Positions 1-32,000 of a stretch of DNA of 32,000 nt are shown piece after piece. The position numbers were made by a program, and so were the translations under genes. How positions within the stretch are numbered: position 1 is the first letter of the stretch; every line of letters starts with the position of its first letter. The notes under the pieces were generated by a model. That model was not told the origin of the DNA and ran no database searches. It worked only from the letters and a program-made list of their open reading frames with translations. The DNA comes from Candidatus Jordarchaeales archaeon (lineage in GTDB: Archaea; Asgardarchaeota; Jordiarchaeia; Jordiarchaeales; Freyrarchaeaceae): contig JAWAHN010000002.1 in assembly GCA_038889235.1 (NCBI GenBank), positions 44,356 to 76,355 of the forward strand. Direction: 5' to 3'.

Positions 1-607
1 GGTCAATGGCGTAGTCCTTATCTTCGTCCACGGCGTTGAGGAGCTGTTTTCTGACTTCCTCCGTTATAACCAATGGAGCTGCCTTCTTCGCTTCCTCCTT
101 AATTCCTAGGACGAGCCTGGCGATGGCCGTGAATGCTTGGTCAACCATGTACCTCGTCTTCGCACTCGTTTCGAAGTACAATGCTCCAATCTTTCTTGCT
201 ACGCGCTCTGCTTCATATCTTGGAACACGCCTTTCGTTAACTAGGTCGTGTTTGTTTCCCACAAGTATTACTGGAACCTTGCCACACACGCTCGTGAGCT
301 CATCATACCACTTTTCAACGTTCTCGAAACTTTTCACATTGGTTAGGTCAAAAACTATTACTCCGCCCTTCGCCTCAGTGTAAAAAAACGAGCGAAGGTG
401 AGCGAAGCTTGGCTGGCCACCCAAATCCCAAAGTTGCAACGTGACTATCTTGTTATCTAGTTCTATCTTGTAAGAGGCAAAGTCTGCTCCCAGCGTTGGG
501 CGGTAACTGGTCGGAAAAACATTCCTTGTGAGCCTCAGAATAAGGCTTGTTTTCCCTACACCTCCATCGCCTATAACAACTATCTTGAAGACGTATTCTT
601 CTTGCAT
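1..607 (-). CDS. Rab/Ras-like small GTPase, 3'-truncated by window edge
   Basis: Manual translation MQEEYVFKIVVIGDGGVGKTS...PTLGADF...LQLWDLGGQ...IVFDLT...VGNKHD...FETSAK gives G1-G5 motifs. Frame is open to position 1. ATG at 607 follows a GAGAGGA SD-like sequence; alternative ATG at 625. Not in the ORF track. Confidence 0.95.
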   Translation of the reverse strand, partial: MQEEYVFKIVVIGDGGVGKTSLILRLTRNVFPTSYRPTLGADFASYKIELDNKIVTLQLWDLGGQPSFAHLRSFFYTEAKGGVIVFDLTNVKSFENVEKWYDELTSVCGKVPVILVGNKHDLVNERRVPRYEAERVARKIGALYFETSAKTRYMVDQAFTAIARLVLGIKEEAKKAAPLVITEEVRKQLLNAVDEDKDYAID

Positions 608-671
608 TATTTTTCCTCTCAACATTTGTGGAAAAAATATCAATTAGAATTAAGACTTCTCCTGCAATAGA

Positions 672-696
672 TTATAAACACCTTATTTGTTATAAA
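672..696 (-). promoter_or_regulatory. Two TTTATAA TATA-like boxes upstream of the GTPase
   Basis: TTTATAA on the minus strand at 678-672 and 696-690, about 50-90 nt upstream of the candidate starts. Confidence 0.45.
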
Positions 697-737
697 GTTT
701 AGGTGTACTGCGTCAAACATGCTGCCTGCCGAAACGA

Positions 738-1139
738 CTAGAGGTACACAGTGAAACCACCACTCTTTCTGATATCTTTCACTCTGAATTTGGAAGCTCT
801 AACGAGTTCCAGTGTTTCAGGATACCCTGCCTTTTCGCCGACTTCCTCCTCGGTGAACCATCCAAACTTCAGTCTTCCCTCGCCGCTCCTTCCCTCAACT
901 TCACCTTTGAAAGCGAATATCACTGGAGATGACGGGTGGCAGACTTGTTGATAAATGCTCACAGTCCCCTCTATCCGCACATCGTACCCGGTCTCCTCCC
1001 TAACCTCGCGCCTTGCCGCCTCTGTGATTTCCTCTCCCTCTTCAACTCTTCCTCCGGGGAGAGCCCAGAATCCTTCCTTCTCCTCCACGAGAAGATATTT
1101 ACCCGAATGCTCAACAACGACGACAACCACCAGGCTCAA
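738..1139 (-). CDS. NUDIX hydrolase
   Basis: Nudix box GGRVEEGEEITEAARREVREETG; TTG start. Confidence 0.9.
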   Translation of the reverse strand: MSLVVVVVVEHSGKYLLVEEKEGFWALPGGRVEEGEEITEAARREVREETGYDVRIEGTVSIYQQVCHPSSPVIFAFKGEVEGRSGEGRLKFGWFTEEEVGEKAGYPETLELVRASKFRVKDIRKSGGFTVYL

Positions 1140-1256
1140 CGCGCCTCACGCCCACTTGCCAACTTCTGGGCACAACATATTTATGTGCCCTTTTCATGTC
1201 ATCGCTAGATAGTTGTCGGAAGGCTCGTCTGCTGAAAAATTGGCGGAGGACGAGCA

Positions 1257-2192
1257 GTGCTCGACGTTATAATCGTTGGGGCAGGACCTGCTGGGCTTGC
1301 AGCTGCGGCATTCACTGCAAGAAAAAAACTTAAAACTCTTGTGCTTGAAGCTGCCTCAACGGCAGGGGGTAAACCTGTCCTTCTCTATGCAAACAAAAAG
1401 GTCGATGACTTCATAGGTTTCCCTGACGGAGTCACAGGGCTCGAAATAGGGCAAGCCCTTGAACGCCACGCCAGGAGGTTCGGAGCCGAAATTAAGTGCA
1501 ATTCAAGGGTCGTAGACATATGTAGGACTGAAAATGGTTTCGTGGTAAAGGATGAAAACGGCGCAGAGTATTATGCTAAAGCTGTTATAATTGCTTTCGG
1601 TGTCCAGCCGCTTACCCACGCCGGTGTCAAGGGGGAAGACCTGTTTAAAGGTAGAGGGGTAAGGTACATTCTAGATGACGTTTCAGAGGTTAAGGGGAAG
1701 CGTGTCATAGTTGTTGGGGGCGGAGAAACTGCGGTCGAGACTGCGCTAAGAGCCAGCGGAGTTGCAGCTTCGGTCACACTAGTCCATAGGCGTAACATGC
1801 TGAGGGCTGATGAGTCCACAGTGGAACAATTAGTTGGTAGGGTCAAAGTTCTCTATGACACCATAGTTGAGGAATTAAGGGGGAATGGGTGGGTAAGAGA
1901 AGTCGTGACACTAAATTTGGAGACCGGGGAGAGACAAACGGTGGCCGCTGACGAAGTTATTTTTTGCGTAGGTCACAGCCCAGAAACGAACCTTTTATCT
2001 CGCCTAGGGGTTCAACTTTCAGATAAAGGGGAGGTTATCGTTAACCGGAGGCAGGAGACAAATGTCCCAGGCGTCTTCGCCGCAGGGGATGTGACTGGCG
2101 GCGTCATGCGCCTCTCGGCAGCCATAGGGGAAGGAGTGATAGCCGCTCTGAGCGCTTATGAGTACTTGAGAAAGCCTTACTGGCGGAAGTAA
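1257..2192 (+). CDS. TrxR-fold FAD/NADP oxidoreductase lacking CxxC (YumC-like ferredoxin-NADP+ reductase)
   Basis: GAGPAG FAD motif, GGGETA and HRRxxLRA NADPH motifs, C-terminal FAAGD. The segment where TrxB has CxxC reads GVRYILDD. Confidence 0.8.
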   Translation: MLDVIIVGAGPAGLAAAAFTARKKLKTLVLEAASTAGGKPVLLYANKKVDDFIGFPDGVTGLEIGQALERHARRFGAEIKCNSRVVDICRTENGFVVKDENGAEYYAKAVIIAFGVQPLTHAGVKGEDLFKGRGVRYILDDVSEVKGKRVIVVGGGETAVETALRASGVAASVTLVHRRNMLRADESTVEQLVGRVKVLYDTIVEELRGNGWVREVVTLNLETGERQTVAADEVIFCVGHSPETNLLSRLGVQLSDKGEVIVNRRQETNVPGVFAAGDVTGGVMRLSAAIGEGVIAALSAYEYLRKPYWRK

Positions 2193-2215
2193 TCTGGACC
2201 AAAAGGATCGCATGA

Positions 2216-3478
2216 TTAAAGCGTGTAAGTCTCTCCAACTTTAGGATTTATCGCTTGGCTACCATACTTATCCTCTATTTCTTCTGCCAGAGTGGTGCAC
2301 GCTTCTTTCTCACCGTGAACCGTGAAGAATATTGTCGAGTAGTCGGCGGTAGACTCTATGAAGGAGTGCAGTTGCTTCCTGTCAGCGTGTGACGAGAAAT
2401 TGAAGAACTTGACTTCTGCGTTAACGCGTTCAAGCTTCCCGTAAAGGGGGAAGTACCCTGTGTCCAGAAGCATTCTTCCAGGGGTGCCTGGAACTTGGAA
2501 GCTTACGAGAAATATGGCGTTTTCATAGTCTTTCGCGAGCATCCTCATGTAGTGGAGTGTAGGGCCTCCTTTTAACATTCCTGCAGTTGAAATTATTACA
2601 CCGGGGCGGGAGGCCGCTTCAACCCTGTCGTGGAAGCTTCGCACCCACCGGCATTTGCTTAACGCTCTAAGGAGGGTTTCGTAGTCTCTTATGTAGTTTG
2701 GGTGTTGGAGGAGGAGACGGCTCGCGTCGCGCGTCATCCCGTCAATTGTTATGTTGCACTCGACGTTATACCTTTCAAGAACGCAAAGTATTTCCTGTGA
2801 CCTAGCGAATGCGAACGCCGGGATCAAAACTACTCCTCCATCCTCGACGACGCTGAGCACTGCGTCTACAAATTCGCGCTCAGTCTGAAACCTTTCAGGA
2901 TGCTCCTCTAACGCGTACGTGCTCTCCATTATGACAACATCGGGCTTCAGTCCATCGAAGTCAGCTTTTTCGACAAGGCGCGTCCTGTTCATGTTGAAGT
3001 CTGAGGTGTAGAAAATCTGTTTGCCGTCCACTTTGATTAGCGTAGAGTATGCTCCTGGAACATGCCCTGCATTTATTATTTCCACCTCTAAGTTGTTCAC
3101 TTTGATCGTGTCACCGTAGTTTACAACGCGCGTGCTTCTAAGAAGTCTATCTATCTCCTTCCTTCCGAAGGGAAGCTTCTTCAGCTTCAGCATGTCTTCT
3201 ATGAGTAGTGGAAGCAGGCTCCGAGTGGGAGGCGTAACGTAAACTGGCGGCTCCCTCGAGCAATAATCGGTGAAAAGGGCGGGCGCCCCCCCAGCGTGGT
3301 CTAAGTGAACATGTGTCAAAAAAACGGCGTCTACATCAACAGGCAACCGTTCAGGCATGGGGTTATCTTTCTTCCCCATGTAGACGCCATAATCAATTAA
3401 TATGTTCGTGTCACCATCTGATATGACGATTCCCGAACCACCTACTGTTTGGCATCCTCCGAGAAACGTTAACTCCAA
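2216..3478 (-). CDS. MBL/beta-CASP ribonuclease (aCPSF-like, no KH domains)
   Basis: THVHLDH, AGH, YTSD, SSHAD and VHGE motifs. Start placed at TTG 3478 (MELTFLGG) after GGAGG. Confidence 0.9.
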   Translation of the reverse strand: MELTFLGGCQTVGGSGIVISDGDTNILIDYGVYMGKKDNPMPERLPVDVDAVFLTHVHLDHAGGAPALFTDYCSREPPVYVTPPTRSLLPLLIEDMLKLKKLPFGRKEIDRLLRSTRVVNYGDTIKVNNLEVEIINAGHVPGAYSTLIKVDGKQIFYTSDFNMNRTRLVEKADFDGLKPDVVIMESTYALEEHPERFQTEREFVDAVLSVVEDGGVVLIPAFAFARSQEILCVLERYNVECNITIDGMTRDASRLLLQHPNYIRDYETLLRALSKCRWVRSFHDRVEAASRPGVIISTAGMLKGGPTLHYMRMLAKDYENAIFLVSFQVPGTPGRMLLDTGYFPLYGKLERVNAEVKFFNFSSHADRKQLHSFIESTADYSTIFFTVHGEKEACTTLAEEIEDKYGSQAINPKVGETYTL

Positions 3479-3618
3479 AAGAAACAACCTCCAGTATAAT
3501 GCGGCCTCGTTTGTAGAGTTACGTAGTCAACGCTGGTAGTCCAGCCGCACGACATGTTAGCGATAAAAGGTTTCTCATCTAGTTTTCCTCACAAGCCATC
3601 TTTTTTAAAATTCTTGTA

Positions 3619-4485
3619 TTAACTTTCAGCTTTCTTATTTATAATTCTTACTATGTCTAAGCTTAAATCTAGGGATTTTGACGAATGGGTTATGTGCCCA
3701 GCAGAGATCACATCGACGCCTAGTGCAGCATAGTCTTCTACGTTATCGGGTTTGATTCCGCCCGAAACCTCTATTATCACTTTATCTCTTAATCCATGCT
3801 CCTCTAAAATTCGGATTGTTTTCTCCACTTCTTCCACGCTCATGTTGTCGAGCATTATTGCGTCAGCTCCCGAGACAGCTGCCTCTAAAGCTTCGTCCGG
3901 AGTGAAAACCTCCACTTCTATCTTTTTCGAGAAACTGGCTTTTTCTCTGGCGCGCCTGACGGCTTCCGCTATACTTCCAACTATTTTGATATGGTTGTCC
4001 TTTATCAAGACCATGTCGTCGAGGCGAAGCCTGTGTGTGTCTCCCCCGCCTATCTCTATGGCCTTCTTTTCGAAATATCTGAACCCTGGTGTAGTTTTCC
4101 TTGTACCAGCTATTCTGACTTTTTCGTTGATTCTCCTAGCTTTTTCCACGAGCTTTGCTGTCTCAGTTGCCACCCCGCTCATAGTCATCATGAGGTTGAG
4201 GACTGTTCTTTCAACACTTAAAATAGTCTTGGCGTCACCCCTTATCTCCATTATGACGCTCCCTTTCTTGACCTTTTCACCGTCCCTGACTTTCGCCGTC
4301 GCCTCCACCCCAACCATTTTGAAAAGTTCTAAGGCCTCTGATACCCCTGCTATGACTCCCTCATCCTTACAAATGATTTTAGCATCAACAATGACTCCCT
4401 CTGGAATAACTGCCTCACTAGTGATATCTCCAAAACCTAAGTCTTCAAGTAGAAAAAATGTTAGGAAGTTTCTAATGACATTCAC
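3619..4485 (-). CDS. nadC: Nicotinate-nucleotide pyrophosphorylase (quinolinate phosphoribosyltransferase)
   Basis: TRKTTPG, HRLRLDDMVLIKDNH, IEVEV, IMLDNM and EVSGGI motifs. Confidence 0.95.
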   Translation of the reverse strand: MNVIRNFLTFFLLEDLGFGDITSEAVIPEGVIVDAKIICKDEGVIAGVSEALELFKMVGVEATAKVRDGEKVKKGSVIMEIRGDAKTILSVERTVLNLMMTMSGVATETAKLVEKARRINEKVRIAGTRKTTPGFRYFEKKAIEIGGGDTHRLRLDDMVLIKDNHIKIVGSIAEAVRRAREKASFSKKIEVEVFTPDEALEAAVSGADAIMLDNMSVEEVEKTIRILEEHGLRDKVIIEVSGGIKPDNVEDYAALGVDVISAGHITHSSKSLDLSLDIVRIINKKAES

Positions 4486-5678
4486 GAGGTTCCCTCCCTG
4501 GCATTGGAAAGCGAGATTATTTCTCGTACCACCAAATCAACCGAGTTATTCTTAAGTATCTCTTTCTGAATGCGTGCGGCTCTCTCACGGTACGAGCCAT
4601 CTTCCAGAATATCGCTTATTGCCTTTAGGAGGGTTTCACGGTTGAGGTCTTTTTGGCGTATCACTTTCGCGATACCCATAGCCTCAGCAGAACGGGCGTT
4701 CATTTCATGCTCTGTATGCGCCGGCGTCGGAATGAGTATGGAGGGGACACCGTAGTACATGGACTCAGCAATAGTGTTATGCCCAGATCTGGAGACAACA
4801 ACATCGCACGCTTTGAGAACGAGGTATCTGTCGGGGATCCAGTTGTAAACCCTCACGCCATCCTTTCTAAAGACCTCTTTCACTTCCCCCGGGTATCCCA
4901 TGCTCATTATCACTTGATATTTTTCAGGGAGCCTAGAGATAATGTCCAGCAATAAAGCATTTAGAGAATCTCTCTCGATTCTGGTTCCAGATATCCCGAC
5001 GTAAATTAAGGGGCGCTCGTCGAAACCCAGCATGCGCTTGGCTTCCTCCTTGCTTGGAAGCTCATGGGGTAACTTGTCAATTATTTGCCCTACGAATTTT
5101 ACTCTCCTCAAAAATTTCACAGGTATTTTCAAGTGCTCCTTAGCTACAGTGTATGGAAATGGGAAATCGGGAACGAGCATCGAGGTGCTCCTACTCCACA
5201 TGAGCCACAAGATGCAAAGGATAATGTGCTCGCCAAACGACTTGATTTTCATTTTAACCTTGCCCAAGGGCTTCTTGTGCGGTATGAGAAGCTTAATCTG
5301 GTGTAGGAGAAGGACACATGGAACCCCTAGCAGAATGGATGCGAGAATAGGCGAAAGACGTGAGTCTGAAACAACCACATCTGGTTTAAACCCTTTAATG
5401 TTCCTTATCTCGCACACAAGCTGTTTTATAAATGTTAAAAGGTACTTGGGCCACCTTATGCTCGTCTGTAGCATTTCAATAGTTCCGTCTCTCCCCTCAA
5501 CCAATTTTATCTCCGGGACCTTAACTACCGGCAGTCTTAGAGCTGAAATAAACTCGACGGCGTCCCCATACGTGGAAAACAAAATTTGCGCACCAAGCTC
5601 CCTCAACCTTTTAGCTATGGGGAGACATCTACCTGCATGCCCCAAAGCCATGCCATTAGGAGCGAAGTACACTTTCAT
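4482..5678 (-). CDS. GT-B glycosyltransferase (GT28/MJ1255-like)
   Basis: GMALGHAGR, PDVVVSD and SRSGHNTIAESMYYGVPSILIP...EHEMNA motifs. Confidence 0.85.
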   Translation of the reverse strand: MKVYFAPNGMALGHAGRCLPIAKRLRELGAQILFSTYGDAVEFISALRLPVVKVPEIKLVEGRDGTIEMLQTSIRWPKYLLTFIKQLVCEIRNIKGFKPDVVVSDSRLSPILASILLGVPCVLLLHQIKLLIPHKKPLGKVKMKIKSFGEHIILCILWLMWSRSTSMLVPDFPFPYTVAKEHLKIPVKFLRRVKFVGQIIDKLPHELPSKEEAKRMLGFDERPLIYVGISGTRIERDSLNALLLDIISRLPEKYQVIMSMGYPGEVKEVFRKDGVRVYNWIPDRYLVLKACDVVVSRSGHNTIAESMYYGVPSILIPTPAHTEHEMNARSAEAMGIAKVIRQKDLNRETLLKAISDILEDGSYRERAARIQKEILKNNSVDLVVREIISLSNAREGTS

Positions 5679-5680
5679 CT

Positions 5681-6319
5681 TTACTCCCTCTCGTGCAGGA
5701 GCTCCTTCCGCGTTATCTTCCCACGCGGCTCCTCCTCTTCAAATATTACCCCGCGAAACACGTAGACCTCTGTGTCCTTGTCGAGCCAAGCATCAGGGGG
5801 CAAACCCGCCTTCATGCAACATTCGCACAGAAACGTTTCGGCATCCCAATTCCACTCAACGGGAACCTGTGGCAGTAGGAGTCCTCTAAAGGGCCCCCTT
5901 GCAACCATGAGTCCGTCACGTCCAATCTTGATTTTCTCAACGTACTCCCTTGGGTCCCTCACTTTAAGCAGCTCCGGTACAGATAGCACGGTAACCTCGA
6001 CAACTATGTTGTCGAGCTCATCTTCTCTGAGAGGAGGGAATCGTGGGTCGCGCGTTGCCTCTACAGCAGCTCTCATCGTGGCTTCAACGAGGGGGAAGTA
6101 TGGGAGAGGGTAACCTATGCACCCGCGAAGGTGCCTACTTCCACGAATCTGCTTGTTTATGGTGACAAAAACGCCCCCTTTCTCCTTAAGCTTGGGCGGT
6201 GCATCCTTCGGGAGGCTCCCCATTTTTCCCGTCCGAACGAATCTCTCAATGGTTTCCCTTGCAAGCCTAACGAGGAAGATTCCTTCTTCATCGCTAAGGT
6301 CTAAGACGTCCTTTGCCAA
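5681..6319 (-). CDS. AMMECR1-domain protein
   Basis: GVFVT, LRGCIG, DPRFPPL and GLLLPQVPVEWNWD...KAG motifs. Confidence 0.92.
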   Translation of the reverse strand: MAKDVLDLSDEEGIFLVRLARETIERFVRTGKMGSLPKDAPPKLKEKGGVFVTINKQIRGSRHLRGCIGYPLPYFPLVEATMRAAVEATRDPRFPPLREDELDNIVVEVTVLSVPELLKVRDPREYVEKIKIGRDGLMVARGPFRGLLLPQVPVEWNWDAETFLCECCMKAGLPPDAWLDKDTEVYVFRGVIFEEEEPRGKITRKELLHERE

Positions 6320-6359
6320 CTAAACCGCCCCTTAAACATTAACTGGAAAGATTAACGTT

Positions 6360-6872
6360 TCAATTAATATTAAATATTTCCCGGTCGCCCAGCGCTCGTT
6401 TAAACCTCACCTTCTCTAAAACTTTCTTCATAGACTTCCACATAGAACCCTTCCAATAAGTTTTACCGCAGGACGTGCAAATCCAAAATTCCCCGTATTT
6501 TTCAAGTATGCTCGGTGGGAGGTGATCAACCACTTCGTCCTTCTCAGCCTCCCTAACCTTGCCCCCGCACTTCGGGCAAAAAGAACGGCTAGGGTCTATT
6601 TCTAGGTTCAACTTAAACTCGCAAGCAATCTTGTGAAACTGATCGTAAAAGTCGTCGTTCTCCACGTAAAACGCCTTAACCCCGTGTCTCAAAGCCCGCC
6701 TGTAAAGGTGCATATCTCTAGTTAAAAGAACGCCTCCACTTTTCTCAGCAACCTTGATAAGAAAGTCGTCGCATCCGTCAGGATCATAGTAAACCTCATA
6801 TCCCAGTAACCTCAACCAGCGGCAGACCCTGCCAAGCATTGCGTCACAGACAAATTGGAGAATGGAAGACAC
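6360..6872 (-). CDS. Mut7-C RNase domain protein (PIN-like plus Zn ribbon)
   Basis: FVCDAMLGRVCRWLRLLGY, LLTRD, CPKCGG...CTSCGKTYWKGS. Start moved to GTG 6872 after AGGTGGG. Confidence 0.88.
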   Translation of the reverse strand: MSSILQFVCDAMLGRVCRWLRLLGYEVYYDPDGCDDFLIKVAEKSGGVLLTRDMHLYRRALRHGVKAFYVENDDFYDQFHKIACEFKLNLEIDPSRSFCPKCGGKVREAEKDEVVDHLPPSILEKYGEFWICTSCGKTYWKGSMWKSMKKVLEKVRFKRALGDREIFNIN

Positions 6873-6913
6873 CCCACCTAGATGAAGCCAGTTCCCCGGA
6901 GTGGTCTTCACTT

Positions 6914-7366
6914 CTAGGATTCAGAGGACGCCGACTTCCCTGTTTCCGCACTAAAGATATCCTTAGCACCCTTCTTAACAACTTTCATGTTTACCTGATA
7001 TATGTCGTACGAGATTGTATTCCCTCTAACTAGCTTCCTCCTGCGTTCCCCCTTCTTCTTAGGCCTAAATCCGGGACCCGAGCTAAGCAGCACCCTTTTC
7101 CGACCCGGTCCCTCTATGTCTGGCCTCATAGGAAAGCCGTCTTTATCCGAGCCGCCAGTAACTTGTAACTCGTAGCCTACTAGGCCTAAGGGGTCTCCCT
7201 TAACTATCTCGCCTATCTTTACGTCTATTAAGCTTCTGAACTTTACATCATCAACACTTATGGTGACGCTTCTACCCGTCTCAGGGTCGCTTACAACGAG
7301 CTTGCGTACATACTCTTCGCCTGCACGCTTCACTTCAACCACTCCTAGTAGCTTTGTAAGACTCAA
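6914..7366 (-). CDS. rps6e: 30S ribosomal protein S6e
   Basis: KLVVSDP, KIGE, ITGG-like VTGGSDKDGFPMRPD, GERRRKLVRG. True start may be GTG 7333 given the TATA position. Confidence 0.95.
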   Translation of the reverse strand: MSLTKLLGVVEVKRAGEEYVRKLVVSDPETGRSVTISVDDVKFRSLIDVKIGEIVKGDPLGLVGYELQVTGGSDKDGFPMRPDIEGPGRKRVLLSSGPGFRPKKKGERRRKLVRGNTISYDIYQVNMKVVKKGAKDIFSAETGKSASSES

Positions 7367-7380
7367 AACAAGATATCCTC

Positions 7381-7387
7381 TTATAAA
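7381..7387 (-). promoter_or_regulatory. TATA box of the rps6e operon
   Basis: TTTATAA on the minus strand just upstream of rps6e. Confidence 0.55.
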
Positions 7388-7417
7388 CTAAGCGCTCAAA
7401 TTCAGATTTGAAAGAGG

Positions 7418-7730
7418 GTTCTGAGTTAAGTAGGGATGTATAGTGGGTTGTTTTCGCTCCTACTTAACCCTTTCCCTCTCGATTAACCCATTGAGGGCCT
7501 GGGTGAAACCGCATCTGAAGGCTCAAAACAGCTACAACCCCCATCCAACATCAAACCGCATCTTTCACATTTAACGACCCTGCCCCGGATATGAAGCCGT
7601 GCTTCCAGAGCAAACTGGACAGGTTTTAGATGACCTAGCCAAGTTAACCTAAACGCCACTGAGAACAAAGCAGTCAACCCACATTTAAACCCATATGACC
7701 CGAAACCACTGACTACGGCGAGATTTCGGC
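7418..7730 (-). mobile_element. Non-autonomous IS200/IS605-family (IS1341-type tnpB) remnant
   Basis: Frameshifted TnpB C-terminus followed by a 10-bp inverted repeat (7425-7434/7459-7468) and a CAGAAC end. Left boundary is uncertain. Confidence 0.7.
7426..7648 (-). pseudogene. tnpB: tnpB C-terminal fragment
   Basis: Stitching frames gives VNLARSSKTCPVCSGSTASY/RGRVVKCERCGLMLD/VVAVLSLQMR/GFTQALNGLIERE/GLSRSENNPLYIPT*. This has the TnpB CxxC...CxxC Zn ribbon; the DRDxxA RuvC-III motif is degraded; about four frameshifts. Confidence 0.8.
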
Positions 7731-7783
7731 AAGCAAAACAATGCTCATAAATTTTAAAACATTAATGCCAACTTATCTTTTTC

Positions 7784-8599
7784 TCAAAAATTTTCCTTTT
7801 TTAATTTTTGGCAGACTTTCTCCCAGTCAACGAGCAATATTGCTGCAATAACTAGAATTATGAATGCTATACTTACCAACATCGCTAACAAACCGGTTTC
7901 ACCAGAATACCATTCAAGTATTGTTTTACCAAATATTTTAACTCTTGAAAACATTCGTGCGGCATATGTTATCAAAGTGCACATTATAATCTTCCCCGTG
8001 AAACATCCCAAGATTGTCTTTTTATAAGAGTACTTGATCATTCCCAAAGCCAGTAGCAATACGTCGTCAGGTAAGGGAGTTGCTGAAAAAAATATGATTA
8101 AAGGGATGGCCCAGCCCTGCTTTACGAGAGATTGGATGCGTTCAATTCGCTGATTGTAACGCGTGTTTTCAAGTGCTTCAGCTGCGCCTCGCCCAAGAAG
8201 CCAAGCAACGGTCTCTCCTATAGCGGCCCCTCCTCCAGCAGCGATTCCCATAAGCAGAGGGTTGATCCAGATATTAAAAATGACCAAAAACCATAGGAAG
8301 ACGACGTAGGGCACAGGGAAGATCACAGATAAGTTGCCAAAAATGCTGACGAGGAAAACTGCAAAATACTCCCCGAGGTCGCCGCCGGGAAAAAAATTTG
8401 CGAAACAAAACATCCACCAAGCTAAGGGATTCATCCACAGCATCAACAAGTCCCAGAGGAGGAAAGTAGGTTCAATAAAGTACGAGAGGTATGGATTGAT
8501 GAACGAGTAAACGTACCATGCTAAGAAGTGATCTGTCAGAAGAAATAGTGGAGTAGAAAAAATCCAATACTTGGTGATTGACTTTATCAGTTTAACCAC
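7784..8599 (-). CDS. DedA/VTT-family membrane protein
   Basis: Multiple hydrophobic helices; GAAIGETVAWLLG and FSATPLPDD motifs. Confidence 0.8.
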   Translation of the reverse strand: MVKLIKSITKYWIFSTPLFLLTDHFLAWYVYSFINPYLSYFIEPTFLLWDLLMLWMNPLAWWMFCFANFFPGGDLGEYFAVFLVSIFGNLSVIFPVPYVVFLWFLVIFNIWINPLLMGIAAGGGAAIGETVAWLLGRGAAEALENTRYNQRIERIQSLVKQGWAIPLIIFFSATPLPDDVLLLALGMIKYSYKKTILGCFTGKIIMCTLITYAARMFSRVKIFGKTILEWYSGETGLLAMLVSIAFIILVIAAILLVDWEKVCQKLKKENF

Positions 8600-8611
8600 C
8601 TTAATAGTGGT

Positions 8612-8770
8612 TTAACCCCATGTCTCGCCACACTTCTTACACTTCCACACTTTCTTGTAGATTGGTTGTCCTCCGACATAGCTGAGTGGTTTGCTTTTAT
8701 CCTCAACCTGTTTCACATCAATACTGCCGCACTTAGGGCATTTTACGCGCGAAGGAGTTACCTCACTCAT
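8612..8770 (-). CDS. 52-aa Zn-ribbon microprotein (not in ORF track)
   Basis: MSEVTPSRVKCPKCGSIDVKQVEDKSKPLSYVGGQPIYKKVWKCKKCGETWG; GGGGAGG SD 6 nt upstream; ends 12 nt before the DedA gene. Confidence 0.85.
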   Translation of the reverse strand: MSEVTPSRVKCPKCGSIDVKQVEDKSKPLSYVGGQPIYKKVWKCKKCGETWG

Positions 8771-9016
8771 GATAATCCTCCCCTTAAAAGGTTTCTTTTA
8801 CCTTTTTTGTTTCTTTCCTTATTTAATTTTTTCTTTCTTCTCCTTTCAGAAAAATTGAATCTCTCAACTAGAAGGCGAAGTCTGGTGCGCAAAGCTTTTG
8901 AGTTAAACGAAAAATAGTGGAAAATCTGTCCATGAACTCGAGAGACAGAAGGTATATTTAGTACTGTTGATAGTTCTTGTTTACTCGAAGAATGGGTAGC
9001 TTTGGAGGCTTAAATT

Positions 9017-9526
9017 TTGCAAGAGAAGACTGTCGTTATTAGAGAAGCACGCCACGACGACTTACTAAGAGTGGTTGAAATTAACAGGATTTGCCTTCCT
9101 GAAAACTACCCCTACTACTTCTTCCAACACTTGCTTGAAAGTTACCCGGAGTGTTTCATTGTCGCCGAGGTCGACGGAGAAATCGTAGGGTACATAATGA
9201 ACAGAATTGAGAGGGGTTTGTCCTCCCTAAACCCATCACCTTTCAGGATCGTGAAAAAGGGGCATGTTGTTTCCATAGCCGTGATGCCCGACTATAGAAG
9301 AAGGGGCATAGGTAGAATGCTCTTAGAACGCGGTCTTCAGGCGATGCGAAAATATGGGGCAGAAGAGGCGGTACTAGAAGTCAGGGTCTCTAACGAGCCT
9401 GCTATAAGTCTTTATAAGAAGATAGGTTTCGTTGTGGTAAAAACCATTAAGGGATACTACCACGACGGAGAAGACGCCTATCTCATGTGCAAGAAGCTTG
9501 TTGAAGAGTCGGAGCAAACAGGCTAA
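9017..9526 (+). CDS. ard1: N-terminal acetyltransferase (Ard1/RimI GNAT)
   Basis: LPENYPYYFF, GYIMNRIE, GHVVSIAV...RRRGIG, LEVRVSN, YYHDGEDA. Confidence 0.92.
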   Translation: MQEKTVVIREARHDDLLRVVEINRICLPENYPYYFFQHLLESYPECFIVAEVDGEIVGYIMNRIERGLSSLNPSPFRIVKKGHVVSIAVMPDYRRRGIGRMLLERGLQAMRKYGAEEAVLEVRVSNEPAISLYKKIGFVVVKTIKGYYHDGEDAYLMCKKLVEESEQTG

Positions 9527-9613
9527 AAGGAACCCCTAGGTCTTCGGGATCTTTTTCGCCGCGCTCCATTTTTCAAATCTTCCTAGTACTTGTAGGGGTA
9601 GGAGGGGATACCC

Positions 9614-10750
9614 ATCTTCCCTTGGAGAAAGCCTGCTAGATGTGTTGTTTGCGGCAAGGAAAGCCCCTTAATCTCTGCTAATCTCACAGTGTGCGGTCCC
9701 TGCCTGAAGGAAAGGGCTGAAGACGCCCTCCCTGTAATTATGAAGGTTCACGCTGAAAGTCGAAGTCGCTTTGGTTTACCCTCCCTTCCCCCGAGAGAAA
9801 AGAGTGGGGTTAAATGTCACCTCTGCGTTAACGAGTGCAGCATCCCTCAAGGGGGGCGGGGGTTCTGTGGTCTAGTCGAGAACAAAGATAAGCGGCTTGT
9901 TAGGCTTAGAGGAACCCCTTCAAGGGGCCTATTGGAGTGGTATTATGACCCACTTCCGACAAACTGTGTGGCAGCGTGGGTTTGCCCGGGATGCACGGGG
10001 GCGGGATTTCCGAAGTACTCTTATAGTCCTAGAGCCGAGTATGGTTATTTCAACTTAGCAGTCTTCTACGCGGCGTGCTCATATGACTGTCTCTTTTGTC
10101 AGAACTGGACTTTCAGAGAACATGCTAGAAGCCTTAAACCCGTAGTGAGCTCGTGGGATCTAGCAGGCAAGTGTAATGACAAGGTTTCCTGCATCTGCTA
10201 TTTCGGAGGGGACCCGGCAGTTCAAATGGCTCACTCAATTAAGACTAGTGAGCTGGCTGTAAGAATGGCAGAAGAGCGGGGACTTATAATGAGAGTGTGC
10301 TGGGAGACGAATGGAACCATGAGTTGGCCCCTCCTGAAGAAAGCCGCGTCACTGGCATACGAGACGGGGGGATGCATAAAGTTTGACCTGAAAGCCTGGA
10401 CTGAGACGCTAAACATCGCCCTCTGCGGGGCGACAAACAAGCGTACGCTCGACAACTTCTCAAGACTAAAAGTTTTTCTAAGAAAATCACCTGACCCCCC
10501 TTTCCTAGTGGCAAGCACGCTCCTTATACCTGGATACATAGATGTTGAAGAAGTCCGCTGCATAGCTGGCTTCATAGCGGACGTGGACCCAGAAATACCA
10601 TACTCTCTGCTCGCCTTTTATCCTCAATATGTCATGGATGATCTGCCGACAACAAGCAGGAAGCTTGCACTGGAATGCGCCGCCGCCGCAAAGAAGGAAG
10701 GACTAGTCAATGTAAACATAGGAAATGTCCACTTGCTCGCAAACTACTAG
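9614..10750 (+). CDS. Radical SAM protein, PflA/AmmeMemoRadiSam-like
   Basis: CSYDCLFCQNW (CxxxCxxC); N-terminal CHLCVNECSIPQGGRGFC. The frame extends upstream of GTG 9689 to include CVVCGK; start is uncertain. Confidence 0.8.
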   Translation: MFPWRKPARCVVCGKESPLISANLTVCGPCLKERAEDALPVIMKVHAESRSRFGLPSLPPREKSGVKCHLCVNECSIPQGGRGFCGLVENKDKRLVRLRGTPSRGLLEWYYDPLPTNCVAAWVCPGCTGAGFPKYSYSPRAEYGYFNLAVFYAACSYDCLFCQNWTFREHARSLKPVVSSWDLAGKCNDKVSCICYFGGDPAVQMAHSIKTSELAVRMAEERGLIMRVCWETNGTMSWPLLKKAASLAYETGGCIKFDLKAWTETLNIALCGATNKRTLDNFSRLKVFLRKSPDPPFLVASTLLIPGYIDVEEVRCIAGFIADVDPEIPYSLLAFYPQYVMDDLPTTSRKLALECAAAAKKEGLVNVNIGNVHLLANY

Positions 10751-10764
10751 CCGGGTGAGCTCTC

Positions 10765-12219
10765 TTGAAGAAAAAGGATTGGATGGAAGCTTACAGCCGC
10801 AGCCTAGAAGCCGTCACCCGAATAGGTGAAAAACTTGAGTTCATAATTGGGTTTAACGTCAACATAGACGCGGTCAGGCACGTTGACAAGAGCGTCATCG
10901 AAAAACTGGCTTCAAGCGCGTCACTAAGTAAGGTTCTCGGTAAGATCTCAGATCCCCCGCTCAGAGTTGAATCCTTGGAAGACTTTTTGGCTGGATTACT
11001 CGTCTGCATAAGGGATGGAATCGGGGAAGAGTGGATCATAACAAACGAGCGTGTCTCGGCGGAACTTGAAAGGCTGCTTGGATGGGATGAAAGACGCATG
11101 GGGGGCCAGGGAGGCAATATGAGTAATGTGCTCGCCAGACTCGGACACAGAGTGGTGGTGAACGCTCCTTCACTCCCGAAGCAGCAAGCTGAGCTCTTTC
11201 ACAGCGAAAACATAGCGATACCGGTCCCCACGAGTGGGGGGATAGTTTTCAAGCATCCACGTGAAGCGGTAAGGCCCGGAGACACCCCCCTGATACACTG
11301 GATTTCTGAGTTCAAGAAGGGTTTCAGCGTAAAGTTGGGTGATTTGTTCATCGAAGCCCCTCGGGATAACAGGTTCATAGCCTCCTTCGACGACGTGAAC
11401 ACACGCCTCCTTCTCGCACCCGGATTTCGGGAGGGAAGCGTCATGAAAGCCGAGGATGCTGCGGCCGCCATAGTCTCAGGCTACCACTTACTCAGAGAAA
11501 CATATCCCACCGGTGAAACGTGTGAAAGCGTGATCAAACAAGTGAGGGAACTGATTAGCGAGTGGAAAAAAGTTAACCCGGAGCTACTTATCCACGCAGA
11601 AATGGGGTTTACCAGTAGCTGCAGAGTAAGGAAGGCTATACTCGACGCAGTTTTCCCACGTGTGGATTCAGTGGGCTTCAACGAGGTGGAACTTCGAATG
11701 TTCAACTCACCTGACCACACCACTTTCCCGGCATCATATTCTGCACCAGAACTTTACCTCGAAGCAAAGAGCGTGCTCGAAAAACATAACCTAAAAAGGG
11801 TTTTCGTACATACTAGGGAATACTCTATGAGCATCCTGAAACAAGAGTATGGGGTTAACCTGGAAGAAGAGCTCGCATCCCTCCTCTTCGGCGCGTTGAT
11901 CGCAGCCACACTAGCTTCCACAGGGACGCCAACACTCAGCTCGGCGAGAGAAATACTAAGAAGCAAAGAGCTTACCGTCTGCGAAGACGGCATAAGGGAA
12001 CATGAAAAACTGGCATTGCTCTTGGACTCTGAAGGCGAATGCGGCTACGAGTCGTTCCTAGAGCTTGGATTTGCTGAAGGGGACCCGGGAGTCGTATTTA
12101 TCCCTTCACTTATCTCGAAAAGGGTCAAAGCAACAGTTGGTCTCGGCGATGCCATCTGCTCCGCAACACTTGCCGGAGAAAGTCTCTTAAGAAGAAGTTC
12201 TAAACTACGCAGCCATTAA
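10765..12219 (+). CDS. ADP-dependent glucokinase/phosphofructokinase
   Basis: GFNVNIDAV, RMGGQGG, DSVGFNEVEL and TVGLGD motifs; GGGTGAG SD before TTG. Confidence 0.92.
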   Translation: MKKKDWMEAYSRSLEAVTRIGEKLEFIIGFNVNIDAVRHVDKSVIEKLASSASLSKVLGKISDPPLRVESLEDFLAGLLVCIRDGIGEEWIITNERVSAELERLLGWDERRMGGQGGNMSNVLARLGHRVVVNAPSLPKQQAELFHSENIAIPVPTSGGIVFKHPREAVRPGDTPLIHWISEFKKGFSVKLGDLFIEAPRDNRFIASFDDVNTRLLLAPGFREGSVMKAEDAAAAIVSGYHLLRETYPTGETCESVIKQVRELISEWKKVNPELLIHAEMGFTSSCRVRKAILDAVFPRVDSVGFNEVELRMFNSPDHTTFPASYSAPELYLEAKSVLEKHNLKRVFVHTREYSMSILKQEYGVNLEEELASLLFGALIAATLASTGTPTLSSAREILRSKELTVCEDGIREHEKLALLLDSEGECGYESFLELGFAEGDPGVVFIPSLISKRVKATVGLGDAICSATLAGESLLRRSSKLRSH

Positions 12220-12268
12220 AAACATACGTGAACTGCGGTCTTCATAAATTGAAGAAGTCTTTATGCGG

Positions 12269-13027
12269 TCAACTTAGGTATACTGGCTGCTCATTGTTTT
12301 GAAAACTTGCAAGCCCGCATCTAACCCTAAAGGCCTCTAAATCCACACTCAGCATGAACTTGTTAAAGAGAAGCTCGGCTAGGACGTAGGACGCCCTCGC
12401 GTCCCTTTCGAGGACACTTAATGTTTCTGAAAGAAAAATCAGTCCACTAATACCGTAAAGGTTGTTCGCGAAACATGGAATAAGCCCGTTCATCCCTATT
12501 ACAACCCCGCTTTTAAGAACTTCAACGCCTTTCAACAGCTCACCGTACTCCTTAAGAACGTTGGCGTTTGTAGCAGCTGCAAATATCCGTGGTTTGCTCT
12601 TCACTCTATCCGTGGGCATAGCTCCCAGCGACAAGATCATTTTAACCTTTAAGTCGTGCAGCAGACTAGCTATGTGTTTCGAGAGAATGTTGGCACCTAT
12701 ATTAGACGTCGGTTGAACGTCACCAGTCAAGAGGAAAACATGTCTATCAGCTCTCTTATCCCAGTACAAGTATATCTCGCTCCTCAACGCCTTTACCCGT
12801 CCTGCGTCGTCAACAGAGACGTGCGATGGAAAATCCGAGAAGTATATTTGAAGCACCTTTACAGCACCGTTGTGCTCAATCAGGAAGTCGACCACTCCTT
12901 TTCCGACGTTTGCTATTCCAGGCATTCCCTGAATACAAATGGCTTTTTCAACGTTCTTCAGCTCATCCTCCATTAGCAGCTCGCTCTTAACAGTTAGCAC
13001 GTTAAATTTGCTAACCTCCATGTTCAA
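12269..13027 (-). CDS. PAC2-family proteasome assembly chaperone
   Basis: GMPGIANVGK, LTGDVQP, LSLGA, IGMNGLI motifs. Start probably near TTG 13027 after GGTGAGG; the ORF track extends to 13111. Confidence 0.85.
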   Translation of the reverse strand: MNMEVSKFNVLTVKSELLMEDELKNVEKAICIQGMPGIANVGKGVVDFLIEHNGAVKVLQIYFSDFPSHVSVDDAGRVKALRSEIYLYWDKRADRHVFLLTGDVQPTSNIGANILSKHIASLLHDLKVKMILSLGAMPTDRVKSKPRIFAAATNANVLKEYGELLKGVEVLKSGVVIGMNGLIPCFANNLYGISGLIFLSETLSVLERDARASYVLAELLFNKFMLSVDLEAFRVRCGLASFQNNEQPVYLS

Positions 13028-13148
13028 TGGCAAAGCCTCACCTTCCTCCCACACAGAAAAGTGCTCCTCTGAAAGCCGACCCAAATGATCGCGCTCGGAA
13101 GTAAAAAACATATCTATTATCTAGGTTAGCTTCCTCTAGGTGGGTTGA

Positions 13149-13754
13149 TTGAAAAAACTCAAACGTGGACTATTAATAGTATTCGAAGGGATAGACGGTG
13201 CCGGAAAAACCACTCACGCCAAACTACTCGCAGAGTGGTTGAGCGAAAAAGGATACGAAGTGCATCTGACGAAGGAACCAACAAACGGAGAAATAGGGGC
13301 AATGCTTCGCAGACAACTAGCGGAAAAGGTTTTCCACCCAGCTACGTTGGCCCTCCTCTTTGCGGCGGATAGGGTTGAACACACTGAGAAGGAGATAAAA
13401 CCAATGATTGAGGCAGGGAAAATCGTGGTTTCAGACCGCTACCTGGAATCGTCCATCTGCTACCAGGCAGCATCAGGTTTAAGCGTGGAATGGATTGAGA
13501 ACATAAACAGGTGGGCGCTAAAAGCGGACTTAACGATTCTACTGGATATTGACGTTCAAACAGCTATAAGCCGTCTGGGAAATAAGTCAAGGGACAAGTT
13601 TGAAGAGGAAGAATTCCTTGTGAAGGTTAGAGAAATATACCTTAAAAGAGCTAAACGCAAGGGTTACCATGTGATTGACGCCACCCCTCCAATAGGAGAG
13701 GTGCAAGCAAAGATAAGGAAAACTGTGGGTTCGTTCATCGAGCGCATCAAATGA
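13149..13754 (+). CDS. tmk: Thymidylate kinase
   Basis: FEGIDGAGKTT, LFAADR and SDRYLES motifs. Confidence 0.96.
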   Translation: MKKLKRGLLIVFEGIDGAGKTTHAKLLAEWLSEKGYEVHLTKEPTNGEIGAMLRRQLAEKVFHPATLALLFAADRVEHTEKEIKPMIEAGKIVVSDRYLESSICYQAASGLSVEWIENINRWALKADLTILLDIDVQTAISRLGNKSRDKFEEEEFLVKVREIYLKRAKRKGYHVIDATPPIGEVQAKIRKTVGSFIERIK

Positions 13755-13790
13755 AAAGGTTTATTTCTGAGGATGATACATCAAGTGTTT

Positions 13791-13846
13791 GGCGATGAAG
13801 AATTATGTACTCCTGACTAGATGAAGAACGACAGGCGGCCTGAGCC
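13791..13846 (+). ncRNA. Box C/D guide sRNA
   Basis: GGC-g-ATGAAGA(C)-attatgtactc-CTGA(D')-ctag-ATGAAGA(C')-acgacaggcggc-CTGA(D)-GCC. Terminal GGC/GCC stem with 3-nt K-turn bulge; 11- and 12-nt guides. Confidence 0.85.
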
Positions 13847-13871
13847 TGTACTTACATGAATCCTGAGAAGC

Positions 13872-14246
13872 TTACTCTTCTTCTAACAATCTTTTGACCT
13901 CTTCAGATACGCGCTTCAAAGTCATTAGTATGAGCCCTAAGTTGGCATTGTTCCTCGCGAGAACAGTTAGCAGCGCGCTCTCCCCCGCACCCTTTATTAT
14001 TACGTACCCGTTCTCCCCCTGCAACAAGACTTGCTGCAGTCTCCCCCTAACAAGCTCAGCACTAACCTTTTCTGAAACGCTAAGTATAGCTGACGCCATA
14101 GCGGCAACAACTGCCTCATCTATCTCCTGAGGCATAGCTGATACTATTGGAAGCCCCTCAGTACTTACTATCGCGCTAGCTTCTATTCCAGGGGTGGTAG
14201 CCTCCATGTTCCTGAGCAACTCTAAAAGTTCCTCAATTTTGGTCAC
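13872..14246 (-). CDS. Roadblock/LC7 domain protein
   Basis: IEASAIVSTEGLPI, AAMASAILS, ELVRGRLQQVLLQGENG, NLGLI pattern. Confidence 0.92.
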   Translation of the reverse strand: MTKIEELLELLRNMEATTPGIEASAIVSTEGLPIVSAMPQEIDEAVVAAMASAILSVSEKVSAELVRGRLQQVLLQGENGYVIIKGAGESALLTVLARNNANLGLILMTLKRVSEEVKRLLEEE

Positions 14247-14440
14247 ACATACCCCTCTTAGATTATTCTTACTGCCTGTTTTCCGAAAAAGGTTATTTCC
14301 ACCACCAGCTTCATGGATGCTGTATCTTAAAAAGTTATCTTTCTATGTGGCAGGCAGCGAGCTTTTTGAATGGAATCATGTCGTTTCAGAATACACGTAA
14401 ACTGAAGCTCGGCTAAATAATAAGCTGGCTAGAGAGAACT

Positions 14441-14450
14441 TTTAAATATA
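14441..14450 (+). promoter_or_regulatory. TATA box upstream of map
   Basis: TTTAAATATA about 45 nt upstream of the map start. Confidence 0.45.
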
Positions 14451-14492
14451 GACTTCCTTTCTCCACCACATTAGGGTTTCAGTGGAGGTTTA

Positions 14493-15413
14493 GTGATGTC
14501 CGACGAGAAGAAGAGTGGGGATAAAGCAGAGGCGTTAGAGAAGCATCGCCAGGCAGGAAAAATTGCGAGGGAAGTTAAAAACGCAGTTAAAAGCCTAGTT
14601 AGGCCTGGAGTCAAATGCATTGAAATATGTGAAAGCGTTGAGCGGTTAATAGTGGAGAAGGGCGGAAGACCTGCTTTCCCCTGCAACGTTTCAATTAACA
14701 ACGTCGCGGCACACTACACTTCACCACCTGGAGACAGCCTAACCATAAGCGATGGTGACGTAGTTAAGGTTGACTTTGGCGTTCACGTGGACGGCTACAT
14801 TGCTGACACCGCGTTAACATTTTGCATGAACAAGGAAGCCGAAAAGCTAGTTGAAGCCGCAAGGGAAGCGCTGAAAAAAGCCCTCGAGATCATAGCCCCA
14901 AGAGTGAAAACGAACGACGTCGGGAGAGAGATAGAAGCGGTCATTAAGGAGTATGGTTACCGCCCAATACGTGACCTGTCGGGCCATATATTAGAGCAGT
15001 ACTTCCTTCACGGGGCTAAGATAATTCCAAATGTAGCTCTCCCGCACGGAGAGGTCATAGAGGAGGGAGAAGTCTACGCTGTGGAAATATTCGCATCGAA
15101 CGGGTCTGGAAGCGTGAGCGAAGCGCCCTATGCCTATATCTTCAGCCTTCAGCCGTTCCTCGCTCCTTTAAGACTCAAAGAAGCAAGAAGAATAGTAATG
15201 CTTGTTGAGGAGGAATACAAGACTTTACCTTTCGCCGAGAGATGGCTAGCGGACAAGTTTTCAAGGGGGAAGTTGAGGGTTGCTCTGAGGGAACTCGTGT
15301 CAAAGGGGGCGTTACGCCAGTACAGGGTGCTTTCCGACAGGAAAGGTAGTTACGTTGCCCAAGCGGAAGAGACCGTAATAGTTACGGATAGTGGTTGTGA
15401 AGTTATAACTTAG
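14493..15413 (+). CDS. map: Methionine aminopeptidase type II
   Basis: PAFPCNVSINNVAAHY, DFGVHVDGYIADTA, LSGH, AVE motifs and the type II insertion. Confidence 0.96.
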   Translation: MMSDEKKSGDKAEALEKHRQAGKIAREVKNAVKSLVRPGVKCIEICESVERLIVEKGGRPAFPCNVSINNVAAHYTSPPGDSLTISDGDVVKVDFGVHVDGYIADTALTFCMNKEAEKLVEAAREALKKALEIIAPRVKTNDVGREIEAVIKEYGYRPIRDLSGHILEQYFLHGAKIIPNVALPHGEVIEEGEVYAVEIFASNGSGSVSEAPYAYIFSLQPFLAPLRLKEARRIVMLVEEEYKTLPFAERWLADKFSRGKLRVALRELVSKGALRQYRVLSDRKGSYVAQAEETVIVTDSGCEVIT

Positions 15414-15421
15414 GTGGTGTC

Positions 15422-16738
15422 TTGGCTGTAGAAATAACTTTTTTGGGTGGAGCTAGGCAGGTTGGCCGCTCCTGCGTCTTCATTAAAGCGGATGGTAGGA
15501 AGATTATGTTGGACGCAGGAGTGGATGTGGGCTCCACTGAGAACGCTTTCCCCCTAGAGCCGCCGGAGCCACTAGACCTACTTATACTCACGCATGCACA
15601 CTTAGACCACGCAGGTTACACACCGTACATAGTGGCAAAATACCATGTGCCTTTGATAAGCACCCCGCCCACCCAGGACCTCTCAGAGATACTTAACATA
15701 GACTATTTGAAGCTTAGGAAAGAAGAGGCACCTTACACGTTCACCGAAATAATGAACGTTCGGAAGCACGCTGTAGACTTACTCTACAAGCAACCTGTGA
15801 ACCTTGGAAGCGGGGTTGAAGCCACCCTTCTCAGGGCTGGACACATCCTTGGAAGTGCAATGATCCGTCTTAAGACCGAAAAACACATCATTCTTTACAC
15901 TGGGGACATATGTACCAGAAATACGAGAACACAGACCATGGTCGATCTTTCAATGTGTGACGCGGACACCGTAATTATAGAGTCAACGTACTCCTCTCCG
16001 TCAGACCAGCATCCAAGTCTCCAGAAAACGGAGAGAGATTTCATTTCAGCCGTCGCGGATACCCTAAAAGGCGGCGGCATCGTCTTAATACCTGTCTTCG
16101 CCGTTGGTCGAGCTCAAGAGGTCATGCTTTGCCTTGAAGCATACATAAGAAGCGGCGTGGTGCCCGAAGCCCCAATATTCATAGATGGCATGATACGTAA
16201 AGTTAACACTATATACCGCATGTACTGGGAGCACCTAAGCGACCCGATTAAAAAGCAGATACGTTACACCAAGCAGAACCCTCTAGAATCTAGCGTGTTC
16301 ATTGATGTTGAAGAGCGAAAAGACCTGCTGAAGATGGAAGGACCCATGATAATAATCAGCACCTCCGGCATGCTGGAAGGAGGACCTATAATCTACTACT
16401 TGAAGAACTTCGGTGATGACCCAAAAAACCTGATATGCCTCACAGGGTACCAGGTTCCCGGTACGCGGGGGCGTATGCTTTACGACGGGGTGCGCGAACT
16501 GGATCTAAACGGAGAGAAAGTTAAGATCGAGGCAAAAGTGTGTTTTTTCGACTTCAGCGCCCACGCTGACTATCCCGGCTTGCTCCGCTTTCTCAGTGCC
16601 TTCAAAAAATTGAAAAGAGTGCTTTGCGTTCACGGAGAGGAGAAAAAGATTCTAAGTTTTTGCGAGAGAGTTAAATCTCTCAGAGATGTGGAGGCATACG
16701 CGCCCTCTAATGGGGAAACTGTTATACTTCAAGATTGA
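15422..16738 (+). CDS. MBL/beta-CASP ribonuclease (aCPSF-like, no KH domains)
   Basis: THAHLDH, AGHILGS, YTGD, IESTY, FSAHAD and VHGE motifs. Confidence 0.9.
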   Translation: MAVEITFLGGARQVGRSCVFIKADGRKIMLDAGVDVGSTENAFPLEPPEPLDLLILTHAHLDHAGYTPYIVAKYHVPLISTPPTQDLSEILNIDYLKLRKEEAPYTFTEIMNVRKHAVDLLYKQPVNLGSGVEATLLRAGHILGSAMIRLKTEKHIILYTGDICTRNTRTQTMVDLSMCDADTVIIESTYSSPSDQHPSLQKTERDFISAVADTLKGGGIVLIPVFAVGRAQEVMLCLEAYIRSGVVPEAPIFIDGMIRKVNTIYRMYWEHLSDPIKKQIRYTKQNPLESSVFIDVEERKDLLKMEGPMIIISTSGMLEGGPIIYYLKNFGDDPKNLICLTGYQVPGTRGRMLYDGVRELDLNGEKVKIEAKVCFFDFSAHADYPGLLRFLSAFKKLKRVLCVHGEEKKILSFCERVKSLRDVEAYAPSNGETVILQD

Positions 16739-18291
16739 AGTTCCTCCAAGCTGCTAAGGCTTATCCTTCCCTCAGCGAGGTCTGAGAGAATTTTCGGGAC
16801 AAGCTCCGCTTTAACGCGAACCTGTTTCCTAGTATCTCTGCTTCTTAGAGTTACGGTGTTATCTTCAATGGTCTGGTAGTCCACGGTTACGCAGACAGGT
16901 ACTCCTATTTCGTCCGCCCTAGCATATCTCTTCCCTATGCTCCCTCTATCATCGTATTCGACGAAGATCCCGCTTTTTCTAATGTTTCTAAACAACTCTT
17001 TGGCTTTAGACACTAATGGCTCTTTCTTCATTAATGGAAGGACGAACGCAATTATCGGCGCTATTTCTGGTGGAAATTGGAACCAGCTCCACCCTCTTCC
17101 GTCGTCCTCCCTGTAGCAATGTTCTAGTATGCAGTAGACTATCCTTTCAACGCCAAAAGAGGGCTCAACAACCTCTGGAATCACCTTTTCCCCGTTAAAG
17201 TCAACTGAAAGGTCTTCGCCGCTGTGCTTCATGTGACACTTAAGGTCGTAGTCTGTCCTGTAAGCGTTACCGACAACTTCCTTTACCCCTATGCTCAGCT
17301 CAACTTCAAGATCGAAGTTCCCTCCAGAGTAAAACGGGGTCTCCTCGGGAAGCATGTGTCTGAAGCGGAACTTTTCTCTTGGTATCCCTATTTTTTCGAA
17401 AAACTCCGCCTCCCTAGATAGGTAGTATGCGATGTACGCGTTGGGTACAATCCCCTTCTCGATAGCCTCTTTAACGGTCACCTCGACAACGTCGCCTCCC
17501 TTGATCTGGCTCTCCCTGGTAAGGATCCTAAACTTGGAGTTTGCAACTTCGTTAATCCAAGAGTGATCTTTTGCTTCCTTAGGGTTTATGAAAAGTTCAA
17601 TTTCCATCTGTGTGAACTCGCGTAGACGAATTAAACCCTGCCTAGGAGATATCTCGTTCCTGTACGCTCTTCCTATCTGCGCAATGCCAAACGGAAGCTT
17701 CCCCCTCATGACTTGGAAAACTCTCTTGAAATCTATGAAAATAACTTGGGCTGTTTCAGGCCTTAGAAAAGCCACCTTTCCTCCGAGGGGTCCAACTTCT
17801 GTCCTAAACATCAGGTTGAAAAGGGATACGTCGGAAAGCTCGCCTCCACAGTTTGGGCAACGCAACTTGTTTTCCCGTATGATCCGCGTGAGCTCTTCAA
17901 CACTCGCCCCCTCAACCTTGATTCCCAACTCTTCCTCAATTAAGTGATCCGCCCTCAGCTTTGTTTTACATTTCAAGCAGGAAGTCACCGGGTCAACAAA
18001 TGCCTCAACGTGCCCCGAAGCTGCGAGAACCTCATAGGGAAGTATCGTTGACCCGTTTATCTCGTAGATCGGGAAGTTCGTCTCCTCAATTATGAAAAAC
18101 TTCCGCCAGAAATCAATCAGCCTTTTGACTAGAAGGGTTCCTATTGGGCCGAAATCGTAAAAGCCAGCTACCCCACCATAAATCTCCGCCGTTGGAATTA
18201 CGAAACCCCTGTGGAGCGCTAAGGTCCATACTTTCTCAAACAGAGTTTTCCCCTCAGCGACTTTTTCCACACGCTCCAAATGAAACACCAC
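16729..18291 (-). CDS. glyS: Glycyl-tRNA synthetase (alpha2 type)
   Basis: IYGGVAGFYDFGP, LRPETAQ, FRNE-like YRNEISPRQGLIRLREF, EPSFG, C-terminal anticodon domain. Confidence 0.97.
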   Translation of the reverse strand: MVFHLERVEKVAEGKTLFEKVWTLALHRGFVIPTAEIYGGVAGFYDFGPIGTLLVKRLIDFWRKFFIIEETNFPIYEINGSTILPYEVLAASGHVEAFVDPVTSCLKCKTKLRADHLIEEELGIKVEGASVEELTRIIRENKLRCPNCGGELSDVSLFNLMFRTEVGPLGGKVAFLRPETAQVIFIDFKRVFQVMRGKLPFGIAQIGRAYRNEISPRQGLIRLREFTQMEIELFINPKEAKDHSWINEVANSKFRILTRESQIKGGDVVEVTVKEAIEKGIVPNAYIAYYLSREAEFFEKIGIPREKFRFRHMLPEETPFYSGGNFDLEVELSIGVKEVVGNAYRTDYDLKCHMKHSGEDLSVDFNGEKVIPEVVEPSFGVERIVYCILEHCYREDDGRGWSWFQFPPEIAPIIAFVLPLMKKEPLVSKAKELFRNIRKSGIFVEYDDRGSIGKRYARADEIGVPVCVTVDYQTIEDNTVTLRSRDTRKQVRVKAELVPKILSDLAEGRISLSSLEELQS

Positions 18292-18352
18292 CTAGATTAG
18301 AAGACTGGCACTCGAAAATAATCTACCCTATTAACTCAGTGATGGTGAAAAA

Positions 18353-18493
18353 CTATCTAGCTATAACTTTTTTGGTGACAGGTGGTCTTGTCTTAAATAA
18401 GACGCGTGAACCACACTTACATCTGACTCCCTGTATACTGCTAAGCTCTTCTTCCTTTATCTCTGATCCACACTTCCAACAAACATAGGGCAT
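18353..18493 (-). CDS. rpoP: RNA polymerase subunit Rpo12/P (not in ORF track)
   Basis: MPYVCWKCGSEIKEEELSSIQGVRCKCGSRVLFKTRPPVTKKVIAR; TTTAAA box at 18546-18541. Confidence 0.9.
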   Translation of the reverse strand: MPYVCWKCGSEIKEEELSSIQGVRCKCGSRVLFKTRPPVTKKVIAR

Positions 18494-18571
18494 GGTGCCC
18501 CACCAGCCTGAACACCGTTAACTCCATTCTAACCTCACAATTTAAACCTTACTCAGTCAGCATTCACAACC

Positions 18572-20182
18572 TTACCCCGGCGTTCCTCCGCTGTTACCCA
18601 CTATGACCCCCTCAGTAAGCTTATCCCCTAGCACGTTTGTAATCTTCACCCTAGCTACGTCCCCTATCCTTGCCTTGCCTGAAAGGACAACAATCGGCCC
18701 CTCTCGTAGCGGGTAACCTACGAGTCTACCTTTAAAAATGCCTCTCCCTCTTTCAGCGACCAAAACATCTATTACACTGCCAACAAGCTTTCTCTTCAGA
18801 AGCTTGTTCACCTTTATCACTTCCTGCACTATTAACCCTCCAGCCTTACTCCTTGACGCCGAGGGCGCCTCCCTAAATCCCTCGAAAGCAGACATAGGAA
18901 GCGGCTTAAACCGGTAAACTGTTATCTTTTCCGCCCCCAGCCTTGCTACATCCCTTATCATTTTGGCAGTTTCACGTGCCACTCTAACCGTCTGTCCAGG
19001 AAGACCATGAATGAAATAAACATAGGGGCGAAGGCCTGTTTTAACTGCCGTTTTCACAGCCGCGACTACTTCGCTTGGAGTCGACGGGCGACCTAAGAGG
19101 TAGGCGTGCTTAGCGTTTCCAGTCTCTCCACCTATGTGGATCGTTGAGTTAGGTAGGTATTCCGAGATGATTGACGCAGCTTCTTCAGTTAAAAGGCACG
19201 GCTTGGCGTTCTCAACGCTAATATAAGCTTTTCCCTCAGCGAGATCTTTCAAGTTTGAAAGAAGTTCCTCTATTCGGTCATAGTTTGCTTCTGGCTCGCG
19301 TGGGTCGGTTAGGGGGCCACTAACTTTCTCATCTCTGTGAAAATCTAGGAAGCAGCTTGCTCCAAGGTATATTCTTTTCACGCCTTGCTCAAGGAGCCCC
19401 TCAACCTCCACTAATACGCTTTCTATCTCCCTACTCCTTGGTGGTCCATACACGTTTGGCACAGAGCAGTAACCGCACCCTGGCGGTATATTGACTGGGC
19501 ACGTAAGTCTATCTTTTAGAGATTTGCTTGTGCACCGTCCGCACTCAATGCACTTCCTTCCATCCGGCAACTGTATCCTAGTTCTGTAGAAGTTCGAGCA
19601 CCCTCTAACGCACCAAACGTAAACTCTGGCAACCGTGTAGAGAGGGTAGTCTTTTATGTGCTTGACTGATGGCTCCCATCGCCCCGTCGTTCGCCGGACA
19701 CCGGAACTGAAGAAGCCGGTGGTCCTAGAAGCAAAGCTGACACCCGGTATCCTTCTCAGCTCTTCTTCGTCTGGGAGAACTCCATCAGACAAGCCTCTCC
19801 TAAACAAGTCTGCAACAGTGTCTTCAGCTTCACCCACCAGAACTAGGTCATAACCTGCATCGAGGAGTTTCTTTGCCTCGAGAGATGCGGGGCCGCCTGC
19901 TATGCAAACTCCGTCGCTCCAACGCCTCCAAAGTCCTGCAATTTTCGCCATAGCGGGGATATCCATGCTCATTCCACCGCACATCAAAACATCAAACTCT
20001 GAGAGTTTGGGCCCAGCTCCAAAGAAAACTTCCGGGACCATTATTCTAACATCTGCTCCTAACTCTTCCAAGACGCCAGCTATCGCTCGTGCACCACTCC
20101 CTATCACATCTCTTGCAAGCCCCCTAATCCCACTACCAGCACCCGTAGCATCGACAAGCAAGAAACGGGTCACTGCTGGCAC
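18572..20182 (-). CDS. B12-binding radical SAM protein with C-terminal TRAM domain
   Basis: N-terminal cobalamin-binding-like region (CIAGGP...VLVGEAE); split motif RGC...GCGYC; YFIHGLPGQT; TRAM-like C-terminus (IDVLV...IGDVARVKIT). Confidence 0.72.
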   Translation of the reverse strand: MPAVTRFLLVDATGAGSGIRGLARDVIGSGARAIAGVLEELGADVRIMVPEVFFGAGPKLSEFDVLMCGGMSMDIPAMAKIAGLWRRWSDGVCIAGGPASLEAKKLLDAGYDLVLVGEAEDTVADLFRRGLSDGVLPDEEELRRIPGVSFASRTTGFFSSGVRRTTGRWEPSVKHIKDYPLYTVARVYVWCVRGCSNFYRTRIQLPDGRKCIECGRCTSKSLKDRLTCPVNIPPGCGYCSVPNVYGPPRSREIESVLVEVEGLLEQGVKRIYLGASCFLDFHRDEKVSGPLTDPREPEANYDRIEELLSNLKDLAEGKAYISVENAKPCLLTEEAASIISEYLPNSTIHIGGETGNAKHAYLLGRPSTPSEVVAAVKTAVKTGLRPYVYFIHGLPGQTVRVARETAKMIRDVARLGAEKITVYRFKPLPMSAFEGFREAPSASRSKAGGLIVQEVIKVNKLLKRKLVGSVIDVLVAERGRGIFKGRLVGYPLREGPIVVLSGKARIGDVARVKITNVLGDKLTEGVIVGNSGGTPG

Positions 20183-20468
20183 CTAGCCTCCAAGCATTTT
20201 TCCCTTTCCATACCAAGGAATTACCGAGCTCTAAAGATTTCCGCTAAAACCGTTTCAAAACACCGAAGAGAGTTGGTTAAACGCGATACGCTGCCGCTCG
20301 TTGCGGAGGGAGTCACGCCTCTTCAACAATAAAGCGCCTCAACAACTAGTAACCTCTTAAGGCAAAATTTATTAGAAGGGCACAATCATCTACATTGAAT
20401 CAAGCAATTCCATCCTCAAATTTTCCTGGGTGGTTTAACGCTGGGGGGTTTCTTTAGTGCGAGAGAGC

Positions 20469-23072
20469 ATGAGTACTGTTGAAGCAATAAGGTTGGCTGA
20501 CTTCTCCGTCCTTGGGTGTTCTATTGACAAGGATGCTTTCGGCTTCTCTGTAGGTCCTCTGGGTCTCAGCGGCCGTGACGCTAGAATGCTTGCGTCAAAA
20601 GTGGCAGAAGCGATACACATGCTCAACAGCCTGCTCTTGGAGGAAAGCGGAGTTAAACTGAAGTACGCTGAGTTCGAATTAACAAGTAGAGAAAGAGGGA
20701 ATTTTCCCGAAGCCATGGTTCTGGTCACAGGCGGCGAAGAGGAAGCCTCAAACTTCATGATGCTTCTGGAGCACGAGAAAGGGCTTGTCGACGTTTTCAA
20801 GTTAATGGATGTTGCCGACGAGATCCTAAACAAGTTAAGCGATGTAAAGCTCGCATGTAAAGCCTCCGGGCTTAGTGAAAACGACGAGAAAAATGTGATA
20901 CAGAAGTTTGTAGAAAGGTTTGCGAGGAAAATGTACGCTGAGGTTTCACAAAGAAAGTACAGGGAAAAATACGCGAGAGACCTTTTAACCCACCTGAATA
21001 TAACGAGTGGTTTGACCGTTGAGGGGAGGCTTGAAACGGACTACAGCGCAAAAGAACCAAGGTATAACTTACTAGTAGAAAAAACATCCCTGGAGCCGGT
21101 TGCCGGAAACTTAGAGTACCTTGAAAGCTTTATATTCACTAAGACAGCTCTCGAAGTGCTCGCCAACGATGTTGCCCTCATTGGGGCAAAAATTCTTTCG
21201 CTCATTAATGATTACACCCTAGACGAAGTTGAAGACGGTGTTGTAACACGCTTAGCCGACGCCTTTTGGTCCCGCGTTAAACTAGGATCTCAAAGCTTAG
21301 AGGAACTACTGGAGGAAGTAAAGTCATTTATGGATGAAGCGAGGAACGCGTTAGACTCAGTGAAAAAAGGAATTGACTCTATATTGTACGCGGGGGAAAG
21401 AAAACAAATAGAAAAGCATTTAGAATCCATTAACGAGACTGGCTTAGCCTCGTGTTTTAAAGAAGTATTGGTTGCCTTCCTTTCAAGAAAGGCTTCTAGT
21501 GAGGATGTATGGGGCTGGCAGCTTAAAGAAGAACTCACATATTTCTTAGACCATGCTGAAAGAGGGTTGAAAAACTTCGAAAGAGCCACATCTGCTTTCA
21601 TATTTGCGAGCGCCGAAAAAAGGGCAGTTAAAGACATTCTCTCGGACTATATCAGGCAAATTGTAGATCCGGTGCGAAAAACGATACTAAACGTTTACCT
21701 CGAAAAAACGGGAAAAATGCTAGAAAATTTCATAGAAGAAAGAAGCTTAACTGTCCCCCTAAAATGGGACGTGAATACCCTAAAAAGCAGGATCAAAGAC
21801 GACCTTTCACTTCACTTAGAGCTTAGGTTCCGTCTTCCACTAGTCGAGTTGCTTAATATAGCTTTCAGTAGTACTTTACTCGAAGTGGGCTCCGAAACAC
21901 GGGAGGCTATTGAAGAAACTTATCGAGAGATTAAGGAATACGTCTCCGAAGTAGTCCCGGGGCTTGCTGACTATCTTCTCAGCCACAACGTCCTGAAAGT
22001 TTTCCTAGAACAAAATCGGGACGTCAACTCTCCTGAACTTTTCTCCCAAAGATATTTCGATTTCATATCGAGCGACGTGAAAGAGTACCCGAAATGGGAA
22101 AAAATGGCTAAAATCTGGCTTGAATCGTTCCCCTCCAGCGTCAAAGGGGCGGTTGACGTGTGCAAGCTGGCAGCGGAGTTCGTGAAGTTCATAAATAAGC
22201 TCAGAGACGAAGGCACTTCCACGGAAAAAGCTAGAGAGCTGATTGAACTAAAAATCAAGATGTACCAGGAAAGGGTGGAGGAGCTTACAAAAAAGCTCTC
22301 AGAGCTTGATATGAAAAAGATAAGCATTGAGAAACAAATAGACGTCCTACAGTCCCAGCTAAGCTCTACAGAACTCATGGAAAGAAACTTGAAAATAGAC
22401 TACAGCGTCAACATAGCAAGTCTTCAAGAACTAAGAAAAACACTAGAAGCGAAAAAAGCAGAACTAAAAGAAATAGAGCAGAAAGCAGTGGAAGCCGCCG
22501 AAGCATCCATCCTAGAAAGAAAAAGCACACTGGAAAAAGAGATAAAAGAAATTGCTGAAAGGTCGCAGTGCTTGCTCTCCGAAATTGAAAGGATAGACAG
22601 AGAGTTAAACGAAGTAGCAAACTCTAAAGAAAGGTTTAAAGATGCTTTAAAGCAACTCCATGCGCATCTCGAAGAAATGGCGAACCAAATAGCAACAGTT
22701 AACGCTGAGATAGAAAAGGAAGAGACGCTCAGAAAAGCGCACCTAAAGTTCCTCGAAAGATACCTACACGTTTTAGAGGAAGAGTTCTTCTTGTCTCACG
22801 TGTTAAAAAACGAGGTGCTCGCCTTCGCACGGGATAAAATCGCGTCACTGCATGCATCAATTACCCTAGATGAGGGATTCCTCAACGAGTTTAAGGATTA
22901 CGCCAGACGTTTGTTTCTTAAGTCTTTCAGCCGCGTGCAGTTGAAGCCACTAAGGCTACTACTCTTAAGCACCGAGAGAAAAGACCTCAACTACGTGGTG
23001 ATGTACAACTATCCAACTGATAACTCTTTCAGAATGATCATAGGAAACAACTTTCTGTCCTTAAAGGAGTAA
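20469..23072 (+). CDS. Hypothetical ~870-aa protein with ~180-aa coiled coil
   Basis: Long uninterrupted ORF with E/K/L-rich coding bias; heptad-rich segment around residues 595-775; no recognisable catalytic motif. Confidence 0.85.
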   Translation: MSTVEAIRLADFSVLGCSIDKDAFGFSVGPLGLSGRDARMLASKVAEAIHMLNSLLLEESGVKLKYAEFELTSRERGNFPEAMVLVTGGEEEASNFMMLLEHEKGLVDVFKLMDVADEILNKLSDVKLACKASGLSENDEKNVIQKFVERFARKMYAEVSQRKYREKYARDLLTHLNITSGLTVEGRLETDYSAKEPRYNLLVEKTSLEPVAGNLEYLESFIFTKTALEVLANDVALIGAKILSLINDYTLDEVEDGVVTRLADAFWSRVKLGSQSLEELLEEVKSFMDEARNALDSVKKGIDSILYAGERKQIEKHLESINETGLASCFKEVLVAFLSRKASSEDVWGWQLKEELTYFLDHAERGLKNFERATSAFIFASAEKRAVKDILSDYIRQIVDPVRKTILNVYLEKTGKMLENFIEERSLTVPLKWDVNTLKSRIKDDLSLHLELRFRLPLVELLNIAFSSTLLEVGSETREAIEETYREIKEYVSEVVPGLADYLLSHNVLKVFLEQNRDVNSPELFSQRYFDFISSDVKEYPKWEKMAKIWLESFPSSVKGAVDVCKLAAEFVKFINKLRDEGTSTEKARELIELKIKMYQERVEELTKKLSELDMKKISIEKQIDVLQSQLSSTELMERNLKIDYSVNIASLQELRKTLEAKKAELKEIEQKAVEAAEASILERKSTLEKEIKEIAERSQCLLSEIERIDRELNEVANSKERFKDALKQLHAHLEEMANQIATVNAEIEKEETLRKAHLKFLERYLHVLEEEFFLSHVLKNEVLAFARDKIASLHASITLDEGFLNEFKDYARRLFLKSFSRVQLKPLRLLLLSTERKDLNYVVMYNYPTDNSFRMIIGNNFLSLKE

Positions 23073-23089
23073 AGGGGGGCAATTTTTCT

Positions 23090-25459
23090 ATGGATGTCCC
23101 GATACAAAAAGACGTTTTGAGGGAAGTCGCGCCTGGGTTTGCCGTAAGGAGGGCACTAAGCAGCTTTCTGGTTTCAAGGCCCAATTGGCCTCAAATTACC
23201 AAAATAGCCGGAGAACGGGCAAGCATACAGGACTTTGTTAAAGCGGCAATGGCCGCGTACATTTACAATTACATCGGAGTACGCACTATACCCCTAGAAT
23301 CGGAAGAAGCCGCATCTAAAGAGGCCGCTGAAAAAGAGGCCAAAGATCTTTTTGCAGAGATAACCAAGATTCTAAAAGACAGCTTTCAAAAAGACGTACA
23401 AATTCTTGAGAAGAAAACTCTCCTCGAATTGGCTGCTCTAAAGGCTAAGCTCTCCCAGAAGGAAGGAGAGGTTGAAGAGCTCGTCTTAAGCTACTTAAAT
23501 GATGTCCTTGCGCGCTTCTCTAAAACATATTTGGTAGATTTCTTAGGGGATTTGTTAGGTGTCTCGTATAGGTTTAGGTCAGAATTTATCAAGATGACAT
23601 ATGGATTAAAGCCGTCATCGATAGACGTAGAGGAGGAAGTAAAGAAGCCGCATGAGGAAGAATGCGTGGAAATAGCAACTCACTTAAGGGTCAAGAAGGA
23701 GTTAATGCTAAAGGAAGATGAAAAAACGCTGGAGGCTAAGGAACTTAAACAATTAGCGAAAAAAGTAGCGTCGCACGTTTCAAGTCGCATACCAAAGGAT
23801 GAAACTGATCTGAAATTCTACATTGAAGTTTACGAGTTAAAGCTTCAACTCTTAAAAGTACTCGAAGAATATACGTCCAAGAAGGCTGAGCTAGCTGAAA
23901 TTATCGACAAACTCTCTGAAAAAATTCTCACATACTTGAAGAAAAAGGCTCACGAAAGAACAGTTTTCCGAAAAGTGGTCTCACTGCTCGCCGGATATCG
24001 CACAGAAGAAGAACTAAAGATAAACCTTGACGGCGTCATGATGGCTCTCTCAGAAAATGAGAGCTACAAAAGTGTTAAAAACAAGCTCGAGGAGCTCGGA
24101 ATTGATAAGAAGGAGCTCGTATTCCTCATCGAACGATATAGAAGGCTCGAAAAAATCGAAGACGTACTACTTAACAAGGTCATCCCACGGCTTAGAGGAA
24201 GAGGATACGCTATACAGAAGGTCAGCCTAGATATCTTTGCGCTTCCACCAAACAAACTAAGCGGCTTAGACGAGCTCATATTGAAGGAAGTTAAAAACTA
24301 CGTATCCCCTCCACCGCCAGAAGAATTCAAGCTACTGTTAGAAAACAAGGCTTTACTAGAAAAGGTATTAGAGGCAGCCGGCTTCTCCGACGTTAACACG
24401 TTAAAAGCAATACTTGAAGCTGAAGCCTCGCTGGAAGAGGTAACTAGGGAAGTAATTAGTAGCATATTCTTTGAATGCATGGCTCACGCTTCGCGTGTAG
24501 TGGAGCTATACAATAGAGCTAAGAGGGATGGAGAGCGCTTCAAAATCCTCTTTAAAATCATAAATGATGAGAAAGACGAAAACATAAGGTGCATGAAAGA
24601 AGAACTGTTAGTCGACCTATTACTGCAGAGGTGTAAGGAAATACATGAAGTCTTCCCCGAACTAACCCTGAAGGACATTTACGGATTCATTTGGGCTAGA
24701 CAAATAAACAAAACGCTAAACGATGCTGTAAAAGAGCTAGAAAGCACGGCAAGTCCGCTATTCGCGGGAGTTACCGAAGCTAAATTGAACTTCGACGCGC
24801 TCCCCCTGATGAGCTACTCAGCGGCATTTGACATCTCGCAAAGATATTTAGAATATGGCAGAGAGCAAATGGAAGCCATCCAAAGAGCTAGGGAAAAAGA
24901 GGTTGAAGCAAAAGAAAGGATTAAGAAAGAAGTCTATGAGAAGATTGAACCCACCGGATTACTTGAAAAGAAGCTCACAGTAGCATTAAAGGCGCCAGTA
25001 AGTGTAGCGAAGGCCGAGTTAGAGTGGAGCGAGAGCGACACGAGAAAACTGGAGGCGATGAGCAAAATATTCGTGAGGACTGAAATCGGGAAAAAGATCT
25101 GCCCTAATTGTGCTGTAGAAGTTAAAGATAACTCGTGCCCGGAGCATGGCTATATAGAACCAGTGGTGATGGGATCGTTGGAAGCTCTTGCTAAATTCTA
25201 CTTCCTCTCACTTAAGATCATAAGAGACTTAACCGAGCAGAAAGTGAGAACGAAGATCGGAGAAATCACATTCAGAGACGCGCTGAGGACCGTTAAATCG
25301 ATATTCTTAGAGTTAAAGATGAAAGGAAAGCTTTCACCTAAAAGCACGGAAAAGATGGTAGTAGAAGGAGACTTGGATCGTTATTTGATACCCGAAATAG
25401 CGAACAAAATAGCAGAAGAATATGCCAAAGCTGTAGGGTACATTAGGAAGCTCAAGTGA
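23090..25459 (+). CDS. Hypothetical 789-aa mostly helical protein with CxxC-x9-CxxH Zn finger
   Basis: Long ORF; CPNCAVEVKDNSCPEHG near the C-terminus; 17 nt after the previous stop. Confidence 0.85.
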   Translation: MDVPIQKDVLREVAPGFAVRRALSSFLVSRPNWPQITKIAGERASIQDFVKAAMAAYIYNYIGVRTIPLESEEAASKEAAEKEAKDLFAEITKILKDSFQKDVQILEKKTLLELAALKAKLSQKEGEVEELVLSYLNDVLARFSKTYLVDFLGDLLGVSYRFRSEFIKMTYGLKPSSIDVEEEVKKPHEEECVEIATHLRVKKELMLKEDEKTLEAKELKQLAKKVASHVSSRIPKDETDLKFYIEVYELKLQLLKVLEEYTSKKAELAEIIDKLSEKILTYLKKKAHERTVFRKVVSLLAGYRTEEELKINLDGVMMALSENESYKSVKNKLEELGIDKKELVFLIERYRRLEKIEDVLLNKVIPRLRGRGYAIQKVSLDIFALPPNKLSGLDELILKEVKNYVSPPPPEEFKLLLENKALLEKVLEAAGFSDVNTLKAILEAEASLEEVTREVISSIFFECMAHASRVVELYNRAKRDGERFKILFKIINDEKDENIRCMKEELLVDLLLQRCKEIHEVFPELTLKDIYGFIWARQINKTLNDAVKELESTASPLFAGVTEAKLNFDALPLMSYSAAFDISQRYLEYGREQMEAIQRAREKEVEAKERIKKEVYEKIEPTGLLEKKLTVALKAPVSVAKAELEWSESDTRKLEAMSKIFVRTEIGKKICPNCAVEVKDNSCPEHGYIEPVVMGSLEALAKFYFLSLKIIRDLTEQKVRTKIGEITFRDALRTVKSIFLELKMKGKLSPKSTEKMVVEGDLDRYLIPEIANKIAEEYAKAVGYIRKLK

Positions 25460-25473
25460 GAATAGGTGGTCTC

Positions 25474-26670
25474 ATGAAGGAGACTCTCTTCGAAAAGTTA
25501 GGAATACTTTTGCTCAACGGCAAAGAAGAAGAGGCCCTAGACCTCCTAAAAACCCTTATGTGCGACGAGGACCCGGAGGTTAAGGTGGCGTCGCTGGCTG
25601 TGATTAGCACATTAATGCAACGCTTCCGCAGAGTTGTTGAAGGAGTGCTCCCGCTCGTTTTAAGAGCAGCGCTAACCGACCAGCAGACCTATGTGAGGGG
25701 TAACGCATTGGAAGTCCTAGGTAAAGCAGCATGCTACACTCCCAACGCTGTCGTGGACTCCTTGCCTGAAGTGATTTCATGCATAAACTCCCAGGACAGC
25801 AACTTGGCCTGGAATGCCGTCGTCACATTGGGATGGATCGGTGGAAGCAACCCCAAGATAGTAGAACCATTCATGGAAGAAATAGCTAAAAACCTTGACT
25901 CTGAGCACGAAATCGCAAGAGGAGCTTCTGCAATGGCGATGGGGTGGATAGGTGGCGTCCGCCCAGATCTCGTAAAGAAATACGTTCTGAAGCTAGTCAA
26001 AGTAGCCACTTCTGACGAAAAAGAAGAAGTAAGATTGAACGCCATGGATGCATTAGCGTCAATATCTCACGCCGACGCCACACTGCTTAAAGGCTTCCTG
26101 AAAAACATAGCGCTAGCATCTATCACTGATGAAAACGAGAACGTTAGGGGAAGCGCCCTAGAGGCAATAACTGGATTCTGTAAAAGGTTTCCGGATGCAT
26201 CCGCAGAAGTAGTGTTATCCATACTGGATAACGTCTTCGAGAATAGAGATGTTAACTGGAAGGCCATCGCCACCATAGGATTCCTAGGAGCCGGAAACCC
26301 CGACGCCATCCCTTACATTTTAAACACTCTTACTGGACAACTGGGTAATTTAAAAGGCGCTGCTAGGGCGACAGCAATACTGGCGGTGGGGTGGGTCCTA
26401 GGAAACAACCCCGGGTTCCCTACGCGAGAAGCAGAAAAAGTAATTAATTTCCTGGTACGTTTCCTAAAGGACGAGGACTCAAAAGTTAGAGAAAGCGTCA
26501 TTGAAGCCATAGGGTGGATAAGCGCTAACAGCCACGCGTTGTTGAAGAAATATCTGCCAGTTGTATTGAACGTGCTGCGTGACGAGAGAGACAGTGCTGT
26601 TAAGAGAAAATCGGAAGAAGTTGCAGAACTTATGAGCAAAAGGCTATTAGACTATGAAGCGAAAAGTTAA
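25474..26670 (+). CDS. HEAT-repeat (alpha-solenoid) protein
   Basis: About 10 repeats of ~37-40 aa (DEDPEVKVASL, YVRGNALEVLG, EVRLNAMDAL, NVRGSALEAI, KVRESVIEAIG). ATG 25474 follows GGTGG. Confidence 0.88.
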   Translation: MKETLFEKLGILLLNGKEEEALDLLKTLMCDEDPEVKVASLAVISTLMQRFRRVVEGVLPLVLRAALTDQQTYVRGNALEVLGKAACYTPNAVVDSLPEVISCINSQDSNLAWNAVVTLGWIGGSNPKIVEPFMEEIAKNLDSEHEIARGASAMAMGWIGGVRPDLVKKYVLKLVKVATSDEKEEVRLNAMDALASISHADATLLKGFLKNIALASITDENENVRGSALEAITGFCKRFPDASAEVVLSILDNVFENRDVNWKAIATIGFLGAGNPDAIPYILNTLTGQLGNLKGAARATAILAVGWVLGNNPGFPTREAEKVINFLVRFLKDEDSKVRESVIEAIGWISANSHALLKKYLPVVLNVLRDERDSAVKRKSEEVAELMSKRLLDYEAKS

Positions 26671-26733
26671 AATGTGAAGGCAATGTGATGCAACCTCACT
26701 CTTAGTATAAATCACCTCTTTACATATAAAAGG

Positions 26734-27087
26734 GTGGTTGAAAAATTGTCAAGAGAAAGACAGCGCTCTATTAGGTATACAAGACAGAGGTGTGAGTTTT
26801 GCGGCGGACAAGTAATCTTTGACTTCTCTCAAAGAGTGCGCGTTTGCAGCTCGTGCGGGTTAGTCCAGGAGGGCAAAAGTGGATCTGAAATATCTCTTGA
26901 CGAATTTTTGAGGGAGCTTCAATTTGCAAACACTATCGAAGAACTGGCTGCCCGTCTCGGTATAAGCGACTGGGAGATCGAGCGCAAGTTAGTATTGATG
27001 CAAAAAGAGGGACTAGTTGAAATTAAAGATAATAAAGTTTTTTTAACCACTAAGGGACGCAGAAAGCTACATAAAGATATCATATAA
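26734..27087 (+). CDS. TFIIB-type Zn ribbon fused to a winged-helix domain
   Basis: CEFCGGQVIFDFSQRVRVCSSCGLVQE followed by IEELAARLGIS...LQKEG-like helix and VFLTTKG wing. Confidence 0.75.
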   Translation: MVEKLSRERQRSIRYTRQRCEFCGGQVIFDFSQRVRVCSSCGLVQEGKSGSEISLDEFLRELQFANTIEELAARLGISDWEIERKLVLMQKEGLVEIKDNKVFLTTKGRRKLHKDII

Positions 27088-27195
27088 AAATCAGCTCTCA
27101 AGATCTCCGATGAATGCAAGCAGTAAAACCGTTGTAAGTTTCTCACTTGTACATGGTGTATGAAAGCTTCGTTGAGATAAGTGCGTGCAACTATC

Positions 27196-28320
27196 TTACC
27201 TTTCTAGGAGTACCTCCTTTAGGGGGAAGTTTAGCTCTATGAGCGCTTGTCTAATGGCGTTTAATGTTATGTTAATTTCTTGCTCTGTTACGCGGCCCAT
27301 GTGTCCAATCCTGAATATTTCCCCTGTTAGCTTGTCCTGTCCTCCTGATATTACGACACCGTGCTCTCTTACTTTTTGGCGTAACTCCTGATCCTTTATT
27401 CCCTTCGGCATTTTAACTGCCGTAACCGTAACAGAACATATCTCTTCCCTGACAGGGAAAAGTTCAAGACCCATTTTCTTTATACCCTCTCTCGTTAGCT
27501 TAGCTAACCTGTGGTGCCTCGCTATAACATTATCCAGTCCCTCTTCAAACATCAAGTTTAAAGCGTCATCCAAGGCATAAAGCAAGGTTAAGCATATCGT
27601 GTAAGGCGTCTGAGGCGGGCTCTTCTCTAAACTTTTCTTATAGCTTACAAGGTCGAAGTAAAATGCTCTCCTTTTAGTCCTGTGTATGACCTCCCATGCC
27701 TCATCTGAGACCGATATAAAGGAGAACCCAGGTGGTATGGCAAAGCATTTCTGGCTTCCGGCGAGGCAGAAGTCGATTTTCCACTTGTCAACAGGGATAT
27801 AGTCGCCTCCCATGCTGGAAATAGCGTCCACGATTAAGAGTGCGCCATAATCCTTAACTATCCTCGCTATTTCCTCTACAGGGTTCTTCACTCCAGTTGA
27901 CGTCTCGTTATGCGTTACAGTGACTGCTTTGATGTCTTCGTGCTCCTCTAAGGCAGCTTTGACTTTCTCTGGGTCTACGGCATCTCCCCATTCTGAAGAG
28001 ACCTCAATTACTTCAGCCCCAAAGACCTCAGCTATTTTCTTAAACCTCTCACTAAACTTTCCGCACGTCGTGCAGAGTATCTTGTCCCCTGGCTCGGTTA
28101 TGTTTGCTATCGCCGCTTCCATAGCCCCAGTTCCTGACGCTGTAAGTATGAACAAGTCGTTGTCTGTTCTGAAGATCTTCTTTAGTCTCTCTATGCAGCT
28201 TGTGAGGAGCGCGCCCGTCTCTTTACCCCTGTGAGAAATCATCTGTCTACTCATTGCCTTAAGCGTGGACTCTGCTAGGAACGTTGGACCGGGAATCATT
28301 AATAGTTCTTTTCCGGTCAC
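27196..28320 (-). CDS. Class V PLP aminotransferase (alanine-glyoxylate/serine-pyruvate family)
   Basis: LMIPGPT, SGTGAME, HNETSTG, VDAISS, GSQKC, RIGHMG. Start probably GTG 28320. Confidence 0.92.
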   Translation of the reverse strand: MTGKELLMIPGPTFLAESTLKAMSRQMISHRGKETGALLTSCIERLKKIFRTDNDLFILTASGTGAMEAAIANITEPGDKILCTTCGKFSERFKKIAEVFGAEVIEVSSEWGDAVDPEKVKAALEEHEDIKAVTVTHNETSTGVKNPVEEIARIVKDYGALLIVDAISSMGGDYIPVDKWKIDFCLAGSQKCFAIPPGFSFISVSDEAWEVIHRTKRRAFYFDLVSYKKSLEKSPPQTPYTICLTLLYALDDALNLMFEEGLDNVIARHHRLAKLTREGIKKMGLELFPVREEICSVTVTAVKMPKGIKDQELRQKVREHGVVISGGQDKLTGEIFRIGHMGRVTEQEINITLNAIRQALIELNFPLKEVLLER

Positions 28321-28456
28321 AGTTAACACACCTTCAATTTTTTTAAACGACAATCCTTGAAAGAGTTAATAAAAATTACTAATCACGCCCTTTCGACCGT
28401 GAAGGTTAAAAAGGGAGCTGCAATTAACTGTGTCAAAACAAGCAAAAGGGAGCGCA

Positions 28457-28633
28457 ATGACGGAAGTAAAGTTGCCTATATGTAGTAGTTGTTCCAGACC
28501 AATTCACCCAGATACCGGAGGCGTAAAATTCCCCTGCCCTAACTGCGGCAAAATAACTATCTGGCGCTGCTATAAATGCAGGCAACTAGGAAACCCCTAC
28601 AAGTGCCCGGTTTGCGGCTTTGAGGGACCATGA
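28457..28633 (+). CDS. Small CPxCG Zn-finger protein (DUF1610/HVO_2753-like)
   Basis: CSSC...FPCPNCG...RCYKCR...YKCPVCGFEGP; classic position upstream of EF-1beta. Confidence 0.9.
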   Translation: MTEVKLPICSSCSRPIHPDTGGVKFPCPNCGKITIWRCYKCRQLGNPYKCPVCGFEGP

Positions 28634-28652
28634 AGAAGGAGGACGAGAAATT

Positions 28653-28919
28653 ATGGGAAAAGTAGTTATAACTGTGAAGGTTTTCCCCACATCAACCGAC
28701 ATACCGCTAGACCAACTGCTAGATAAAATCAAGGCGTCCCTTCCAAGCGAAGCCAAACTGCACAGCTCGGAAAAGGTGCCTATAGCTTTCGGGTTAAACG
28801 CGCTGAGACTCAACATACTAGTCCCAGAAGAGGAAAAAGCAGCGTCACAGGTCGAAAGCGCCATAGCAAGCACAGAAGGCGTGAGTGAAATAGAAGTTGA
28901 AATGGTTAGAAGGATATAA
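28653..28919 (+). CDS. ef1b: Elongation factor 1-beta
   Basis: VKVFP, PIAFGLNAL, GVSEIEV. ATG 28653 follows AGGAGG. Confidence 0.95.
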   Translation: MGKVVITVKVFPTSTDIPLDQLLDKIKASLPSEAKLHSSEKVPIAFGLNALRLNILVPEEEKAASQVESAIASTEGVSEIEVEMVRRI

Positions 28920-29007
28920 AAGCGAGAATTAAGAGATGAAGGGGGCTTTAAACCGCACAGTTTAAAAAGAGATTTTTATCAATAAACCACGTGACGCCAT
29001 TAAGTAA

Positions 29008-29553
29008 TTGAAGGTGATTTACGTGTCCCTTGGTCCTATCCCCTGGCAGCTGGCTAACGTTCAAGGACCGAAGACGGCAAAGACCATAAACAATGCGAAG
29101 GTCGTGGCGGCGCGCATAAAGAAGAAAAAGAACCCCATATTGATAGCTGGTCCGAACATTACAAAAGAGGTTGAGGGCAAAAAGCTTATCGACTACGCTA
29201 TCGAAATGGGGAAAGCAGGAATAACTATAGTCGCAACAGCGCACACTGTTCGAGAGTTCATAAAGGCCGGCTTCCCAAATGTGGTGTCCTTGGGCCTCTC
29301 TGATATAACCAACCGTTTGAGAGACCCGAACTGGAAGGGATTTGATGGCAAAGGAAAGCCGGACTTAGTACTCTACCTCGGTGGATTGTACTACACGCAA
29401 AACCAGTCTCTCTCAGCTTTAAAACACTTCTCAGACGTGGAAACAATAAGCTTGGATAGAGAATACCATCCGAACGCTGACTGGAGTTTTGGAAACCTGA
29501 ACCCTAAAGAGTGGAAAGAAATAATGGACGAGCTAATCAGCCTCCTCAAGTGA
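29008..29553 (+). CDS. cdhB: Acetyl-CoA decarbonylase/synthase epsilon subunit
   Basis: IPWQLANVQGP, FDGKGKPDLVLYLG, LSALKHF, YHPNADWSFGNL. Start possibly GTG 29023. Confidence 0.85.
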   Translation: MKVIYVSLGPIPWQLANVQGPKTAKTINNAKVVAARIKKKKNPILIAGPNITKEVEGKKLIDYAIEMGKAGITIVATAHTVREFIKAGFPNVVSLGLSDITNRLRDPNWKGFDGKGKPDLVLYLGGLYYTQNQSLSALKHFSDVETISLDREYHPNADWSFGNLNPKEWKEIMDELISLLK

Positions 29554-29776
29554 AGGAAACCTTCTCCATTAAACCCACTTTTATTACATTTTTGTCCATT
29601 ACCTTTGTCCGCCCTCTTAAACCCGGCAAAACACTTTTATGTTACGTCTGTTTTTGACTAGTTTTTCGTTAATATCCCATGTCTCCTCCTATCATTGGGG
29701 TCCTCGATTCATAAAGAAAATTTTTTAAGGTTTTCCTTCTTTGTTAATCGCAAGGCTAAAGTGGAGACTTGGCCGG

Positions 29777-30286
29777 ATGAAGACGCCGATATGTACCTTC
29801 TGCCTGAAAAGTGGTGTATTGTGTTCTAGGTGTCAGGAGAAAATTGAGAAAGGAGAGGTAAGCGACCTGGACATAAAGGTAGCTAAGCGTCTCGTTGAGC
29901 TAGAGGAGCGTTTCTCCAGCCTTAAGGACGTGAAGTTTGTTAAAGCCGTTGAGTCAAACAACTTGATAGTAATAGTTGTTGGCGAAGGTGACACTCCAAA
30001 CCTCGTTGGGCCCAAGGGACGCGTCATCAAGAGCCTAAGCGAGGAACTAGGTAACAAGAAGATACGTATAGTGGAAGAGACTTCTCCCCTTAAAAAGACA
30101 ATAGAAGACATAATCTCTCCGGTCAGTCTCTTAGGCGTGAACACCGTCTGGCTCCCCGACGGAAGCAATGAAAAGAAAGTGAGAATCCGGCAAAGTGAAA
30201 GCAAAAAGCTCCCGGCGCCTACACAGGTGCTAGAGAAGCTAATATACGACTTAACAGGTGAAAGAGTGAGGTTTGTTTTTGAATAA
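29777..30286 (+). CDS. NusA-like KH-domain protein with N-terminal Cys cluster
   Basis: MKTPICTFCLKSGVLCSRC; KH loop VGPKGRVIKSLSEELG. Confidence 0.8.
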   Translation: MKTPICTFCLKSGVLCSRCQEKIEKGEVSDLDIKVAKRLVELEERFSSLKDVKFVKAVESNNLIVIVVGEGDTPNLVGPKGRVIKSLSEELGNKKIRIVEETSPLKKTIEDIISPVSLLGVNTVWLPDGSNEKKVRIRQSESKKLPAPTQVLEKLIYDLTGERVRFVFE

Positions 30287-30288
30287 TT

Positions 30289-31599
30289 TTACGGAACAAG
30301 TCTATCTCTGTCTCTGGGATAGAACACGCACTCTCTGATGTTTTCTACTCCTGTTATCACCATCAAGAGTCTGTCCAGTCCTAATCCCCAACCGGCGTGA
30401 GGTGGCATTCCCCAGTCAAAAGTCTTCAAGTGAAAGTCGAAGGAAAGTGGGGATAGGCCTTGCTCCTTCAGTCTCTTAATTAGCAGTTCCTTTTCATGTA
30501 TCCTTGTGCCTCCCGACGCTAGTTCAATCCACTCGTGCATTAAGTCAAAGGCTTCGCAGATCTCCGGCTTATCCTCTCTCGGCTTTATGTAGAATGGTTT
30601 CCCCCTCGTGGGCCACTCCGTTATGAAGTAGAACCCTTTAATCATCTTTCCAAGCTCACGGTAAGCTGGAGTAGGAATGTCTTCACCCCAAGCCATTGGG
30701 ATGCCGCTCTTTTTGAGCATCTCAAGGATCTCGCTGTAAGTGTACCTGGGGAATGGTGGCTTTTGAATATCGAGGCTTCTCTCGAGCACGCTTAACTCTT
30801 CAGTGCACTCCTCAGCCGTCCTACGGAAAACGTGGTATATCAGTCGCTCAAGGAGATCCATGACGTCCTCGGCGTCGGCAAAAGCGACTTCAACGTCAAC
30901 CACGTATATTTCACTTAGGTGCCTAACAGTCCTACTCTCCTCGGCACGGTAACATGGCCCTATCTCGAAAACTTTTTCGAAGACGCTTGACAGCTGCTCT
31001 TTGTAAAGCTGCGCTGACTGGCTCAGGAAAGCCTCACGCTCGTAATATGATATGGGAAAAAGGTCTGCTCCCCCCTCAGTAGCCGCGGCTATTATCTTCG
31101 GTGTCTGTATCTCGATGAATCCCTCCTCTAAAAGGAACTCCCTTATAAACCTGAGAACATTGTGCCTTATCCTGAATATAGCGTTCACTTTTGGTCTCCT
31201 GAGGTCGAGGACTCTATTGTCTAGGCGCGTGTCGAGGTTCGCATCAGTCTTCCCAGAAGGGTCTAATGGAAGGGGAGACGTGGCAACGTTTAGAATAACT
31301 AGTTCCTGTGGGATTACCTCAGCACCTCCGGGAGCATTCTCCATTGCTTTAACAATTCCTCGCACAGCTATCACGTATTCTTTCCCTAACTTTTTGGCTC
31401 TCTCGTAAAGCTCCTTGTTCTTCTTGGAAACAGTAACCTGAACCTTTCCCTCTCTGTCTCTTAGAATCACGAAGACTATGCCTCCCAAGTCCCTTACACG
31501 TTCAACCCAACCGCAGACAACGACCTCTTTTCCGTCGAGTTGCGGGGTCACTTCCTTCGAGTAGTGCGTTCTTTTGAGTCTGGGTGAGCTGCAAGCCAA
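30289..31599 (-). CDS. aspS: Aspartyl-tRNA synthetase (archaeal type)
   Basis: KRTHYS, DTRLDNRVLDLR, LSQSAQLYK, YRAEES, PPHAGWGLGLDR, YPRD. Confidence 0.97.
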   Translation of the reverse strand: MACSSPRLKRTHYSKEVTPQLDGKEVVVCGWVERVRDLGGIVFVILRDREGKVQVTVSKKNKELYERAKKLGKEYVIAVRGIVKAMENAPGGAEVIPQELVILNVATSPLPLDPSGKTDANLDTRLDNRVLDLRRPKVNAIFRIRHNVLRFIREFLLEEGFIEIQTPKIIAAATEGGADLFPISYYEREAFLSQSAQLYKEQLSSVFEKVFEIGPCYRAEESRTVRHLSEIYVVDVEVAFADAEDVMDLLERLIYHVFRRTAEECTEELSVLERSLDIQKPPFPRYTYSEILEMLKKSGIPMAWGEDIPTPAYRELGKMIKGFYFITEWPTRGKPFYIKPREDKPEICEAFDLMHEWIELASGGTRIHEKELLIKRLKEQGLSPLSFDFHLKTFDWGMPPHAGWGLGLDRLLMVITGVENIRECVFYPRDRDRLVP

Positions 31600-31656
31600 T
31601 GCCTATCACCTTTTGCACTCTCAAAGGGGCTTAAGTGGTGTTGGAGCTCGTAGCTA

Positions 31657-32000
31657 TTAATACTTTGCCGGATCTGTTTTCATTATTTCGCGCATGAGGC
31701 AAGTAGCGTAGCTTCCCTTTGGAAGGGAGAACGAAAGTAATGCCATGACACCTTTCAACTCGTCATCCTCTGAAACTCTCAAAAGTTTCAGTATTGGCGG
31801 GTTAACTAAAGCTTGCCTAAAGCTCCCCCTAGCTCCAAGCTCCGGCATTGACTTCATCTTAAAAGACTCTAAACTTATTCCAAGCGTTGACAAAATACGT
31901 CTAACTATCATTTCAGAAGGTGATCCAGCTGGAAGAGACGTGTCGTAACCAACCACGGGGAGGGCTAGTGCTGCTTGGCCCATCTCGATCCAGGAATTAA
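31657..32000 (-). CDS. truD: tRNA pseudouridine synthase TruD, C-terminal part (5'-truncated by window)
   Basis: LPVVGY, G.YR-like GSFRQ, LSFSLPKGSYATCLMREIMK; frame open to the window edge. Confidence 0.85.
   Translation of the reverse strand, partial: NSWIEMGQAALALPVVGYDTSLPAGSPSEMIVRRILSTLGISLESFKMKSMPELGARGSFRQALVNPPILKLLRVSEDDELKGVMALLSFSLPKGSYATCLMREIMKTDPAKY

Follow-up and report, generated by a model that had tools for sequence, protein, structure and literature searches.

A gene-less derivative of an archaeal IS607-type transposon upstream of rps6e that keeps most of a predicted TnpB guide-RNA fold

Several described systems resemble the locus analyzed here. Stand-alone omegaRNAs that are mobilized without an effector gene and act in trans are described in PMC10691335 (citing Altae-Tran 2021), and PATE-like elements "often encode omegaRNAs" that require a trans-acting TnpB (Meers et al. 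2023, 10.1101/2023.03.14.532601). An RNA that fuses the left end to the right end is expressed in Halobacterium (PMC4615843). The guides used by TnpB lie immediately outside the right end of the transposon, and HTH proteins are mentioned next to TnpBs of the serine-recombinase branch (PMC10691335). IS607 elements are reported to have no inverted repeats or duplications, to carry an identical core dinucleotide at both ends and to use a TAM that includes this core (10.1101/2023.11.20.567912).

The locus described below is a short element without genes that lies upstream of rps6e in a Jordarchaeales genome. Since gene-less elements with omegaRNAs as well as stand-alone omegaRNAs have already been published, the element is not a new kind. 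Its own points are an IS607-like HTH-tnpB parent, an archaeal host, and the presence of stem-kept and stem-decayed copies in one genome.

The mini element, its copies and its parent family

The window, i.e. the 32,000-nt stretch of DNA that was analyzed, carries a 304-bp mini element at 7416-7719 on the minus strand, between rps6e (6914-7366, minus, Ribosomal_S6e) and a gene for a VTT-domain membrane protein (7784-8599, minus). The element begins with GCCGTAGTCAG and ends with CTCAGAACCC. These limits are the bases at which homology stops in comparisons with two miniature copies on contig C3 and with both ends of a full element on contig C1, and the boundary motifs were found again in more than 40 related copies. 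An earlier, sequence-only reading had proposed a miniature tnpB-derived unit without its nuclease at 7418-7730; a unit of ~300 nt is indeed present, and the proposed span came close to the actual one. The left-end segment of ~73 nt (7647-7719, minus) shares its end motif with an IS607-type element, includes the native promoter region, and was 76-78% identical by BLAST to positions 1-63 of the C1 element. The rest of the element (7416-7646, minus), delimited by frame translations and alignment, comprises the decayed last ~78 codons of tnpB and the right end, which together form the omegaRNA scaffold region. This part was 75-77% identical to the tnpB 3' ends of relatives.

No intact protein-coding gene is left in the element, as stops occur in every frame in addition to four frameshifting indels. 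Three-frame translation of 7380-7742 showed that the TnpB C-terminus is split across three minus-strand frames, which contain SSKTCPVCSGS, VVKCERCGLMLD, VVAVLSLQMR and ALNGLIERE. Both zinc-ribbon CxxC pairs as well as the LQMR and ALNxLIERE motifs are still visible in these fragments. Alignment to 18 full-length relatives identified indels of +1, -2, -8, -3, +1 and -3 nt in the window copy, four of which shift the frame. The catalytic MDRDVV now reads LDGG and is followed by a 2-nt deletion, such that the RuvC-III Asp (DRD motif) is lost. The earlier description of ~75 remaining 3' codons with about four frameshifts and a destroyed RuvC-III Asp motif therefore holds.

The host genome (2.14 Mb in 8 contigs, 95% complete) contains three relatives of this segment: two ~305-bp copies on C3 (77% identity) and one tnpB 3' end on C1. 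The C3 copies (G000:C3:418633-418938 and C3:261550-261852; loci L002 and L003) are 98.7% identical to each other across exactly 302 bp, which implies recent mobilization, and sequence identity between them ends at unrelated flanks. The flanks of all three minis in the genome are likewise unrelated. Pairwise BLAST matched each of the three short copies to the C1 element at both ends, over ~55-60 nt at the left and ~200 nt at the right. Because the window copy and the C3 copies have common sequence across the deletion junction, their descent from one miniature ancestor is indicated, and because the left and right ends are both kept in three copies, the element is a mobile deletion derivative and more than a 3' fossil. 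We conclude that 7416-7719 is a mini transposon, a statement that we consider nearly certain. It is a MITE-like, non-autonomous internal-deletion derivative of an archaeal IS607-type element, in which a left end of ~70 nt is joined to a right end of ~230 nt.

By eye, only the 3' codons of tnpB are recognizable at this locus, as would be expected if a full-length tnpB had decayed in place next to a chance TATA-like box. However, the ~60 nt that precede these codons are homologous to the full element's left end, and the deletion junction is common to the two other copies in the genome. These two observations refute an in situ stump, and similar minis that consist of a left end and a 3' end occur in other genomes as well. 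We consider decay in place to be exceedingly improbable.

The full element (G000:C1:432152-433557, locus L004, minus) is 1.4 kb long and consists of a left end with a TTTAAATA box, an HTH ORF, tnpB and the right end. Its ORF1 encodes 58 aa with an HTH_17/MerR-type helix-turn-helix and overlaps the start of tnpB by 14 nt. The tnpB gene matches Cas12f1-like_TNB and OrfB_IS605, codes for the three invariant RuvC residues (D, E and D), and has hundreds of ~382-aa homologues in MAGs labelled Bathyarchaeia, Brockarchaeota, Nitrososphaeria, Thermoprotei, Archaeoglobi and others. Of 80 related loci, most have a small HTH ORF ahead of tnpB, and the pair is conserved across several archaeal phyla.

The C1 gene is the only cognate tnpB in the genome, and its first ~15 codons are out of frame owing to one additional G in a G5 run near codon 15. 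A second assembly of the 1.4-kb element (L258) contains the same G5 and is distinguished only by three single-base homopolymer indels (two more, by another count); given such differences between assemblies, the tnpB frameshift is possibly an assembly error. The homopolymer indels also hint at assembly errors more generally, so single-base frameshifts in this genome need to be read with caution. The sequence-only reading had suggested that BLAST might uncover further copies together with tnpB and tnpA genes. This search did uncover two minis and a tnpB element; the tnpB is frameshifted and there is no Y1 tnpA.

Minis that consist of the left end and the last ~218 nt are present in at least four other MAGs. 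In the Brockarchaeota MAG DRTY-1.bins.18 (G061, 1.6 Mb), a 293-bp mini gave 27 matches, nine of which cover its full length at 84-100% identity. The 3' module of the minis in other genomes starts at the 5' edge of helix H2 of the predicted fold described below. Secondary deletions in minis removed either the stretch from H2 to the AACCUUCAGAUG conserved block or the loop of helix H5, and in two Bathyarchaeia copies (L126:1641-1688 and L133:1609-1657) the H5 loop is inverted with respect to every other copy while its 13-bp stem is unchanged. The edges of the module and the secondary deletions fit a minimal guide-RNA module, and common descent of some of these minis is possible. A 16-mer scan of metagenome contigs for copies of the window type returned chance matches only, none of which aligned to the element.

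Termini and mobilization

The left-end motif CCGTTGTCAG also begins a second type of element in the same genome, at ~240 kb on C1 (G000:C1 240.1-243.3 kb; locus L135: 1190-3180), which encodes a serine recombinase and a 417-aa TnpB. This element ends with the tnpB stop codon followed by CTCAGAACCC, and its termini and their spacing are equal to those of the HTH-tnpB family and the minis. At 152 aa, the recombinase ORF is short and may be truncated. ORF1 of the HTH-tnpB element aligns to the N-terminal HTH of this recombinase with 33% identity (E=2e-9). The full form contains only the 58-aa HTH ORF and no serine recombinase TnpA; recombinases sit in other elements of the genome.

CC is present at the left and right junctions of the window copy and of all related copies examined. 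In every family copy examined, the base before this dinucleotide is G at the left junction and A at the right one, where the end reads ACCC. The two ends of the mini element are not inverted repeats, and its flanks show no duplication. From the shared termini, the likeness between ORF1 and the recombinase HTH, and the CC junctions, we infer that the HTH-tnpB family is an IS607 derivative that lacks the catalytic domain. Judging from these sequence features, the family is probably mobilized in trans. GCC is a candidate TAM for its TnpB, in which case ACCC at the right end would shield an occupied site.

A search of the genome for a Y1 transposase (PF01797) gave no match. Similarly, no inverted repeat was detected at the left end of the window copy (7-nt seed, at least 8 nt, arms at most 80 nt apart), the sole one in the copy being the right-end hairpin. 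Because the Y1 gene and a left-end hairpin are both missing, an IS200/IS605 mechanism is unlikely, and the peel-and-paste model was rejected for this element. The IS1341 framing of the sequence-only reading has to be abandoned accordingly: with its HTH ORF and tnpB, asymmetric ends and CC core, the parent is IS607-like and not an IS1341 or Y1-moved IS200/IS605 element.

Conservation of the predicted guide-RNA fold

A consensus structure was calculated with RNAalifold from the 3'-terminal ~235 nt of the 18 full-length relatives, which yielded five robust helices comprising 37 pairs. All positions below refer to the minus strand of the window. Helix H2 (9 bp) pairs 7623-7615 with 7587-7579 and encloses hairpin H1 (6 bp), in which 7606-7601 pairs with 7597-7592; the window copy keeps 8 of the 9 pairs of the former and 5 of the 6 pairs of the latter. 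Helix H4 (5 bp, CCCTC with GAGGG) extends across 7474-7497 and is complete in the window copy (5/5 pairs). The terminal hairpin H5, with 11 consensus pairs, spans 7423-7470. Finally, a closing helix of the 3' domain is predicted between the last 6 nt of the element, GAACCC (7416-7421), and GGTTTC (7505-7510). In the family consensus this helix pairs GGGUUC with the final six bases GAACCC; the window copy keeps 5/6 pairs, and its terminal CC may be the recombination core. Three additional helices from the RNAalifold output (A, b and c) were set aside for lack of support, their single-sequence pair probabilities being near zero in most relatives; the substitution statistics described below were carried out both with and without them.

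H5 includes a perfect 10-bp stem formed by GTTAAGTAGG and CCTACTTAAC (7425-7434 and 7459-7468) with a 24-nt loop, just as had been noticed from the sequence alone. By our own estimate, ~1 perfect stem of this kind is expected by chance per 32 kb. We take the terminal hairpin to be real because the same hairpin is found at the right end of ~20 related loci and compensatory changes occur in relatives, e.g. GCUAAG with CUUAGC in L040 and L045 and, in L119, a variant that is doubly compensated. Three relatives (L079, L040 and L090) show full compensation of H1, e.g. as GGCUAC with GUAGCC, and the inner pairs of H2 vary among relatives as CC/GG, AG/CU and UC/GA. The many G.U pairs assign the structure to the strand that is sense for tnpB. 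The 3' arm of H5 contains the stop codon of tnpB, at a distance of 10 nt from the boundary. Overall, the modelled family fold is what would be expected of a TnpB omegaRNA. The window copy likewise derives from the tnpB 3' end and the right end, and its scaffold stops at the transposon boundary.

The window copy keeps 34 of the 37 robust pairs, as compared with 18 of 37 in the C3 sister copies. Its identity to the family consensus is 91% in paired columns and 67% in unpaired columns (p=2e-5), while the corresponding values for a C3 copy are 70% and 74%. Derived changes were then counted using the family consensus as the outgroup, with the shared junction taken as evidence of common miniature ancestry. 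In the window lineage, 1 of 63 robust paired positions carried a derived substitution compared to 15 of 129 other positions (p=0.023, from only 16 events); the wider helix set gave 2/84 paired and 14/119 other positions (p=0.016). The C3 lineage exhibited no such bias (7/63 and 15/129). Both paired changes of the wider set in the window lineage are C-to-U changes that yield G.U pairs, a pattern more in keeping with RNA than with duplex DNA. In addition, the indels of the window copy are situated in loops or otherwise outside the robust helices, whereas deletions in the C3 copies strike H1, H2 and H5. With respect to pairs kept, substitutions and the placement of indels, the stems are thus better conserved than the reading frame, which had been proposed as a way to distinguish an RNA from a fossil.

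Retention of the fold is incomplete. From a block that is almost invariant among relatives, 8 nt (GGGGAGAA) and another 3 nt are missing in the window copy; hence, the earlier claim of a kept omegaRNA scaffold applies to most of the structure, with these 8 nt and 3 nt gone. When the window copy was folded alone, the probabilities of the consensus pairs were 0.96 for H5, 0.50 for H1, 0.27 for H4 and 0.09 for H2. Most full elements gave values of ~1.0 for H1, H2 and H5, i.e. the fold of the window copy is less robust. Searches against Rfam, with the whole window at the gathering threshold and with 7300-7850 at E<=10, identified no meaningful family and one chance miRNA match, and a search for tRNA and tmRNA found none.

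These results bear on the possibility that the locus is an inert, decaying mini transposon in which stems were preserved by selection on a master copy before insertion, or by chance. The losses in the most conserved block and the weak predicted fold are compatible with this explanation, as is the modest significance of the stem statistics (p ~0.02). The frameshift in the cognate tnpB points in the same direction. So do the C3 sister copies, which are degraded and yet mobile: they moved recently despite a broken scaffold, indicating that mobility does not need an intact guide-RNA fold. On the other hand, an inert element does not readily account for the retention of 34 robust pairs at ~25% overall divergence, or for a lineage in which the sole stem changes are C-to-U substitutions giving G.U and every indel misses the robust helices. 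We regard inertness as a possibility to be taken seriously, albeit one that falls short of probable.

Expression, the putative guide and rps6e

An archaeal TATA-like box, TTTAAATG, is located at 7682-7689 (minus), a position at which its counterpart in the parent would be the promoter of the ORF1/tnpB operon. The full and mini copies examined, including all minis from other genomes, have a GTTTAAATAG-like or GTTTAA(A/G)TAG-type box at the corresponding place in their left ends. Its presumed promoter role follows from this position, which in the full element precedes the ORF1 ATG by ~44 nt. The TTTAAA box of the sequence-only reading is present at 7684-7689, although it appears to be the native left-end promoter and not a chance promoter beside a tnpB fragment. 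Based on archaeal promoter geometry, transcription of the mini element would start near element position 60, ~245 nt before the boundary.

Sequence data from other sources were examined for this locus. A DNA contig from another study contains the same insertion with 3 mismatches and 1 indel. An empty allele was sought in DNA runs and none was seen; near-identical strains carry the same insertion. One metatranscriptome library yielded contigs over rps6e (7111-7316) and over the downstream gene. The same library contained a 235-nt contig whose alignment to 7416-7612 has two 1-nt indels and is free of mismatches; no contig covered 7317-7415 or 7613-8200. A raw-read metatranscriptome run (X7) contributed no reads. 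This contig continues for two non-matching bases past 7416 and diverges upstream of 7612, and such contigs give neither strand nor transcript ends. Its different flank indicates that it derives from a near-identical copy elsewhere or from another strain. The contig therefore weakly supports expression of this type of element and not of the 7416-7719 locus. With regard to an inert mini transposon, the result has two sides: the RNA did not come from this locus, but a near-identical copy is represented in an RNA library.

The right flank at 7396-7415 (minus), TCTTTCAAATCTGAATTTGA, is the would-be guide, an assignment made by position. This 20-mer is unique in the genome; as no other match was found at up to 2 mismatches, there is no second target at that level. 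Immediately beyond is the rps6e promoter (GCGCTTAGTTTATAAGAGG, 7375-7394, minus), which is not part of the element and is conserved in front of rps6e in three genomes of the same genus. The promoter is intact, starting ~22 nt downstream of the right end of the element with its TATA 27 nt downstream. In the three same-genus genomes it is present and the element is absent from the site. When the spacer upstream of rps6e was compared with these genomes, alignment was limited to the rps6e promoter and a TTTAAAATT motif further upstream; the spacer is too diverged for the insertion point to be fixed to the base.

A ATTTAAAATT-like motif, located at ~7740-7756 (minus) in the window, precedes the rps6e TATA by ~60-70 nt in this genome and in the three others of the genus (G001-G003). 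In the window genome, the mini element stands between this motif and rps6e.

The location raises the alternative that the element was taken over by the host, with its left-end promoter or structured RNA modulating rps6e, or with its transcript serving as a host small RNA without TnpB. The element has the same orientation as rps6e, its right end lies 27 nt upstream of the rps6e TATA, and the insertion is retained in near-identical strains from two studies. There is also a precedent in Halobacterium, where a PATE-derived RNA influenced growth (PMC4615843). Nonetheless, the rps6e promoter is intact and is conserved without the element in the three same-genus genomes, none of the relatives searched carries the element at the site, and no contig of the RNA library joins the element to rps6e across 7317-7415. 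No evidence of an effect of the element on rps6e was seen, and we consider host takeover improbable.

Proposed function and comparison with known systems

The explanation that we favor, by a little over even chances, is that the mini element still produces a guide RNA which is, or was until recently, functional with a TnpB acting in trans. In this model the left-end promoter would drive a transcript of ~250 nt, which would fold into the scaffold and read into the right flank (7415-7396), the latter serving as the guide. A full element would provide, in trans, the TnpB that binds the RNA of the mini. Excision would leave an empty site consisting of GCC and then the flank, and cleavage of this site by the complex would let recombination restore the insertion. 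Movement of the mini would depend on an IS607 serine recombinase that acts in trans through the shared end motifs and the CC core. A stronger form of the model is that the mini is a guide-only hyperparasite, in which the omegaRNA fold has remained under purifying selection after gene loss while TnpB is borrowed for retention and the serine recombinase for movement. We put this form forward tentatively, as a conjecture that may well be wrong. If it is true, the recurrent 3' module of ~218-230 nt in the minis of several archaeal phyla marks a minimal functional guide-RNA gene.

Whichever explanation applies, the mini element reveals no new mechanism. It is a natural archaeal (Jordarchaeales) example of a transposon cut down to its ends, promoter and putative guide RNA, and the preserved-stem and decayed-stem copies bear on selection for a guide RNA independent of the nuclease gene. 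It also extends the idea of gene-less omegaRNAs from Y1-type IS200/IS605 elements to an IS607-like HTH-tnpB family that is widespread in hot-spring archaea. In practical terms, the ~218-nt module of the minis could help to delimit the minimal scaffold for a compact (~382 aa) TnpB.

The closest parallels are the stand-alone omegaRNAs and PATE-like elements. As in those systems, a gene-less mini keeps the ends and the scaffold, shares the genome with an effector element and would need TnpB in trans; the differences are the archaeal host and a parent that is IS607-like (HTH ORF and tnpB, CC core, no hairpin at the left end) and not a Y1-mobilized IS200/IS605 element. VNG_R0052 and the sotRNAs of IS1341-type tnpB in Halobacterium (PMC4615843) similarly involve fusion of the left and right ends after gene loss, and they include an RNA that overlaps the tnpB 3' end in sense, as the putative RNA of the mini would. 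Searches of the mini turned up neither a match to Rfam or HgcC nor a UUCA tetraloop motif. Classical MITEs are also short, non-coding, multi-copy and of internal-deletion origin, but the mini has neither terminal inverted repeats nor a target-site duplication. IS607 elements with TnpB (Zedaveinyte et al., 10.1101/2023.11.20.567912) have the same asymmetric ends, with the same dinucleotide at both junctions and no target duplication. As in the present family, tnpB ends within ~10 nt of the right end, and the ends found here match those of a serine-recombinase element. In contrast to IS607, the full form here has only the 58-aa HTH homologue without a catalytic domain, and the window copy has no gene at all. 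The core is CC in the tnpB sense, compared to GG in the clostridial IS607 element.

What the first reader, a model, noticed from the sequence alone, without database searches (positions are those of the whole stretch)
13791..13846. Textbook box C/D guide sRNA hidden between tmk and the roadblock gene
It has C and C' boxes (both AUGAAGA), D and D' boxes (CUGA), 11- and 12-nt guides and a K-turn-compatible terminal stem, and is likely co-transcribed with tmk. Predicted targets are 5'-GAGUACAUAAU-3' (A methylated) and 5'-GCCGCCUGUCGU-3' (C at position 5). The second resembles a tRNA-Asp(GUC) anticodon arm, but the N+5 site would then be position 31, which is atypical, so the target is unresolved.
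Basis: partly seen in the sequence, partly recalled or inferred. Interest (0 to 1): 0.62.

Follow-up and report, generated by a model that had tools for sequence, protein, structure and literature searches.

The report
Asgard guide RNA for 16S C1402
This is a real small guide-RNA gene of an Asgard archaeon that most likely directs ribose methylation of C1402 in the ribosome's decoding centre, not of a tRNA; it is an ordinary new member of a known class, and other archaea and eukaryotes have guides for the same base.

Summary
Window 13791-13846 (+) is a complete C-D'-C'-D sRNA. It is the only strict match in this 2.1-Mb Jordarchaeum-genus Asgard genome, against 0 in 20 simulated genomes. Homologues were found in 38 of 151 Asgard genomes, nearly all those read beside the same roadblock/tmk block. 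The D guide is conserved and the D' guide drifts freely. Across eight families the D guide converges on the start of 16S helix 44, and the N+5 rule gives own C1369 = E. coli C1402, the P-site Cm made by RsmI in bacteria and by snR70 in yeast. This genome's copy is the family's weakest: 9 pairs with an A·C mismatch opposite C1404, and an 8-bp pairing at 16S C882 ties it. Co-transcription with tmk is unlikely: a TATA-like box sits at fixed distance in 17 of 20 homologues, and tmk is divergent in two families. Fibrillarin, Nop5 and L7Ae are present; RsmI was not found. An archaeal guide for this site is already published (Ignicoccus sR11). This scan has also noted the same family in other genomes. 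Verdict: new member of a known kind, low-to-moderate interest.

The parts
13753..13767 (+). Predicted own promoter: purine-rich BRE-like stretch (13753-59, overlapping the tmk stop) and TATA-like box (13760-67); predicted start near G13791
   Evidence: A YTTAW motif starts 33-38 nt before box C in 17 of 20 homologues; genome background is about 0.027 per 5-nt window. Inferred, not mapped.
13791..13846 (+). Box C/D sRNA gene, about 56 nt, with 3-bp terminal stem (13791-93 with 13844-46)
13794..13801 (+). Box C (variant AUGAAGA after G)
   Evidence: Invariant in families f1 and f2
13802..13812 (+). D' guide: not conserved, probably an empty (orphan) guide or spacer
   Evidence: Differs in every f1 genome; best rRNA score reached by 71 of 100 shuffles
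13813..13827 (+). Box D' (13813-16), 4-nt spacer and box C' (13821-27): internal K-loop motif
13828..13839 (+). D guide, complementary to 16S E. coli 1398-1408. G13835 (N+5) pairs with C1402 (own C1369, G000:C2:21627); A13833 (-7) faces C1404 as a mismatch
13840..13843 (+). Box D (CUGA)
13149..13754 (+). tmk, thymidylate kinase (upstream neighbour; context only)
   Evidence: PF02223, E 1.3e-53
13872..14246 (-). Roadblock/LC7 gene (convergent downstream neighbour; the most constant syntenic partner)
   Evidence: PF03259, E 7.9e-18; synteny

Best explanation
A self-promoted, single-guide archaeal box C/D sRNA. L7Ae binds the C/D K-turn and the C'/D' K-loop and recruits Nop5-fibrillarin (established pathway, not shown here). 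The 3' (D) guide pairs with the pre-16S strand at the start of helix 44 (E. coli 1399-1408), and fibrillarin 2'-O-methylates the base paired to the fifth nucleotide before box D: C1402 (own C1369), which lies by the P-site codon. The D' guide is an unselected spacer. Shown: architecture, conservation, synteny, complementarity, presence of the three protein genes. Inferred: transcription, RNP assembly, and methylation despite the mismatch at guide position -7.
For: (1) The D guide is conserved and the D' guide is not. (2) Of 16 Asgard D-guide variants scored against all of G000's 16S and 23S, C1369 ranks first for 10 and second for 3, including G000. It ranks fourth for the bulged f2 guide, and two f12 forms are shifted by 1-2 nt on the same strand. 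Summed score is 262 against 205 for the next site. (3) Distant families carry 9-10 perfectly paired nucleotides to this strand. The CGA at guide positions -9 to -11, present in all homologues read, is explained only by 1406-1408. (4) The same-genus guide (G001-G003) makes 11 of 12 Watson-Crick pairs; 7 of 300 shuffles reach this. (5) Fibrillarin, Nop5 and L7Ae genes are present and RsmI was not found. No other C/D-like element with this complement stood out in the genome. (6) The site is Cm in P. abyssi (Cm1376), yeast (Cm1639) and human (Cm1703) (PMC7005279). (7) In an engineered hemi-complex, mismatches away from positions 3-5 did not reduce activity (PMC1635284).
Against: G000's own guide is the weakest of the family. 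It makes 9 Watson-Crick pairs with mismatches at -1, -7 and -12 (-17.0 kcal/mol). That is no better than shuffles (254 of 300) and is tied by 16S C845 and 23S C22. Kin are not independent, and the homologue model was built partly on this guide, so distant hits lean towards similar guides; synteny supports them independently. The mismatch-tolerance data come from an artificial hemi-complex with a very stable duplex. There are no expression or methylation data for this organism.
Confidence: 0.8

Rival explanations
1. In this family (and in f8) the A at guide position -7 retargets the guide to, or adds, 16S C845 (E. coli about C882, just before helix 27), as main or second site.
For: 8 contiguous Watson-Crick pairs in G000 (-17.9 against -17.0 kcal/mol for helix 44) and 7 pairs plus a G·U in G003, G004 and G016. 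The site is invariant there, and the -7 A is shared by all five f1 genomes and G016. G000's D' guide also pairs 6-7 nt just downstream, at A855.
Against: Only 7-8 bp, below the usual 9-10. It does not explain the conserved CGA at -9 to -11. Scores are lower than for C1369 in every homologue except G000 and f2, where they tie. The D' pairing is not shared by any relative. G000's C at -1 does not covary with the 16S, since all f1 16S have G there.
Confidence: 0.12
2. The RNA binds the helix-44 strand as a folding chaperone, or is a decaying guide, and methylates C1402 poorly or not at all, like Pyrobaculum sR25.
For: Many Asgard homologues keep an imperfection in this duplex (A·C at -7 in f1 and f8, a 2-nt bulge in f2, mismatches at -2 or -3 in f3, f4, f17, f20). 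Pyrobaculum sR25 has a conserved N+5 mismatch at 16S C1368 (PMC6009581). I. hospitalis C1402 was under 50% methylated (PMC5389701).
Against: N+5 is a Watson-Crick G-C pair in G000 and in nearly all homologues; boxes are intact; no stand-alone RsmI was found to take over.
Confidence: 0.06
3. The D guide targets a tRNA, 23S C22, or an mRNA with a perfect complement.
For: 23S nt 18-28 of G000 gives the top score, 17. Exact 10-11-mers occur elsewhere in the genome.
Against: The tRNA-Asp arm does not match. The 23S pairing is broken in G004 (mismatch at -4) and G016, which carry essentially the same guide. Exact 10-mers are no more frequent than the reversed control, are not in tRNAs, and only one pair is homologous between genomes. 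Spliced forms of all tRNAs were not reconstructed.
Confidence: 0.02

Closest known systems
Ignicoccus hospitalis sR11 (sequence in Dennis et al. 2015, PMC4644070; proposed Cm1402 guide in Seistrup et al., PMC5389701)
   Same: Archaeal C/D sRNA whose guide pairs the same 16S strand with N+5 on C1402 (score 19, rank 1 on G000 rRNA).
   Different: There the C1402 guide is the 5' guide of the RNA, with a G·U at -8; here it is the 3' (D) guide with an A·C mismatch at -7. Homology was not shown.
Sulfolobus acidocaldarius sR122 and Methanopyrus kandleri sR114 (PMC4644070, supplementary file 1)
   Same: Their 5' guides pair the same site with N+5 on C1402 by my scoring (21 and 20); sR122 also has C at -1.
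   Different: 5' guide rather than 3' guide. The paper lists Sac sR122 as 'no prediction', so the C1402 assignment is my inference and not the paper's.
Pyrobaculum sR25 / Thermoproteus tenax sR135 (PMC6009581; PMC4644070)
   Same: Guide directed at the same position (alignment C1389, i.e. E. coli 1402 by that paper's offset); in T. tenax sR135 it is the 3' guide, as here.
   Different: They have a mismatch at N+5 and a second targeted guide (C1349); this RNA has a Watson-Crick pair at N+5 and an empty second guide.
Yeast snR70 (Cm1639); human Cm1703 guide (SNORD43/U43, name from my own knowledge)
   Same: Same ribosomal position and same RNA-guided mechanism (PMC2794176; PMC7005279).
   Different: Eukaryotic snoRNAs. 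No Rfam match to these families from this RNA or five distant homologues. Similar guides are expected by convergence because the target is nearly invariant.
Bacterial RsmI (PMC2831307)
   Same: Makes the same 2'-O-methyl on C1402.
   Different: Protein-only enzyme acting on 30S subunits; not found in this genome (TIGR00096; 95% complete).

Membership tests
Archaeal box C/D sRNA | C, D', C', D boxes in order within about 50-70 nt | tested here: met
   56 nt; both C-type boxes are the AUGAAGA variant.
Archaeal box C/D sRNA | Terminal stem juxtaposing C and D (K-turn compatible) | tested here: met
   3-bp stem, invariant in f1 and f2 and extended in some other families. K-turn folding itself was not tested.
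Archaeal box C/D sRNA | 10-12 nt guide complementary to rRNA or tRNA with a Watson-Crick pair at N+5 | tested here: met
   Met at family level. G000's own duplex has 9 pairs and one internal mismatch and is not significant alone.
Archaeal box C/D sRNA | Host encodes L7Ae, Nop5 and fibrillarin | tested here: met
   all above the curated cut-offs
Archaeal box C/D sRNA | RNA is expressed, binds L7Ae and guides methylation | not testable with these tools
   Needs RNA-seq, RIP and RiboMeth-seq
Double-guide C/D sRNA | Both guides have conserved targets within about 100 nt | tested here: not met
   D' guide unconserved, with no match above shuffles
Rfam sR1 (RF01152), best hit | Reaches the gathering score and shares the guides | tested here: not met
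   31.3 bits against a cut-off of 45; the match is mostly boxes and stem
snR70/SNORD43 orthologue | Sequence homology beyond the target-dictated guide | tested here: inconclusive
   No Rfam hit to these families. Such short RNAs carry too little signal to exclude common descent.

The most novel reading that the evidence does not exclude
An anciently inherited Asgard C1402 guide, kept beside the roadblock gene across several classes, that is the direct ancestor-side counterpart of eukaryotic snR70/SNORD43. Alternatively, in Jordarchaeum one guide has become bifunctional through the A at -7, methylating both C1402 and about C882, or accommodating a base-modified C1404.
Probability: 0.12. Interest if true: 0.6.

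Novelty: new member of a known kind. Interest (0 to 1): 0.3.

Why it matters
C1402 methylation tunes start-codon choice and reading-frame fidelity in E. coli (PMC2831307) and yeast (PMC2794176). Archaeal guides for it are thinly documented: none was found in N. equitans, and one was proposed in I. hospitalis (PMC5389701). My literature searches returned no catalogue of Asgard C/D sRNAs, so a syntenic, multi-family Asgard guide with a testable target is a useful data point. It suggests that RNA-guided Cm1402 was present in the archaeal lineage closest to eukaryotes. It changes no mechanism.

Tried and rejected
tRNA-Asp target: rejected after finding the intron-split gene and splicing the anticodon arm by hand. 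ARAGORN and Rfam had missed this gene. Other pre-tRNA loci: best scores 16, each with a mismatch; not every spliced tRNA was rebuilt. 23S C22: top score in G000 but not conserved in G004 or G016. Perfect-complement mRNA sites: at chance level and not homologous. D' guide targets: two exact 11-mers lie in long open frames, about one is expected by chance, and the guide is unconserved. Double guide on C845 plus A855: seen only in G000. Rfam family membership: none. The sigma-70 promoter scan was uninformative. Plain minimum-free-energy folding does not recover the K-turn form, as expected for protein-stabilised G·A pairs. Shuffle tests on G000's guide alone were not significant. No homologue was found in the sampled genomes of families f5, f7, f9 and others (strict filters), which does not show absence.

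Full report
Observation. They sit between tmk (PF02223) and a convergent roadblock gene (PF03259). The strict pattern occurs once in the genome and never in 20 simulated genomes. Rfam has no family at gathering level; the 13 weak hits are all C/D families on these coordinates.

Host. A same-genus genome (G002) corresponds to a record titled Candidatus Jordarchaeum sp. LHC_1308, so the host is an Asgard archaeon of the Jordarchaeum genus. It is 95% complete. It encodes fibrillarin and Nop5 side by side, and L7Ae; TIGR00096 (RsmI) was not found.

Conservation. The RNA lies just 3' of tmk in all four same-family genomes and in five of six genomes of the sister family. Boxes, stem and the D guide are conserved; the D' guide differs in each f1 genome. 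A sequence model found homologues in 38 of 151 genomes of the phylum, across 11 families. Of the 30 loci fetched, nearly all share the roadblock, tmk, map or PAC2 neighbours. Synteny therefore supports orthology independently of guide similarity.

Target. The genome's 16S (C2:20259-21755) carries the universal strand at the start of helix 44 at nt 1365-1376. The fifth guide base before box D, G13835, pairs with own C1369. The pattern of C at 1400, 1402, 1404 and 1407 in Table 4 of PMC7005279 fits this strand in only one register, which makes C1369 = E. coli C1402. G000's duplex has 9 Watson-Crick pairs (guide -2 to -11) with an A·C mismatch at -7 opposite C1404. Taken alone this is not significant. 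The case rests on the family. C1369 ranks first for 10 and second for 3 of 16 Asgard guide variants, and has the highest summed score (262 against 205). Distant families pair perfectly over 9-10 nt, and the sister family pairs 8 plus 3 around a 2-nt bulge. Different substitutions in different families converge on one site, and the guide's CGA matches 1406-1408.

Rivals. 16S C845 (E. coli about 882, numbering from my own knowledge) gives 8 contiguous pairs in G000 and 7 plus a wobble in relatives that share the -7 A. It cannot be excluded as a second site, but it does not explain the conserved 5' part of the guide. 23S C22 scores highest in G000 but is broken in G004 and G016. The tRNA-Asp gene (C1:741358-741516) is split by apparently four introns; its hand-spliced anticodon arm shares only the loop bases with the proposed target. 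Exact complements elsewhere are at chance level. The D' guide has no match above shuffles and is best read as empty; 28% of Pyrobaculum guides are orphans (PMC6009581).

Transcription. A TATA-like box preceded by a purine-rich stretch starts 35 nt before box C. The same motif lies at -33 to -38 in 17 of 20 homologues (background about 0.03 per 5-nt window; related genomes are not independent). It stays at that distance where about 100 nt are inserted after the tmk stop (G007, G009, G010). In families f3 and f20 tmk is transcribed away from the sRNA, and in several other loci it is not present. An own promoter is therefore more likely than co-transcription; most archaeal C/D sRNAs are independently transcribed (PMC6009581). 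This is inferred, not mapped.

Mechanism. By the established archaeal pathway (PMC7994747), L7Ae binds both kink motifs, Nop5-fibrillarin assemble, the D guide pairs with nascent 16S, and C1402 is 2'-O-methylated. A mismatch at position 7 was tolerated in an engineered hemi-complex (PMC1635284), which is only indirect support. C1404 carries a base modification in P. abyssi and H. volcanii; a link to the mismatch is speculation.

Comparison with what is known. The position is m4Cm1402 in E. coli (RsmI and RsmH), Cm1376 in P. abyssi, Cm1639 in yeast (snR70) and Cm1703 in human. I. hospitalis sR11 was proposed as its guide. S. acidocaldarius sR122 and M. kandleri sR114 pair the same site by my scoring, although Dennis et al. 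list sR122 as unpredicted. Pyrobaculum sR25 covers it with an N+5 mismatch. The Asgard RNA differs from sR11, sR122 and sR114 in using the 3' guide and leaving the other guide empty. It meets every testable criterion of an archaeal C/D sRNA and belongs to no curated Rfam family. Orthology with snR70/SNORD43 is neither shown nor excluded.

Earlier scan notes. I had reached the C1402 reading (note) before consulting them. They report the same family in other genomes and gave the leads to sR11, sR122 and sR114, which I checked in the papers. They are not independent support.

Verdict. A real, conserved, probably self-promoted single-guide C/D sRNA for 16S Cm1402 (confidence 0.8). New member of a known kind; interest 0.3.

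Noticed in passing
L065:1501-1563 (G006) and other family f2 homologues: Their 9-nt D' guide pairs 8 nt with 16S helix 31 (N+5 on about E. coli A964, two bases from the modified 966), which would make the f2 RNA a double guide on two P-site elements. However, 25 of 100 shuffles score as well.
   Followed up: partly
L073, L074, L076, L083, L087, L089, L090 (family f12): One or two extra bases at or before box D (CCAGA or CUAGA in place of CUGA). A strict N+5 reading shifts to G1401 or C1400, or the box carries a bulged base. Unexplained.
   Followed up: no
L075:1501-1560 (G016, family f8): Shares the A at guide position -7 with family f1, has a degenerate D' box, and the roadblock gene is in the same orientation rather than convergent.
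   Followed up: partly
G000:C1:741358-741516 (+), also C1:666083 and C1:760886: tRNA-Asp apparently split by four short introns (D arm, 32/33, 37/38, about 53/54), missed by ARAGORN and Rfam. Two neighbouring tRNA-Glu-like genes look similarly multi-intron.
   Followed up: partly
G000:C2:379382 (-) and G000:C6:3722 (+): Two further well-formed C/D sRNA candidates from a relaxed pattern; they appear to match earlier notes of this scan.
   Followed up: no
G000:C2:20259-21755 and G000:C1:894187-897271: 16S and 23S genes are on different contigs, both far from contig ends, so they are unlinked; in G006 they lie about 30 kb apart.
   Followed up: no

Follow-up and report, generated by a model that had tools for sequence, protein, structure and literature searches.

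At the core of the locus examined here lies an old pair of genes, confined to Asgard archaea, whose products are on balance most likely two subunits of a non-enzymatic scaffold. Conservation of the pair extends over Loki-, Thor-, Hel- and Jordarchaeota, but no domain, fold or homologue of either protein is known elsewhere. The preliminary description of this 32,000-nucleotide stretch of Candidatus Jordarchaeales DNA (the window) had proposed an undescribed structural scaffold of three proteins; the conservation of the g1–g2 pair and its predicted interface support the scaffold, but not the three-part set with a HEAT protein. Our analysis corrects the operon picture, in which the HEAT solenoid had made the locus look eukaryote-like.

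Gene layout and signals in the window

Three co-oriented genes occupy the plus strand (20457/20469–23072, 23090–25459 and 25474–26670), with a promoter-like box ahead of them and a fourth gene behind:

20364–20374, plus strand: TATA/BRE-like box AAAATTTATTA upstream of g1, read in the window sequence
20457–23072, plus strand: gene 1 (g1; P0001), 871 aa from GTG 20457, or 867 aa from ATG 20469
23090–25459, plus strand: gene 2 (g2; P0002), 789 aa, all-alpha subunit
25474–26670, plus strand: gene 3 (g3; P0003), 398-aa HEAT-repeat solenoid
26734–27087, plus strand: gene 4 (g4), 117 aa, putative Zn-ribbon plus winged-helix protein

The first reading of this region as three tightly spaced genes with SD-like sites and a promoter-like box was confirmed for the open reading frames, the gaps and the box: GGGGGG precedes the g2 ATG in the 17-nt g1–g2 gap, and an SD-like AGGTGG precedes the g3 ATG in the 14-nt g2–g3 gap. 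In four related contigs, the region upstream of g1 carries a similar GCAAA(A/T)TTTATTA-like box together with a GGGGG/GGAGG site. Since g1 relatives start 4–6 codons ahead of the 'MST' residues, and the G-run at 20444–20449 is spaced 7 nt from GTG 20457 and 19 nt from ATG 20469, the GTG is the likelier g1 start. Full-length orthologue identity of 51–88% argues that the window genes are real and not chance ORFs. TATA-like boxes were found within the 63-nt g3–g4 gap; g4 probably has its own promoter, and g3 is probably co-transcribed with the pair in the window's family.

The absence of enzymatic, Walker or TM motifs claimed at the outset was borne out by motif, hydropathy and family scans, in which a regular-expression search revealed no Walker A in g1, g2 or g3, no convincing TM segment was present in the three proteins (maximal 19-residue Kyte–Doolittle mean 1.62), and none of them matched an enzymatic Pfam or NCBIfam family. 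The cluster is flanked in the window by housekeeping genes (GlyRS, radical SAM, aminotransferase, EF-1beta, CdhB, NusA-like and AspRS), and the entire 18-kb region is syntenic in the window's order, so that the local context is silent on function in this lineage.

Distribution and relatives of the gene pair

Profiles of g2 and g1 identified members in 231 and 228 of 400 Asgard genomes, respectively, and each gene was found in 59 of the 90 high-quality genomes; the range of the pair amounts to about half of Asgard archaeal genera. The per-family pattern of the two genes is identical: both are present in f1, f2, f17–f20 and f30–f33, and neither was found in f3–f16 or f22–f29, which make up 22 of the Asgard families sampled (33 in total). 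Because of this absence, the pair bears on differences among Asgard lineages and not directly on eukaryote origins. The named members belong to Jord-, Loki-, Hel- and Thorarchaeota and are all annotated as hypothetical proteins. The pair is usually single-copy and encodes proteins of about 800–870 residues, with g1 directly upstream of g2, in the order g1 to g2, in 37 of 40 sampled g2 copies. The gap between them has a median of −1 nt (range −44 to +73), and the overlapping or abutting frames fit coupled translation in equal amounts. In family f17 the two genes are unlinked, yet both are present, and elsewhere their adjacency persists across classes whose other neighbours all differ. Co-conservation, which had been set as a test for all three genes, thus holds for g1 and g2 across distant Asgard lineages but not for g3.

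No Pfam family was detected in any of 29 diverse g1 members or in any of 35 g2 members, neither protein matched an NCBIfam family or a PDB sequence, and no match to solved or named predicted folds was obtained for either. An exhaustive search of 1.84 billion protein representatives returned only 101 clusters, and no eukaryotic homologue of the pair was found among these 1.84 billion proteins. Comparison of g1 and g2 with exocyst/COG/GARP, adaptins, HAWKs, SMC heads and kleisins detected no similarity, so that the suggested kinship with eukaryotic tethers and coats or with SMC/kleisin/HAWK complexes gained no support for either protein; nor was a match to a known prokaryotic system found for the pair, in line with its initial portrayal as undescribed. 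Outside their own family, g1 and g2 are without detectable relatives.

Architecture of g1 and g2

Family alignments and structural models divide the two proteins as follows, with all coordinates on the plus strand:

20469–20813, plus strand: g1 residues 1–115, conserved N-terminal alpha/beta domain
20829–20951, plus strand: g1 residues 121–161, helix pair, predicted g2-binding
21216–22208, plus strand: g1 residues 250–580, all-helical body, pLDDT about 70–90
22221–22844, plus strand: g1 residues 585–792, antiparallel coiled-coil hairpin (helices 585–672 and 679–792)
22854–23069, plus strand: g1 residues 796–867, conserved C-terminal helix plus strands
24104–24364, plus strand: g2 residues 339–425, autonomous module of ~90 residues
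24575–24604, plus strand: g2 residues 496–505, predicted g1-binding surface, part one; highly conserved stretch
24752–24823, plus strand: g2 residues 555–578, predicted g1-binding surface, part two
25100–25147, plus strand: g2 Zn knuckle CxxC-x8-CxxH (C671, C674, C683, H686)

The model suggests that g1 is a large subunit made up of a head, a helical body and a coiled-coil arm. The family alignment revealed residues 1–115 as the most conserved part of g1 and the hairpin as the least conserved. In the N-terminal domain a first helix is followed by two strands, a second helix, two to three further strands and a last helix, and residues 1–117 were modelled at pLDDT below 50, as was the C-terminal tail. 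In the helix pair, F147 is invariant and R150 nearly so. The designation of g1 as a giant coiled-coil protein is an overstatement, as the coiled coil covers only ~585–792, about a quarter of the protein; the remainder is modelled as the alpha/beta head, the helical body and, at the C-terminus, a small region of strands. The C-terminal piece may pack against the head, to which the hairpin would return it.

The module at g2 residues 339–425 reappears in Thorarchaeota surface proteins, where it forms the cytoplasmic tail (hhalign probability 96.8%, E 2.3e-10). This sharing involves a few Thorarchaeota proteins, and in five genomes searched the module is confined to g2 itself. In the stretch at 555–578, L566 is invariant, and S555 and Y576 are nearly so. 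Of the earlier label 'helical Zn-finger protein', the all-alpha character and the Zn knuckle of g2 were retained, but 25 of 35 diverse homologues have the knuckle and the other 10 lack it through a clean block deletion, indicating that it is dispensable in one lineage. Eleven residues of g2 are invariant, most of them charged (E12, E90, D150, E194, R469, E472, E517, R537 and D650), and these invariant charged residues could mark an unrecognised active site instead of interfaces.

Predicted g1–g2 complex

Prediction of the g1–g2 complex yielded ipSAE values of 0.75, 0.76 and 0.77 in three runs, compared with 0.00 for the best of three controls, with a contact agreement of at least 94% and a partner pLDDT of at least 77; g1 residues 263–795 and g2 residues 661–789 were excluded from the model. 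Among 80 solved complexes 58 attained the ipSAE mark, as did 2 of 110 mismatched pairs, a calibration that is rough here (own alignments, three chains). In the predicted interface, g2 residues 496–505 and 555–578 lie on the g1 helix pair 121–161, just behind the N-terminal domain, and these surfaces coincide with the stretches in which the two proteins are best conserved, including the invariant and nearly invariant residues. Profile searches found no solved complex resembling g1–g2 among PDB sequences, and the interface score is therefore unlikely to be a memory of a known structure. The inter-subunit interface expected of such a scaffold was thus predicted for g1–g2 with clean controls, and the model supports the binding of g1 and g2 to each other.

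The HEAT gene and alternative explanations

The assignment of g3 as a HEAT solenoid was verified by its Pfam HEAT_2 score (E 1.6e-32; 112 bits over five stretches, cut-off 27.7), and HEAT and HEAT_EZ scored 68.5 and 55.6 bits; the tandem repeats exceed the curated cut-off. For g4, Zn_Ribbon_TF scored E 3.9e-4 and 20.3 bits, under its cut-off of 29, and several wHTH families scored E 1e-3 to 3e-2, none of them reaching its cut-off. Within the cluster, no gene for an SMC, a kleisin or a mu/sigma-adaptin was found.

An obligate three-part scaffold of g1, g2 and the HEAT protein, akin to eukaryotic tether/coat or HEAT-associated SMC/kleisin complexes, would agree with the 14-nt g2–g3 gap and its SD-like site, and with the g1–g2–g3–g4 order, which every contig of the window's family retains (g2–g3 gaps 14–44 nt). 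It would also agree with the scores of g3 above the Pfam cut-offs for Cnd1 (4.9e-20, 72.6 bits) and Adaptin_N (4.7e-17, 62.2 bits), but both matches overlap the generic HEAT ones, and g3 is a third the length of Cnd1/adaptin large subunits. Against this scaffold, 31 kb separate the pair from the g3 orthologue (33–36% identity) in the complete genome of the sister family, where g4 also stands apart from the pair, at 1.9 kb from g3, and no HEAT gene adjoins the pair in Loki, in Thor or at any other locus sampled in other classes. Given also that g1 and g2 match no tether, coat, SMC-head or kleisin family, the obligate three-part scaffold is unlikely. The HEAT protein, described earlier as part of a multi-subunit scaffold, follows g2 only in the window's family; its gene is a recent local addition beside the pair, and g3 may be a lineage-specific accessory subunit of the pair's complex.

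Another explanation takes the g1 head as a roadblock/longin-type platform and the complex as a regulator or scaffold of a small GTPase (GAP, GEF or effector platform; compare Ragulator, MglB and longin-domain GEFs). In the model with pLDDT below 50, the predicted secondary-structure order of g1 residues 1–130 fits the alpha-beta-beta-alpha-beta-beta(-beta)-alpha order of roadblock domains, and a bona fide Robl_LC7 gene divergently adjoins g1, preceding the pair, in 8 Lokiarchaeia loci. This neighbour occurs in that class only, however, and no Robl_LC7 (PF03259) or longin match was obtained at E up to 0.01 in 29 g1 members. Comparison of g1 residues 1–130 with nine Asgard roadblock proteins gave an hhalign probability of 0.4%, and none of the sampled loci has a GTPase gene adjoining the pair, leaving a GTPase platform unlikely. 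The window's own roadblock gene (13875–14246; Robl_LC7 7.9e-18), named earlier alongside the operon, is 6 kb off behind four housekeeping genes and is not linked to it.

In a further alternative, g1 would be a decayed SMC/Rad50-type protein with a motif-less ATPase head that acts on DNA with g2 as a kleisin-like bridge, and in the window's family the wHTH and HEAT proteins would be accessories on the DNA side. The model gives g1 a long antiparallel intramolecular coiled coil, a criterion of SMC/Rad50 ABC-type ATPases, that joins the conserved N- and C-terminal pieces, and a Gly-rich strand-loop-helix was seen by eye at g1 residues 25–36 (GPGKL[TS] in Lokiarchaeia). However, this loop is without a conserved K-[ST], no Walker A (GxxxxGK[ST]) occurs across the g1 family, the g1 head and tail gave hhalign probabilities below 1% against the N- and C-terminal halves of the heads of 16 Asgard SMC proteins, and a g1 profile search of PDB sequences found no SMC or Rad50. 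The C-terminal piece of ~70 residues is too short for the ABC signature plus Walker B half, the hairpin apex has neither hinge nor zinc hook, the coiled-coil matches are generic for helical hairpins, and the genome already carries a canonical SMC and two SMC-like genes, all of which makes a decayed SMC very unlikely.

Lastly, the 18-kb synteny in the window's order, because of which g1–g2 adjacency there proves little, would suit functionally unrelated genes that share only a conserved neighbourhood, but this is highly improbable in view of an adjacency that outlasts the turnover of all other neighbours across classes, overlapping g1–g2 frames, matching phyletic patterns and a predicted interface with zero-score controls.

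Proposed arrangement and significance

In the two-subunit scaffold that we favour, g2 would dock via residues 496–505 and 555–578 onto g1 residues 121–161, as predicted with controls. According to the model, g1 would fold back through its antiparallel coiled-coil hairpin, roughly 13–15 nm long, and its conserved N- and C-terminal pieces, modelled at low pLDDT, may form one head, with the variable arm serving as a putative spacer or reach. Its context suggests that the complex could be a structural adaptor, possibly at the cytoplasmic face of the membrane. This possible membrane role is proposed because the g2 module doubles as a surface-protein tail and because, in Lokiarchaeia, the pair is accompanied by the roadblock gene and by a gene for a small two-TM protein, which follows the pair in 12 copies. 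The two-TM and roadblock neighbours, each kept only within a single class, may reflect inherited synteny. Carried further along the same three observations, g1–g2 would be a new Asgard cytoplasmic arm-and-body adaptor that recognises membrane-protein tails or links surface proteins with structures inside the cell, and in Jordarchaeales the HEAT solenoid would join it; this fuller version is quite unlikely as it stands. If the adaptor reading is true, the pair would represent a prokaryotic invention parallel to eukaryotic adaptor/coat logic and not its ancestor.

A complex of this size and degree of conservation probably has a central role in the cell biology of these lineages. The pair is also a concrete target, as it occurs in lineages of which some members are in culture and the predicted interface singles out residues for mutagenesis.

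Comparison with known systems

As in SMC/Rad50 proteins, the antiparallel coiled coil of g1 is modelled to return the C-terminus to the N-terminal region, and, as in their complexes with kleisins and HAWKs, a large partner (g2) is encoded next door, with a HEAT protein nearby in one family. In contrast to SMC/Rad50, g1 has no Walker A/B or signature motif, hinge or zinc hook and carries an extra 330-residue helical body; g2 is without the winged-helix ends of kleisins, and, unlike HAWK-type partners, the HEAT gene g3 is not co-conserved with the pair. The roadblock/longin platforms (MglB, Ragulator/LAMTOR and longin-domain GEF/GAP) share with the locus the helix/strand order predicted for g1 residues 1–130, the heterodimer logic and the roadblock gene that adjoins the pair in Lokiarchaeia, but g1 has no sequence or profile match to them, g2 contains no such domain, and no GTPase gene is linked. 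Among prokaryotic HEAT proteins (PBS-lyase-type and DVU0298 family), g3 is an ordinary solenoid matching HEAT_2, HEAT_PBS and DVU0298_fam, and is set apart by a specific orthologue group within the order (E 1e-71 to 1e-79) and by its placement after g2, in one family only. As for the CATCHR tethers (exocyst, COG, GARP and Dsl1) and AP adaptors, no fold or sequence match to them was found for g1 and g2, nor any eukaryotic homologue among the 1.84 billion proteins, and the pair was not found in 22 of 33 sampled Asgard families. The likeness to these systems lies in the large all-helical subunits, the coiled coil and the HEAT solenoid at this locus, and in the g2 module that doubles as a membrane-protein tail and recalls adaptor-tail recognition.

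Gene organization of the cluster

The cluster consists of four genes, g1 to g4, all in the same orientation, with a radical-SAM gene diverging from it at one end and an aminotransferase gene converging on it at the other (window positions):

20364-20374, AAAATTTATTA box upstream of g1
20457 or 20469 to 23072, + strand, g1, open reading frame of a protein with a head, a body and a coiled-coil arm
23090-25459, + strand, g2, open reading frame of an all-helical protein
25474-26670, + strand, g3, open reading frame of a HEAT-repeat solenoid
26734-27087, + strand, g4, open reading frame of a Zn-ribbon and winged-helix (wHTH) protein

The tight spacing noted in the preliminary description was borne out: 17 nt containing a GGGGGG run separate g1 from g2, 14 nt containing AGGTGG separate g2 from g3, and a box similar to the one upstream of g1, together with a G-rich ribosome site, precedes g1 in four related contigs. 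Since the relatives of g1 have their start codon 4-6 codons ahead of the residues 'MST', and a G-run lies 7 nt ahead of GTG 20457, this codon is more likely to be the g1 start than ATG 20469. TATA-like boxes occur within the 63-nt gap preceding g4, which may therefore have a promoter of its own. A motif scan of g1, g2 and g3 revealed neither a Walker A motif nor a TM segment, as the preliminary description had also stated. A bona fide roadblock/LC7 gene (13875-14246, - strand; Pfam E 7.9e-18) is found 6 kb upstream of g1; because four genes (Met aminopeptidase, beta-CASP RNase, GlyRS and the radical-SAM gene) separate the two, it is unlinked to the cluster here.

Conservation of the g1-g2 pair

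Among 40 g2 copies on 39 loci fetched from nine families, g1 was located directly 5' of g2 on the same strand in 37, with a median gap of -1 nt (range -44 to +73). One of the three remaining copies lies at a contig end, and the other two come from both genomes of family f17, where g1 and g2 are both present on separate contigs. All other neighbours differ from class to class: Thor-type loci carry a metallo-beta-lactamase-fold gene upstream and CutA1 plus two DHDPS-Fae fusion genes downstream; in Lokiarchaeia loci the pair is preceded by a Robl_LC7 gene in divergent orientation and a gene for a PLP enzyme, and followed by a small gene plus one that is PD-(D/E)XK-like. The adjacency that outlives this turnover, the overlapping frames and the matching phyletic patterns provide strong evidence, at the level of gene order and distribution, that the g1 and g2 products act together.

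In the Thor-type loci (L036:2149-3096, L036:8706-11587 and 12 others), the metallo-beta-lactamase-fold gene encodes 320 aa and is separated by 54-117 nt from g1, which it precedes on the same strand, and the DHDPS-Fae fusion genes, which are paralogous, lie 3' of g2 beyond the opposite-strand CutA1 gene. One Lokiarchaeia genome possesses two tandem g1-g2 pairs (L024:7894-12596 and L024:15253-19748) about 2.7 kb apart, the second with a shorter g2 of 735 aa, and many genomes of its family have two g2 matches.

A word-indexed homologue search with g2 returned only six close clusters (51-100% identity, one named Jordarchaeales), whose contigs keep the g1-g2-g3-g4 block together with the same flanking genes (GlyRS, RpoP, radical SAM, aminotransferase, EF-1beta, CdhB, a NusA-like gene and AspRS); synteny among such close relatives says little about function. 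The Jordarchaeales-only family implied by that search was overturned by six-frame profile searches of 400 genomes of the phylum, in which the g2 profile matched in 231 genomes, always within open frames of about 790-840 codons, and a diversified g1 profile matched in 228. The per-family tallies of the two genes are near-identical (see table), as are those for high-quality genomes (59 of 90 for each gene) and for genera (g2 in 44 of 85, g1 in 42 of 85). Lokiarchaeia lineages with cultured members possess the pair, and some genomes of family f19 are complete, in a single contig.

Table. Genomes with g2 and g1 matches in the sampled Asgard families (f1-f33)
f1: g2 4/4, g1 4/4
f2: g2 5/6, g1 5/6
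f17: g2 2/2, g1 2/2
f18: g2 1/1, g1 1/1
f19: g2 13/14, g1 14/14
f20: g2 122/135, g1 122/135
f21: weak, divergent matches only
f30: g2 1/1, g1 1/1
f31-f33: g2 79/89, g1 78/89
f3-f16 and f22-f29: g2 0, g1 0

When 1.84 billion representative proteins were searched exhaustively by HMMER with a diverse g2 profile, only 101 clusters emerged at E <=0.001, either complete proteins of about 800 residues or partial ones; no eukaryotic or bacterial relatives were among them. The named members are, without exception, hypothetical proteins of Thorarchaeota, Helarchaeota, Lokiarchaeota/Promethearchaeia or Jordarchaeales.

The preliminary description had proposed a three-gene operon; its g1-g2 core is co-conserved, but g3 and g4 are found 3' of g2 in no family other than that of the window. 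The same order contains a sister family with one complete genome, where the g3 orthologue (33-36% identity, E ~1e-75) is found 31 kb away from the pair. The g4 orthologue there is 1.9 kb distant from g3, and a 4-HFC-P synthase gene follows g2. In sampled loci of other classes, no HEAT gene adjoins the pair. The g3 product is an ordinary HEAT solenoid, whose Cnd1 and Adaptin_N matches overlap with generic HEAT ones. Judged by gene order, g3 is outside the conserved g1-g2 unit, and g3 and g4 were attached recently, in one family. The sister family also contains giant open reading frames, some 2,860 codons long (contig positions G116:C1:1938273-1943765 and similar places), whose HEAT matches to g3 are weak but recur along the frame (E 1e-6 to 1e-16), which suggests very large solenoid proteins.

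Predicted architecture of the g1 and g2 proteins

In the g1 model, built from a five-sequence alignment (mean pLDDT 66), residues 1-250 form an N-terminal alpha/beta region of low confidence and residues 250-580 a helical body modelled with confidence. Confidence is very high for an antiparallel coiled-coil hairpin made of helices 585-672 and 679-792, and low again for a C-terminal piece of helix and strand. Conservation runs opposite to model confidence: it is lowest in the arm and highest in the head (residues 1-180 plus 221-260) and in the tail (residues 801-860). This pattern fits an arm acting as a spacer and a head assembled from both ends of the chain, a packing that we infer. The g2 model (mean pLDDT 67) is entirely helical and well modelled at residues 14-555. 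Eleven residues of g2 are invariant among 35 sequences of about 20% identity. Of the 35 homologues, 25 have a CxxC-x8-CxxH knuckle; since it is deleted as a block in the other 10, the knuckle is unlikely to have a catalytic role.

Predicted binding of g1 to g2

A complex prediction was run with three chains, g1 1-262, g1 796-867 and g2 1-660 as the scored partner, using alignments of 29 rows for g1 and 35 rows for g2. The three runs scored 0.75, 0.76 and 0.77, versus 0.00 in all three controls, with contacts agreeing by at least 94% between runs and a partner pLDDT of at least 77. Among solved complexes 58 of 80 reach the score mark, and among mismatched pairs 2 of 110; these counts are only a rough guide for a three-chain job with its own alignments. 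In the predicted interface, g1 residue 28 and the stretch 121-161 meet g2 residues 496-505 and 555-578. These regions rank with the best-conserved of either protein; they include g1 F147 and g2 L566, which are invariant, and g1 R150, g2 S555 and g2 Y576, which are nearly so. Because profile searches of the PDB revealed no similar solved complex, this interface is unlikely to be a memory of a known structure. The prediction supports, though it does not demonstrate, binding of g1 to g2, and it is for this pair that the interacting subunits envisaged in the preliminary description gained backing.

Hints of cellular location

Three weak matches in the exhaustive search proved to be the C-termini of Thorarchaeota SBBP/DUF7948/TSP3 repeat proteins. 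In one of these surface proteins (P0098; L080:6001-8841), the last ~95 residues are homologous to g2 residues 339-425 (window 24104-24364; hhalign probability 96.8%, E 2.3e-10). This protein consists of a signal peptide, an SBBP beta-propeller with TSP3 repeats, one TM helix and then the g2-like module as a cytoplasmic tail; a second SBBP/DUF7948 gene, with a product of the same kind, adjoins it. Because it also occurs as such a tail, the g2 339-425 module is, by homology, an autonomous unit able to sit under a membrane. The module makes no contact with the g1 head in the complex prediction, and in five genomes searched for it elsewhere it was found in g2 only.

In two Lokiarchaeia families, 12 copies of g2 are followed after 160-190 nt by a gene for a ~90-residue protein that has a pair of TM helices and a tail rich in Lys (L042:8437-8700, L022:7680-7958, L023:7788-8084 and nine more), which matches no Pfam family. 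This small gene was considered as a counterpart of g4, to which it proved unrelated on comparison. In 8 loci of Lokiarchaeia (L042:2849-3235, L024:7050-7463 and a further six), a true roadblock gene (Robl_LC7, Pfam E ~1e-7) adjoins g1; it is usually divergent and is followed by the PLP-dependent enzyme gene. The shared tail module, the two-TM neighbour and the roadblock neighbour are each confined to one class, and jointly these hints lean, weakly, towards the cell periphery over DNA.

Comparison with known systems

Pfam and NCBIfam searches with g1 and g2 returned only coiled-coil noise (HAUS/augmin, APG6, SMC arm), as did Pfam searches with 29 g1 and 35 g2 homologues. Profile searches of PDB sequences found nothing, Foldseek of g2 against the PDB gave a best E of 0.04, and VIA-align wide with g1 gave only generic coiled coils. 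The AFDB clusters contained uncharacterised family members and then chemoreceptor-like helices, and the ESM Atlas yielded nothing by features or by shape (TM <=0.21). No description of the g1/g2 family was found in the searchable literature by family or accession numbers.

By eye, the helices and strands of the g1 head follow one another as in roadblock proteins, and a Gly-rich strand-loop-helix within it recalls a decayed P-loop (GPGKL[TS] in Lokiarchaeia). Both resemblances were dropped as family assignments for want of any profile-profile signal, the hhalign probability being 0.4% against roadblock proteins and <1% against SMC head halves. A comparison of g1 with g2 by hhalign likewise ruled out that the two are paralogues. 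The window's genome carries a canonical SMC gene and two SMC-like genes that are shorter (open frames of 1,122 and 814 codons), at G000:C1:621512-625024, 198134-201445 and 222779-223804.

The preliminary description had likened the operon to the tethering and coat complexes of eukaryotes and to SMC complexes with HEAT partners (HAWKs); fold and profile searches found no tie to any of these. Its suggestion of an undescribed system held in that Pfam, NCBIfam, PDB, AFDB and the ESM Atlas gave no match of g1 and g2 to a known prokaryotic one. The locus holds a two-gene module restricted to Asgard archaea, whose products very probably form a heteromeric, non-enzymatic scaffold.
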